Numbered from the stretch's first letter, positions 1 to 64,000 are shown. The stretch: DNA of 64,000 bases from Hyaloraphidium curvatum SAG 235-1 (GCA_025558095.1 JAIVFI010000019.1:496001-560000); one strand, 5' to 3'. Notes: generated by a model not told the origin, from the sequence alone. Program-made: numbers and translations.

Positions 1-1594
1 CGACGACGAGACGTTTGATTTGTACGGCGACGAGCCTGCTTACCCTGGAGAGTCTGGCGGGGTGAGTTTTGTACGGCCGATGGCCTGTCGGTGTACTCGT
101 CCAGGCGGACGGCGCAACGCTCTTGCACGGGAGCAATGGCGAAGCAGAAATGCTGGCGATGTCTTGCCTGTACTTGTGGCGCGGGTTTGCGCGGCTGCCG
201 TCGGTTTGCTCTGTTCTGTACCTAAATGTCTTCTCTCCCTCCTCTCATGTGCTATGTCGTGGACGATACACCTGTTTGCCCATCGGTACGCCCTTCTTTG
301 TTGTAACTCCTATCGTTGGCCCCGTTCTTCGGTCGAACGCACCCGCAGCCCGAGCTCTACGACGACATTCTCGATGACGCCCCGCCCGCCTCGGCCCCGC
401 CTGTCCAGCACGACCCGCCCGCACCGCGGGACCCCCGGCTTTCCCACGATTCCCGCGACCGGGATCGGGATCGCGATCGGGAGCGCGAACGGGAGCGGGA
501 CTTCCGGCCTCCGCCCGCGGCACCGCAGCCCGAGACGAGGCACGTGTACAACGACTTTTCCAGCACGCAGATCCAGGCGACCGTGGACAGGAACTACTCC
601 GGCACCGCCTCGGGCGGTCGAGGGGGCTTCGGAGGCGGCGGACGGGGAGGGTTCGGCGGGGGCGGCCGGGGCGGATTCTCCGGCGACTCGGACAGGGGCC
701 CGATGGAGAGGGGTACGGACTCGCCGGTCGGACCCAACGGCGCGAGGAGCTATGGGCTGTTTGTCGGGGAGCTGCATTGGGTGCGTTCACGTTTCGATCT
801 CGCATTCCGTGGCAATCGCTGACGCACGTTTTCGCAGTGGACGTCGGACCAGGATCTGAGGCAGTGCGCCGTGCGTGCAGGGCTCGGGGACACGATCATC
901 GCCAAAGAGACCACGTTCTTCGAGCACAAGGTCAACGGAAAGTCCAGGGGCACGGCGTACATCGAGTTCACGGACCCGACGGCGGTGATCCAGATGAAGG
1001 AGTGGCTTGATCACAAGTGAGCCTTCTTTACTTTCTGTGCAGGCAGCGACTAATCGATGGACCTCGTTTGCCAGCGAGATCAACGGCAAGCGCCCCGAGG
1101 TCAAGTACGCCCCGCCCACCTTCGGCAGCGGCAGCAACCCCTTCCGCATCGTCCCCAAGGACCCCAAGGAAGCTCGCGCCGAAGCCGCCGCCATGGGCCT
1201 GACCCCCGGCGCCGGCGGCGGGCCCATGCGCAGCAGCGGGCCCACGCGCGGCACCGGCCCCGCACAAGGGGGGCAGAGATATTCGCCCTACGGCACCTCG
1301 GCGCCGCGGCCGAGGCCTTCTGGCGAGGACGGGTACGGCAGGGGGGGCTACGCGGGCGGCGGAGGTGGAGGCGGGGGCTACGGTTCGGGAGGATATGGCC
1401 AAGGAGGGGGTTACGCACCGCGGCCGAGGCCGATGGGCGGGCCGCCGCCTGCGGGCGGGTATCCGCCTCGTCCGCCCTACGGGCAGGGTGGGGGCTACGG
1501 CGGGCCTGGAGGTTATCCGGCGAGGGGGGGATACGCCCCCCCGGGCAGGGGCGGTGCGCACGTGAACCCGGCCTTCTTCGACGGGCAGCGGTGA
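1..1594 (+). CDS. Cleavage factor Im 68/59 kDa (CPSF6/CPSF7)-like RRM protein; 5' end at or beyond the window edge
   Basis: N-terminal DxxFDLYGD. Spliced RRM reads LFVGELHW|WTSDQDL...[18 protein letters not shown] (introns about 781-837 and 1017-1075). Also NPFRIVPKD, a Gly/Pro/Tyr-rich tail and the C-terminal HVNPAFF typical of CFIm68. Confidence 0.85.
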
Positions 1595-1751
1595 TGCGGC
1601 GATGCAGCGATGCATGAACAACAGCCGTGTTGCACCAAGAGAGCTATACATACAGTCTTTCCCTCATCCCCTGCGGCGAATACGTGCGACATATTACATA
1701 GTGCGATCCCCGGGCGTCCAGCGCCCGCGTCCAGCCGTCGCCCGCGACGGC

Positions 1752-3698
1752 CTAGGCCTGCCTCGACATGGCGGCGGTCGGGGTCATGACCACGTCCGCG
1801 TTGCTGACCGAGTGCGCCGTGGCGAGGGTGTCGACCGACATCCTCCTGTCGCGGAACGACATCCGCCGCGGCTTCTCCTCGGGCGCCGCGAGCATCTCGG
1901 GCTTGGCCTCGGGCTTGGGCTCCTCCGGGGCCGGGGCGGGAGCGGGAGCGGCGGGCGCGGGCTTGCGGAAGAGGCGGTACCCCAGGAAGGCGAGCAGCGC
2001 GAGCAGCACGAGGCCGCCAATCACCCCGCCGACGATGGCGCCGACGTTGACGGACGAGGGCTCGGCGGCGGGAGCCGAGGTCGACGCGGCGCTGGAAGTG
2101 CCAGAGGGCTGCAGCGGGCCGACGGTGAAGGCGGCGGGGGCGGCGCATGACCGCACGGCCGGGTTGCTGTCCAGGCACACGGGGTCGTAGGCCGAGCGGT
2201 CGTACTGCCAGCAGAGGCCGCTGTCGGACGAGGCGAGGCGGCAGGTGGAGTAGCTGGGGCCGGTGTAGGCGAGGCCCTGGATCTCGCGCTTGAGCGGCGG
2301 CAGCGGGCCCGAGAACTTGGCGCCCGTCACGTCACTGCGGCCGCACGAGGCATGTCAGCAATGCACATCAGCCGCAGATGCAAAAGCAGCAACGCACATG
2401 CTGGCGAGGTTCGGGAGCCCCCTGAGGTCGGGAATCGGCCCCTCGAGGCTCGTGTTAGCGAGCCCGAACCCGAACAGGTCCGGCATCTCGGCCAGGAAGG
2501 CCGGGAAGGTGCCCGTGAGCCCGGCGTTGCCCGAGACCTGGAACTCGCGCAGCGCGGCGAGCTGCTTGAGCGCGTCCGAGCCGGCGTTGATGTCCCCCGT
2601 CAGGCCCGAGTCGCGGAAGAGCACCTTCTGGATGCCCCAGTCGGGTGCGCACGAGATCTGTCGCGTGCGGCGCACACGATCAGCCAAGCAAGATGCGACG
2701 CGACGGGGGACCGACCTCCTTGGTCAGGGGCTTGGTGTAGTCCATGATGGCCGGGCGCCACGACGGGCAGCACGCCGAGCCGGCGTCGGACCAGAGCTCC
2801 GACTCCTTGGCGCCGTGGGCGACGAGCCAGGTCTTGAGAACCTTGCACTGCGCCGCGGGCGGGATGGGGATGGCTCCTCTGTGGGTTCAGATGTGCCTTG
2901 GACGTCAACGACGAACACGCAACGAACTGCCATCGAACCCACCCGTAGCTCGGCCCGGTAGCACCGGGTTTGCCCGTGCTCGCCGGCACCTCGGGCGCCA
3001 CGAACGTCCCGGGCGGGCACGCGGCCTCGACCCCGCACCTGGCCTCGCTCGTCACGCAGGCGTCGCTCCCCTCGAGGTCGCACGTCGCGGGGACGGCGGC
3101 GGGCACGGCGCCCGACATCTTCGTGCGCGAGACGTCGAGGGTCGAGAGCTGCGGGAGGGCGGTCATGAGGCGGGGGAGGGGGCCGGAGATGGAGGTCGAG
3201 GAGAGGTTGCTGGGAGGGTAGAGGGTCAGCAGATGAGGGATGCGTGAAGTGATGGGGCCCACAGGTTGCGGAGGCCCTTGAGCTGGAACATCCACCCAGG
3301 AAACTCGCCCGTGAGGCGCGAGTTGCCGGCAAAGTCGATCACCTCCCAGCTTTCGGACACTTTGGAGAGCGAGTTGGTGCGGATGTCGCCGACGAGCTCG
3401 TTGGGGCCCCAGTAGAGGGCCTTGAAGGCGCCGGTGGCGTGGTCGCAGACAAGCTGGCGGTGCACGACGTCGTCTGCATCGAGGATGGAATGAGCGACGA
3501 GGATGGTGCGGGGCGCGCGCGCCACGCACCCGAGGCGTCGAACCCGCAGCACGGCGACGCCATGCTGTCCTTTGCCCAGGTGTCCTTGCGGTCGACGCCC
3601 AGGGCGGTCAGGAAGCTGTACAGCTGCATGCAGTCGCGGAAGTGCGACGGCGGCTCCGTCGTGCGCTCGATGAGGTTGGGGGCGTCCGCGGCCGACAT
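1752..3698 (-). CDS. LRR receptor-like single-pass membrane protein with two tandem LRRNT+LRR modules
   Basis: Plant-type LRR motifs (NSRLTGEFP, STSISGPLP, RTKMSGAVP, NAGLTGTFP, NTSLEGPIP). Cys caps SPCC and SACC, a Ser/Ala stalk, TM GAIVGGVIGGLVLLALLAFLGY and a short cytosolic tail. About 5 introns; the 5' end is uncertain. Confidence 0.75.
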
Positions 3699-5134
3699 GG
3701 CTGCGGTGCGGGTGTGCGGTTTGGGGAGCCGGTGTGCGTATCGAGGCGGCCTGCGCTCTCGACGATGACCCTATGAGGAGCAAAGGGCCGCGAGGTGCGA
3801 TGCGATGGAATTCCCGGGCCGAGAGCGGGCGATGGGCGAAGGGGGGTTGTGGCGGCAAGGGCATCCGGCGGCGGGGCGAGCGGGGCAGCCATCGCGGGGC
3901 GTGCGGGTGCGGGTGCGACGAATGAGCGACGTGCGACGGCGATGGCGGGCGTGGCGGGCGCGGGCGGGGCGGGGCGTTTGTCAGCGTGCGTCTTCGGTGA
4001 CTCGACGCGGCCCCCGGCGGCACGCGCCATCGCGGCCGGCCGCCGCGGGCAAAACGGCCGGCGCGCGAGCAGCAACCGTGCGGAACGCGCGGCGGCGCGC
4101 CGCGGGGCCCCAGCGGGCACACGGCCCCGGGGCGCTGCACGGCCGACGCGGCCCCCCGCGGGTCCGCCGCCCGCACCCGCCGGCGCCCGGCCGGCCCCGC
4201 CACGCCGTCCGCATCCTCGGCCCTTTGAAGCAGCACGCACCTGTGGCCGGCGGCCGGAGGGCAAATAGAAAGGTGGAGTGGTGTGGTGGACCAAGAAGCC
4301 TGGCTGGGGAGCGACGAGCTCGGGTTTCCGATTGGGGGTGAACCGAGTCCCCTGCCCACCGCTCGTCGCGGCGTCCGAATGCAACCGATCACCGCGTGCG
4401 GCCCTCAGAATGGATGGATGAAGCAGGTCGGTTGCCTCCGGGGGCCGTGTCTGCATCGCACAAGGTGATCGGGGCTGCCCCTTTTGCTGTGCAAACGGGC
4501 TCGGGGACCGCGCCGTCGATCGTATAGAGGAACGATGCGGGAGGAGCCGGATGCCGGCCGCGTCACTCCAATCTGACCGCCGGAATGCACCTCAACCGAC
4601 CGTCAGCGCCTCCAAGTGGCAGGACCCCTTCCCTCGAGCCCCGGGCCCTGCGCCGCAGCAGACGGCAGGGCCCGGTCGACAGAGGGCCTCCCTCCCCGCC
4701 GAGGGTGTCCTCAAGACGCTACAGAGAAACATTCAATTGTGCGCGGGGAGCCAAGCGCCACGGCTCGCGTCGGGGGGCCATTTGGCTCAAGAGGGCCCCA
4801 AAACCGGTCAGGGTCGGGACTGTCGGGGATCCGCCGTTGGGGGACCTCCGCCACGCCGCAGCGACTGGCCGGCCGCCTCGAGGCCACTCCTACCTTGCGA
4901 ACGGGCAACCCAAATGATGCGTTTGAAACGTGGCGCGAGTGCTTCACCGGCCTGCCTACGTGGCCTGCCTTGGATCAACGAACGGGGACGCCGCCGGCCC
5001 CGGCGGTGCTCGATCGATCGAACCCGGCGGTGCTACTGCACCACGTCGACGCCCAGGCGGCAGCCAGAACCTGCCCAGTCCTATGAATGAATATGTACTG
5101 CATGCGTGCCCGTAGTAGCCCCGCGCAAAGTTCC

Positions 5135-6856
5135 CTAAGCCGTGCGCTGCGTGTTCACCACCACCGTCTTCGTCCCGTCCTCCGTCTCCACCCTCACGCA
5201 CCGCCTGCCCTCGCCGCTCCCGGGGCACGGCACCTCCACCGCCCCCGCAGCCACCACCCCGTACACCTCCCCGTTGTCCCTGTCGGCGTTGGTCAGGAAC
5301 ACCGCGGACCTGTCCTCCCCCCTCGTGTGCGCCTTTTCCGCGTACGCGGCCGCCTGCACCGCGACGTTGCGCACGGCAGCCACGCCCCTCGTCGCAGCGG
5401 GGGGCATCCACACCCTGGTCCCCCAGTCGCCCGTGCCCCCCGCCGCGGCCCACATCCCCGCCGCGTCGCCGAACCGGTGGGGGTAGTTGCCCCACGCGAG
5501 GTAGCCCGCGACAAACACCGGGAAACCGGCCGAGGGCTTGAACTGCCTCCCCCCCCTGAGCTCGTGCGGCCACGACCCTGGGTCGTTGTCCAGCGCCGCG
5601 GGGAGCAGGTACGCCATCGCCAGGCGCATGTTGGGGTGCTGCCAGCAGACGCCCTTGCCGAAGGAGCTCTGCCCGTTCTGCGCCTCGCGTGGGGTGACCA
5701 CCCTGTCCGAGAGCATGGCGAGGTTGACGAGCGCTCGCAGGGCGTAGACGGTGTAGTGCATCGAGTCGGGCCGGGCCGTCTCGGCGGGCATCTCGCCCGT
5801 GTCCCAGTCCACCTGCGTGTCGAGGCGGTACGTGCACCGGTTCTCGATGAACCGCTTGGCGTCCGCCTGCCCCAAAAAGAGCTTGGCGGCGCCGACAAAG
5901 GCGTCGTAGTAGATTCCCAGGTTGTTGTCGTAGGCCGCCGCCTTCTTCCCCGCGCCCGAGGACTGCAGCCAGCCCAGCATGGCCGCAAACCACTTCCTCA
6001 CGCCCGCGTCGAGCTCCCCGTCGTACAGCCAGGGGTGCGACGAGAGGATCCCGATGGCGTCCAGCAGCCGCACCCCGCGGGTCAGGTCGAGGATGCCCAC
6101 GGCGCCCTCGTCGTCGCTGGCGCCCCTGCCCGGGCGAACCTGCGCGAAGCGCATGTTGGGCGTCATGGCGGTCTCGAAGTCGACGAACCACGCGCGCAGC
6201 TGGGCCACGGCGCGGGAGGCGTAGTCGTCGGGGCCGTGGGAGAAGGAGCCGGGGGCGTGCTGCGAGAGGAGGTACGCGTAGGCGAGGTAGGTGACGTAGT
6301 CCTGCACCGAGGTCACGAGCTTGCCCTTGTCGGGGTAGTCGTTGACCTCGGGGTTGGTGTAGCCGTCGCGGCGGACGTACGGTAGCCTGGACATCCAAGG
6401 GAAGGGGTCAACGAAAGGAACAAGGGCTGCAAGGAGGGAGACCCACCCGCTGTCGGTGTTGGGATTCGGCCACCAGTACGGCGCCAGGCTGACAAAGTCG
6501 TTCCACGCCGCCTCTGGTGACGGGCCCGTCTTCTCGTCCCAGATGCCGACGATGGGCGACTGCAGCGCCATCTCCGCGTCCGAATTGAGCCAGGCGAGGA
6601 CGTCCGGCCAGGGAGCGTCGCCCGAGGCGGCTGCCTCCCCCACGAGCTGCAGGTCGACGGGACTCTGCAGGAACAGCCTGTGCGGGGCGACCTGGCGGCG
6701 CACGGCGGCCGGCGGCAGCGGCATTTGCGGGGCGTGGAAGTTGCGGGGCGGCGCCGTCGCGGGGGCCTCGTGGTGCGCGGCGGAAACGCCGGCGACGGCC
6801 AGTGGGAGCAGCGCAGCGAGGAGAGCACCTCGGAAACGAGGGCGTCTGCCGGCCAT
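5135..6856 (-). CDS. Secreted alginate lyase-domain protein (chondroitin AC/alginate lyase fold)
   Basis: Signal peptide, then FVSLAPYWWPNP..GLPYVRRDGYTNPE (restored by removing a 60-nt intron at 6387-6446), TAMTPNMRFAQ, NNLGIYYD and ETARPDSMHY. Confidence 0.85.
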   Translation of the reverse strand: MAGRRPRFRGALLAALLPLAVAGVSAAHHEAPATAPPRNFHAPQMPLPPAAVRRQVAPHRLFLQSPVDLQLVGEAAASGDAPWPDVLAWLNSDAEMALQSPIVGIWDEKTGPSPEAAWNDFVSLAPYWWPNPNTDSGWVSLLAALVPFVDPFPWMSRLPYVRRDGYTNPEVNDYPDKGKLVTSVQDYVTYLAYAYLLSQHAPGSFSHGPDDYASRAVAQLRAWFVDFETAMTPNMRFAQVRPGRGASDDEGAVGILDLTRGVRLLDAIGILSSHPWLYDGELDAGVRKWFAAMLGWLQSSGAGKKAAAYDNNLGIYYDAFVGAAKLFLGQADAKRFIENRCTYRLDTQVDWDTGEMPAETARPDSMHYTVYALRALVNLAMLSDRVVTPREAQNGQSSFGKGVCWQHPNMRLAMAYLLPAALDNDPGSWPHELRGGRQFKPSAGFPVFVAGYLAWGNYPHRFGDAAGMWAAAGGTGDWGTRVWMPPAATRGVAAVRNVAVQAAAYAEKAHTRGEDRSAVFLTNADRDNGEVYGVVAAGAVEVPCPGSGEGRRCVRVETEDGTKTVVVNTQRTA

Positions 6857-7059
6857 CGCTGCGGGCGGCGATCGGGGGATGGCAGATTCGAGCGTTGTTT
6901 GGAGCGGCATCGCACGCGTCGGACCCCCACCACACTCTGCCCCGGAAGCTCGCCATCGGACGCCGCGAAGCCCGCGCCGGATTTGCTCCGAGTCGTTAGT
7001 GACCGCTGCGGGGCCCGGCGGCGCCCGCAGCAGCGGAGGCCCGGCGTGCCTCCCGGGCG

Positions 7060-7791
7060 ATGCAGGATTCGACCTCGACGCTCGACCCCTTGGCGGTCGG
7101 AAAGCAGACGTTCGCGGACGCCCTCGTCGAGGTCAGCAACACCGTGAGGCACCTCGAGCGCGAGGTGCGCGCCGTGCGGCAGGAGGCCTCCGCCCTCAGG
7201 CAGCAGCTCCTCGCCGCCGGCATTGCGCCGTGCGTGCCGGAAACACCGCGGACAGCGCCGCCGAGCGAGAGGCCGCAGCTGCAGCAGCCGCAGCAGCCTC
7301 AGATGGCCTACGTGCCGGGGTATTACGTCCCCTTGACACCCGGAGGAGCCTTGGCATCCCCCGCGACCCCTGGAGGCGCACTCGCATACGCCCCAACACC
7401 CGGAGGATACGTCCTCGCGTCACCGGGCGGTCCGGGCATGCTCTTCCCCTCCCCCGCCCCCGCCTCCCGCCCCACCTCCCCCTTGCAGCCGCAGCCGCAG
7501 CCGCAGCCGCAGCCTCCCCCGACCCCCGAACCCCGCCCCGACCCGGAACTCGCCGCCTTCCGCGCGCTCTGGACCGCCTACGTCGGCCGCAAGGTCGTGC
7601 TGGACCGCTCGCGGGGGGAGAAGCCCGGGGAGATCAGGTTCCTGGGCGCGCCGATCGTGCTCGAGAGCTCGCTGCCGCCCAACGCGAGGGTGCTGCTGCC
7701 GGAGACGCCGGTGGGCAGGGACCAGGACATGAAGCGGGTCAACCTCATCTGCGACGACAACCGTGTCTGCAGGGACCTCCTGTACGGGTGA
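7060..7791 (+). CDS. Coiled-coil/Pro-rich protein with C-terminal I78 (potato inhibitor I-like) peptidase inhibitor domain
   Basis: C-terminus LPPNARVLLPETPVGRDQDMKRVNLICDDNRVCRDLLYG* matches the I78 pattern RVxxPxxxxTxDxxxxRLNxxxDxxxxVxxVxxG*. A (CAGCCG)n QP repeat is present. Confidence 0.6.
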   Translation: MQDSTSTLDPLAVGKQTFADALVEVSNTVRHLEREVRAVRQEASALRQQLLAAGIAPCVPETPRTAPPSERPQLQQPQQPQMAYVPGYYVPLTPGGALASPATPGGALAYAPTPGGYVLASPGGPGMLFPSPAPASRPTSPLQPQPQPQPQPPPTPEPRPDPELAAFRALWTAYVGRKVVLDRSRGEKPGEIRFLGAPIVLESSLPPNARVLLPETPVGRDQDMKRVNLICDDNRVCRDLLYG

Positions 7792-7931
7792 AGCGAAGGG
7801 TGCGGGCGGTGGACGGGCGAGAGAAGCTTGTACCGGGGTGACTGAGCCAATAATGTATCGCGAGACGATCGCCAGATTACGTCGGGTATGTCGAGCGGCC
7901 GGCAACCCCCGCCCGGGGCTTGGCGGCGCGC

Positions 7932-9098
7932 CTACTGCGCTGCGGCGAGGTTCTTGGCCATGCGCTTGAAGCACTCCTCGTACGCCACGTGCACCTCGGG
8001 GATCTCGATGCCGTACTTCTTGGCCGCCTCGACGAGCTTGGTCGTATCCTGGAACGGCGGTCAGCGGCGGTCCGACGACCGACGCGGGGAGGAACCCACC
8101 AGCTCGCAGTTGGACCTGCCCGCCTTGAGGATTTTCGCCTGCTCGTCCACCGTGAAGTTCTTCCACTCGAAGTCCGGCTTGACGTACTTCTTGTACAGCG
8201 CCAGCACCTCGTTGTGCGAGATGGCTCCGGGGTTGGTGAAGTTGTACACCCCCGTGTGCCGGTTCAGCGCGAGCGTGACGGCCACGGGGAGCAGGTCCGT
8301 GAGCATCGTCATCGAGTTGGGGATGTTGACCACGCGCTCGTATTTGGAGATCTTGGTGACGAAGCTCCGCGGGCTCAGGTCGTCCGAGACGGGCATCCGG
8401 AGGCGGAGCGTGAGCACGTTGTCGTACGGGGCGAGGAGCTGATCCCGGCGCGGCGCCGCGGCGGTCAGACGCCAGACTGGGGGAACGGGGACGCGAACGG
8501 GCATACCTTTTCCACCATGGCCTTGGTGTAGCTGTAGAACGAGCCCGAGAAGTTGGCGGCGTCCTCCTCCTTGAACGGAACCCCGTGCTCCTTGTGCACG
8601 TCGTCGTAGTGGTAAATGCAGCCTATGAGGAGGTCCACGACACGCAATTGGCACCAATTAGCACCAAAAAGGACGCACGACAGCGCCCAAAATGGCCCAC
8701 CGGTGGCGAAGTTGGTCATGTGGACGCCCTTGAGGTAGCAGCAGTCGGCCAGGTTGAGCGTGCCGATGACGTTGGACCGGATCGTCGCCTGCTTGTTGTC
8801 CTCGCACCAGTCGACGTTGGGCCGGCCCGTCTGCGCGGCAATTCATTCGCCTTTCGGCCTCCTTAGCGCGGGCCCGACTGGGGACACCCACCACGCCGGC
8901 GCAGTTGAGCACGTGCGTCGGCTTCAGCCTGTCCAGCTCCGCCAGCAGCTTCTCGCGCTCCTCCATGCGGCACTCGCTGGCGTGCACCGCGTAGCCCTTC
9001 GCCTTGAGCATGTCGATGAGCATGCCGCCAATCCAGCCCCGCGGGCCGACGACGAGGAAGACGGGCGCCGCGGTGGCGGTGCCGTTGGGGGTCGCCAT
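7932..9098 (-). CDS. dTDP/UDP-4-keto-6-deoxyglucose 3,5-epimerase/4-reductase (NRS/ER, rhamnose synthesis)
   Basis: GPRGWIGG, KPTHVLNCAGV|TGRPNVDWCE, NVIGTLNLADCC, GSFYSYTK, LRLRMPVSDDL, VVNIPNSMT and AGRSNCEL. Four short introns. Confidence 0.92.
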
Positions 9099-9248
9099 GG
9101 CGGCGGACGGGAGGGCGGGGCGGGAGAGGGGACGGCGGGCCGGAGGACGGTGTTTGGAGAGGAGGGACCCAGGCGGCGGGCAACGTGGCGCGGCCCCGCG
9201 CGCTGATCAACAAGCACACAAACGGTTCGCGCCCCAGGGACCGCTGCA

Positions 9249-10115
9249 ATGGGCTCCGCGGGCAGTTCCCGGCCGCAGATCACCTACGTGATCCAGAACA
9301 TGGAGGCCCTCTCGCCCTGGGTGCTCGCCGAGTACCAGCACATCCCCCTGCACGTCGAACCGTCCCGCGTTGTCTTCACCGCCTTTCCCGCCTCGCAACC
9401 CCACCCTCCCGCCCTGGACGTGTGCCGCCTGACGGAAAGGTCCGTCGAGGAACACATACCGCGGGAGGAGTGGGGATCGGTGTGCCTGCTGGACGAGGAG
9501 GCGCCGGCGGAGCTGAGCCCCGAGGACGCGGGGTGGGTCCGCTACGTGCTGGTGGGGGGGATACTGGGGGACGAGGACGTGGACGATGCGTACCAGGCTG
9601 TGGATAGGGATCGGACGAGGGAGCTGAGGAAGCTCGGGTTTCCGAGTGGGTGGACCGGAATCGGGCGGCGCAGTCATTGGAGACCTGACGGCCCGCAAAT
9701 CGGCAGCACGACATCTTGGGCCGCTGCAAATGACGCTGGATCACGCATGCATTGTGTCGAAGCTCATTTTGGAGGACGGCATCAGGCTGGCGGACATGGA
9801 GTGGGTCGATCGACCGTGGTTCCGATTGGGCAACAAGTGGGTCTCCATGTCTTCTCGGGCCGGAGCAGTCCGTCGTCTACTCATTCTGACACCTTGCTTT
9901 CTGGTAGAGAGGAAATCCAGATACCCTTTCGGTACCTCGCGTACCCAAAACAGCCCGAGCCCGGGAAGCAACTCCCGCAACCCTCAGCAGACCTCGTCGC
10001 CGCGTGCCAAGCCTGCAACGCGGTACCTATGCTCGCTCACGGGCTCTTTGACATTATCAAGGAGGACAATTTGGCTCAGGACGGCGGCGTTGAGGATGAC
10101 GACGTGTGGGGCTAA
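9249..10115 (+). CDS. SFM1: SPOUT-family SAM-dependent methyltransferase SFM1-like
   Basis: YVIQNME...WVLAEY, LVGGILGD, DRTRELR, RHLGPLQMT and IPFRY motifs. Two short introns. Confidence 0.8.
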   Translation: MGSAGSSRPQITYVIQNMEALSPWVLAEYQHIPLHVEPSRVVFTAFPASQPHPPALDVCRLTERSVEEHIPREEWGSVCLLDEEAPAELSPEDAGWVRYVLVGGILGDEDVDDAYQAVDRDRTRELRKLGFPSGWTGIGRRSHWRPDGPQIGSTTSWAAANDAGSRMHCVEAHFGGRHQAGGHGVGRSTVVPIGQQVGLHVFSGRSSPSSTHSDTLLSGREEIQIPFRYLAYPKQPEPGKQLPQPSADLVAACQACNAVPMLAHGLFDIIKEDNLAQDGGVEDDDVWG

Positions 10116-10206
10116 TGCGGAGACGGGGCAACAAGATCATTCTGTTGCGTTCCTCAATTTCTGCAGAGATTTCCATGCAGTTCCTTGATATCGTCCTCCC
10201 ACGTCC

Positions 10207-11279
10207 TCAATCGGCCCCTCCGAGCGTGTACCCGGTCCGCAATCTTGCCTGGTTGGCGTCGAATCCACCTTCCGCACCGGCCTGGCCTTCCTGCACGGCA
10301 GCAGCCCCAGCGGGTCCGTCAAAGGCCGCTTCACCGTCTGTCCGGATTTCCTCTGCCCCCGCGTCGGGCACGCCGGCGGCCTCGGCCTCGCCTTCCCCTT
10401 CCGCGCCCGCCTGCGCCCCCTCGCCGCCCTCGCCGTCCCCCATCGGCAGGTACAGGTCGTTCCGCTCCGGATCCCGCACCCCGAGCACCTCGAGCAGCTT
10501 CCTGAACGCCGCCGGCGCCGCCAGCGTCCTCCCGCCCTCGCCGCGCGGCGCCGGCCCGCCCCGAACCCGCGGCCACACGTCCTCGAGGTAGTAGTACACG
10601 TGCCCGACCGCGATGCCCATCAGATCGCCCGTGGGCCAGACGTTGTTGAGCAGCAGGGAGAAGCCGACGAGGACGTAGGGAAGGTAAGGGGCAGAGAAGG
10701 TGAAGAGGCCGAGGAAGTTCATCCGCACGTGGGGGTTGCGGCGCGACCAGAGGTAGACGAGGTGGAAGGTGAGCGGCGAGGAAAGGAAGGGCAGAGGGGC
10801 GGAAGCGGGGAGGAAGGGGGTGATGATCTGCGGGGAGGAACCGGGTGAGAATCCCGGCCGCCGGAGAACGCGGCACGTCTTCCGACGCGTCTGGCGGGAT
10901 GCAGGATACCCACGATGATCGCGGAGGCGGCAAGCAGCAGCATCCAGACAAAGTCCGCGGTCCGCCCGCGGAAGCTGCCTTCCTCTAGCGCGCGCGAGTA
11001 GCGCACCAGGAAGAACATGTGGAACAGGAAGTCCACCGAGAAGTTGCCAAAGTACAGGAACGACGTGACCAGCCGCCAGTACTGGCCGCCCTTCCATATG
11101 AGGTCCCAGTTGAAGTAGAGGTGGAAGGGCGAGACGAGGTCCAGCTGGCACGCCAGCGTCGTCAGGAACACCGCCGTCAGGTAGACGCGCGTTCCGACGG
11201 GCGTCTCGAAGTACCACGCCTCTATTGGCTGCGCGGCGCCGCCTCCGCCGCCTTCGCCGCCGCCTGCGAACGCGGCCAT
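10207..11279 (-). CDS. DER1: Derlin (ERAD rhomboid pseudoprotease, Derlin-2-like)
   Basis: QYWRLVTSFLYFG, LVRYSRALEEGSFRGRTADF, VYLWSRRNP, APYLPYVL and GIAVGHVYYYLEDVWP. One intron at about 10828-10911. Confidence 0.93.
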
Positions 11280-11417
11280 GGTTGATGTTGAGTCGACGTG
11301 GCAAGCAAGCTCTCCTCCTGCCGAATCACCCAACGTTCCGACGGGATCTCGGCTTCTAATACGAGAGTCAGAAAACTCATTCGGATCTTTCCGAATCCTT
11401 ACACACTCTCGAGCCTT

Positions 11418-12131
11418 TTAGAGACCGAAGCAGCGCCTGACACCCTCGATCCACTCCCGATCGGGCGCACGGCCGCACCATTCCTCTTTCCAGTAAGTCA
11501 AGGTCGAGAGAGCATCTTCGTCGCCCCCTTCCGCATCGGCAACGACCTTTTCCCAGTGACCGATGTGCTGCTTGACGGTGACGACCTCGAGATCGCCGTC
11601 GGAAGCGCGGCGGTAGAAGCGAGCCGAACGATCTGCGCCCTTTTCGATGAGGAGCTCAATGATCTCGACAGGCGCGATGAAGTCGAGGGCGACGAGGAGC
11701 GCAGTCATGACTTTGCGCTAGTCGTAGAACATGTCCGAGTAGGGCGCGTTGACGTTCTTGGTATCCAGTGCCGAAAGGACCTTGTCCCGATCCGCGTCGG
11801 AGATGGCACGGTACAGATCATCGCGGTCTTTGGCGGAGCTGTAGCCGCTGAACTCGAGAAGTTCGCGTTCGGCGTCGTCCTTCAAATGCTCGTTGGGCGC
11901 ACTGTCACCGGTAACTGAAGCGAATAACGCGTACCATTGGGTTCGAAGGGCTGCTTTCGGCCAGACAGCAAGAGGAAAATGCTCTTGAAGAGCACGGCTC
12001 TTCTTGGAGAGCAAATGAACTGTGGATGCCCTTCTGACTCGATTGCCGGGACCGGGACCATCGTCGCATTCGAATTTTCGAGCATCATCTCCTCGCGACG
12101 GGTCACTTTCCGTTTCATTACCGTCAGACAC
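11418..12131 (-). pseudogene. Ankyrin-repeat-like protein interrupted by an in-frame TAG
   Basis: ORFs 11718-12131 and 11418-11708 are in the same frame: ...NVNAPYSDMFYD*RKVMTALLVA...IIELLIEKGAD. The stop falls within one ankyrin-like repeat. Confidence 0.6.
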
Positions 12132-12153
12132 ATTGCTTTCCTTTCTTGTGTTC

Positions 12154-14188
12154 CTACTTCCTCCGCGCCCTCTTCAGCTTCTTGTGCGGGAAGCCCTTCA
12201 ACATATTCGGTTCCCCCAGGAACGGATCCAGTTGCTCGTGACGGCTCATGTCGTACTGGGCGTGGTCATTGCGCGTGCTGCGCTGCGGGCGACTCTCGGG
12301 ACGGGCAGCCGGCCCCTCGGCCTTGCGTTTCCGGCCGTGGGCGGCGCGGCCGGGGTCGACGACGGTTTCCACGTCGGAGACTTGCGGCACAGGCTGAGGC
12401 GATGCCGGACCGCTGATTTGGAGTCAGAACACCTCGGAAGCAAGCATTTCTCGACCGCACGTACCTGGCCAAATCCGCTTGGTCGTCGCCGATTCCGTGA
12501 CCGATGCCCAAGTCCAACGGAAGGAGATCCTCCTGGGGCCTATCCTCGGCCGCCATGAGAGGAGTTGTGGGATTCGCAGGAGCCAGGGCGCTGCGGTCGC
12601 TCGCAGCCGCATTCCAGCCGTCGTTGAAGGGACCCGTCGCAACCTGGTGTGCTCCACGGCTGCCCGCTCCGACCACGGTGTTCGTCTCGTCGATCGAGGT
12701 TTCGTTGAACGGCGCCTGCTCCTCCTCTGGCGCTTGCGCCTCCGCCAAAGGCTCCTCCGGCGTCGCCTCAGGGGTTGCTTCGCGAGATGCCAGCCGAGCC
12801 GTGAAGAAGTGCAACGGAGCATCGTCCTCGGACGCTGGAACCTCCAGCTCCGCGTTTTCTTCGATAGGTTGCCTCGCAGCTGCGACAGACGTAGTGGCTG
12901 GGTGAAGAGCCCTGGAGCTGGATCCGTGGCCGCCGGCGAACGGCGAGAGCATTTCGGATGTCGCCCACAAGTCCTCGATCGCGCTCGGCTGGCCGGCCAC
13001 GGAAGCTACCGCACCCTGCGAAGAACTGTCGACGATTCGGGAACGAATCGCATGGTTCTCCAGCATTCGGACTTCCGTTTCGGATTCCACGCGGCCCGCA
13101 AGATCGTCGACATCGACGCGGAGCTTGTCGATCTGCGCCGTCGCCGAAGTCGAAGCGGCCCTATTCTGCTCCGACTCGGCCACCAAGTGGTCAATGCGGA
13201 CCTGTAGGCCAGCCATCCGATCGTTTCCGGCCGCCCTTGCGGTTTCGAGCGCCTCCGTGCGTGCCTGCAGCGCACCGTGGTTGTGCGCGAGCGTGTCGTG
13301 CCTGTTCTCGAGCGTCTCCAGGTCGTTCATCAGTGTCTCGCACCGGAACTGCATGTCAGCGAACTGGTTCTGGGAGTCATTGAGCGCAGCTTGGAGGGAG
13401 CTGATTGTGGCAGCCTGTGCCTGAACGGTGCCGTTGAGGTCCTGCGTCTCGCCCTCCATCTTCCTCTGCGCTTCTTCAAGGGTGCCGATTCTGGCAGCCA
13501 TCGCTTCGGCGTTGCTCTTGACCGTGCGGATGGAGGCTTGGGAGGTCGCTTCGACACCAGCAAGCTTCCTTTCCGCATCAGCTAGCCTCTGGGTTGTCGA
13601 ATCCAATGCTTGCTGGAGTTTCTCGATGCTTCCCGCCATGGTCGTGATCGTGCTGCTGCATTCGCCAAGGTCTCGCCGGAGTGCTTCGACAGCCGCCTCG
13701 GCTGCCAGTACTCGGCGCTCGTGGCCTTGCTGCTTCGTGACCATGTTGGACTGGAAACGTGCGTTGACTTGCTTCATGGCGTTGGTTGCGGTGCTGACCG
13801 ACAGGTCTATCCTGTGCTGGATCGCCGCTTGGAAGTTCGCAGCCGCTGCAGCGCCTGCATTCTGCCCTCCTGCCATGTGGCCCGGCGCCGGCTGGCCCGC
13901 GGGGCGAGGCTGGCCCGGAACAACTACCGGGCGTGCAGGTCCGCCAAGGGCCGCCTGGAGGCCAGTGCTCCCCTGTTGCACGAACGACGGGCGCCCATAG
14001 CTTGGCGCAGCGCTGCTGGGTCCAGCGAACGGGCCATAGTCGACGGGCCGAACGTTCGGGCGCGGCAGCGGAACATGAGACCACGCGCCGGCGGCGCTGT
14101 TGCCCATGGCAGCTTGCACCATCCCCGCCGGCCGCGGGACTGATCCGCTGGGGCCGCTGCTGACGGCGTTGGACTCAACCGTGCCCAT
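12154..14188 (-). CDS. Hypothetical long coiled-coil protein with a basic NLS-like C-terminus
   Basis: Long heptad-rich ORF. An intron at about 12412-12463 joins it to a last exon ending KKLKRARRK*. Confidence 0.6.
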
Positions 14189-14788
14189 GGTAGCCGGGGC
14201 ACTGCCCCGAGCGTTGATGGCCCAGAGGAGCGAGGAGAAGTGTGTTTGCGGGGTCACGGGCACCGTTCCATGCGATGCAGAGGTCTGCGATACGGGCGAG
14301 TAGTCAGTCAGGCAGGATCTGGGGAGGAGGGACCGGCGTCGCGGGCCCGACCTGCGAAGCCAGCTCGGGCTCCGCGCCCATCGATGGCGGCGTGCCCGCC
14401 GGGCTTCCGCTAGCGTTCGACATGTGCGTATCGTCGCCGGTGTCCGGATGCTCAAAACGACGTGTAGACTGTGGAATGTGCCTGGGAAGTGCCCCCCTCT
14501 CAAGCTCTCAACTTAGACGGCTGGTGCGAGCGAGCTCATCACTAGACGGCGACCGGGTCTGCTGCATCTCGGACGAAAACGAGTAGATGGCTTTGCCTCT
14601 CAAATGAATCGTCCCTCTAACTTGAAGGGCACGTACCCGCGCGAGTCGCACAAGTTGGATACACCGGTTCGGACGATGCGCTGGCACGGACGATAAAGAC
14701 TGGCCATCATGACATAGCACATGGTGAGATTACGCTCAGTACATTCTGGCTCCGAGTGTCCGTGACTCGAGCACCTCTATGCTCCCAC

Positions 14789-16798
14789 TTAAGCCGAGGC
14801 GGTGCCCCACGCCGGCGCCTTGGAGTCGAGCCCCTGCATGAGCCTCTGGCGGATGAAGGCATCCTCCTCCTGGCGCTTCTTGTCCTTGCGGCGCATGGCC
14901 AGCAGGACGAAAAGGGTGCAGCAGGCGGCGAGGAGGGCGAGGGTGCCGATGACGATGGCGGCGATGACCAGGGCCTCGTTGGACGAGGTGGCGGCGGCCG
15001 GCTGGGCGACGGGGGCGACCGGGGCGGTGGTGGGCTGGGTCTGCACCGCGTTGGGGTTGGGGGGCACCGTCAGGGCGGCGTTGGCGTTCTGGTTGCTCGT
15101 CGTGGTCTGACGCAGGGCCGGGGCGGGCACCTGCACGTCACGGGCGAGGAGACGGCGGCGGCGCTGGCCGGCGGCGGACTGCTGGTCGAAGTAGATGCGG
15201 AAGGTGGCGTAGAAAGTGTAGTCCTGCAAGGGGAGGAAGGATGAGCGACCGATCGCGTGCAGCACGCATCCGTCCGCTACTCACGGTGATCGAGTCGAAG
15301 TCGTCGGTGGTCAGGAACGAGTCGTCGTTGAAGTCGACGCCGGCCTGCTTGGGCAGCATGTTGGGCGTGACCTTCATCTCCACGACGTTGGGGTCGGCGG
15401 TCGGGAGGTAGGTGAAGTTGGTGTTGACGGCCAGGGTCGAGAGGGCACCGACGGCGGCGGGGCCGGCGGCCGAGTCGACGAGGGTCGTGTTGACGTTGCG
15501 GGTCACGGTGGTGGCGGCGCCGATGTTGGGCGTGCGCTCGACCTTGTTGCGGCCGAGGATCATCTTGGTCAGGCGGGCCTCGTAGATCGGCAGGTCGGGC
15601 GAGGTGAAGGTGGCCGTGAGCAGGACGGTGTCGCCGAAGAAGTAGCCCTGGGGCTTGTCCGCAACCATCACGCCGGTGACCGCGGCCACGGTGTTCAGGA
15701 GGGCGTTGCAGAGGTCGAGCTCGAGGGCACCCGAGGCGTTGGGCGTGCCGATGAGGGCGTTGGCCGTGAGCACCTTGCCCGTGCAGGTGTTGGTGTTGGC
15801 GGCGCCGGGGAAGCAGTTCGTGTCGAAGTTGAAGGCGTAGGTGCCGCCGACGTTGCACACGTCGCCGATGGCGATCTTCAGCTGGCCGTTCTGGTAGCAG
15901 AAGTCCTGGGTGGTGAAGGCTGTGCTGGCCGAGCCGTCGGTCTTGACGCAGGTGGGCAGGGTGTACGAGACGATCTCGACGGATCCGGTGTAGCCGGGCA
16001 GCTGGATGTAGCCCGAGTCGGCGTCAAGAGTGAGGTTGTTGGGCCACCTGGAGGGAGGGGAAAATCAGATCGCGGCCCATCAGCGCCACCCGAGAGCGAC
16101 GCACCTCGAGAACATGGTAAAGTCGACGATCAGGAAGCGCTGCCCGTCGGTGATGTCGTACGACAGCCCCGTCAGGTTGAAGTTCTTGATGCCCGACTCC
16201 TCGAGGACCTTGATGTCGGTCTGCACGTTCACGGTCGTGGGCAGGGCGATCGAGACCGGGTAGGCGTAGCGCGAGGCCTGGCGGTTGCCGCCGGGGAAGA
16301 CGTCCTGCCACTCCAGGTAGACCGTGTTGTTGCGGACCTCGTAGCCGGGGCGGCTCGTGGTGTCGGGGTTGGACCAGGCGCAGCCGCGGAGCGTGCGCCA
16401 GGTGCCCGACAGGGTGAAGTCGTAGCGGCAGGTGCCGGTGCTGCCGACCGAGTCGGCGACGCAGACGGCGGTGCCGTGCATCTCCTTGCCGAGGTACATG
16501 GTCATCTTGCGGCCGGAGACGGGCTTGGTCCAGGCGGCGACCGTGATGTCCGCCCTGGTCATGTTGGTGCGGGCCGTGTCGACCTGTCAGGGGCGGCCAG
16601 GGTTAGCGACCGATCCAGGAGGCAAGCCGAGCAGCTGGTAGTCACCTGAGGCGCGTTCGTGCCGGGCTGGCCGGACGTGCAGCCGGTCAGGGCCGCAAGC
16701 TCAGAGCGTCCGGACCACGCGACGCCCTGGGCATCGGAGCGGCCAACGAGCGCCAGCACGGCGGCGCCGGCGGCGGCGAGGTACGAGGTGGCGCGCAT
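14789..16798 (-). CDS. Type I membrane/secreted protein with Cys-containing beta-rich ectodomain, furin-like RRRR site and TM helix
   Basis: Signal peptide MRATSYLAAAGAAVLALVGRSDA. Strongly C/G-ending codons across 4 exons, many NxT sequons, QRRRRLL, TM LVIAAIVIGTLALLAACCTLFVLLAM and a basic stop-transfer. Confidence 0.75.
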
Positions 16799-17496
16799 GC
16801 TGAGGGCGGGCACAGGTCGCGTCGTCGTCGGGGGTGATGGGGTGGCGTCCGGGGGCAGGGGGTTTGATATAGGGGACGTCCTCCAAACTGGTCCCTATAG
16901 GGACCGTCCTTGTCGGCCAGCGGCCCTCGGCCGCTCTGCCGCAAGGGACCGCACGACCGCGGCGACACCTCCAATCCATCCATCAATCCACCACAGCCAT
17001 AAGCCGACACTCTTCGCGGTTCAGAACCGCCCGTTTCCGCGGTTGGCGAGCGAGTGAAACGAGGGCGATGAGTCAAGCACACCACCCAGGGACCCGGTGA
17101 AGTCACCGATCACTCACAAAAGACCCTAGTGGCCGTTGGATCCCAGGTTCCTTTTCGGGACGTTGGGACCTCCTCGCGCAGGCGATGCGCGGCAGACGGA
17201 TCGCTCGAGGCGGCGACGCAATCCGCACATCGCCTGGGCTTGCGGACGGGCGGTGCCGGTTTCGCGGGCGGTGCCGGCGACGGACCCCTGATATTCAAGG
17301 GCCGGGAGTTTAGGCTCTTCGAGCGCCGTTGCCAGAGGCTCGGAGGCGCAATAAGAGTCGGTTTCCCCCCAGGAGTCCCGGACCACGGCTGGAACTGAAA
17401 GGACATATTTCTGGACATATTTCTCCGCCCTTGCTGTCTGTGGCACACACCCCGGGCGGCACGTGCTTTCCTGCCGTCTATAGCAGGCCTTCAAAT

Positions 17497-18517
17497 CTAA
17501 CTGACGAGGTTCTGAGGCTCCCCGGCCGCCCATTTCTGCGAGACCAGTCAGCCATCGTGCGGGAAGGAGCCTGCCAACGACGCCCACCTCGATGTTCTCT
17601 ATCAGCCTCTCGCCCAGCAGCGCCAGCGTCTCGACGGAACACCACCCCATGTGGGGCGTCACGATCGCGTTCAGCCCCTGCTCGAACAGCGGGCTCCCGT
17701 TCCTCGGCGGCTCCGTTTCGAGCACGTCCAGCCCCGCGCCGTAGATCCGGCCCTCCTTGAGCGCCCGCGCCAGCGCGGCCTCGTCCAGGATCCCGCCCCT
17801 CGCGACGTTGATCACGATCGACGTCGGCTTCATCGACCGCAGCTCCTCCTCGCCGACCATGCCCCGCGTATCGTCCGTCAGCGGGCACGCGAGCACCAGT
17901 ACGTCAGCCTGCCGCACGGCGTCGCCGAAAAGCACTCTCCCGTCCCTGCATTCAGCGACCCCTTTCCTCTCGGCGAGCAGGACCTCCATCCCGAAAGCCT
18001 TTGCCAGCCCGGCTATCCTCTTGCCCAGCCCGCCGTGCCCGACGATCGCCATCGTGCTCCCGTCAAGCGTCCTTGGCAAGGGCTCGGCGAGCATGCCGTA
18101 CCCGGGCTGCCGGCCCCATTCCCCGGCCACCACGCGCGAATGGTACGAGAAAAGCTGCCTCCTCAGCGACAGGATCATCGCGAAAGCGTGCTCCGCGACG
18201 CCGGCCGACGACCAGTTCCGGACGTTGCACACGGCGATGCCTGCCTCCCGGCACGCCGCGACGTCGACCGTGTCGTACCCCGTCGCGCAGACGGCGACCA
18301 GCTTCAGCGTCGGCACGCGCCGAACGGTGTCGGCGGTGATCGGCGCGCGGTTGACGATCGCGACGGTTGCGCTCTGCGCGTTGAGCCTGTCCGCGACCGC
18401 GTCGGCCGGAGTCGTCGGGTGCTCCGTCCAGCGATGCGGGAATCGCGGCGGGCGCAGCTCCGTACGGATCGCGGAGCGGTCGAGGAAGACGATTGAGAGC
18501 TCGGGCGGGGAGGACAT
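17497..18517 (-). CDS. D-2-hydroxyacid dehydrogenase (glycerate dehydrogenase/hydroxypyruvate reductase HprA-like)
   Basis: IVFLDR, ATGYDTVDV, VAEHAFAMIL, GHGGLG, INVARGG, LDVLETEPP and TPHMGW. A single 3' intron at 17536-17587 gives ENIE|KWAAGEPQNLVS*. Confidence 0.9.
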
Positions 18518-19125
18518 CTCGGGGAGGGAGAGGTAAACAGAACGACGCGGGAGACATCGTGCAGTCGCCGCTCGTCCGCGTACGCTGGAACAGCGCACCA
18601 GGAGACAGCGTGGTGCATGGCGCCCGAACGATAAACTGCGATTCCAACTTGCAACGGACGTTCGGCACTTTTTTCGAGATCAGTGCTGAAAGATGCCGTC
18701 CTCGGATTCCGCGGAGGAGAGCTCGCAGAGCTCGGCGTCCCGCTCGTACGCTGCGAGACACATACACGTCTACAGAGCTGGCAGGCCTCTCTGCGAGCAT
18801 GCGGAGGATGTTAGTTCGCTTGCCGTGACTTCTACGCGCTCCTGCTGCCGAGCATGTACAAGGAGTTTGACACCTCCAAGCTCTCCCTCTTCTTCAAGAA
18901 AGACAGTACTGTACATGCCGTGTTTTGCTCGGCCAGCCACTAGCAGGCTTCCACTCGGATTCGACTACGTTGAGAAGCTGGTTCTCAAAGGCGTTGGGAT
19001 CGCAGTCCCATGCAATTGACTGAGCGTCGGCCCCGGAGCATTCGCGAGGCGAATGCCCACGGATCCGAAACAGGACGGACTCGGGCCGCTCGTCGGACCT
19101 GGACCACGGGAGCGCGTCCATCGAT

Positions 19126-20355
19126 GTGGCCGCCCGCGAGGATCCTGACGCGTCAGAGGGCATCACCGCGCCGTCCAAATGCGGAACCGGCCCCGTTTTT
19201 CCGCTGGAGATTATCGGCATGATCGCGACCCACCTCGGCGGACAGGCGCTGAGGAACCTGGCGTACGTTTCCTTCGACCGCAGTACAGGAAGTTTGGCAG
19301 CTTCTGCCTCCGCCGCTTCTTCGAAGGGGGCAGATCCTACCTGCCCTGGCTCACCAGGCCGGCAAAGTGCCGGCTCCCCCTGGGGTTGCGGCACGTCGAA
19401 GAGCTCGAGTCCAGCTTCGGCATCGGCCACATCCCGAGCTGGGCCGAGTGCTACCTGCTCGAAACCTGCTCCAACGTGAAGTCGATCGAAATTCGCGGCA
19501 ACGATACCCACCTGATCGTCTGCCTGGCAAAACGGGGTTGGCGTTCCTGGCGCAGCCTGGAAAAGATCCGGGTCACGTACAGCGGCGACGTCTGCGCCAG
19601 CGTCCTCGACATGTGCTCGCCATCGGACGCCTTTCCACAGATCAAGCACCTCGAAATCAATATCGATATTTCGACGCTGGCGCCCCTCCACCGCCTGATG
19701 CCCAACCTGGAAACATTCGTCTTCCTTCACCGCCTTTGGCATCGACGGCTTCGCGGACTTTCCGGAGCGGCTGGTTGCCAAGTTCGTGGTCTTCCATGCC
19801 CGTCACTTCGAAGTGCGGGACATGGCCCGCGCGAACGCCGCGTTCCGCCCGCGCCGCGCCAGCATCGAGGCTTGGATCGAAGGCGGCGAGGAAGACCCCG
19901 AATCGTGGCTCCTCCGCTCCGGCTTCATCGAGGAGCTTTCCGCACATGCTCTGAGCTCCAGGGCGCTGCTCAGGGGCGTCTTGGGCAGCCTGAAGATCCT
20001 GCACGTCGAGGACCAGCTGGGGCTCGGCTGCAGGGACCCAGCCGAGGTGGAGGAGCTCGAGAGGGCCCTAGCGGGGATCGAGGACGTGGATGCGTCCCTG
20101 TACGTCGACAAGTGCTTCTCGCCCTCCGAGGCCCCCCTGCTGGCTCTGCGGGCGGTTGCCGCGGAGATGGACCTCTGGACCCGGTTTGCCGGGGTCCGCA
20201 ACCGGTATCCGTGCAACGACGACGAGATCGCGGGGGAGAAGAACATCGCCGTTGCGAGGAAGCTGCTCGCGGATGCCATCGAGAGCAGGGAGAAGCTGGC
20301 GGAAACGTCAAAAAAGCTCAAAGCGTTCCGTCCAGGTCCCTTTTCCGCTGTATGA
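19126..20355 (+). pseudogene. F-box/LRR-like protein, apparently frameshifted twice
   Basis: F-box-like PVFPLEIIGMIATHL in one frame, LRR-like LLETCSNVKSIEI/FPQIKHLEI/MPNLETF in a second frame, then back to the first frame after about 19730. No plausible introns at the switches. Confidence 0.5.
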
Positions 20356-20564
20356 TATCGGAATTGTGCGGTGCCGTAGGAAAACGAATCCATCGCATGC
20401 TGCAGGGCCGATGGCGGTTGGAGGGACAGCGTCCCTGATTTGGCTTCAGGGACTGGGCGCGGCGCACAAGAGTCGTCAGTACCGCCATTCGGGCTTCCTT
20501 CCGAGGAGCGAGGCCCGCCGTCTCCAACGGGCAGGGTTTCCGGCACCGTTTGCGAGTCAAACTC

Positions 20565-22822
20565 ATGGAGGGCAGGGTTGCACAGGTGGCAGGGTCTAGG
20601 CGCAGCAGGGAAGACGATGAGGACGCAGCTGATCCCCGGGAGCGCGTGAATGGCTCTGCGGCTCCAGCTCCACCTAACGAAGCGGAGATGTTCCGGAGGG
20701 CGTGCAAAGAGGGCGATATCGCCACCGTGGCGACGATGCTCGCGAACCCGGAGCTGGATCCCAATGCCAAGGACGGCGATTCTCGGGGCGAAACTGCGTT
20801 CATGCTCGCGTGCGAAAAGGGGCACGTCGGCATCGTTGAGCTCCTGCTCACGGACCCCAGGGTGGATCCTCGAGCGACGGACTTGTACGGGGTAACTGGC
20901 CTTCATGTAGCGTGCGGCGCGGGCCACGTCGCCATCGTCAGGGTCCTCCTTGCCGACGGCTTGCTCGATCCGAGGACTAGGGATGGGCGTGGTGGCTCGC
21001 CCCTGCATTCTGCGTGCCTGGACGGGAACACAGAGGTGGTAAGGGTCCTCCTTGAGGATCCGCGTGTCGACGTGGGGGCCAGGGATAGCCGTGGATGGAC
21101 GGCGCTACACAAAGCATGCTTTAGAGGGGACACAGAAATCGCTCGACTTCTGTTGAACGACGCGAGACTGGATGTAAATGCACTGAACGATGCAGGGTGC
21201 ACGGCCTTTCACCTTGCCTGCTTCACTAGCAAGGACACTGATGATCTCGTTCGCCTTTTGCTTGCCAATGGGAAGGTGGATGTAACAGTATCGGACAGAC
21301 TTGGCGAAACGGCGCTCTTCGTGCCGTGCAGGAAGGTCTACATGTCCACGGGCCAGATCGAGGAGCTCGTTCGGCTGCTGTTGCGCGATGGGCGTATCGA
21401 TCCCAATGCTAGGAACAAGGACGGACAGACCGTGCTCTATCGAGCCTGCGATTCTGGACGCTTGGACGTTGTTCGCGGACTGCTGGAAGACAACAGGGTA
21501 AACTTGAATGCCAGAGCCCGGACTGGTTCGACAGGATTCCACGTAGCATGCTGGTATGGGAAGCCTGACCTCGTCAGGCTCCTTCTCGCGGACTCGAGGC
21601 TCGACTTGTCTGTCAAAGACCGCCGTGGCCGCACTGGGCTTGATATCGCCACTGAATGGAGCACCGGCACCGTTGAACCCAGCATGAAGTCGCTTTATTC
21701 CGAGATCATAGCTGCGATTCACCAGCGGATTGCGAACGATAAACAACTTGAGCAACGGGCCGGCAAAGCAAGTGCCATTGTTCCGGCACGCGCAAAGGAT
21801 GCGTTCTGGATCGACGAGGGGGACGTCGTGTTCAGCGAGTCGGACTGCCTCGGGAGGGGCGGCTTCGCAGCCGTCTACCGCGCTCGATACCAATGGAACG
21901 ACGTGGCCGTCAAGGTGATGTTCCTGGATCGTTTCGGACCCGAGAAGACTAGGGAGCTGCTCGAGGGCGAGATCAAGGTGTGGCTTGGCCTGCCGTATCA
22001 CGAGAACGGTGAGAGGGCAGGCAGCGTTTCCATACTGGGGCTGACGCCGTCGAACACGCGCAACCAGTACTGCCGCTCAAGGGCTACAGGTTCGAGCCCA
22101 ACTACCTTGTCTCCAAACTCTGTTCCGGAGGCAACCTGAAAATTTTCCTTGCATCCAAAGGTTGGGACGCTCGGCTCCGGATCCGCCTCCTCGCGGACGC
22201 CGCGGCCGGGGTTGCTTTCCTCCATTCTCGCGGAGTCATACACTCGGACCTGAAGGCGGAGAACGTGGTGATCGACCTGCAGGGTGGGGCGGAACCCGTG
22301 GCCATGGTAGCGGACTTCGGCCTGGCGAAAGCCCGGCTGGCGCTGGAGGAAACGCTCGGCGCACTGGGAATGTCGCGGTACGGCGGCGCTGGCGGAGGCA
22401 CGCCGCATTACGCACCGCCCGAGTTCTTCGACCCCGAAGGACGCTTGGGCCGGCCGTCGGACGTGTGGTCCTTTGCCGTGATGTGTTTCCAGGTCTTCAA
22501 CTTCGGCAAGCCGCCCTTCGAAGAAATCCACCCCGAAAGGGTGGGCGTGCGCATCTGCACCGGGGGCCCACCCGCGCCACGCCCTTGGGGCGTGCCCGAT
22601 ACGCTGTGGAAGCTGATGGAGGGCTGCTGGAACAAGAATCAGGGGGAACGGCCGAAGATGGAGGACCTGGTGGCGGAGCTGGTCAGGCTGCGCGATTGCG
22701 GGGAGTCGGCCCCGGCGGACTCGGTTCCCCTCACCAGGAGCGTGATCGTGGATGATGATCGTGCTCGGGAAGAGACGGACCGCAGTGGGCCGCAGAAGAA
22801 AGTCAGGCTGGGGGCCGCGTGA
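20565..22822 (+). CDS. Ankyrin-repeat (about 9 repeats) TKL-group protein kinase
   Basis: Repeated TxLHxAC...LL.D.R.D.N units, then GRGGFA, VAVK, HEN|VLPLKG (intron about 22009-22066), IHSDLKAENV, DFG, GTPHYAPPE and SDVWSF. Confidence 0.9.
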
Positions 22823-23136
22823 GCGTGCGGTGGTTGTTGAAGCAGGTCGGTGACCTCAAGAGGGCAAGAGACGAGATTGTTCGCAGGCCGCAGTGCATAG
22901 CTGCAGGTGATGTAGACTTTCTGATTTCGTGCTTCGGCTTCGTTTGCTCTGCAAAGCTCAAATGTCGGGCGCACTGGCAAGTAAAGGGACCACGGCGTCC
23001 TTGGTGATCGGTGTAGGGACCAGCTTCCCTCACCCACAACCTCACCCGGCGCACGAGCGGAGCCTCGCCCGGCCTCGGCCACCGTCCGGCGCCTCTTCTG
23101 GCCCTCCACCACAACAAGGGCCGACCCCGCGCCGCG

Positions 23137-23571
23137 ATGCCCCGCCCACGCCTCCCCCGCCTCCCCCTGCTCCTCCTCCTCCTCTCGCTGCTCGCCCTCC
23201 TCCCCCCCGCCCACCCCTCCCCCCTCTCGCGACAACGCCCTTCCGCCGCCCTCTCTCGCCCCCCGGGGCCGCCGAAATCGGCGCCGGCGTGCATGTCCCT
23301 GTGCCGCAACGCGTGCTACGGGACCTGCGGGCTGAACGCGTTCCGGGCGCACTGCGCGGGGCTGGAGAGGGGGTGCAGGGGCGAGCTTTCGGGGTACGTC
23401 GGAACGTGAGTGGTGCGTTTTGTTGCGGGCGGGGGGTTGGGCTGACGGCGGTCGGTTGGCAGCGGGAAGGGGGAGAGGGGGCTCGGGGACAGGGGCATCG
23501 GCGCGTGCGAGGGGTACTGCCTGGACCAGGCCGGCCTGGGGTTCCCGGGGGTGTTTGAGGACCTGCTTTGA
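23137..23571 (+). CDS. Small secreted cysteine-rich protein (8 Cys)
   Basis: Leu-rich signal peptide, then CxxxCxxxCxxxC...C...C. An intron at 23406-23462 adds an exon with CEGYC and the stop at 23571. Confidence 0.65.
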
Positions 23572-23819
23572 GTGATGTGGAGGGAGGAGGGCGCTTTTGC
23601 ACGGTGGGGCGTTGCAGGAGGGAGGGCGAGGGGCGCAAGGGCTCATCCGGGGGGCGTTCTCGGGCGGTCGGACATTCCGAGCTCCATGTAGTGCATTCCA
23701 TGATACCCGTGAAACGGTTGCCGTCGGCGATCACTGCTTGCCTTCCGCGGGTTGATTGTGTGCTCGCGGGCGGTCCTTCGCGCGGCCGGTCCCTTCGCGG
23801 TCCAGCACCCGCAACCAAA

Positions 23820-26663
23820 ATGCCCGCGTACGTCGAGGAGCTGCCGCGATACGGGCGCTCCTCGCGACGACCGGCGCGCCGCGGGTGGGACGCGTGGCTC
23901 GGGCTCGGCGGCAAGGCCAAGGAGGACGACGCGGTGCGCGGCGGCGGGTGGCGGTGGATCGTTGTCGTTTGCGTGGTGCTCGCGCTGGTGTGGCTGGCGG
24001 GAGGGTTCGAGCGGCGCCCGCCCGCCGAGGTTGCGACGGACCGTGCGGAAGGCGGCGGCGGGAAGGGCGGGCTGCAGGGCGCGGGGGTCGGGGCGCCCGC
24101 GGCCGGCGACGAGGTCCCGCTGGCAGCGTCCCCGCCGGAAGCCGAAGCGGACGTCGTCGTCGAGAGAGTGGGACGCGGATCCCGGCACGCAGAGGGCGCG
24201 CAGGACGGCCCCGCGAAGGTGCCCGACGAGGCAGAGGCCGTGCCGCGCGACGCCCGCGGACAAAAGGACGACCCGCGCGAGGACGGCGACGAGGCCGGCA
24301 GGGAGCCGCCGCCCGCCGACGCCCCGGACGCGGACAGCGAGCCGGTCGTGGTGCGCCAGCCGGAGCCGCTCGGCGAGGAGCCGGCGGACGAGGAACCCCC
24401 GATCGAGCAGCCCGCGAAGCCCGAACCCCCCCCGGCGGACCGCACCGACCCCGGCGACCCCACCCCCGACTCCCCCGACCCGCCGCAACCACCGGACAGC
24501 GCGCACGCCAAGCCCCGCCCCCCCGCCGCGCAGGACCGCCCCGTGCCCCCCGCCCCGCCCCAATTCTACGCCTCCGAACCGACCTCCTCGGGCCCGTACC
24601 TCTACACCGGCCCTCCAAACCCGCACCGCATCGCGCTGGCGCCCACCCGCGCGATCCCCGAGGATAAGGAGGGCGCCGACGCCGTGCGGCGGATGGTCAG
24701 GCGCGCGTGGAAGGGGTACTGGGACCTCTGCGTCGCGCCCCACCTGGTCAAGCCCAACGGGACGGCGAGGCCGGTGCCGCTCCGGGAGGTGGTCGCGGCG
24801 TCGCGGCTGCAGGCGGCCGCGAGGGAGTACGACGAGGCGAGGCCGGCGATCGGACGGTGCCACGACTGGGCGCCGCTGCCGGCCAACCAGGACGACGGGG
24901 ACGGCGGGGTCGAGGGCGGCTCGGGGAGCGCGGAGCGGCGGCCCAGGCTGCGGACAAACTCGATGGCGCTCACGGCGGTGGATTCCTTGTCGACGCTCTT
25001 TTTGCTCGGACTCAAGGCCGAGTACGCGCAGGCCCTGGCCATGGTGCTCTCGTGGGACTTTGCCGTGGACCACCCCGTCTCGGTTTTCGAGACCACCATC
25101 CGCGTTCTGGGCGGCCTGCTCTCCGCATGGGCACTCACGGGCGACCGCGAGCTCGTGGAGCAGGCCGAGGGCGTCGGCAAAAAACTGTTAGGCGCGTTCG
25201 GGTGGCAGGAAAGCTGGGAGACCCGCGACAAATGGGACTGGCAGCTGCCCCTGGGCACGGTGAACCTCCGCACGGGGCAGGGGTCGGCGCACAACGATCT
25301 GGGACCGCACCAGGTCCGCATCGCGGAGCTGGGCACGCTGCAGCTCGAGTTCGACCTGCTCGCGGACGCGCTGCCCGAGCACCGTGCGGCGCCGTACCGC
25401 TCCCTCGTCACATTCATCAACAGGCAGATCAGGCTGCTCGAGACGCGGCTGGCTGTCCCGGGGTTGTGGCCCAAGCGGCTCCGGCGGACCGTGGTTTCGG
25501 GCCCCGGGCGCCCGGGCGAGCTCATGGAGCACTCGTACTCGGTGGGCGGCGAGGTGGACAGCTTCTACGAGTACCTGCTCAAGATGTGGGTCGCGGGGGG
25601 CGGCGCCGCCCCCGGGCGGAGGGTGGAGCCGGACGTGGCGCCCGCGGACGACCTGGAGGAGCCCGCGGAGCCGACGGGGGTCGGCGCGCGGGACTGGGCG
25701 CGCAGGATGTGGGACCGCTCCGCGGCGGCGATGCAGAGGCTGATGCTCGCGCGGGTGGTGCCGCACAACCGGACCGCCGCCGCGCGGCCGGCGCCGTACC
25801 GCCCCGCCGGGCACGAGGGGGCGATGGAGCCGCCCGAGTTCCACGCGTTCTTCTTCCCCTCGTCGGCGCAGGGCGCCAGGGGGCAGGTGATGGAGCACCT
25901 CGCGTGCTTCGCGCCGGGCATGTTCGCGCTGGGCGCCGCCACGTGGCCGTACCCCGACGGCGGCGCCAGGGGGGAGATGTGGGACTGGGCGGTGGATTCC
26001 GCCGACACGTGCTTCCGGTCCTACTGGGACTCGCCCACGGGGTTGGGGTGCGAGGCGGTGTCGGTCCGCGAGACGCCGATGCGGCCCATGGGGGGCGCGT
26101 ACTACCTGCTCAGGCCCGAGGTGCTCGAGAGCGTGTACTACCTGCACCGCCTGTCGGGCGGCGCCGACGGGCGGTACAGGCGGTGGGCCCGCTTCGCGGT
26201 CGCGGCGCTCGAGGCGCACGCGGCGGTGCCCTCGGGCGGGTACACCGGGCTGCAGGACGTGGCAAGGGACCCGGCGCACGGGGTGTCCAGGACCGAGACG
26301 CAGGAGACCTTCTTCCTCGCCGAGACGCTCAAGTACCTCTGGCTGACGTTCGCCAGCTCGGACGCGCTGGATCTCTCGGAGTGGGTGTTCAACACCGAGG
26401 CGCACCCGCTGCCCGTCCGGGGCGGGCGCAGGTGGGCGGAGCTGATGGGCGGCGTCGGGGCGGCGGGCAAGGCGGGCACGGCGCGGGAGGTGGGGGCCAA
26501 GATCGGGGCGCGCAAGGGGGCCAGGAAGAGGCCGGGGGTTAGGGAGGAGAGGGGGCGCAAGGAGCGGGCGAGGGAGAGGCTGGCGAAGCTCGGGAAGGGG
26601 AAGGGGAAGATGGGCAAGGCCAAGGCGCGCAAGGCGATGCGGGCCCAGGCGAGGAACGGGTGA
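23820..26663 (+). CDS. GH47 alpha-1,2-mannosidase, type II membrane
   Basis: N-terminal TM and acidic/Pro-rich stem. Motifs DSLSTL, SVFETTIRVLGGLLSA, AELGTLQLEF, DSFYEYLLK, HLACF, LRPEVLES, ETFFLAETLKYL and VFNTEAHP. Confidence 0.93.
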   Translation: MPAYVEELPRYGRSSRRPARRGWDAWLGLGGKAKEDDAVRGGGWRWIVVVCVVLALVWLAGGFERRPPAEVATDRAEGGGGKGGLQGAGVGAPAAGDEVPLAASPPEAEADVVVERVGRGSRHAEGAQDGPAKVPDEAEAVPRDARGQKDDPREDGDEAGREPPPADAPDADSEPVVVRQPEPLGEEPADEEPPIEQPAKPEPPPADRTDPGDPTPDSPDPPQPPDSAHAKPRPPAAQDRPVPPAPPQFYASEPTSSGPYLYTGPPNPHRIALAPTRAIPEDKEGADAVRRMVRRAWKGYWDLCVAPHLVKPNGTARPVPLREVVAASRLQAAAREYDEARPAIGRCHDWAPLPANQDDGDGGVEGGSGSAERRPRLRTNSMALTAVDSLSTLFLLGLKAEYAQALAMVLSWDFAVDHPVSVFETTIRVLGGLLSAWALTGDRELVEQAEGVGKKLLGAFGWQESWETRDKWDWQLPLGTVNLRTGQGSAHNDLGPHQVRIAELGTLQLEFDLLADALPEHRAAPYRSLVTFINRQIRLLETRLAVPGLWPKRLRRTVVSGPGRPGELMEHSYSVGGEVDSFYEYLLKMWVAGGGAAPGRRVEPDVAPADDLEEPAEPTGVGARDWARRMWDRSAAAMQRLMLARVVPHNRTAAARPAPYRPAGHEGAMEPPEFHAFFFPSSAQGARGQVMEHLACFAPGMFALGAATWPYPDGGARGEMWDWAVDSADTCFRSYWDSPTGLGCEAVSVRETPMRPMGGAYYLLRPEVLESVYYLHRLSGGADGRYRRWARFAVAALEAHAAVPSGGYTGLQDVARDPAHGVSRTETQETFFLAETLKYLWLTFASSDALDLSEWVFNTEAHPLPVRGGRRWAELMGGVGAAGKAGTAREVGAKIGARKGARKRPGVREERGRKERARERLAKLGKGKGKMGKAKARKAMRAQARNG

Positions 26664-26831
26664 TTGTAGGCGGGGGAATGCTGTGAGAATGGAAGTCGAT
26701 TTGTCGAACGCGGATGGGGGACGTGTGTTTTGCCACAGCGAATGAATGGGCCGCGAGAAGCCCGTGGTTCGGCTTCCACATCGACCGCCAGCTGTCGCCC
26801 ACATCCGCCTTCCCCCTCCGCCCTTCCGCCG

Positions 26832-28723
26832 ATGGACGCACCGGCAGCCGGCGGCGATGGCGGGGACGGCATGAGGTCCGACGGGTTCTCCGCGCTCGCG
26901 GGCGGCGGGGCGGGGGCGGGTGACGCGGGCGAGCTGCCGACGCCGGTTGCGACGCCGCACCTCCCGGCGGACCCGGCGCTGCTGGACGCCGCGGCGGTGC
27001 TCACGCGTGTCCGGAGCGATGCGGCGGCGGCGGGCGGCTTCCCTCTGCAGGTGTCCGAGGCGGCGGAGGCGCCGGCGGGCGGCGTCCGCGGAGGCGTCGT
27101 GCGCGCCTTTCCGGTCGACCGGCGGCACTCGGCGCCGCAGCACATCGGCACGCTGGAAGAGAACGGCCGGCGTGCGCTGCAGTTTGCCCAGCAGAGCGCC
27201 GCGAGGGAGCGCCTCCGCCAGGCCGCAGCCAACGCGCAGGCCGTCGCCCTGGTCGAACGCATCGCGCACACGCACGCAGATGCCGTGAGGGCGGAGCTGG
27301 AGGACCGCATCGCCGGGCTCGAAGTGCAGCTGCTGTCGGCCAAGCAGCAGGCCAACAAGGGCCCCGCGCCGGGAAAGGCGCTGGAGCGCCGCGTCAAGGC
27401 CTGCGAGGCGTCGATCGCCGAGCACGCAGCCCACCTCCTCGGCGCCTCGGCGTTCGCGGGCACGGCGACGGACAACATTGCCCGCCTCGGACGGGCCGTC
27501 GAGGCCGCGGTGCAGCTGATGGCGGTCATGGACGACCGCATCCGGGAGGCCCACTCGGCCGCGGCCGAGGCCGTGTCGTGCACCCAGTCTCTCGCGGCCG
27601 AGCTCGCCCAGGCCAAGTTCGACATTGCCGCCGCCAACGCCCGCACGGGGTCGCTGGCGCTGCAGCTCGATAGCGCCAAGGTCGAGCTCGCGGAAGCCCT
27701 GCGTGACGCCGCGGCGGCGCGGGCAGCGGCCGCCGAGGCCCGCACCGCGGCCGACGGCCTCCGATCGGCGGCCGAGACCGCGCTTTACAAGGCCCGCGCG
27801 GCAGCTGACTACAGCGAGGCCGCATCGGCGGGCGCCTCCGCCGCCCAGGCGGACGCGGCGGCGGCCCGGCTTGCGTCGGGCAAGGAGGCGCAGAAGGAGG
27901 CGCTCGCGGGGCTGCTTGCCGGGTTCCCGACCAAGGAGGATCTGGCGGCGCTCGAGCGGCGGATGCTCTCGCGGGTGCGGCCCAAGGCGCTCAGGAGGGA
28001 GATCACGGAGCTCAGGGAGAGGCAGGAGGCGTTGGCGGCTGCGGCCGGACAAGGGAATAAGATCGGTGGGAACGCCGGAGACGAGGGCGCAGGAGGGCAT
28101 GCGGGCGTTCTGGAGAAGGTGTCTGCAGTGTCGGCGCCGATGGCGGCCGCGGAGGCCGACGTGGTTGTGCACAAGGCGGGTGATCGGACCAACGGCATCT
28201 ACCATGGCGGCTTCGCGGGCGGGAGCGCGATCGCTCCCGTTCATGCCAACGGAATCATCGACAACGGCGCAGATCTGGACGAAGTCATCGAGCCGGTGGG
28301 TGCCGCCTTGGCCCCGTCGCTCCGAACGCGCGACGACTCAAGGAACGTGGCGCCCACAGATCCCCGACCTCCCCTCCTCGCACCCGATTCCCCTCCTCCG
28401 CTCCCGCCTCAGCCTGGCCCACGTGCACCACCCGCACTCCCTTGGGCCCGCGCCGGGCAAGCGCGCCCGCAGCGCCGATCTGCCCTCCCCTTCGACCTCG
28501 ATCGCCCCATCCTCGCTGTTCCGCGCACCCGACGCCTCCACCACGTAAGTCGCCTTCCGATCCCCGACGCCCGCGCACGTTGACCTTGCCCGTCCATGCA
28601 AGACGCCCCCGCGGCGTGCCCCTCCGCAGCACCCGCAACCCGCACCCGATATACCGGCGCGACGAGCACCCTACGAGGGAGGTCGGGGCGCTGAAGAGGA
28701 GGAAGGTGGCGGAGGACGCTTGA
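26832..28723 (+). CDS. Hypothetical Ala-rich coiled-coil protein
   Basis: Long ORF with heptad character. A probable terminal intron starts at the GTAAGT near 28545. Both ends are uncertain. Confidence 0.5.
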
Positions 28724-28927
28724 TCGGCGGGCGGGCGGTGGGTGGACGGGCTGCGCGGGATCGTGAGGCGGGGGACCGGAAGTGGGCGGACGGAAGCACA
28801 CACGATCTACCGCGTCGATGGGTTCGTCCGGCTCTCATCGGCGCATGTGGCCGCGTCACCGTCCTCCCGCGCGGAGCCATCAGGCCGTGCACGCGAACCG
28901 CACCCAGTTCCGCTTCTCCACCGCCGA

Positions 28928-29380
28928 TCACGCGGTCCAGCACGCGCAGAACCCCTGCCCCATGGCGAAGTTGAGGTGCCCACCCCGGCAGGCAGAACGC
29001 GTAGCACTGCTCGGGGTCGTTGGCGGGCCCGGCGGAGCCCGTGTACGCGTCGGGGGTGCCGGAGCAGGATTGGTCGGGGGTGCCGGAGGTGCAGGGGATG
29101 CCGGCGGCGTAGCGGCGGTACAGATGGCCCGGGTCGGCGTAGCGGACGCAAGTGACGCCGGAGGGGGATGGGCCGTACTCGCTGCCGGGCAGACGGGGCG
29201 TCACTCGCTGCGCGGAGGACGGCACGGCACCACGACACGGTATCGCACCGCAGGCTCGCGGGTGGTGTTGCGGAGGTAGTCGAGGGCGACGGGAGGGAGG
29301 TTCGAGGCGGCGTGCACAGGGAGCGCGACGGCGAGGAGGACCAGCGCGGCGGCGCCGGCGAGGAAACGGAGGGAGTTCAT
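28928..29380 (-). pseudogene. Small secreted Cys-rich protein with WSC/PAN-like C-terminus; 1-nt frameshift
   Basis: Signal peptide MNSLRFLAGAAALVLLAVALPVHA and an intron. The sequence ...EQCYAFCLPGW continues one base out of frame as HLNFAMGQGFCACWTA*. Confidence 0.5.
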
Positions 29381-29572
29381 GGTTGGCTTGCGAAGGCTCG
29401 AGATCCGATGTTGGCTACTAGCCACTCGGTGCAGGTGTTCTGCGTTTAGTCGGGCGAGCGATTTGGCTTTCGCGGGTTGTCTCTTGGCGGCTCGCCCAAA
29501 GGACACTCAGTTCAAAAGGGACGACCGAGTTAGCCATTATGGCACGCCAAGAGCGACAGATTACTGGCCCGG

Positions 29573-30637
29573 ATGAGGCAGAAGCTTTCAGCACGTGACA
29601 AACCTCTGTTGTTTTCCGCACTTAATTTGTGCAGGTGGACACCGCTGCTTGACGAAGTTCGGAGGGATTACCCGGTGCTGACGCAAGCACCCTTCGGACG
29701 GACCCTCGAAGCTCAAGGACTTGGGATCTGCACACGAAATATGCACGGATCAAAAGAGCATGCACATAAAGTGGATCTATGGAAAGTCTTGGCGCGCACT
29801 GTTGGTATTCGTCTCGACGTATCTACGCCGAGATGCGCACGTGTACGACAGCTTCTGCTAGCACTCCAGGCCGCGAACCCCCTGCGCCCAACAGACATCT
29901 TGCCAGCTTTGTTGCGGTCCTCAGTGACGTTGATATGCGAGTTGCGAAAGCGCCATTGGCGAGCACACGCCGCCACCACCCGGCGCGTGCGCGCGCGCGA
30001 TCTGAAGCATGGGAAGCTGGACTTTTGGCGCTGGCTACAGCTGGAGGACTCGGAGTGGATCTTTGGCCGGCACCCGGTGCTGGATCTCGTGCATCGTACA
30101 CAGCGGACAGCGATGCTGCGGCTCCTCACGAGCACTCATTGCCTCCGCGCGGAGACTGGCCGGCGCGAACGCAACCTCGACGGCTCCGCGGTGCCGCGCT
30201 ACCAGCGGGTGTGCAATTGTGGATGGAGGATTGGTGGCACGGATGAGCATGCCGTGGATGACGAGCTGCACTGCTCTTCGAGTGCACGCACGTGGATGCT
30301 TCGCGGGCGGTGCTCGTCGACCGCCTAGCGACGGTTGGGCGCACTTGGACGCCCGCCTTGTTCAAGACGACGTGGCAGGACCCTTCGACAATGCTGGAGG
30401 ATGAGCGCCTGCCCCCCCGGACTCGGAAATGGGTAGCGTCCTTCGTGGCTTCGGCCTTGAAGGTGCGCGAGAAGAAGACCGATCCGGAGCTCTGAAACGC
30501 CAAGCGGCGATGGCGAAATGGATTTGACGGAAAGGAATTGACGGCGGACACAGCGCTTTGGCGCGATAACCTAGTGGCATCGATCTACCTCGTGTATTGC
30601 GACGCCGACGGAAAATACCAGACCAGACCAGACCAGA
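29573..30637 (+). mobile_element. 5'-truncated non-LTR retrotransposon (LINE) 3' end with CCHC-type domain and (ACCAG)n tail
   Basis: RLLTSTHCLRAETGR...RVCNC...DDELH(x)LFEC matches the LINE ORF2 C-terminal motif RxxxHxLxxExGR...C..C...EDExHxLxxC. Frameshift at about 30275; lower GC than the flanking genes; (ACCAG)4 at 30617-30636. Confidence 0.75.
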
Positions 30638-30688
30638 TCGGGACCTCTCAAAAGCTGGTACCAGGATTACGGCCTCTTTTTGAGTGCC

Positions 30689-31216
30689 ATGGAAGGCGAG
30701 GAAGCGCCCTCACGAGAGGAGATCGTGGCTCTCTACGACCCGAACGACGATTCCGGGCGCGTGGTCGGATCCGCCCCCCGCAGCCGCGTCCGGAAGGAGA
30801 ACCTCCCCCACGCCGCGACCGCCATCTTCGTTCGCCGCCCGACGGGCGAATTCCTCGTGCACCGGCGGGCGGACACTAAAGACCTGTGGCCGGGGAGGCA
30901 CGATTGCGCCGCCGGGGGCGTGGTCTCGTTCGGCGAGGATCCGGACGCGGGGGCGGTGCGGGAACTTTTGGAGGAGGTCGGGATCACGGGGGCGAAGCCA
31001 GTGCCGCTTGGGAGGATGTGGTTCCGCGATATGGACGCGTGCTACCTGGGATTCATCTTCGAGGTGGTTTGGGACGGGCCCGTGTCGCACCCGGACGGCG
31101 AGGTGGCCGAGTCGTGGTGGATGGGCCCGGACGAGCTCAGGACGAAGCTGGCCGATCCTTCGTGGCCATTCGTGCCCGATACCCGGTTTTTCCTCGCGGC
31201 GTTGAAGCTGCCGTAG
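30689..31216 (+). CDS. NUDIX hydrolase (YfcD/IPP-isomerase-like), intronless
   Basis: HAATAIFV, VHRRADTKDLWPG and Nudix box GGVVSFGEDPDAGAVRELLEEVGI; C-terminal WPFVPD. Confidence 0.88.
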   Translation: MEGEEAPSREEIVALYDPNDDSGRVVGSAPRSRVRKENLPHAATAIFVRRPTGEFLVHRRADTKDLWPGRHDCAAGGVVSFGEDPDAGAVRELLEEVGITGAKPVPLGRMWFRDMDACYLGFIFEVVWDGPVSHPDGEVAESWWMGPDELRTKLADPSWPFVPDTRFFLAALKLP

Positions 31217-31510
31217 CCTTACAGCGTGTAGCCACGGGCCTGAATGGTGTCCGTCCTCGAGTCAACAGGGCTGCGGGTGACATCCGACACTTCGGTTGCT
31301 TCGGTCCCGCATGGAATCCGTCCTCCTGATCCCTTCTCCGAGCCAGTCAGCAGTCATCAACCTTCAACTTTGGCTCTCCCGGAGCTTCGACCCTCATGGT
31401 GCACGACGCGAAGCGAGTAGCATCGCTTTGTTTACGGGACACCCTTCACCAATCAGTCTGGACCTGCTCTGCTATCGCAGGCGCTGGTCGCCCCGTGTAC
31501 GCTCACGAAG

Positions 31511-32062
31511 ATGACGGACAAGGTGGTCGTCGTCCCGTACGACCCGGCATGGCCCGTACGCTTCGCGGAGGTGCGCGAGCGCCTTGCTGCCGCGCTCACC
31601 GGTGTCGAGATTCTCGGGATTGAACACGTGGGAAGCACCTCGGTGCCGGGCCTCGCCGCGAAGCCAGTGCTGGACATCGACATCATCGACATCGTCGTCG
31701 AGCGGACCCGCGTCGGCGCCGCGACGGCTGCTCTGGCGGCCGCGGGCTACGAGCCCCGCGGCGAAATGGGCATCGCGGACCGGTTCGCGTTCCGTGCCCC
31801 GCCCGGCGAGGTGCTCCAAAACACGTACGTCGTGGTCGACGGCAGCCTCGCCCTGCGGGATCACCGCGCGCTGCGCGACACCCTGCGCGCTCACGACGAT
31901 CTGCGCGACGCGTATGCTGCAGTCAAATTACAGATGGCCCAGAAGACGGGCGACATCAACGAGTACGTCGAGGGCAAGACGCCGATCATCCTCGAAATCC
32001 TCCGGCGGGCCGGCATCGCCGAAGAGGAGCTCGACAAGCTCAGGAGGATAAATACGAGGTAA
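31511..32062 (+). CDS. GrpB-family nucleotidyltransferase-fold protein, intronless
   Basis: VVPYDPAWP, IEHVGSTSVPGLAAKPVLDIDI, LRDTLR...YAAVK and YVEGK. Confidence 0.9.
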   Translation: MTDKVVVVPYDPAWPVRFAEVRERLAAALTGVEILGIEHVGSTSVPGLAAKPVLDIDIIDIVVERTRVGAATAALAAAGYEPRGEMGIADRFAFRAPPGEVLQNTYVVVDGSLALRDHRALRDTLRAHDDLRDAYAAVKLQMAQKTGDINEYVEGKTPIILEILRRAGIAEEELDKLRRINTR

Positions 32063-32131
32063 AGATCCCGCGCGGATGCCGGAGCTTTGGCAAAAGAGCG
32101 AAATGTCGTCCTCAATCGAACGAACACCGTG

Positions 32132-32818
32132 CTAGCTGGCTGCGATCCAGAACCGTCCGTCGGAGTTGGGCTCGATCGAAACCTGCCTGAGGTCCGCGAC
32201 GTGCACGGTCGGCCCCTGCGCGGCAGCTCTTGCACCCACGCCGACTACCACCATGCCCCCATTCTTCCCTGCCGTGATGCCGGGCCCCGAATCCTCAAAG
32301 ATGACGCATTCACTTGGTGGGATACCCAGCTCCGACGCCGCCAGCAGGAACCCTTCCGGATCGGGCTTGCTCTTCCCCACGCGCTCAGCGGTCACCCTGA
32401 CATCGGGCATCGCGAGTCCCGCGGCACCCATCCTAGCAGATGCCAGCTTCAAGTCTGCGGAGGTGACCAGCGCGTGCGGGACGTGCAGTCTCCGTAGGGC
32501 CTCCAGCAGTTCGGGCGCCCCAGGAACGGCGACCACGCCCTCGACGTCCACCGATTCCCGTGCCAAGAACTCCGCGTTTTCCCGAACGTTGTCCTCTTCC
32601 GGTCGATCGGGCAGCAGCTCGCGCATCGTCGACCCCGCCGGGCGGCCGTGCGCGACGCGGAGGACGACCGCGGCGTCCATGCCGTGTTCCTCCGCCCACA
32701 GCCTCCACGTCCGCTCAACGACCGCGTCCGAGTCGACGAGGGTGCCGTCCATGTCCAGCAGCACCGCGCGGAACGGGCCGATGCGGGCGACGGACGAGAG
32801 ATTCGCCGCGGCAGGCAT
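32132..32818 (-). CDS. HAD-IA sugar phosphatase (YfbT/HxpA-like), intronless
   Basis: LLDMDGTLVDS, AHGR, ALVTSA, KPDPEGF and FEDSGPGI. Confidence 0.9.
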   Translation of the reverse strand: MPAAANLSSVARIGPFRAVLLDMDGTLVDSDAVVERTWRLWAEEHGMDAAVVLRVAHGRPAGSTMRELLPDRPEEDNVRENAEFLARESVDVEGVVAVPGAPELLEALRRLHVPHALVTSADLKLASARMGAAGLAMPDVRVTAERVGKSKPDPEGFLLAASELGIPPSECVIFEDSGPGITAGKNGGMVVVGVGARAAAQGPTVHVADLRQVSIEPNSDGRFWIAAS

Positions 32819-32904
32819 GGCGAACCAGCCGTGTCGACTGCCGTTATGATCAACTGAACTCCGAATCCGATCTTCGCACGCGGGCCCGGTGTATTCCGCA
32901 GAAG

Positions 32905-35900
32905 CTAAGAGATCCGCATCTCCCGCTCTATGCCCTTCCAGATCTTTGCCCCGCTGGCGCCCTCGTTCGCACCGGAGCACATCCGCCGCAGATACCCGGA
33001 TGCCTTGGCCACCCACGGCCAAACGTAGCGCTCGGAAAGCATGGCCAGCGCGATGTTGGCCACCACCATGGCCAGAAGCTGCAGCCGCGCTTCCCACGGC
33101 ATGGGGAGGAGCTGCATGAAGTCCAGGAAGGGGGCGAGCTGCGGCGTCCGCGAGCCGAGGAGCATGAGGGTGTTGACGGCCAAAAGCAGGGCGGTCGTGA
33201 GGATAAAGGGCACTGCGAGGGCGGTAAGCACGTGGGAACTGCAGCACAAACGATCGCCGGTGCCCACCGTTGGTGTGCATGCCCTTCCGAAACGGCCGCC
33301 CGATGCTAAACACCATCGCCCCAAGCAGGTACTGGTAGTTGGTAAGCAGGAAGAGCACCGTGTCCTCGTAGCACAGGATGAGCGAGTCGTCGTCGTCCTC
33401 GTCGCCGCCGTCCTGGCGGGGGAGGTACCCCGGGGGAACGACGTCCTCGGGGGGGACGTACCACGGCTGCGCGCGCACCCAGACAAAGGCGGCGATCTGG
33501 AACGCCGCCATGAGCAGGGCCTGGCCGCCCAGGGACGCCAGGACCTTCTTGGAAAAGAGGTTGGAGGTGGGGTTCTTGGGGTGGATGGAGTCGGCTGCTT
33601 CCGTCCAACCCATGAAGATGGCGACCTGCAGATGCGGTCAGAATCGGGCTCACAGTAAGCAGGCGCCAAAGCTCACAGGGAGAATGATCACGAGATCGAT
33701 GTAGAGGTACTGGAAGTCGCCGAGGTTCGCTTTGAAGGAGTATAGGAGGGTGACGGTGACGAACTGGATCACAGAGTACAGCGCCATGTACTTGAAGGCC
33801 GAAAAGCTCGTCACCAGCGCCGCGCGGCCCTCCTTGACGACCCGCAGCACGCAGTCCAGGTCCATGCTCCGGCTGGTGAAGGGCGCGGCCACGGACGCCT
33901 CGGCCTCGCTGAGCGAGACGCCGACGTCGGCGCTCTTGAGCGCCCCGACATCGTTGGCGCCGTCCCCGCAGAAGCCGACCGAGTAGTGCATCGCCTGCAG
34001 CCGCTCGACGAGGGCCTGCTTCTGGTCCGGCGAGAAGCGGGCGTAGATGCGCGCCTTGGCGAGCATACGGTAGGCCACCTCACGCGGCGCAAAGGCCATC
34101 ATCCACTCGAAGACGTCGCCGGTGATGGCGATGGCGTAGTCCGTGATGGCGACAGGGCCGTCCGTGGGAGACCGCACGAAAGCACGCGGCGCGAGCCGCC
34201 TCTTCCGCCTCCGCACGGCCTCGTCGGTGCCGTCGTCGGTCTCCGTTTCGCGGTACTGCGGGGCGTTCGACCCGCGGCGGCGCGGGCGCGAACCCTTGGC
34301 GGATCCCGTGACGGCGTGCAGCACCACGGGCCTGAAGCTGTGCGGATCGAGAACCACGATACGACGTCCGGGAGAGACGAGAGAGGTCGGCGAGATGGGA
34401 GGAGGGAGGGTGAAACTGTGGTTGAGCTCGTGCGTCTTGGGATCGGCGGCACCATTAGCGTTGGTGCCCGGCTCGGACTCGTCCCCGCTCTCCTCCTCGT
34501 CCTCACTTCCGTCGTCCTCGTCCGCCTCGTGCTCCGCTTCCGCAATCTCGGCGTCGACATCTTCCCAGATCAGCCTGGCGTCCTTGGTGTGGCCGCCGTA
34601 GACCACCGGCTGCGCGGACCGCACGCTGCGCTCCCCGTCGGCGCTCTCGCCGTCGTCGCTGCCGGCCGCCGACTGCCTGGCCCAGTCGTCTCCCGCGCCC
34701 TTGATGAAGCGCGGGACGAACACGGTCGCGTTCGGGTTCACGATGCCGCACTCCTTCGAGACCGAGATGGCCGTGAGCAGGTTATCGCCCGTGCACATCA
34801 TCTGCCGCATCTTGGCGTCCTTGAGCGCCTGGATCACCGAGGGCGTGGTCGGCTTCATCTTGTTCTCGAACACGATGAAGCCGAGGAAGCGCAGGTCGCA
34901 CTCTATCGACGCGCGGTCCATGCGAAGCATGCGATGGAAAGGAAGCTGGGGCAGGCACTTCCACGCGACGGCGATGACCCGGTATCCGTGATGGGTGTAC
35001 TCGCGGAGCAGCTCGGTGTAGTTGGCAGGCACTGGAAGATCGTAGCCAAGTCAATTGAGTCTCTAAAAGGCTGGAAAGCTGGCAAACTCACCGCTTTCCT
35101 CGTTGCAGATGTCGAGCAGCACCTCGGGTGCCCCCTTGACGAAGCACTCGAGGTTCGGGGACGCCTTGACGCTGCTCGTCCCGTCCTCGTGCACCTCCGC
35201 CTCGACCCGGCGCACCACGACCGTCATCCTCCTCAGCGCGCTGGAAAACTCGAGCGTCCTCACGACGCCTAGTTCCGTCGGCCTGACGGGCTTCCCGGCG
35301 CCTCCCGGCGATCCGTCCATGTCGATCACCACCTCCTTTGCCTCGTCCTCCCCCGCCGCGATCCCGCTCCAGTCCAGCCTCCCCTGCCCCGGAGGCCGCA
35401 CCACCATGGGCACCAGGTCCCCCATCCCCGGATCGTCCTTGGACGGCGGCCGGTTGCCCCCGCCCCGCGGCGAGTACACGCTCCCGCCCTCCTCAATCTC
35501 GAACCCCGTCCAGCCAAACATCTGCAGGTCCATCGGGTCGCCCACGGGCACGCTCGAGAGGGTGCCGGGGGACGTTTGGGAGGGCACGGAGACGACCTTG
35601 ATGCCGTGGCAGGTGGCCATGGCCTCGAGGAGGAGCGTGACGGTGGTGCCGTCGCGCGAGTCGGTGCTGTAAGCCGTGGGAGGCTCCTCGCGGTACAGTT
35701 CCGTGAAACCTTCGACGGTACCGGCAGACCGCACGACACCGCGCACGCCGAGGACCTCGAGCGAGTCGCCCGTCTGCGGCCGCCAACGTCAGCGACCAGG
35801 AGAGGCGCGCAGCCACAATGAAACCCACCAGCGTCCCAGTCTTGTCAAACACCCAGGCGTCCAACTTGCCGGCGACGTTGATCCTCGGCGGGCTCGTGCA

Positions 35901-38234
35901 AAAGATCCGGTACCGCCTGAGCCTCGCCAGCGCCAGCTGCGCACCGATCCCCATGGTGGCCGGCAGCGCCGGCGGCACGACGACGGTGACGAGGTCCAGC
36001 GCGCGGCGGATCATGAGCGACAGCGACGCGCCCAGGCGGACAAAGTTGTAGACCGAGGCCGCGAAGCCGACGACGGCGACTGCCGTCATGCCTACGATGA
36101 ACTTGATCGAGTCCTCGTAGAACCGGAAGCGGCCCGGCTTGGGGTACAGGATCGAGCGGGTAAGGGCGCCCTTGGTGGTCGAGAAGCCGGTGCGCACCAC
36201 GAGCGCCAGCAGGCCCGAGTGCGGGGGCTGGGGCAGCCGCTCTGCGGTGGTGAAGATGGGCACCGCTGGGGCCTTGACCCGGACCACCTTGGTCCCCGCG
36301 AAGAGGAACCACCGCTGCATCGCCTGGTCCGTCGTCGGCTCCCCGTTGAGCAGGTCCAGCCCCGCGAGGTCGTCGTCCGGCACCGCCGTCTTGGTCACGG
36401 GGATCGACTCGCCCGTCAGCATGGACTCGGTGACCACCGCCTCCCCCGTGAGCAGCACGCAGTCCGCCGGCAGCACCCCCGTATCGTGCGGGTGCACCCT
36501 GCCCGCCCCCTCGCCGGGGGCGGGGAACCAGTTCGGGTTGGGCGGTGGCACCTCGACCACGTCCCCCGGGAGCAGCTCCCCCGTTCGCACGCGCAGCCAC
36601 GCGCCCCCGCGGAAAGCCCAGCATTCGGCGTCCCACGAAGAGAGCTCGCGGATGCGGCGCATGGTGCTCCGGGTTTCGAAGAGGGTGCCGAGGATGCCGA
36701 CGGCGGAGATGACGGCGATGGCGGTCGCGAAGAGCTGGTAGCTGTCGTAGAGCCAGAGGATGATGGAGAAGATCTGGAAGATGTAGAAGGGGTTGAGCAC
36801 CTCGTTGAAGAGGATGGCGAGGATCGACGGCTCGGGAGGGGCCACCGAGTTGGCGCCGAAGACTATCGACCGCAGTGCGAGGAGCTTCGGCCCCAGGCCT
36901 GACGCGGCGCGCGGGACCGACGTCCACTCCGGGTCCCGCCAGCCCTCGGTGGTCTCAAAGTCCATTTCGGAAAGCATGGCGCCGGCATAGTCCCGGAGGA
37001 TGAAACGGTGCGTCCGGTGCACGAACATGGTGAGGATCGGGAGCGGCTCGTCGGGGGGCAGGCCGGGCCAAATGTCCGCGGCGGGGCCGCCGAAAGGCAC
37101 GCGCTCGATCTTTTCGATCGTCTCGCCGCCCCAGTTATCGGCGATAAACACGTGCGTGGCCTCGCGGAAGGTTGAGCGGGTGGCCGTGAGCTTCAACCGC
37201 AGCGACGGGAACCAATGGGTCGCGAGAAACAGCAGGCCGAGCGTGCAGACGTTCAGGAGCCAGTAGAGCGCGACGCGCCACGCTTGCTGCCGGTACCCAA
37301 AGATGTGCAGCCGGATGTCCTCGTCGAGGACGTAGTCCTGTTCAGTCGGCTCCTCGTCCTCAGTTTCCTCCTCGGCCGGCTTCTCGGCGGCGACAAGCAG
37401 GGCCGAAGCCTCGCCTGCCTCAAGCTCCTCCTCTTCCTCCTCCTCCTCGGCAATGTCCGGCGGGGCCGCGATGACGCCTGTCACTCTCAGAACGGGGCTG
37501 CGCGACTCGCTCCCGGCGCGCTTCCGGCGGTGCGACCCGACGGACGATGTCCTGTCGTGCGCACCGCGAGGCAGCGAAGAAGACACCGAGGCGAGCACGC
37601 CCTTGGAGCCGACGTCGGATTCGTCGTCCGAAGCGCCGTCCGATTCCGTCGTCGTGCTGACGAGCGAGGCATCATAGCCGTCCGCCCACGTGACGCGGTA
37701 CTCCTCCTCGTCGTCATCCTCTTCCGCCTCGTCCACAGGCTGCTCCTCCGCGCCGGGCAGAAAGACCTGCTCGACCTCCCAGGTCACGTCGCCCGCCTGC
37801 AGCCGCAGGTTGGTCTGGAACGGCGAGCGCGGGCCCGAGGTGAAGCTGGACGCGGTCGACGCGCCCGTGTCGCGGCGGCGCGGCACGGGACGCGAATCGG
37901 AGATGCCGGTGCGAGTCGGCGACGCCAGCGGGAGCGGCAGCAGCGGCGGGGACGCGCGCGGCGTCTCCTTGCCCGCGCCGCCCGCCGCCTCCGCACGGTC
38001 GCCCTCGTCGCCGCTCTCCGCCGACTCGTCCTCGCTGCCGTCCTCCCAGTCGCCGTAGCTGACGGCGAGCAGGTCGACGTCCTCGTCGCGGATGTCCTGC
38101 GGGTCGGGGATGGCCGCGAACGCTTCGGTCGTCGAGATGCTCCGTGCCGCGGCGACGCCCTCGCCGGCGCGGCCCCGTCCGGAGCGGCCGCCGCGCGGCA
38201 CGGGCCGCCCGCGCCCGGGCCCGCCGCGCGGCAT
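32905..38234 (-). CDS. YPK9: P5B-type ATPase (Ypk9/ATP13A2-like polyamine transporter)
   Basis: EVLNPFYIFQ, LTGES, PPALP, DKTGTL, KGAPE, CTGDN, GDGANDVGALK and EGRAALVTSF. Several short introns. Confidence 0.93.
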
Positions 38235-38571
38235 CGATGCCGGACAAAGCGCTTGCCGAGAGCTGTTTTGACGAACGCGTCCGATAGAGCGCCGTGATCG
38301 CGCGTGATCGAGGCGCCGCCTCATGCACCACGTTGGAGACTGCCCCGACATCGCTGATTTCCGGAGGCCTGCATCGGATCAGACGGGGCTGCATCTCGCG
38401 CAGGCTACCTCGTGGATGAGATGCGCGAGATCGAGGATAGAGAGCGAAGCGAAGCTGTCCGCGGAAAGCAGAGGCTAAAGGTACCCTGGACTGGCGAGCG
38501 CGACGACGTGTGCTTCATTCTGCAATTGATGATGAAAGGCCATTTTCAAGAACGCCGCTGTCGCCCTCCGA

Positions 38572-40116
38572 TCACTCTTCCACCGCCCCGTTCTCCTGCG
38601 CCGCGATCCCGAGGACCCAAGGGATGTCGGCGTGCCGTCCGTTCGCCAGCGGGAAGTAGTCTCCCGGCCAGATGAGCTTCTGCCTGTCAGCACCCTTGCG
38701 GCACGAGAAAGTGCCGAGCCCACCTTGCCGATCGGGTAGACGTAGCCGTTGCCGGTCCGCACGGGCTCGGAATCGTACACGGGCGCCGAGTTGGCGAGGT
38801 AGCCGTCGCCTTCGTCGGCTTTGGTGACGAGGACCCTGTCCAAACCGTGAGCTGCGCACGGTGGGCCGCGCGGGTCGACCCACGTCGAGTAGCCGTCCAC
38901 GCAGCGGAGGTGAGCGGCGCCGTCGCCGGCCGAGACCTCCTCGGGGAGCACGTAGCTGCCGTTCAGGACGTGGTACGTCACCACGTATTTCCAAAACGGG
39001 TTGGCGTAGGGGTCCTGGAGGATCCTGGCGTAGGTGATGTTGTCGAACATGAGCGAAAACGCTTCGCAGACACAGGGGCGTCTGTCAGCGAAAGCCTCGC
39101 CGCATGCATCCCGCAGCGGGAGCAAACCTTCGTCGGTGGGTGCCAGCACGGTGTAGTTGCCCAGTGGCTCCACTTCCTGGCGCCTCGCGAGGCGCCTCCC
39201 GACGACCTCCTCTGGCCCTGAGGACACCGTGGTGCCCTCGGGGAACCCGGCGAGCAGCGGCCAAAAGTCGTCGTACCTGCGGGAAACGTCAGCGCATGCT
39301 CGGCACGGGAAGTCAGGCCACCCACCGAGAGAGAAGCGAGGTGAAGACCACGAAAGACCCGTTTGTCGAAAGGAAATCGTAGACCGAAGTCAGGCTGACG
39401 CCCATGGGCTCGGGAGTCGGTTCAGCGGTCCCCGTGGGCTCTTCGGTCGCGGTCCCCGTGGGCTCCTCGGTCGTGGAAGCCGTAGGTTCCTCGGTCGTGG
39501 TGGCCGTGGGCACCTCGGTGGTCGCGGGGGAAGAGGTCGTCGACCCGAGGGGGTACGTGGTCGTCGACGTCGTGACGCCCGCGCTGCGAACGGTGATCGC
39601 GCCTCGCATCCCTTCGACGCATGATCAGCACCGTCCCGCCAGCCTCGCGCGAAGATGCCCACCTGCCTCGCAATGGCCCGGAACGAGACAGGCGTAGAAG
39701 AACGTCCCCGGCTCTGTGAAGGTATGGACGAAGGTGCCCTGCCTCTGCTGTGCGCTGCTGATCGGGCTGCCCGCGACAGGGTCGCACGAGGTGGCTCTGC
39801 GAAACGACGCCGTCGCGTTCAATCTTCCTTCGACGGCAACAGCGCGGGAGGATACACACCCTGTGACTTCGGTGACCGTGTGCGCCAGCGTCACCTCGGG
39901 CGCCCACGTCCACGTCACCCGGTCTCCCGCATTGATCGTGAGACTGCTCGGGGTAAACTGCAGCTGGTTGCCTGCCTCGCCGCGGCCGCGTCGTGAGTGA
40001 ATCGGCGGAATGGCTGGCGGGAGACACGCACCTTGGCCGACGACTATTTCGACGTCCCCCGCGAGGGCGGTCGCGGAGCACAGCGCCAGGGCGAGCAGGA
40101 CCCCGAGGAGGCGCAT
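38572..40116 (-). CDS. Secreted cupredoxin (type-1 copper)-fasciclin (FAS1) fusion protein
   Basis: Signal peptide, then FTPSSLTINAGDRVTWTW...HTVT...YACLVPGHCEA|GMRG (His/Cys/His/Met). A TEEPT repeat linker leads to FAS1 motifs YTVLAPTDEAF, TYHVL and NGYVYPI. About 7 introns. Confidence 0.8.
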
Positions 40117-40301
40117 CGGAGCCTTGGGACGCAGTCTTCCGTCGAAGGGCGCGGTGCAGGAGCGCGGGGTTGGGACCTGGGAGCTGGGAGCTGTGTGCAG
40201 GGATGTGCGGCGTTACTGCGGGCGGCAGGTGACTCGAAGTGGCTTTCTTCTCAAGACGATTTTGAACGACACAAAAAGGCCACAACTTGTTTTCGGCCAG
40301 T

Positions 40302-41857
40302 CTACAGGTAATCCTCGATCCCCAGCTCGTTCCTGTAGTCGTGCCCGCAGATGATCCTCGAGGTGTTGCGCCAGTTGTCGATCTGCGCCTGCTGCGCCCT
40401 GTCGACCGTCGCCTCGGCCTTGGGCACCTTGAGCAGCGACTCGAGGACCTCCCGCGCGATGTACTCCTGCACCGTACCGCTGTGCACCTGCGGCGGGAAG
40501 TACCGCGAGCGGGACGAGGCGTAGTGGACCGTGATGGACTTGCGGCACTCCTTGGTGCGGTTGAAGCCCGAGCCGTGGATGATCATCGGGTGGCTGCCAA
40601 ACGACGTCAGTGCCATGTCGAGCAAAAGACGAATCGCAATGAGACCCACAAGAAGATCGTGTCCCCGGGCGCCATCTCGGCAAACACAAGCTTCCTCTTG
40701 CCGCGTCCCTCCTGCTCGGCGTAGTCGCCCTCGCCCTTCCAAACGGCGTCGCGGGTCGTGTGGAACCCGGCGTTGCCCTGCATCCACCGCGGGACGTCGT
40801 GCTCCACGAGGCCTTCCTTGTGCGAGCCGGGGATGACGACGAGGCAGCCGTTCGCCTTGGTGACGTCGGTGAGGGCGGTCCAGCAGCCGACGGTGTAGTG
40901 CGGGCCGGTCCAGGGGAAGTAGGCATAATCCCTGACAAACAGTTTAGGCGGAGGTCGTGAGCAAGGGCGATTGGACTCACTGGTGGAGCGGGTGGATCGA
41001 GGTGTCTGCCCCGACATCCGGAGGCTGCAGGACGGTCAGCACCACCGGCAGCGGAAAAAAAGATTACTCACCTTGTTGATCTGCATGCTTTAGAATCGTC
41101 GCGGTGAGCTTCAGGAAGAGTCGGCGATCGATTGCGCCACTCACTGGTGCTGGCTCTTGACATCGGGCCCGGCGAAGCAGCGGGCCACCTTCACCAACTC
41201 CGGGTAACGAACCCATTCCATCTGCACATCGTCAAAAATGCCCTGGAGCTTGTAGACGCCGAACTCGGACTTGGCGTAAGACTGGGGCAGCTCCCCGGCC
41301 TTGACCTTCCGCAGCATGCCTGTCAATCCCCGAAGAAAGGTCGCAAAACAAGGCCGAGACGGTTCGTTGGCACAGTTCCAGAGCACCAGCTACCAAAAGT
41401 GCCCACCGATGTCGCGGATGACGCCCAGCCCGGGAGGGAAAGGAATCCGCTCCGCGACCAGGTCCGAGAAGTGCCCGTTGAGCTTGTCCACCAGCCAGCG
41501 GGGCACGATGCCCCTCTTGATGATGTAGCCATTCTGTAGAGCGACTCCGGATGAGCTGCAGGCCGCGGCAAGCCTCTAGGGGCACCCGCCTCCTCGTAGA
41601 ACTCCCGCTCCTCGGGTGTAAGAGCGTTGAACTCGGCGCACTGCTCGTCCAGCGTGTACTGCACGAAATGGGTCCCACTGAGTCTCCAGCAGAGCTTCGG
41701 AGGGACGTCGGCGCACCTTGAAGTGCGACTTGTTGCGGTAGGGCAACTGCTCGGGCTCCTGTGAGGCCTTTGTCGGGGACGGCCGCAGCAGGTCGCTGGG
41801 CCCCGAGATGTGGCCCTGCACGCTGGCGAGGCGAGCGCCGGCACCGGAAGACGACAT
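40302..41857 (-). CDS. PHYH: Peroxisomal phytanoyl-CoA dioxygenase (PhyH)
   Basis: PTS2-like RLASVQGHI near the N-terminus. HPLHQ|DYAYFP, WTALTDVTKANGCLVVIPGSHK, MAPGDTIF, HPMIIHGSG and RKSITVHYA. Many introns. Confidence 0.88.
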
Positions 41858-42054
41858 TGGGGGGGAAAACGGGGGCCCAAGTTCGGGAGACGGTGCGAGT
41901 GACTCGGCCTTGGTTGACCCGAGACCCGAGAGGTTTGGCGGCGCCAACTACAGTATGGCCGTTTCGGCAAAGCTTGCCTACCCTACCCGCGCGCGCGCTC
42001 CACACCGGACAGCCCCGAATTGGAATCGCCCGTGCACCCCGAGCTCGAGAACAA

Positions 42055-43119
42055 ATGCCGCCAATCCGGTGGAGAAGGTTCATATTTGTTGCTGCCTTCC
42101 ACCTGGCGTGCTCTAATGGAGCAAACAGAGTCGTCCGCTCGACACGGTCTCCTGTCGGAACCACTCGCGCCCTGCCTGACGCTTTGCGGTGGAGGATCAT
42201 TTGCAAATGGGCAGACGGCCAGCCAAAGGCGCAGATCGCACGGGAGCTTTTGGTTTCTCGTCGGAGCGTGGCCCGCGTCGTTACCTGCTTCACGACGTGG
42301 GGCTGCGTGACGAGCCCGCTCACCGGCCGCCGAGGACGCAAACGCCTTCTGAGCCCGGGCCAGGAGCAGCAAGTCGTAGACTTTGTCGTGGCAAACAACA
42401 CTCTCTACCTGGATCAGATCGTCTCGCGCGTCTCGGATGCCTATGGAGTACAGTTCTCCGTCAGTGCTCTTTGGGAACTCCTCCACCGGAACGGAATCAC
42501 CCGGAAGGTCGTCGAGACGGCGGCAAAGGAGCGCTGCGAATCACAGCGCATTGATTTCCAGCTGAGGATATCAAAGTACGACCCGCGAATGATCGTAGCC
42601 GTGGACGAATCAGGGTACAACGAGAACACGCTTATCCGCAAGTACGGCTGGGCTCCCATTGGGCTACGTGCGATTGCTTCCGTTCCGTTTGTGAGGGGCC
42701 AAAAGTACAGCATCCTGGCCGCTATGGACATGAAGGGCTACGTTGCTTGGCGCATTCAAGAGGGGTCAATCAAAGGGGCTGACTTTTGCGACTTTCTCGA
42801 GAAGGACCTCCTCCCACGCATTCCAACGTTCAGTGTCATCCTTCTGGACAATGCAAGCATCCACAAGGATCCGCGCATTCGTCCTCTCTGCGAGAGATTC
42901 GGAGTTTTCCTCGAGTTCCTGTCACCATACTCCCCGGACTTTGACCCCATTGAGCACTCCTTTTTTCACCTCAAGCAGCTCATGAGGAGGTACGAGGACT
43001 TTGTCAGGACGTTTCCAGACGCAAAGGACGCTATCAACTTCATGTGCACTCAGATTACTGAGGCCATGGCACGGGCTTGCTTCAAAGGGGCGGGATACCG
43101 CATTGACTTTGACTGCTAA
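42055..43119 (+). CDS. IS630/Tc1-like DD34E transposase
   Basis: HTH IARELLVSRRSVARV, GRKRLL and YLDQI. Catalytic VDESG and LLDNASIH, with 34 residues between the second D and the E of YSPDFDPIE. Confidence 0.93.
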   Translation: MPPIRWRRFIFVAAFHLACSNGANRVVRSTRSPVGTTRALPDALRWRIICKWADGQPKAQIARELLVSRRSVARVVTCFTTWGCVTSPLTGRRGRKRLLSPGQEQQVVDFVVANNTLYLDQIVSRVSDAYGVQFSVSALWELLHRNGITRKVVETAAKERCESQRIDFQLRISKYDPRMIVAVDESGYNENTLIRKYGWAPIGLRAIASVPFVRGQKYSILAAMDMKGYVAWRIQEGSIKGADFCDFLEKDLLPRIPTFSVILLDNASIHKDPRIRPLCERFGVFLEFLSPYSPDFDPIEHSFFHLKQLMRRYEDFVRTFPDAKDAINFMCTQITEAMARACFKGAGYRIDFDC

Positions 43120-43181
43120 ACGAGTACAGGGCTACTAATGTAACGTTGCGATTACTTGCAAATAACAGATGTTAAATTCGT

Positions 43182-45618
43182 TCACGAGTTGCTGTACAGA
43201 TCGGACCCGACCATGACAACATCTTTGGTGCGCTTCCCAGGGAGGCAGTACAAAGCAATGTGCCCTTCAACGGCGGGAACGTCGATGAGCTTCTGCTGGG
43301 GAGAAAGCATCTCGAAGGGGAGGAGGTGAAAGGTCATGGTCTTTTCCCCTGCAGGGTCCTGCCACTCAGCCTTGTGGTGATCTTTGAACTGGGGACACTT
43401 CGTGACGATGCTCCAGACGGTCTCGTCCCCAAGTAGTCTCTCCTTGGGCCACAACGGAGCTGATGCGGCAATCTCGCCGTCATCGTTGCGCTTGCTCAGC
43501 GAAACGGAGTAGGTCGGCTTGAAGTTGCCCATGGGGCCGTCGGGCGTAAAGGCCATAGGCTCAGTCACGCCTGCAATATGGAGATGCATCCAGATGGGTG
43601 TGAAAGACGCTGTACGCACGGTCGCACCTGGCGAGGGGCCCGCGTTGGGGGCAGCGAGGGGGCTCATGAACGGGTTCCCGTCATTCTGTTCTCGGGGGGC
43701 ACCACCAGTGCCCCAGTCCGGCTTGGACATGACAGGAACGGTCCTGGCAAGACCTTGCTTCCGAAGCGATGCCCGAATGGCGTCGAGAGCCGTCGTTCCG
43801 CCCGGGGGGTTTTCGAAGTCGACGTAGTCGGGGTCGGTCGGGGTCAAGCCTTTCTTTTCCGTCTCTATCTGAATTCGGTGTAAGCGTACAAGACAACGCG
43901 GTAAAGTAACGATACATACGGCCATCCGTACCCAATGATGGGAGTCCTGAAGGTCGAACTGGCCGTGGCACATGCCGTGCATCAGGAAACAGCGTGGGCC
44001 GTGAACCCGGGTCATCAGGTCCCCGACGTGCGTGTGGCCCCTCGTCTTGCACACGGGAATGTAGAGCTTGTTGAGCTTAGACAAACGATCGGGCAGGCTG
44101 GATGTTGTGCCAGCTGTTCCAACTTCTCTCCCACCAGTGACCTGCTCGGGCCACGGAAGTCTCGTCGACATAGACATAACCAGCAAAGACGCCGAATCCT
44201 ACCACACCGGTCGACGTCCCCAAGGGGTTGGCAGTCTGTGTGGCAGCCTGGACGGCGGCGGGGTCGAACAGGGGCGGGGCACCGAGAGCGCCGGCCTGGG
44301 ACAAGCCAAACGTGATGCCCTTGACCTCCACAATGTCGATTCCCGGAATGAGCTGACGCCGGCGCAGCAAGTTACGAAGCGCCTCGTCATCGGTAACGTG
44401 GCAGACATGCACGTCTTTGGGCTTTGTCGAGTTATGGTTGCCCGAGATGTAGGTGAGCAGAGGTGCCCCATCCGAGCGGTGCGGAACGAATACGCCGATG
44501 TGCCAATTGGGGCTATGGATCTGCTTGGCAGCTTGACCCTAGAACGCCGCGATGGTGATGCTGTCGATCGGCCCCAGATCGAGCTGGACGGTGGACATCG
44601 TAGAGCCCATCATCTTGGTGCCAGTTACAGCCGCAAACTTGACTGGAACATCGCATGTGAGCGTAATGCAAGAAAAAGCGCGATTGCTGCGATTCCACAC
44701 CCTCATAGACGGTAGCGAGCTCAGCCTTCTCCTTGGCCGTCAATGGCTTGGTCGGTTTCTCGTCTGCCTTCTTTCCTCCCTTCTTCCGCTTGGGCCCCCA
44801 TTCGAAGTAGGCGGCCTCCACGACCACGGACGACTCGCTCGAAGGGGTGGGCGGCGGTTTGGGCAGAGCATGGGTGATTCTGGACGGTGTGTCGTCGAGA
44901 GGTGCCGATGCCGGCTCGGATTCCTCGACAACCACGGCGGGCTTGGGTACAGTGCTCTGCGTCTGATGCTTCTTGCTCATGCGTGCTTTCTTCGGAGCCT
45001 GTTGGGAGCCATCTTCTGCGTGGTGGCTTGGGGATGGTAACGGTCGTGACGAATCACCATCCAGTGCCCACCTTTCCCTTGCTGGCAGCCCGAGCAAATC
45101 CAGCTCATGCTTTTGCCGGGCCTCTTGTTGATGCCGTTGCACCTTGTGTGCTGGTAAACCTTGCACTCGTCGCAATCGATCATGGGCTTGCCGTCGTCGA
45201 AGTCGTGCCCCTCGGCACCGCAGACGCACTTGAAATCCCAGCTCTCCGCGTCCGCGCTGTCGACGTCCTCATTGCTCGTAGTAGTGCCTTGTTTTCCTGA
45301 AGGGGAGGAGTGCTGTCAGTCCGGCTGCCTCCAGAATTCAAACGGGAACCGACCTGCAGCTCGGACTGCCTCGTAGCACGTCTTGCACACGGAGTGGTCG
45401 CCGGCCTGGAGCTTCTTCTGTCCCTTGATTCTCGTGCCGCAGACCTCGGCATTGTCACGGCTCAAGGTGATCCAGCGCAAGTAGTCGGAAGGGCGGCCGG
45501 CCTTCTGGAGCTTGGACTCGTGGGCGTCGCGCTGCCTGCAGTTCCTGTTGCAGACGACGCAATTGTCACATAGAGCGCATGAAATCTGAAACTTTTCCGG
45601 GTCCTGCGGAGGCGCCAT
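43182..45618 (-). pseudogene. Transposon cargo: multi-exon PHD-finger/Zn-binding protein with one in-frame TAG
   Basis: Exon 1 has CxxC..CxxC...CxxC. After intron 45297-45353 comes the PHD CVC...DDGKPMIDCDECKVYQHTRC...WICSGC. After intron 45016-45071 come NLS-like PKKAR and KRKK. TAG at 44539-44541. A later C..H...C...H cluster follows. Confidence 0.7.
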
Positions 45619-45833
45619 TGCCTTCTTCCGTGGGCTGGGGGGGGGGCAGATTCGAGGACGTTTGGTGCCTGAGTTTTGCGCGCGCGCGGGTGGGCAAGGT
45701 TTGGAGAAAGGGCAATATTACGATCGGTACCGCGGCCACCGCCAATCTGGCCCACAGCTGACCATTGCCCTACTCAACCAGGCCGTGACACCTCCGCGCA
45801 GACATTCACATCTGGTTCCCCGCGGAAAACCAA

Positions 45834-47167
45834 TTACAGACGACCCTGGATCTTGCCGGCCCTTCCGATCAGGCTGTGGTTGAGCCACGGGTTCCGCTCC
45901 ACCCCCGTGGTGCCAAGGAAGTTGTGCGGGAAGAGCAGAGGCTCCTTGGTCACCTCGTCAAGCTTGCGGAGCTCGTCTTCGGTGAGGACGACGTTGAGCC
46001 CGCCGAGATTGTCCTTCAGCTGGGCCACGGTTCGGCAGCCGATCAAGGGCGAGGTGATTCCCGGCCTGGAAAGCTCCCACGCAACGCAGACTTGGCCGGA
46101 GGTGCACCCCTTGGTGGCCGCGATCTCGCCGACGGCCTCGGCAATCGAGTAATCCCTGTCGCTCATCTGCACCGTTGACCGGGCGGCATCGGCGGGCTTG
46201 GGACCGCCGCGCTTGTATTTGCCCGTATACTTGCCCTGGCCGAGAGTGCCCCAGGGCACGATGCCGAGCCCCATCTCCATGCACATCGGAATGACATCCT
46301 GCTCCATGTTCCGATCGCCCATGTGGTAGCGGCCCTGATACGCGACGAACGGAGACCATCCGTGGAGATCGGCGATCGTGTTGCAGCGTGAGACTACCCA
46401 GGCGGGGGTGTCGGAGATGAGGGCGTCTGTTTCCTTCGCGTGAGGGATAGCAATGGCGCGACGCTGAGGAGCACTCACAGTGCACCTTGCCGGCGCGAAT
46501 CACATCGTCCATCGCGCGCATGATTTCCACGGGCTGCGTCGTAAAGTCCCACCAGTGAACGTAGAGGCAGTCCAGGTAGTGCGTGCCGAGGCGCTTCAGG
46601 CTCGTCTCGAGCGAGAACAGGAGGTTCTTGCGAGAGTTGCCGCCCCGGTTGATGTTGATGTCGGTCGAGTTGATCCGGCTCGGGGACGTGTACTTGGTGG
46701 CGATTATGATCTTGGAACGGGGAGATGTGAGCCAGAGACTGCCAGCAGAGCGTTTGGTCCGAACCCACGTCATCCCGGAGGTTCTCTTGGTTGCGGCGGC
46801 GTAGCATGTCGCCCAGCCATTGCTCAGAATCACCACCCTGGTCTGCAAAACGAGTCAGACAAGCCAAGGAAGGACTCTTGTCAGAATACTCGCAGCTGAC
46901 TGCAGTGTCTACGAAGTTCCCGCCCGCATTCACGTAGGTGTCGAATATCTCCGTCGCCGTCTCGAATGTGCACTCTCCCATCAGAGATTCCCAGCCTTTG
47001 CCCTGAATGTCGACTGCTGATGAGCATATGAAAGAGCGATGCGGACCTGGGCAGTAACACACGAAGTTCATGGCCCCGAGACACAGGGGCGAGACCCGGA
47101 CCGAGGCGCGCGGAGACAGGAGGCGGTAGTCCCGCAGGGTGGTCTTCTGGTGGGGATACGACGCCAT
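45834..47167 (-). CDS. Aldo/keto reductase (aryl-alcohol dehydrogenase/AAD-like)
   Basis: VRVSPLCLGAMNF, GGNFVDTA, IIIATKY, GNSRKN, YLDCLYVHWWD, ISDTPAWVV and PWGTLGQG. Confidence 0.92.
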
Positions 47168-47279
47168 CGTGTTTGCCGACGCAAGATGGGCCGTGGGAGA
47201 CGAATCACACGTGTGATCGCGAGTTGCCTCCTGCGCGCGCGCGAGGATTCCCGGGGACGACGCCGCGCGATTCTTGCCA

Positions 47280-48975
47280 ATGTCGGGCGATCTGTTTGTC
47301 GGCGTAGATTGCGGAACCGCTTCGGTCCGCGCCGCCCTCCTGGACGCGTCGGGCAGGCTCCTGGCGACGCATTCGGAGCTCATTTCGGTCTGGAACCCGC
47401 GACTGGACCACTACCAGCAATCTTCGGCGGAAATCTGGACGCAGACATGCGCTTGTGTTCGTGCTGTTGTAGCCGACTACGATGTGGAACGCGTCAAGGG
47501 CATCGCCTTCGACGCGACCTGCTCGTTGGTCTGCCTCGACTCGTGGGACGGCCCAGTTAGCGTCGACATCGCGGGGTCCAAAGAGCAGGACGTCATCCTT
47601 TGGATGGATCATCGGGCAACCGCAGAGGCCCGTGAAATCACCGAGGGTCGATACGCCGTGCTAGAGGGGGTCGGGAACGAGATGTCTCCTGAAATGGAGA
47701 GCCCGAAGATGTTGTGGCTCAAGAGGAACCTGCCGGGGAGATTCAGGACCATTCAATCCTTCTGGGATCTGAGCGATTTCCTCGTTCATCGCGCAACGGG
47801 TACCTTCGGTCGCTCAGCGTGCCCTCTGGTGTGCAAATGGACGTTTGACGGCGGCTGGGACGACGGCTACTGGAAAGCAATCGGACTGGGTGAATTTGTT
47901 GCAGAAGGTTATTCTAGGATCGGTAAGGCCGAGGACGTGAAGCCTGTCGGGGCGCCCGTTGCTGCGGGACTTTCGGCTCATGCCGCCAGAGAGCTGGGCT
48001 TGCGTGCTGGCACAGCCTGCTCGACAGGGCTGATCGATGCCCATGCTGCATACGTCGGCACCGTAGGCTGCCGCGCTGGTGGGGCATTTGGGGATGCCGG
48101 GGCCGAAAAAGCACGGCGTCTCGTAATCATTGCGGGCACTTCCACGTGTCATCTGATTAACACGGATCGGAGAGTGCTGGTTCCCGGAATCTGGGGGCCG
48201 CAGGGGGGTTCGACGGTGCACGGCGAGTGGACCTTGGAAGGAGGCCAGAGCTCCACCGGCAGCCTTTTGGATCACTTGGTTAGGAACCATGAGGCATACG
48301 CCGAAGCAAAGGAGCTCGCGGACCGAAGCGGGCAGATCGTCTTTGATTTGCTCAACCAAAGAGTCATTGCTCTTGCGGCGGAGCAAAGCTTCGCGTTTCC
48401 AAGTGAGGATTGTTCAACTTATTGCCATCGCGAATCGCGATCCAGCTAACCACGCCTTTGATCCAGATCTTCTCGTCAAGCATCTCCACATGCTGCCTGA
48501 TCACCACGGCAACCGATCCCCGCGCCCGTCACCGCACCCTGCGGGGGTCGTGGTCGGGATTTCGCTCGCCCGGGACCTGGACTCGCTCGCGATTCTTTAC
48601 TACGCCGGCCTACATGCCCTGGTCTATGGGACGTTGGAGATCGTCAAGCGCCTTGCGGACCACGGCGTTGCTGTTGATGAGGTGGTCATGTCGGGCGGCA
48701 TGGCTCGTAACGACCTCTTCGTTCGTCTCCACGCCGAAATCCTGGGTGTGCCCATCCTCGTTCCTGCGGACGCGGAACACGGATCGGTTCGAGGTGCGGC
48801 GATCGCGGGCGCGCTGGCCGCGGGACGCTTGGATGCTATGCAGTTGATGGGAGGAAGTGGGGCGCAGGTGGCTTGCGATCCCATGCCCGAGCTCCGGGAC
48901 TTCCATTCGAAGAAGTTCAAAGTCTTCATGGACCTCGTGGAGACGACTGCGCGAGCTAGATCTGTGATGGAGTGA
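47280..48975 (+). CDS. FGGY-family pentulose/D-ribulose kinase
   Basis: VGVDCGTASVRA, FDATCSLV, WMDHRA, SPEMESPK, IDAHA, GTSTCH, EGGQSSTG and PDHHGNRSP. One intron at about 48403-48466. Confidence 0.92.
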
Positions 48976-49028
48976 GGGGTTCAACCTTGGCGTCGCGTGT
49001 TTTTCCTGTCCCCCAAACCTGCCTCCCC

Positions 49029-50762
49029 ATGGCCGAACTAGACGTGACGGTCGCGCAGGGCGCGCTGAAAGGCACCCCGGTGCTCGATGGCCGAGTTCGC
49101 GCATTCCTGGGGATCCCCTTCGGCGAAGCTCCGCGCTGGCAGAAGCCGCGACCGGCGCCGAAGTGGCAGGGGACGCGGGATGCGTCCAAGCGCGGCCCGG
49201 TGCCGCTGCAGATGCCTTCCGGGCTCGCGCCGCTGCAGATGAAGTCGCAATACTATGAACACACTCACAATGCCGAGCAGGGCGAGGAGTGCCTCGTCTT
49301 GAACGTGTGGGCCCCCGCGAACGTGAGCCGCGCCCCAATTTTCTCGCGTTGCACGCTCGTGAACACGATTTCTCCTTCAGTCTACGGCGACCAACCTTCC
49401 CGTGATGTGCTGGATATACGGCGGGGCCTTTGGCGAGGGCTCGGCCGCGACGCCGCTGTACGACGGCAGCAATCTGGTCGCCAAAGCCGCGGAGCTGGGG
49501 ACTCCCGTGATCTTGGTGGCGATTCAGTACCGCTTGAACGTTTTTGGATTCCTGGCGAGCAAGGAGCTCAAGGAATGGAGCAAGGATGGATCCGGCGGGA
49601 CCAACCTCGGCATAGTTGGGCCACCCCGCAACGGTACCGTTGCGCTCGCTAACCGGGCCCCATGTTACAGTACGACCAGCGCCTCGGCCTCATGTGGATC
49701 CGCGAAAACATCGCCGCGTTCGGCGGGGACCCCTCAAACGTCACCATCTTTGGCGAATCGGCGGGCGCCATCTCGTGCGACTACCTCTCGGTCCTCTTCG
49801 GGCACGAGAACCTCTTCCGCCGCGCCATCCTGCAGAGCGGCGCTCTTAGCAGCACCGCACCCAGGCCAATCGAGGCGGCGCAGGTGTACTTTGATTCCCT
49901 GTACAAGGCGGCCGGCGGGCCCGAGGACAAGGCGGGGACCGCGAAAGTGGAGTTCCTGCTGGGCAAGACGGGCGAGGAGCTCAAGGCAGCCATGGTCAAC
50001 ATGGTTCCCCGGGGATCGTGGGCCCCGGTCGCGGACGGCGAGCTGCTCAAGAACCTGCCTCTGCTGGCTAAGAAGGGAGTCGACGCCCTGCTGTGCGGAA
50101 CGAACGCGGACGAGTGCGTGGACGATCAGCGTTCCAGCTCGTTGCCTTACCGTTGCGCAGGGGCTCCCTGTTTGCCGCCCTGATTTGCGCACCGGGCCAG
50201 GAAGCGTTGGCCAAGATGTTCGTCCAGGCCATGTTCAAGGGCAGGACCGACGAGCTGCTGAAGCGCTACGAAGAGAAATACGGGTGTGCTTGCGGCGCGT
50301 CCCGTTCCGTTTTCGAGCTTTTGGCTCACCGAACCCGCACCTTCCAGGTCCTTCTTCAGCGCCGTCGATGAGATCCTGAACGAAACCCTGTTCCAGCTCC
50401 CCGTCCGCACGTCGGCCAAGGTCGCCGCGGCGCAGGGCATCCCCACCTTCCGCTACCGCTTCACCCGCCCCGTGGACTCGATCCCCGACAACCTACGTGT
50501 GTCGCACCTCGCCGAGGTGCCCTTTGTTATGTTCCAGGGGGACGTGCTGACGGAGGAGGAGCGCGCTTACGCGGAGAAGATGGTGCGGCATTGGGTGAAC
50601 TTCGCTGCCACCGGCAGGCCGGGGGAGGACTTCCCCGAGTACGGCAAGACGGGCCAGACCCTTGTCTACGGCGCCGATGGACCCAAGGCGGAAACGACGG
50701 AGTTCAGGAACGAGGATCTGGACCTGTTACAGCAGACCTTGCTCGAAGCCCACGCCTCGTAG
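49029..50762 (+). CDS. Type-B carboxylesterase/lipase
   Basis: [54 protein letters not shown] and WVNFA. Confidence 0.92.
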
Positions 50763-51404
50763 GAGACGAAAACACAGGCGGGCGTCTTTTGGACACTTTG
50801 TCTTGCCAATGTGCCCGGGATGAGCTTCTTCTTAATGCCGGGTCTCGTCAAGATAACGCATAAGAAGTGAGATGCCTGTACTGCTGAGGCACTTTTGTGG
50901 ACCTCCTGGAAACTTGGGACCAACAGCGGCACAAGACTAACTCTCAAGGCAGCCTTTAGCAGATATCCCTGAAACGGACCGCGTACAAGAAGAGAGAATA
51001 GATTGCCTCCTTTACACTTCCCGCATATCGGTCCTGGCTAGGTACTGCAGGACGCGAAAATCCCCAATAATCGACAGCGTAGTATATTTGAGCTGTTTTC
51101 AGTGGTGCTCGAAGGAGTGGCTGGGGCGGGGCGGCGTTGGCGGACGGGGCGGAGCGGCGGAACCCCGGGCGGCGTCCAAGCGGCGAAACCCGTTTTCCGC
51201 CGCCGCTCACGCGAAAGATCACACCACCACAGCCTGCCGCAACGAACATAACGAAACTTCGATTCTTCGACGGCAGAGACAAAGCTTCACCGCGCCGCGG
51301 GACTATAAGAGCGAGGGGTCCGGCGCGGAGAGTCGGGCACAATCAAATCAATTGCCATCTCATCGGCTCCTTCCCCGCCTCCTATCCGCCAACACAACAC
51401 GCAA

Positions 51405-51797
51405 ATGTCGTCCAACACCGCCCTCATCGCCGCCCGCTCCGTCACCTTCCCTTTCATCGCCATCATGCTCGCCAGCGCGGCTAACGCTCTTTTCCGGCCG
51501 CTGGTCGCAGCGAAGCGATTCGGGCTCCCCCGCGACGAAGCCGACGACGGTGCTTTCGTCCGCGTGTACGCCTCCCGCAACACGGCCATCGCCATCGCCG
51601 TCGCGGTGCTCGCCGGACTCGGGGAAGCGAGGGGCACAGCGGTGCTCGTGACGTGCACCGTACCGCTGACCGTCTTCGACGCGGTGCTGGTGCGGGTGCG
51701 CAAGGCGGAGGGACCCAGGCCGTACTACTTGCATGCAGGCATCGGGGCGATGCTGGGGCTGATCAGCGGGCTGTGGTGGTGGGCTGCATCGGTGTAG
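51405..51797 (+). CDS. Small multi-pass membrane protein, DUF4267-like, intronless
   Basis: About four hydrophobic segments with AAKRFGLP...YASRN...D...H pattern. Confidence 0.6.
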   Translation: MSSNTALIAARSVTFPFIAIMLASAANALFRPLVAAKRFGLPRDEADDGAFVRVYASRNTAIAIAVAVLAGLGEARGTAVLVTCTVPLTVFDAVLVRVRKAEGPRPYYLHAGIGAMLGLISGLWWWAASV

Positions 51798-52457
51798 ACG
51801 GAAGGCCGGCAGGGCTCGAGACGTTCCGGAAGACTCGTTGATATTTCGAAGAAGTGATTATTTGTGTTGTATGAGCTTGACGTGACGTTCAAGTCGTAGA
51901 AGTCGCTTGACGGTTCACAAGACCCAGTTCGATGAGTCAAGTCGTCGTGTTCAGAGCATCCATTCCCCTTGAATCAACGATTCCAAGAGCCATCGAACCT
52001 CAAGGAGGCTACTGCACAGTAAACCATGTTGATTGATTGGTACTGTCGTTGTTGTTGCGTAGGCAAGGTTGCAAGCGCAGGAAGAGCCCGTCTGTTTCTT
52101 CGGCTTGCTCTACGTGCCGCTCTCGCGGCCGGATCCCGCCAAACACCCCCAGAAACTGACAGGTGGTGAACAGTTAGACATTTCCTGACATCCTTTCATC
52201 GAGCGGCCTGGGCCACCGGCTTCGAATGTTCCTGGATTCGAAGCTCCGGCCTTGCCACCAATCACACTCGCGACTTGCCGCGAACGTCGATTCACTTCGA
52301 CGCCACTCGCTCCGCCCATTCCACTTCCCGGAAGGAACCGGCGCGGCGCAGTTTCTCTTCCGTCGCACTTCCGCCCAAAGCCCGTCCCGGCGGAGTCCCC
52401 TGCCCGGGCCCGGACCGCCAACTTCCGCCCTCGTCTCCCAACAACGTCACAACCGCG

Positions 52458-54795
52458 ATGCCCGCCGACGCCGCGGCCACCGCCAACGCCCGCATCCTCG
52501 GGCTCGCGGCGCAGCTCCGCCACTCGGCGCTGACCGACCCCGCCGAGCGCGACGCGGTGTACGACCAGACGACCTGGGACACGGCGGAGCTTCCGCCGCA
52601 GAAGGACGATGCGTACCTCGAGGGCCGGCCGCTGAAGGAGAAGAGCAAGTCCGGGAGGAAGCTGAGGATCGTGTGCGTCGGTGCCGGGTGGGTATCGCGG
52701 TTCCGTATCGCAGTGGAGCCGGGGAGCTCATGCCAGCGACGGACAGGGCGACGGGGATCGACCTCGTCCGCGAGTGGCGGCGCAACCCCGACGTCCACGG
52801 AAACACCGACCTCACGCTGTACGAAGCACTCCCGACGCACGGCGGCACGTGGTGGATCAACCGCTAGTGGGTCCCGGGTCACCCGCGGCGTCGGCCCATC
52901 CTGACCTCCTTCCCCTCGCGTCTCCAGCCCCGGCTGCGCCTGCGACGTGCCCAGTCACCTGTATTCGTTCTCGTGGGCTCCTAACCCCAACTGGAGCAAG
53001 GTCTACTCCCCTTCCCCCGGTAGGCGCTCTGACATGCCCCCAACCTCTCTTTCTGCCTAACACCCTTCCCCTTTTGAAGAGATATGGGCATACTTCGACA
53101 GATGTGCGCGCGCCGTCGGCGTCCCCGAGCTCACGCGCTACGGCGTGCGGATCGTCTCGGCGACGTGGGACGAGGACTACGCCGTGTGGCGGCTCAAGTG
53201 GCGGAGGGAGCGGTGGCACGACGACGGCAGCGAGTGGGGCCGGACGGAGGTTTTGGGCGAGGGGGAGGACTGGTGCGACGTGCTGCTGAACGGGACGGGG
53301 GCGCTGAGGTTGGTGCCTTGCGCTCGAGGGGGTCATTTGCCAACGACATCGCTGCCGTCACCGACAGTAAGCCAAAGAACCCCGACATCCCCGGCCTCGA
53401 CACCTTCGCGGGCAAGAAGATGCACACGGGCCTGTGGAACAACCGCTACTCGGTCGCCGACAAGACGGTCTGCCAGATCGGCACGGGCGCCTCGGGCATC
53501 CAGTGCTTCGCCGAGATCCAGCCCGAGGCAAAGAGCGTGACGGTGTTCCAGCGCACGCCGTCGTGGATCACCACGTACAGGCTCAAGGGGAGCTACTCAC
53601 GCGAGGAAAAGGACGCATTCGCGAGGGACTATCCCGGCTGGATCAAGTTTAGAGGGGAGCTGTGGGACGACTGGGAGAAGGGGGTGGGTTGTGTTCCGTT
53701 CCACCCGCCGCCGCCACGTGCTGACCCCCGGGTAGTGGGATATGTTCGTGCCCGGCTCGCTCAACCAGAAGAAAATGATGGGAGCTTCCCTGCGCAAGAT
53801 GGAGAACGAGGTCAAGGACCCCCAGCTGCGCAGGGTGCTCACGCCCAGCTACCCCGTCGGATGCCGCCGGTGCGTCCTTCACCGCCCGGTGCGGGACATT
53901 ACTGACCCCGGAGGACAGGCTCACGCCGCACGAGACCTTCCTGCAGAGGATCCAGCAGCCCAACGTGCGGCTGGTGACGGACCCGATCGTGCGGATCGAG
54001 CCCAAGGGGGTTGTGACCCGCTCCGCGGCTGGGAAGGAGGAGCTGCACTCTTGCGACGTCTTGGTCTTAGCTACAGGGTTCGACACCCGGTTCATTCCCG
54101 GTTTTTCGATCACGGGGAGGGACGGGCGCAAGCTGGACGACGAATGGGCCGACGTGGCCGAGTCCTACTTCTCGGTCGCCAGCTCGGGCTACCCCAACTT
54201 CTTCCTCGCGCTGGGACCCAACGCCCCGCTGGGGAGCAACTCGGCGCTGCCGATCCTTGAGAGGACGGTCAAGTACGTGCTCAGGCACGCGGTGGCGATG
54301 CGGGCGTACGGGATCAGGAGCGTGGATCCGATAAAGAGCATCCAGCACGATTGGTTCTGGTGGGGACAGGACTGGTTGAAGAAGACAGTCTGGGCCAGCC
54401 GTGGCTGCGGGGGGTGGTACAAGCGCAGGGGTGCCAAGGCTGCTGAGGTCGACGACGGGGGGGTGATCCAGGCGGTATGTGGCCGCGAAGGGGCTTCCGC
54501 GGCTGAACACCGACCCCTGCGCGGCAGATCTACCCGGGGACGACCAACAGCTTCCTGCGCTTCATCGAGGACGTCAACTGGTCGCACTTCAACGTCGAGT
54601 TCGAGCCGGGCAAGGTGGGCCGACCGGCCGCAGGAACACCGCGCGGTCTGCTGACGTTCCCCCAACGCAAAGCAACGCCCGCTCTCGGAGCTCAAGGGCT
54701 CGCGGGCCGAGTTCGAGCGCGACGGCGGGCTGTCGCAGGTTTCGACGTCGTGGGACTGGAACGGGTGGGACTACGAGCTGAAGCTGCCGGCGTGA
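52458..54795 (+). CDS. Baeyer-Villiger (flavin-containing) monooxygenase
   Basis: VCVGAG, GGTWWINRY|PGCACDVPSHLYSFS and the BVMO fingerprint FAGKKMHTGLW. Also IGTGASGIQ, FQRTPSW, ATGF and YPNFF. Multiple introns. Confidence 0.92.
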
Positions 54796-54932
54796 ATGGC
54801 GGGACGGAGGCGCGCAGCGACGTGCAGACGAAAGACAGAGCATTGCCGTTCGGGTGTGTACATCCCTACAACCACGTCACTACTTCCTACCGAGCAACAA
54901 CATCGAACCGACAACATCGGGGCGGGGGCACA

Positions 54933-55864
54933 CTACACCGCCCTCGCCTTGCCCTGCACCGCCAGCCGTCGCAGGTGGCTCGCGTGGTGGTCCCTGAGCG
55001 AGTCCGCGCGCGAGAAGCGCATGGGGCACCCCTCGATCGGGCACCGGAATGGCTGGATCGAGAGGTGCAGGGCGCGGTGGCGGCACAGGTTGCCCGAGGT
55101 GGTGAACGTCTTGCCGCAGCCTGCGAGGGGATATTAGCAATGCGTTGCGGGAGAGGGAGGAGGGGAGGGGACGCACCAGACCACGTGCAGGCGTATTTGC
55201 GCCGCTTGGCGGCGGTCGCCTCGTCCTCGACCTTTGGTGGCGGCCGCTTCGGCGGCTCGGGCACGGGCGGGGGCTGCGGCTGCGCGTGCCGCATGTGCTG
55301 CATCGGCGGCGCGGGCGGCGGGGGGCCCAGGTGCGGCGCCCAGAAGGGCGGGGGGGGCACGTGGGGCGGCATGGGGTGCGGGTAGGCGGGCGGGGCCATC
55401 CACGGCGGGTAGGCGGGCGGCAGGTGGTGCTGCGGCAGCGCGAGCGGCGAGAAGGCGGGGGAGGGCGGGTGCGCGGGCGAGGCGTCGGCGAGGGTCAGGG
55501 TGCCCGAGGACGTCGAGGACGACGACGAGGCGCGGCAGGGGCGCCCGGGGTCCGCGGCGCAGGCGGACGCGTCGCAGCCGGCGCTGCAAGCCAGGGTCCT
55601 GCTGTCGTCGTCGTCGTCGCAGAGCAGCGACACGCGGCGGCCCGCTGCGTCAAGGCCCGACAGCGGGTGGGCGGTGCCGGCGGCGCCCGCCGCCCCGGCC
55701 GGCGGCGGGCTTCCGCACGGCGCGCCGTCTGCGGGGAACGCATCCTTGTGCGGCGAGGGCCGCGGCGGCGCCCACAGGCCGGCCGGGGGCGCGGGGAGGT
55801 CCGGCCGGTCGGCACAACTGGGGTCCAACGCGGCGGAAGCCATGGCTAGCAGCGCCAGCGCCAT
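54933..55864 (-). CDS. C2H2 zinc-finger transcription factor (two fingers, Nrg1-like)
   Basis: YACTWS|GCGKTFTTSGNLCRHRALH and FRCPIEGCPMRFSRADSLRDHHASH. Intron at about 55122-55175. Confidence 0.85.
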
Positions 55865-56304
55865 GGCGGCGTGTCCGGGGCGGGGCCGGCAAGGCGGAGG
55901 GGCGGCGGGGCGCGCGGGGCGGCCGGGCGGGGAGCTCGGGTGGAGATGGGATGCAGGCGGAGAAACCGAGGTTGGATTGCGAGGATCCAGACGCGGCGGG
56001 AGCGGCAATCGATGGCTGGCGTCCGAATTTCCGAACAACCCAAAGCCCGCTTCCCGCACCAAACAAACACGTGCCAGGCTCCACAGACACCGCTGGCAAG
56101 GCCACGAACTGGTTGCAAACTAGCAGGAACATCGCGCTCATGGGCCGCCACGCCGATCGTAGAGTCAGCTCAACTCCGCCCGAACCGCACGAGTCTAGGC
56201 CTTCCGGCCGTCTTTTTTTCGTCCTCTTTCCCCCTTTTTTTCGAGCATCGGCCATCCAACCCAGCCTCCAACCGGATCCGGATCCGGGATCCGGCCAGGC
56301 AATG

Positions 56305-58182
56305 TCATTCGTAAGCGGGGGGAGGAGGAGGCGGCGGCGGGTAGTCCGTCGTGCCCCCATAGGTTCTGCTCAAAGACGGCGGCGGCGGAGGAGGCGGCCT
56401 GCGGAACGGGTTCGCCCCCGATCCGGCATCGGGAGGCGGCGGTGGCGGCACCGAGGGGGCGGGCAGGCCCATCGGCGCCGGCACCGGGCTTGGCGCCCTG
56501 ATCTCGTGCGGCCGGCCCAGCGACTCCATCGGCGGCGGCGGAGGTGCGGGCACCGCCATGATGCCGGGGCTCGCGTCCGGGGCGGTGGAGACGTACGAGC
56601 GGCGGCGGGAGAGCACGGCGGCGATCCTGCCCTTGCGGGTCTCCTTGAGACGGATGCGGTAGTCCTCGTACTGCTTGCGCGATGCGTCGACGGCCTGCCG
56701 CCTGCGGGCGACTTCGGTCTGGATCCGACGGCCACCGTCAGAGATCCTGTCGGCAAGGCGGCACAGCATTGCCACCCACCGCCGCCCAGGCCTTGATACC
56801 CGTAATTGTCTGAAGCTGGGAGGCCATGCGGTCTCTGTTGGCTCTCAGCTTTTGCCCCATGTACATATCCCTGCATCAGGAGGCGTCGGAGAGCGGCGGG
56901 AGGCGGTGCACGGCGGGATCGATGGGATCGGGCGTCAGTCACCCAGGCCCCACCGGCCCGGCCGACGTACGGCCACCCCCGGACCACCCACGTGAAGACG
57001 TTGTCGAAGACGATGTCCATGACCATGTCCGTCCCCGAGATGCTGATGTTCTGCAGCCCCGGGATCCCCGGCATGAGCTGCCTGACCTGCCCCAGTATGG
57101 CGTTGCACCGCCCCCCGTGGTCCCGCGCGCGCGAGATGGCGTGCTGCTTCATGATGTCCACGCCCGCGGAATCGGAGAACATGTCGACGGTGTTCATGCT
57201 CGAGGCCTGGTCCAGCGCGCGCACGGCGTTCTGGCCCTCGGATTCGGCCTGCGTGAGGAGCGAGAGGATCTGCTCGTGCATGGGGAGATCCTGCTGGGCC
57301 TGCGACGTCGGAGACGCGTGCGTCAGCTCCCCGTCCGCTGCCAGTGTCCCGAACGGGGACCGACCGACCTGCTGGAGGTACACCAGGCACGTCTGCACGT
57401 CGTTCTCGAGCTGGTCGTCCTCCGGGAACTCGGGCGTGAATCCCCCGAAAACCCGCTCCAGCAGAGCGTCCAGCTGCGCCTTCAGCTGGCTCGAGTGGTT
57501 CTGCATGCCCTTCAGCCGGTTGAGCTCGTTCGTCGCGGTGGCGAGCTCGGCCGAGAGGGTGGCCAGGGCGGCGGTCTTTTCCTTCTCGCGCTCCTGGGCC
57601 GCAACGTACTGCGAGACTTCCTTCTGCATCTTGGCGTCGAAGTTGCCTGGTTGTCGGGGGAGGGTTGTCAGCGGGAAGACCGACTGTGAGGCGAGGCAGG
57701 ATTGGCGAACCTCCGATCTTGCCCTGTGAGTCAAAACCACCGCAAGGCCGCGTCAGCACGTCCGAAACGGCTGGCAGATCACGGCATCGACCCACCTTGA
57801 GGGCTTTGAAGCTCCACCCGCTCTCCATCCCCTTGACGTCCCTCCCCTCCTTCAGCCTTTGTCCCAACGCGTCAGACCCCGTCCTCCCATCTCCCAATAA
57901 GCGCAAGGACGACCCACGTCTGCTCCTTTGCCCTCTGGAGCTCTTGGCTAGCAGCGGCGACGGACGCGCTCAAGCGGCTGACGTATCCGTCCTGCGGCGC
58001 CAGCCGCGCGTTGACCTCCACGTCCAGCTGGGCGATGGTGTCCGTCAGGTGCGCGAACTCGCCCAGCGCGGCCTCGATCTTGGCGCTGCTGCGGGGTTCG
58101 GAGCCGCCCGAGGGAGGCGGGGGTGGCGGCGCGAGGCCACCCGAGGGGGCCCGGGGGGGCGGCGGGGCGGGGGGTAGGACAT
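56305..58182 (-). CDS. Hypothetical coiled-coil protein with Pro-rich termini
   Basis: Spliced ORF segments, including FGGFTPEFPEDDQLE and DIVFDNVFT. The apparent start MSYP is out of frame with the next segment within a G/C homopolymer. Confidence 0.6.
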
Positions 58183-58610
58183 GTCGGAGAGGGCGGGACG
58201 GTACTCGCGCGGAAAGGTGGAGGAACGGTTCCGTACGCCGGGAGGCACGACGCGGAGTCGGCTCCGTGGTGGTGGCGCAAGGGAACTGCTGTGCCGATAG
58301 CGTCCGCAGCCGGGGCGGAGCCGCGGATGACGAGGCTAGACGGATGGCGTAGGCGACAGACGCGCGCTGGATTGGTCGACCTGCTTGCGGACGGTTGTTT
58401 AGGGCCGGAGGATGGCTAGGAGACGCTGACCGTGTCGACGAGTGAGGTTGCCAGTCGGTCTCGCACTTGGGACACACTCCGAGCTGCAAATTGAAAAGGC
58501 CAAGCTACTAGATTTGGCTATACTGACTGCACTATTGGCTGCTCGCTCCGTTCGAGGTGATTGACACGCATCGCCCAGACAGCGCGGGTTCTCGGCCGCT
58601 GTCCGCAGCA

Positions 58611-58991
58611 TCATCCCACGATAGCCTGCGCAATGGTCAATCCGACATTGGCCAACTCCACGGTCTTCTTCCCCGCTTCCCCTATCCCCCCGGTGCCCGT
58701 CTTCTTCGGTGCGTCGCTCGGGGCGTTTGGCGCTGGCTGGCCGTCGACGACGACCTCCTTGGGCGCGGGCCCGTTCTTCTCCTCGTCATCATTTTCGTTG
58801 CACTTGATCAGCAGGCACCTGATCAGCTCGAAGCCCACCCCGATTGACCCAAAAATGAGAAGGCCGGTCCCAGTACCCAGGAGGGCACCCTTCTGGCCTG
58901 CCGCGAGGCCGTAGCATATGGCCCCGGCAATGAGAATGAGAAAGGAAACAATGGTGATGCCAATGTGCTGATCTGTCGTAAGCGTGACCAT
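58611..58991 (-). CDS. Small two-TM membrane protein
   Basis: Two hydrophobic helices followed by an acidic/Pro-rich tail. Confidence 0.5.
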   Translation of the reverse strand: MVTLTTDQHIGITIVSFLILIAGAICYGLAAGQKGALLGTGTGLLIFGSIGVGFELIRCLLIKCNENDDEEKNGPAPKEVVVDGQPAPNAPSDAPKKTGTGGIGEAGKKTVELANVGLTIAQAIVG

Positions 58992-59310
58992 TATGCGGAT
59001 GGTTCGCGCGGAATCGACGGTGGAACGCTGGAAGGCCGGGTGAGCCCTCGACAAACTCCGAAGCAGGCAAGGTTTATCCATACCTCTTCTCCAACGGAAG
59101 CAGAGCAAAGCTCAGTGCTCTTCGGTGCGCACGCAAATGTGGTTCGGACGTCCCGTGCTGGCTGGCGGGCCCATTGCGTCAGCCGTGCCCGTTCGCTCCT
59201 CCGTGCGCAGAGCCGCACGGCCGCCCCGAGCAAACGCACAGAGGAAACACCGGCAGAGGGCTACGTACCGGTCGCCAAAAAGTAGTTGCTTTGTCCGATG
59301 ATTTGAGTTT

Positions 59311-59360
59311 GATTGACTGATTCTCCGATGATTGACTGACTGACTGACTTTTGATTGACC
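59311..59360. repeat. Degenerate (TGAC/TGAT)n microsatellite
   Basis: gattgactgatt...attgactgactgactgacttttgattgacc. Confidence 0.6.
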
Positions 59361-59713
59361 AACTTTCCGTCCGCAGCATTGACTGGCCCATCGACGCTAC
59401 CTATGCCATCCCTCTGCTAGTCCATGCTACCGCACCGGTTCTGCCGACCTTCGAGGAATGCGAGGAGATCCTCGGCCTGGTCGAAGACGCGATCAAGATC
59501 AGGAGGCGCAGGGCGAGCGGTCAAGTCGTCGCATGAAGTCGGTCTGGATACACGAGCAAATGCTTCGATGCTTCAGAAAGACGCACTAGCTCCCACCGAT
59601 GTCGTCTCGATGTCATGCACGCGAATCAGCGTGCGTAGGGCGCGCCCCGTCGGACACCTTTTACGGCGCGACCTCCGTCCCACTTTCCACTTTCCTCTCG
59701 TTCCCATCGCGCG

Positions 59714-61616
59714 ATGTCGGCGTGCGCGAACTGCGGAGCGCCGGCGACGAAGCGGTGCGGGCGCTGCAAGTCCGTCGAGTTCTGCAGCGAGAACTGCCAG
59801 CGTGTCTATTGGAAGCGAGGTCACAAGAAGGCCTTCGTGGATGCCCCGCCCGACCTCGGCTCCATCCGTCTCTCCACGCCCGTGGATGCGAATCCCCTCA
59901 ATCCTCGTTCCGCGGAGTTCCGACTGGCCGACCTCCTGCCGCACATGCTTGCGGGGACCACCGGGTTCGTCGCACCCGTGTCGCCGGAGGACCGCGCGGA
60001 GGAGGCCGGACCGACGATACAAGTGGAGATGCCGCAAGAACGCGCCAAGGTCACCAAGATCCGCGCGCGCGTCGTTCTGCTGCCGACCTTCCGCGACCTC
60101 CTCGCACGCACCGGTCGGGGCATCGTGACGACCTTTGCGGACGTGCAGACCGGCAGGAATCTCGGTCCACGCGAGCAGAACACCATCAAGCTTGCGATGA
60201 TGATGCTGAACCACTGGGCAAAGGACGAACCGCCGCGCGCGCATGTGCTGGAAATGATCCCGAGATGCTCGCAGCGAGTGCGGGTCCGTTCCTTTTCGTC
60301 GCAATATCCAGGGTTCCGTAGGGCGAACGGTGCCCGGAACGCGTCTTTCCCGCTTTCGCCAGGGCTCTAATCCTTGGTGACGTCGAGATGGCCAAGCTGA
60401 TGCTCGCTGGAAGGGCCACTCCATCGGTCCCCATGGGTTCCGTCGACCTTGCGAGCTGAACTGCTGACTGACGGAGACGCAGCTCTTCCCCATCTGCAAG
60501 AACCAGCCGGTCTCCATGCTCGCCGCGGCCATCGCGGGCCCATTTGTCGGCAACGCCCAGTGCGTGCCGTCCAGGGACATGCAGATGAAGGTGCTTGACG
60601 CGGTCAGGTTCTGCATTCGCGAACTTCGATGCGACGGGAACGAGCCGACCGGGAACCCCCTGTTCGTCGTCAACCCGAACATGGATATCAAGAACCCCGA
60701 GAGCATCTTCTTCGATGGGCAATGCCCGGCAGTTTCCGTCGACACGGAGATCGTCAGGCCTTTGCATATCCTGAGCCAGATCACCGGCCCCCGGGCAATT
60801 TGCTACGCCGTTGCACTCGAGATCGGCCAATGTCTCGTGGAAGGCGGTGCGGATCCGGACGGCGTCAACAACACCGGGCACACCCCTTTGATTGCGGCTC
60901 TTTTCGAGGAGGTCACTCGGCCGGACTTCAAGGGGAACGAGTCCAACAGGCCGCACTACATCGGCATCGTCGGATTGGTCCGGATGCTCCTGACTCTCGG
61001 TGCCAAACCGAATCTCCCCTCCACCTCGCCGAGCAGCCTCATTTCGCCGCTCTCCGTTGCCGTGATGCTTTCTGGCGACGAACAGGCGGTGGCCGTCGGG
61101 CGCCTGCTGCTCGAAGGCGGTGCCGACTTCACCCCCGTCAGCTACCCTTACACACGCGAAGGGCCCGACGGGGAGGACATCCTGCTCGCTTTCGACTACC
61201 TGAAGGTCGCTGTTAAGATGGGCAGGGTCGCGTTCGTCAAGTTCGCCCTCACCGAAGCGAAACTGGATGCCGACATCCAACTCCCTTCCTTTTACTTCGT
61301 GCCTCTGCTCATCTACGCCGTCATGGAAGGTTTCGTGCCCATGGTTCGCATGCTGCTGGAGAACGGGGCGACGGTGTCAAAGGAGACATGGGGGTGTGCC
61401 AGCGGCATGCTCAAGGATGCGCGGAAGGGGCACCACGTGCCGCATGGCTTTTCCGATTCCGAGCTGGCAAGGAGGAGGGCGCTGGGCTCAAGGGTGTTGC
61501 CGACGGTCGAGGAGCGCGGGAGATCCTTCGGCTCGTGGAGCAAGCGATGGACCGGCGCGCGATGCTTTGAGGCTTTCGCTTTCGGACGTGGACGAGATCG
61601 AGACAGGTGGAAGTGA
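59714..61616 (+). CDS. MYND zinc-finger + ankyrin-repeat protein
   Basis: CANC...RCGRCKSVEFCSENCQRVYWKRGHKK, then ankyrin-like GADPD..GHTPLIAA, LLTLGAKPN and LLENGA. The 3' end is uncertain (61570 or 61616). Confidence 0.75.
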
Positions 61617-61821
61617 GGTTCAGCAACTTTCGTCAACTTCAATCTGTGGCACACGATGGTCTACTTGCTGCGCGATGCGACGTTCTACTTTCTATCGATG
61701 TTGAATCGCGTGATACCTGCTATACACTGCTTTGTTTCCCCCCGTTTCGACTTCTGGAGTAGTTGGTGGAACTTGCCGTCCACAATAGGCCGAATCAGGG
61801 AAAGCTCCCGCCGTGCCTCGG

Positions 61822-63993
61822 TCACTCGTAGCCCTCGCCGGACCCGCGCCTGCAGCGGCAGTTGGGGTACGGTCCAGAGCAACGGTAGCAGAAGTGGTTT
61901 CTGCATCGGGTGCTTATTCCGGAGAGCGACGTCAGGGGGAGATGGGACAAACACGGGCCGAGCGCTCTCACCAGGTGATGTGGTTGCATCCGTCCACCTT
62001 TTCCACCATGATGCCGCAAAACGGACACTTCTGATCAGGGGTGACGGTTAGTCCCATGCGGGGCTCTCGCTGGATGAATGCCCACCTTCCAGCCCTCGCG
62101 ATCGGCGATGGCATTGAATGCAGCATCGGGCTCCGCGGGATTGAAGGCAACGGGCTCGATGGGACCCGCCTGAGGAAGCCTCCGCTCAGCGATCCGATCG
62201 AGCATACGCTGACGGCGGATCCCGTCCCGAGCTAGCCGCTGTTGAACGTCTAGGAGCTGCATTTCCAGCCGCGCCATCTCCACGTTGAGGTCTTCCAGAC
62301 GCCTGTCCGTTGGCTCCATCTCTTGCCAGAGGTTTGCAAGTTCCATTTGGTGCTCGACAAGAACCGGCCGGCGCGAATCCTGGAAGGGCTCCTCTTGCTG
62401 CAGCCGTTCGATACGCCGGGCGAGCTCCTCTCGCTCGCGGCGCGCTTCGCGTATCGTGCGAAACAGTTCGTCCCGCCCGATCTCCTCCCGCATGCGCCTG
62501 ATCCTGTCCTCCTCGCGCCGCCGCACCTCCTCTTCCCCGCGCCTGCGCTCTTCCTCGTTTTGCCAGCGCTGCAATTCATCCTCGGTCTCGGCACGCTCGC
62601 CGCGCGAGAGCTGAGCGAGCATGTCCCTCACGCGCTGGAAGTCGCGAGCGATATCGCGGTCGCCAGGCACGCTGTTCTGCAGGGCTTGCAGAGCCTGCGC
62701 GGTCTCACGAATCGCACGAGTACGGGCCGCAGGAGCCGAATGCACCCGAACGAGTCGGTTGTAGGCAGACAGGTCCTGGAAGTGAGGGAAGGCCACGAGG
62801 AGCGGATTCACAGGTCGCTGGTCGAGCTGGGCCGTGGCCGCAGCAGGTGATACGTCACGAGAATCACCGTTCGCGTCGGCGGCCCGTTGGGGAGCAAGCA
62901 AAGAGCTTCCAGAGATCACGTCCCACCAGCGCCAGGTGAGGAGGTAAGCGAGTCCGCGCAAAACGCGGCCGACGGCCTCACGGGCCGTTTTCGATCCTTT
63001 GCCCTTGCGTATCCTGTCGATCTCGGCTTCGACCTGCTCCCGAAGCCTAGCAAAGGCATCGAGCTCGGGGCCAAGGACGTCGTTCGGGGTCGCCTGATCC
63101 GTGGTGGCGTCCTCGATCTCCGATGCCGACTCTTCTGACAAATGCTCGTACGCGTCGAGGAAGCCGAGCGACGTCGACACAACTCGATCGAAGGAGCGGA
63201 GCGCGAGCTGCGCCGAATCCTCGGTCTCTTCCCCAGGAGCAGCAAAAGCGGCAAGGAGAGTGCGCATGAGGCCGATGTTGACGCCGACGTGGTCGGCCAG
63301 AATGGTGCGAAGGGCATTCAGACGGTGCTGAGGGAGCGAGCCTCCTCCGATGTACCGGAGAAGACCGGGGACGTCGCTTTCCTGCCCCTGCACGCCGGGT
63401 CCCATGGCGGCACCCAGCGTGCCGCCAAGCCTCAGCTCCGCCTCGAGGAGCTCGCGGGCGGCGTTCTGGTGGGCATGCTGCGCGCAGACCAGGCCCAGGT
63501 GGAACGGCCTCGCGTTGCACAAGACGCACCAAGAGCCGCACCTGTGGCAGGCACGGCCGGTGTCGGGAAGGGATATGGTCCACGAGTTGGGGCAGGTGGG
63601 GCAGCGGACGAGCCCGCTGCTCGCCCGCTGGGCTTCGACGAGGTTCTCGTAGGCATCGCGCTCGGAGCCCTGGTCGGACGCCTCGGAAGCAGGGCTGTCC
63701 TGGCCGGGTGCCCGCACGAGGAAAGGCAGCAGCTCCTCGTTCGTCAGTAGACCGTGCTTGGGGTCATTGGGGCGCTCGGCGGCGCACCCCGGGCAGCGGA
63801 TCTGCGGGCGGCGCTCGGCTGCGACGGTCTGCACGTGTTTAACCAGGCACCCTCCGCAGTAGCGGTGCTGCTCCGGCGAGCCCGAGCAGCTGTTGAACGC
63901 CTGGAAGTCATTGCGGAACGCGGTGCTTCCGCAGAGGTCGCAGGCCCGCTCTTCGACGAAGGCATCTTCAAAGAGGTCGTCTGAAAGGTCCAT
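61822..63993 (-). CDS. RBR (RING1-IBR-RING2) E3 ubiquitin ligase with a long helical insert
   Basis: RING1 CDLC...HRYCGGC...CPGC and IBR CPTC...CHRC..WCVLC...H...C. Spliced RING2 reads WK|KCPFCGIMVEKVDGCNHITC|TRCRNHFCYRC. Confidence 0.88.
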
Positions 63994-64000
63994 GTCCGGG

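What the first reader, a model, noticed from the sequence alone, without database searches (positions are those of the whole stretch)
41951..45720. Two-gene IS630/Tc1 transposon: DD34E transposase tail-to-tail with a PHD-finger chromatin-reader gene inside the TIRs
Seen in sequence: an apparently intact DD34E transposase (+) and a multi-exon gene (-) converge, with stops about 60 bp apart. Both lie between imperfect inverted repeats (41951-41998 and 45678-45720; left end TA|CAGT). The interior is lower in GC than the host genes on either side. The second gene encodes a CxxC cluster, a PHD finger, NLS-like stretches and a further C/H cluster. Established: typical Tc1/mariner elements encode only a transposase. 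Multi-gene exceptions include ciliate TBE/Tec elements, and convergent transposase plus partner genes occur in ProtoRAG, while vertebrate RAG2 carries an H3K4me3-reading PHD. Inference: this may be an undescribed family whose accessory protein steers insertion by chromatin state or counters silencing.
Basis: partly seen in the sequence, partly recalled or inferred. Interest (0 to 1): 0.9.

Follow-up and report, generated by a model that had tools for sequence, protein, structure and literature searches.

The report
Two-gene Tc1-like transposon with PHD partner
This is a real, recently active 3.76-kb cut-and-paste transposon that carries its transposase and a second, spliced, expressed and selectively constrained gene for a PHD-finger (histone-tail-reading type) protein. 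All 11 of its distant relatives that I sampled, five of them in named fungi, also carry a second gene, which makes this an unusual two-component branch of the Tc1/mariner world.

Summary
The element runs from 41956 to 45715 and is flanked by TA duplications at 41954-55 and 45716-17.

Three full copies, 99.5-99.8% identical, lie at unrelated loci with the same ends and TA duplications. There is also one decayed copy, one deletion derivative and a 540-bp MITE family of 8 copies.

An RNA-type run shows GT..AG splice joints for one transposase intron and all six introns of the minus-strand gene. That gives a 337-aa DD34E transposase and a 698-aa partner with a Cys cluster, a PHD finger, NLS-like stretches and an orphan 400-aa C-terminus.

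The partner is constrained (pN/pS 0.26, p=2e-4; GC3 0.75). It has no host paralogue and no homologue in 1.8 billion proteins. The window copy and the C7 copy carry a TAG at codon 303; the copy at C2:393277 is intact.

All 11 sampled transposase relatives (30-39% identity) have a convergent, Pfam-less second gene. TIRs enclose both genes in 7 of the 8 loci for which DNA was returned. That second gene belongs to a different family from ours.

Multi-gene Tc1/mariner elements are already known (MarCry-1_FO, Fanzor carriers, TBE/Tec). I found no description of a PHD partner or of this clade. The partner's function, chromatin tethering being my best guess, is untested.

Other notes of this scan flagged the same element at another copy (s1-705510).

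The parts
41954..41955 (.). Left TA target-site duplication
   Evidence: The flanks of the three full copies diverge immediately outside TA.
41956..41998 (+). Left terminal inverted repeat (starts TGGCCGTTTC, ends in a GC-dinucleotide run)
   Evidence: Inverted repeat I3. The same end occurs in the C7 and C2 copies and, with one mismatch in 28 nt, in the MITE family.
42055..43119 (+). Transposase gene: exon 1 at 42055-42077, in-frame 51-nt intron at 42078-42128, exon 2 at 42129-43119 including the stop. The product is 337 aa and DD34E (D167, D248, E283).
   Evidence: Pfam DDE_3, HTH_29 and HTH_33. GT..AG joint 42075>42127 in run X3. Translation.
43120..43181 (.). 62-bp spacer between the two convergent stop codons
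   Evidence: An X3 contig covering 42764-43223 bridges both 3' ends.
43182..45618 (-). Accessory gene, 7 exons: 45618-45354, 45296-45072, 45015-44701, 44642-44203, 44141-43920, 43868-43628 and 43570-43182 (stop included). It encodes 698 aa. The six introns are 51-61 nt, all GT..AG.
   Evidence: All six joints appear in run X3 and none in the DNA runs X1 and X2. The spliced frame is open apart from codon 303. GC3 is 0.72-0.81 in every exon against 0.54 in the introns, and pN/pS is 0.26.
45376..45579 (-). N-terminal Cys cluster (CxxCxxCxxCxxxC, then C60, H75, C78, C81), a putative zinc module with no family assignment
   Evidence: Translation. Only a sub-threshold DUF4428 hit (E=0.03-0.045) and nothing in the PDB.
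45085..45228 (-). PHD finger (C112-C159). Y136 and W154 align with two Trp residues of the TAF3 PHD.
   Evidence: Pfam PF00628 at E=1.5e-6, above its gathering score. The nearest solved PHDs are 1wee, TAF3, SHPRH, MLL5 and BPTF, with the alignment shown.
44539..44541 (-). In-frame TAG at codon 303 of the accessory gene in this copy
   Evidence: The window and C7 copies have TAG. The copies at C2:393277 and C2:525445 have TTG (Leu).
43182..44538 (-). Orphan C-terminal region (codons 304-698) with no detectable homologue or fold
   Evidence: For the last 334 codons: 0 hits in 1.84 billion representative proteins, ESM Atlas blank, AF2 pLDDT 35 and no metagenome relative. For every exon of the region: no Pfam family. 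Still constrained, with pN/pS 0.16.
45677..45715 (-). Right terminal inverted repeat (reverse complement starts TTGCCCTTTC)
   Evidence: The end is shared with the MITE family.
45716..45717 (.). Right TA target-site duplication

Best explanation
SHOWN. Window 41956-45715 is one copy of a young, autonomous, two-gene DNA transposon of the IS630/Tc1/mariner superfamily. The transposase is DD34E and the element inserts at TA. The two genes are transcribed inward from the two ends; each ATG lies about 100 bp from its terminus, and the genes end 62 bp apart.

The second gene is part of the element, not a neighbour. It is present in every full copy and absent from the rest of the genome. It is spliced at six introns, has strong coding composition, and has evolved under purifying selection.

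The same transposase, or a near relative, very probably also moves a 540-bp MITE family that has almost the same ends.

INFERRED. The 698-aa partner is a nuclear cofactor of transposition, not a passive passenger. Its PHD finger binds the histone H3 tail; it is of the type that reads methylated H3K4, and aromatic residues are kept at two Trp-aligned positions. The Cys cluster and/or the orphan C-terminal domain contact the transposase or the transposon ends. Together these would tether the transpososome to open, gene-proximal chromatin.

This follows the logic of RAG1/RAG2, of the Harbinger transposase with its Myb-like partner, and of chromodomain integrases.

My odds:
- about 0.95 that it is a genuine two-gene transposon with a functional second gene;
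- about 0.55 that the partner is needed for, or modulates, transposition;
- about 0.3-0.35 that it acts specifically by reading histone marks to choose targets.
For: Mobility and unit boundaries. Three full copies at C19, C7 and C2 are 99.5-99.8% identical, with identical ends and TA duplications. A fourth, decayed copy and a deletion derivative exist. Eight MITE copies are 99-100% identical, with ends differing by 1-2 of 28 nt.

Transposase. Pfam DDE_3 and HTH domains and DD34E spacing.

Expression and gene model. There are eight canonical splice joints in run X3 and none in the DNA runs. They include all six introns of the partner and one intron in the host gene next door. One X3 contig joins spliced exon 1-2 of the partner to the flank of the intact C2 copy (with for that flank).

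Coding and selection. GC3 is 0.75 against intron GC of 0.54. Between the intact C2 copy and the older C2:525445 lineage there are 17 synonymous and 15 non-synonymous changes, giving pN/pS 0.26 (binomial p=2e-4). The orphan C-terminal part scores 0.16 (p=0.002).

Not a host gene here. Protein searches of the whole genome with exon 4 and with the C-terminal part (exons 6-7) find only the element copies.

PHD. Pfam hit above threshold. The best solved relatives include the H3K4me3 readers TAF3, MLL5, BPTF and PHF13, and Y136 and W154 align with two Trp residues of TAF3. That those two Trp form TAF3's methyl-lysine cage is from my memory.

A second gene is the rule in this branch. All 11 sampled relatives of the transposase have a convergent second gene. 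TIRs enclose both genes in 7 of the 8 loci with DNA. This argues that a second protein is useful to this kind of element.
Against: No experiment or binding data exist; the function is inference.

Two of the three copies with intact transposases carry a stop at codon 303 of the partner, and that allele has moved at least once. The full-length partner is therefore not needed in cis. It may be supplied in trans by the C2 copy, or not be needed at all.

The key cage tryptophan of canonical H3K4me3 readers is a tyrosine here.

The partner shows no detectable similarity to the second-gene family of the relatives (hhalign E>0.1). Continuity of function across the clade is therefore assumed, not shown.

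In the transposase tree this element branches beside the group holding all sampled two-gene relatives, not inside it, and that node has weak support (SH-aLRT 81).

A crude look at insertion sites shows intergenic positions near genes but no clear promoter rule.

Run X3 is only guessed to be RNA by its record. Over most of the transposase body, the contigs listed carry the variants of the decayed copy.
Confidence: 0.55

Rival explanations
1. Passenger gene. The PHD gene was captured by the transposon (transduplication or exon shuffling from some earlier host). It rides along without any role in transposition. It may do something for itself or for the host, or nothing.
For: No similarity to the second-gene family of the related elements, as expected for a swapped-in cargo. 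Mariner elements that share the transposase and TIRs but differ in their 3' cargo are documented (PMC3627910). The allele truncated at codon 303 has still spread to a second locus.
Against: pN/pS is 0.26 over the whole gene and 0.16 over the orphan domain, so the protein has been kept working while the family diversified. There is no host parent copy in this genome and no homologue anywhere searched. The position and orientation match exactly those of the second gene in all 11 sampled relatives.
Confidence: 0.2
2. End-binding or nuclear-import cofactor without chromatin reading. The partner works like the Myb-like protein of PIF/Harbinger or MURB of MuDR. It brings the transposase into the nucleus or onto the TIRs, and the PHD serves only as a protein-protein or DNA-binding zinc module, as the PHD-like Cys-rich domain of piggyBac does.
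For: Two NLS-like basic stretches lie in exon 3, plus two zinc-type modules. A second gene is general in this branch even though the other family has no PHD. The convergent two-gene layout resembles MuDR (my knowledge).
Against: The transposase has its own HTH DNA-binding domains, and Tc1/mariner transposases usually act alone (established knowledge). The PHD aligns best with histone-tail readers, not with DNA-binding Cys-rich domains.
Confidence: 0.15
3. Anti-silencing factor. The partner protects the element from the host's chromatin-based silencing, as VANC of VANDAL21 does in Arabidopsis. It would do so by binding histone tails at its own copies.
For: The PHD is of a histone-reading type. 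The element and its MITEs are young and apparently active. Convergent transcripts ending 62 bp apart could generate double-stranded RNA that would need countering.
Against: Nothing in the sequence points to sequence-specific recognition of the element's own copies. There are no data on chromatin or small RNAs. The truncated allele is common.
Confidence: 0.08
4. Artefact. A single-gene Tc1 element happens to lie next to a host PHD gene, and the inverted repeats are chance matches.
For: The TIRs are imperfect, and many equally good short inverted repeats occur in the region.
Against: Three copies on three contigs share the whole 3.76 kb, end at the same bases and are flanked by TA with unrelated sequence outside.
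Confidence: 0.02

Closest known systems
MarCry-1_FO of Fusarium oxysporum (Mariner/Tc1 element fused with a Crypton; Kojima and Jurka 2011, PMC3212892)
   Same: A fungal Mariner/Tc1-type element with short TIRs and TA duplications. It carries a second protein gene besides the DDE transposase and is present in a few near-identical copies.
   Different: Its second protein is a Crypton tyrosine recombinase with a GCR1_C domain. Ours is a PHD-finger protein with no recombinase signature in Pfam.
Fanzor-, endonuclease- and methyltransferase-carrying Mariner elements (Bao and Jurka 2013, PMC3627910)
   Same: Related Mariner elements share TIRs and the transposase half but differ completely in the 3' cargo half. 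This matches the relation between our element and its relatives. Earlier notes of this scan report Tc1-Fanzor elements in the same genome (s1-704291 and others).
   Different: The cargo there is a nuclease or a methyltransferase. No PHD or chromatin reader is described, and many of those elements are virus-borne.
Unnamed two-gene Tc1-like elements found here as relatives (Lipomyces tetrasporus, Paramyrothecium foliicola, Sparassis crispa, Phenoliferia, Collybiopsis and metagenome contigs). Their second gene is annotated as 'hypothetical protein', also in Pyrenophora tritici-repentis and Alternaria.
   Same: DDE_3 transposase 30-39% identical to ours. Elements of 3.1-4.1 kb. The second gene lies tail-to-tail immediately after the transposase. 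TIRs enclose both genes.
   Different: Their second protein forms one family of its own, with a WRCxxxxC...CW...H.P motif. It has no PHD and no detectable similarity to ours. Three of these elements (L054, L055, L062) show TACAGT- or TACAAT-type ends, whereas ours begins TGGCC.
RAG1/RAG2 and ProtoRAG (Transib superfamily)
   Same: A transposase gene and a convergent partner gene. Vertebrate RAG2 has a PHD finger that reads H3K4me3 and couples cleavage to active chromatin (established knowledge).
   Different: A different transposase superfamily (Transib, not IS630/Tc1) and no sequence relation between the partners. This is an analogy of logic only.
PIF/Harbinger (transposase plus Myb-like protein) and MuDR (mudrA/mudrB)
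   Same: Cut-and-paste elements that need or carry a second protein. MuDR's two genes are also convergent and are driven from the two ends (my knowledge).
   Different: Other superfamilies, other target duplications (TAA or 9 bp), and other partner domains.
Ciliate TBE/Tec elements
   Same: Members of the IS630/Tc1 group with a DD34E transposase and additional ORFs (PMC7325037).
   Different: They have three ORFs, about 700-bp TIRs, germline-limited ciliate biology, and partners that are a recombinase or a zinc-finger/kinase protein.

Membership tests
IS630/Tc1/mariner superfamily | RNase-H-like DDE/D catalytic domain with characteristic spacing | tested here: met
   Pfam DDE_3 at E=3.7e-21. 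D167, D248 and E283 give 34 residues between the second D and the E.
IS630/Tc1/mariner superfamily | N-terminal paired-like helix-turn-helix DNA-binding region | tested here: met
   HTH_29 at E=2.4e-7 (above its cut-off). HTH_33 at E=1.7e-5 and PAX at E=7.5e-4 are both just under their cut-offs.
IS630/Tc1/mariner superfamily | TA target-site duplication | tested here: met
   TA on both sides of 3 full copies and of 5 of the 6 MITE copies found with both ends.
IS630/Tc1/mariner superfamily | Terminal inverted repeats at the shared boundaries of the copies | tested here: met
   About 40-nt imperfect TIRs; the 22-nt core is 86% complementary. They sit exactly at the copy boundaries.
Tc1 family in the narrow sense | Termini beginning CAGT after the TA | tested here: not met
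The ends read TA|TGGCC and TA|TTGCC. Relatives L054 and L062 do have TACAGT.
Two-gene Tc1-like clade found here (unnamed) | A convergent second gene between the transposase and the right TIR | tested here: met
   Same layout in all 11 sampled relatives and in this element.
Two-gene Tc1-like clade found here (unnamed) | The second protein belongs to the WRCxxxxC...CW family (alignments A3 and A4) | tested here: not met
   hhalign of A3 and A4 against exon 1, exon 4 and the C-terminal ORF gives probability below 1% and E>0.1. Positive controls L063 and L085 match at E=5e-7 and 2.7e-4.
Two-gene Tc1-like clade found here (unnamed) | The transposase nests inside the clade in a tree | tested here: inconclusive
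   Quick ML tree rooted on this genome's other Tc1-type transposases. Ours branches beside the 45-row group that holds all sampled two-gene relatives, not within it (SH-aLRT 81).
PHD finger (PF00628) | C4HC3 zinc-binding signature scoring above Pfam's threshold | tested here: met
   28.6 bits against a cut-off of 24. The Cys/His pattern spans C112-C159.
H3K4me3-reading PHD subclass | Aromatic cage residues and demonstrated binding to methylated H3K4 | tested here: inconclusive
   Y136 and W154 align with two Trp residues of TAF3, which by my memory are its cage residues. One cage Trp is therefore Tyr here. Binding cannot be tested with these tools.
MarCry-type composite (Mariner plus Crypton) | The second protein is a tyrosine recombinase with a GCR1_C domain | tested here: not met
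   No integrase or GCR1_C hit in any exon at E up to 10. This is a weak test, because Crypton recombinases are poorly covered by Pfam.
PIF/Harbinger two-gene elements | DDE_4-type transposase, TAA duplication, Myb/SANT partner | tested here: not met
   The transposase is DDE_3, the duplication is TA, and the partner has no Myb domain.

The most novel reading that the evidence does not exclude
A large, so far unrecognised branch of Tc1/IS630 transposons, seen here in named fungi and in metagenome contigs, is two-component by rule: a convergent second protein is needed for transposition. In this lineage the ancestral second gene has been replaced by a histone-tail-reading PHD protein that directs where the element lands. 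That would be an independent reinvention, inside the Tc1/mariner superfamily, of the RAG1/RAG2 logic of a transposase plus a convergent PHD partner reading H3K4 methylation.
Probability: 0.2. Interest if true: 0.85.

Novelty: new variant of a known kind. Interest (0 to 1): 0.66.

Why it matters
Tc1/mariner elements are the textbook case of a transposon that needs only its own transposase, and they integrate almost at random at TA. That randomness is both their strength and their weakness as gene-transfer tools.

Here the second gene is conserved in position across 11 sampled relatives, five of them in named fungi. In this element it encodes a chromatin-reader-type protein that is expressed and under selection. 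That would mean some members of the superfamily have a built-in cofactor.

If the cofactor biases integration towards particular chromatin, it offers three things:
- a natural, compact model for targeted cut-and-paste insertion;
- a living parallel to the RAG1/RAG2 partnership;
- a way to ask how two-component transposons arise.

The system is small and tractable. It has a 337-aa transposase, a 698-aa partner, a natural truncated allele, and a 540-bp MITE that can serve as a reporter.

Independently of function, the finding shows that TE annotation by 'TIR plus transposase domain' misses a whole class of transposon-borne proteins. These are now filed as hypothetical host genes, for example the multi-copy family in Pyrenophora tritici-repentis.

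Tried and rejected
1. C-terminal 334-aa ORF (43185-44186, minus strand): exhaustive HMMER against 1.84 billion representatives gave 0 hits. The ESM Atlas feature search gave no usable hit. The metagenome scan found no relative. AF2 without an alignment gave pLDDT 35, which is unusable, so no fold search was run on it.

2. Every exon of the partner against Pfam at E up to 10, and exons 1 and 4 against PDB sequences: only the PHD hit. My early idea of a metallophosphatase, from the GNH and GHTH motifs, is not supported by any hit and is dropped.

3. Homology between our partner and the relatives' second-gene family: tblastx and hhalign with 5- and 18-sequence profiles were all negative.

4. A 43%-identical transposase relic at C2:577319-578178 as a possible bridge. 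It also has a convergent gene that starts with a CxxCxxCxxC cluster, but BLASTP against our exon 1 is blank. Its match to the second-gene motif is not significant (E=0.06-0.3).

5. A host paralogue as the source of capture: none found. The weak hit at C1:1217237 (E=8e-4) lies in an unrelated reading frame context and is taken as chance.

6. Insertion-site rule: a crude scan for coding ORFs around 9 insertion sites shows mostly intergenic sites near genes but no consistent side or distance. No claim is made.

7. Empty sites and polymorphism: the two DNA runs are thin and break at the repeat boundaries, so they say nothing.

8. Organism: not identified. The neighbouring aldo-keto reductase has mainly unnamed or bacterial best hits. 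I therefore call the host a GC-rich eukaryotic microbe. Five of the sampled relatives of its transposase are from named fungi.

9. Complex prediction was not used. The spliced proteins may not be sent joined, the partner has no alignment depth, and I do not claim binding as shown.

Full report
1. WHAT IS THERE

The region is GC-poorer (0.51-0.60) than its flanks (0.62-0.66). It holds a + strand ORF with Pfam DDE_3 (E=3.7e-21) and winged-helix/paired-type HTH domains. It also holds a minus-strand set of ORFs, one of which carries a PHD finger above Pfam's threshold.

A DNA search of the window's own 32-Mb assembly with 41951-45720 found the whole stretch three times at 99-100% identity: C19 (the window), C7:451846-455610 and C2:393277-397031. 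A fourth copy at C2:525445-528782 is 98% identical and lacks the first about 410 bp. A deleted and rearranged relic lies on C4.

Aligning the copies with their flanks shows that similarity starts and stops at the same bases, with unrelated DNA outside and TA on each side. The element is therefore 41956-45715, 3,760 bp, with ends TA|TGGCCGTTTC... and ...GGGCAA|TA.

The TIRs are imperfect and about 40 nt long; the core found by the repeat tool is 22 nt at 86%.

In the window the element sits between the 3' end of an aldo-keto-reductase gene and a minus-strand host gene. That gene's start codon I read at 41858, about 95 bp from the insertion (read directly from the sequence; it agrees with note s1-719694).

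2. A MITE FAMILY WITH THE SAME ENDS

The last 170 bp of the element matched several other loci at 73% identity. These belong to a 540-bp element with 8 copies that are 99-100% identical. Of the six copies found with both ends, five have TA duplications on both sides and one reads TA/TG.

Its left terminal 28 nt differ from the element's by one base and its right terminal 28 nt by two. Its right part is homologous to the partner gene's 5' UTR and first codons.

This says two things. The transposase, or a close relative, is or recently was active in trans. And the 5' end of the partner gene was already inside an older, about 27% diverged relative of the element.

3. GENE MODELS AND EXPRESSION

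One public run (X3) is recorded only as 'RNA?'. Laid on 41600-46000, it shows eight skips with canonical GT..AG ends. The two DNA runs of the same organism show none. The skips are:
- one in the host gene on the left;
- one in the transposase (42078-42128, 51 nt, in frame);
- six in the minus-strand gene.

Three of these introns I had predicted from the sequence beforehand. With these joints the transposase is 337 aa, with D167, D248 and E283 (DD34E). The partner has 7 exons and 698 codons.

The partner encodes, in order:
- a Cys cluster (C14 to C27, then C60, H75, C78, C81);
- a PHD finger (C112-C159);
- two basic NLS-like stretches within a Pro/Ser-rich linker;
- about 400 residues with no recognisable domain.

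One X3 contig carries the spliced exon 1-2 junction and runs on into the flank of the C2:393277 copy, so that copy's partner gene is transcribed.

Two caveats apply. Logan contigs cannot give strand or level. And over most of the transposase body the listed contigs carry the variants of the decayed C2:525445 copy.

4. STATE OF THE COPIES

| Copy | Transposase | Partner gene |
|---|---|---|
| C19 (window) | intact | TAG at codon 303 (44541-44539) |
| C7 | intact | TAG at codon 303 |
| C2:393277 | intact | intact (TTG, Leu, at codon 303); 10-bp deletion inside intron 1 |
| C2:525445 | multiple frameshifts | multiple frameshifts |

Because the TAG allele is present at two loci, it has transposed, or been converted, after it arose. 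The full-length partner is therefore not required in cis.

5. IS THE SECOND GENE A REAL, CONSTRAINED GENE?

Yes, on four counts.
- GC3 is 0.72-0.81 in each of the seven exons, against 0.48 at second codon positions and 0.54 in the introns.
- Between the intact C2 copy and the older C2:525445 lineage there are 17 synonymous and 15 non-synonymous differences over 481 and 1,607 sites. That gives pN/pS 0.26 (one-sided binomial p=2e-4).
- The orphan C-terminal part alone gives 8:4, pN/pS 0.16 (p=0.002).
- The substitutions are not RIP-like; only 30 of 48 are transitions.

The caveat is that one partner of the comparison is now a pseudogene, so the ratio mixes constrained and neutral time. This makes the estimate conservative.

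6. WHAT IS THE SECOND PROTEIN?

The PHD is most like PHDs of 1wee (a plant PHD protein), TAF3, SHPRH, MLL5, BPTF, PHF13 and ASH1L. In the HMMER alignment with TAF3, our Y136 and W154 align with two Trp residues. From memory, these are the two that form TAF3's cage for trimethyl-lysine. One cage position is thus conservatively changed, which agrees with note s1-719337.

Everything else is unassigned:
- no Pfam family for any other exon at E up to 10;
- nothing in PDB sequences for exons 1 and 4;
- 0 hits for the last 334 codons among 1.84 billion representative proteins;
- nothing in the ESM Atlas or in JGI metagenome contigs;
- an unusable AF2 model.

In the organism's own genome, exon 4 and the C-terminal part (exons 6-7) occur only in the element copies. 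There is no host parent gene here.

7. THE RELATIVES

The transposase has no close relative in 5.8 billion protein clusters. The best hits are 30-39% identical 'transposases' or hypothetical proteins. The named ones come from Lipomyces, Entrophospora, Sparassis, Paramyrothecium, Phenoliferia and Collybiopsis; the rest come from metagenome or run assemblies.

I looked up the contigs of 11 of them, spread over ranks 2-67. In every case the gene immediately downstream is convergent, 270-634 aa long and without any Pfam domain.

DNA was returned for loci of ten of them. I scanned eight loci for inverted repeats, and in seven of those, inverted repeats of 27-200 nt enclose both genes, giving elements of 3.1-4.1 kb. 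Three of them (L054, L055, L062) show TACAGT- or TACAAT-type ends.

The second proteins I compared form one family with a shared Cys motif:
- five align directly;
- two more match the profile, at 92% probability with E=5e-7 and at E=2.7e-4;
- two further ones (Sparassis, Phenoliferia) show only a looser form of the motif by eye.

A profile search finds more members, annotated 'hypothetical protein', in several copies in Pyrenophora tritici-repentis and also in Alternaria, Ophiobolus, Clathrospora and Stemphylium.

An AF2 model built on 18 sequences has three confident parts: a beta-grasp-like domain, the Cys-motif domain and a helical C-terminus. It has no significant PDB match; the best Foldseek E-value is 0.03.

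Our partner shows no similarity to this family by tblastx or profile comparison.

In a quick ML tree rooted on this genome's other Tc1-type transposases, our transposase branches next to the group containing all two-gene relatives, not inside it, and the support is weak. Those outgroup transposases are the ones other notes of this scan describe as Fanzor-linked.

The layout is therefore shared, but the second gene is either replaced or diverged beyond recognition.

8. HOW IT MOST LIKELY WORKS

Shown: this is a TA-specific cut-and-paste element whose two genes are read inward from the ends.

Inferred: the second protein is a nuclear cofactor. Its PHD docks on histone H3 tails. Another part, either the Cys cluster or the constrained orphan domain, contacts the transposase or the ends, so that integration is tethered to a chromatin state.

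Three things favour a role in transposition over a passenger:
- purifying selection on the partner;
- the absence of any host copy;
- the fact that a second gene in this exact place is the rule among the relatives.

Three things weigh against a strict requirement:
- the spread of the truncated allele;
- the self-sufficiency of ordinary Tc1/mariner transposases;
- the lack of any direct test.

Rivals, with my odds, are a pure passenger (0.2), an end-binding or import cofactor without chromatin reading (0.15), an anti-silencing factor (0.08) and an artefact (0.02).

9. COMPARISON WITH WHAT IS KNOWN

Multi-gene members of the superfamily are on record:
- MarCry-1_FO: Mariner plus a Crypton recombinase, TA duplications, 16-bp TIRs, four copies (PMC3212892).
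- Mariner elements with Fanzor, endonuclease or methyltransferase cargo, which share the transposase half and differ in the 3' half (PMC3627910).
- Ciliate TBE/Tec elements (PMC7325037).

Full-text searches combining Tc1 or mariner, fungi, second ORF, PHD finger and cargo turned up no description of a PHD-carrying Tc1/mariner element. They also turned up no description of the convergent second-gene family. That library lacks most subscription journals and Repbase, so 'not found' is not proof of novelty.

I rate the finding as a new variant of a known kind. It is a member of the IS630/Tc1/mariner superfamily by every defining feature tested. It is not a narrow-sense Tc1 (no CAGT ends). By layout it belongs with the unnamed two-gene branch, but not by the family of its second protein.

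10. LIMITS

The host organism was not identified. Only the within-genome version could be run.

The spliced proteins were never sent joined to any search or fold tool. Exons and natural ORFs were used by reference, and the joined sequence existed only in local scripts for translation and counting.

Noticed in passing
L070-L077 (G000: C10:619665, C6:614774, C6:358782, C2:520230, C2:454528, C21:299268, C4:405949, C10:620184): A 540-bp MITE family with 8 copies 99-100% identical and with termini almost identical to the element's. Of the six found with both ends, five have TA on both sides and one reads TA/TG. Two copies on C10 lie head-to-head, and a fragment lies on C31. This is a likely natural reporter for the transposase.
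   Followed up: partly
L054-L063, L083-L085; proteins P0082-P0120: The relatives' convergent second gene forms an uncharacterised, Pfam-less protein family with a WRCxxxxC...CW...H.P motif. It is multi-copy in Pyrenophora tritici-repentis and Alternaria and is annotated as a hypothetical host protein. The AF2 model shows a beta-grasp-like domain, a Cys-motif domain and a helical tail, with no significant PDB match.
   Followed up: partly
G000:C2:577319-578178 and L060:4498-6200: A broken transposase 43% identical to ours. Its convergent neighbour starts with a CxxCxxCxxC cluster and has an NLS-like stretch and a long acidic tract, but no PHD. It may be a second, older two-gene element in the same genome.
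   Followed up: partly
window 43120-43223: The stop codons of the two genes are 62 bp apart, and one RNA-run contig (42764-43223) bridges both 3' ends. The convergent transcripts may therefore overlap and could form double-stranded RNA.
   Followed up: no
G000:C7:451846-455610 (L002): This copy is flanked on both sides by the same 16-nt host sequence (GGCTACGTACACACCC) just outside the TA. It is either a local host repeat or a longer duplication at the insertion.
   Followed up: no
G000:C4:555774-557763 (L005-L007): An internally deleted and rearranged copy. It keeps element positions about 6-190, 2961-3197 and 3403-3734, with about 1.2 kb of other DNA between the last two pieces.
   Followed up: no
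window 42362-43223 in run X3: The RNA-run contigs over most of the transposase body carry the substitutions and frameshifting deletions of the decayed C2:525445 copy, and a different upstream sequence joins at 42362. That broken copy therefore seems to be transcribed from outside.
   Followed up: partly
window 45834-46478: The neighbouring aldo-keto-reductase exon has mostly bacterial named homologues (Gemmatimonadota and others, about 50% identity) and only unnamed hits at 79% or lower. This may point to a horizontally acquired gene or an under-sampled lineage.
   Followed up: no
G000: C7:376194, C6:418436, C6:611019, C28:412380 and others (L025-L040): At least 15 loci have long open frames (783-933 aa) whose DDE region is 28-29% identical to this transposase. 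Other notes of this scan describe them as transposase-Fanzor fusions. I used two of them only as a tree outgroup.
   Followed up: no
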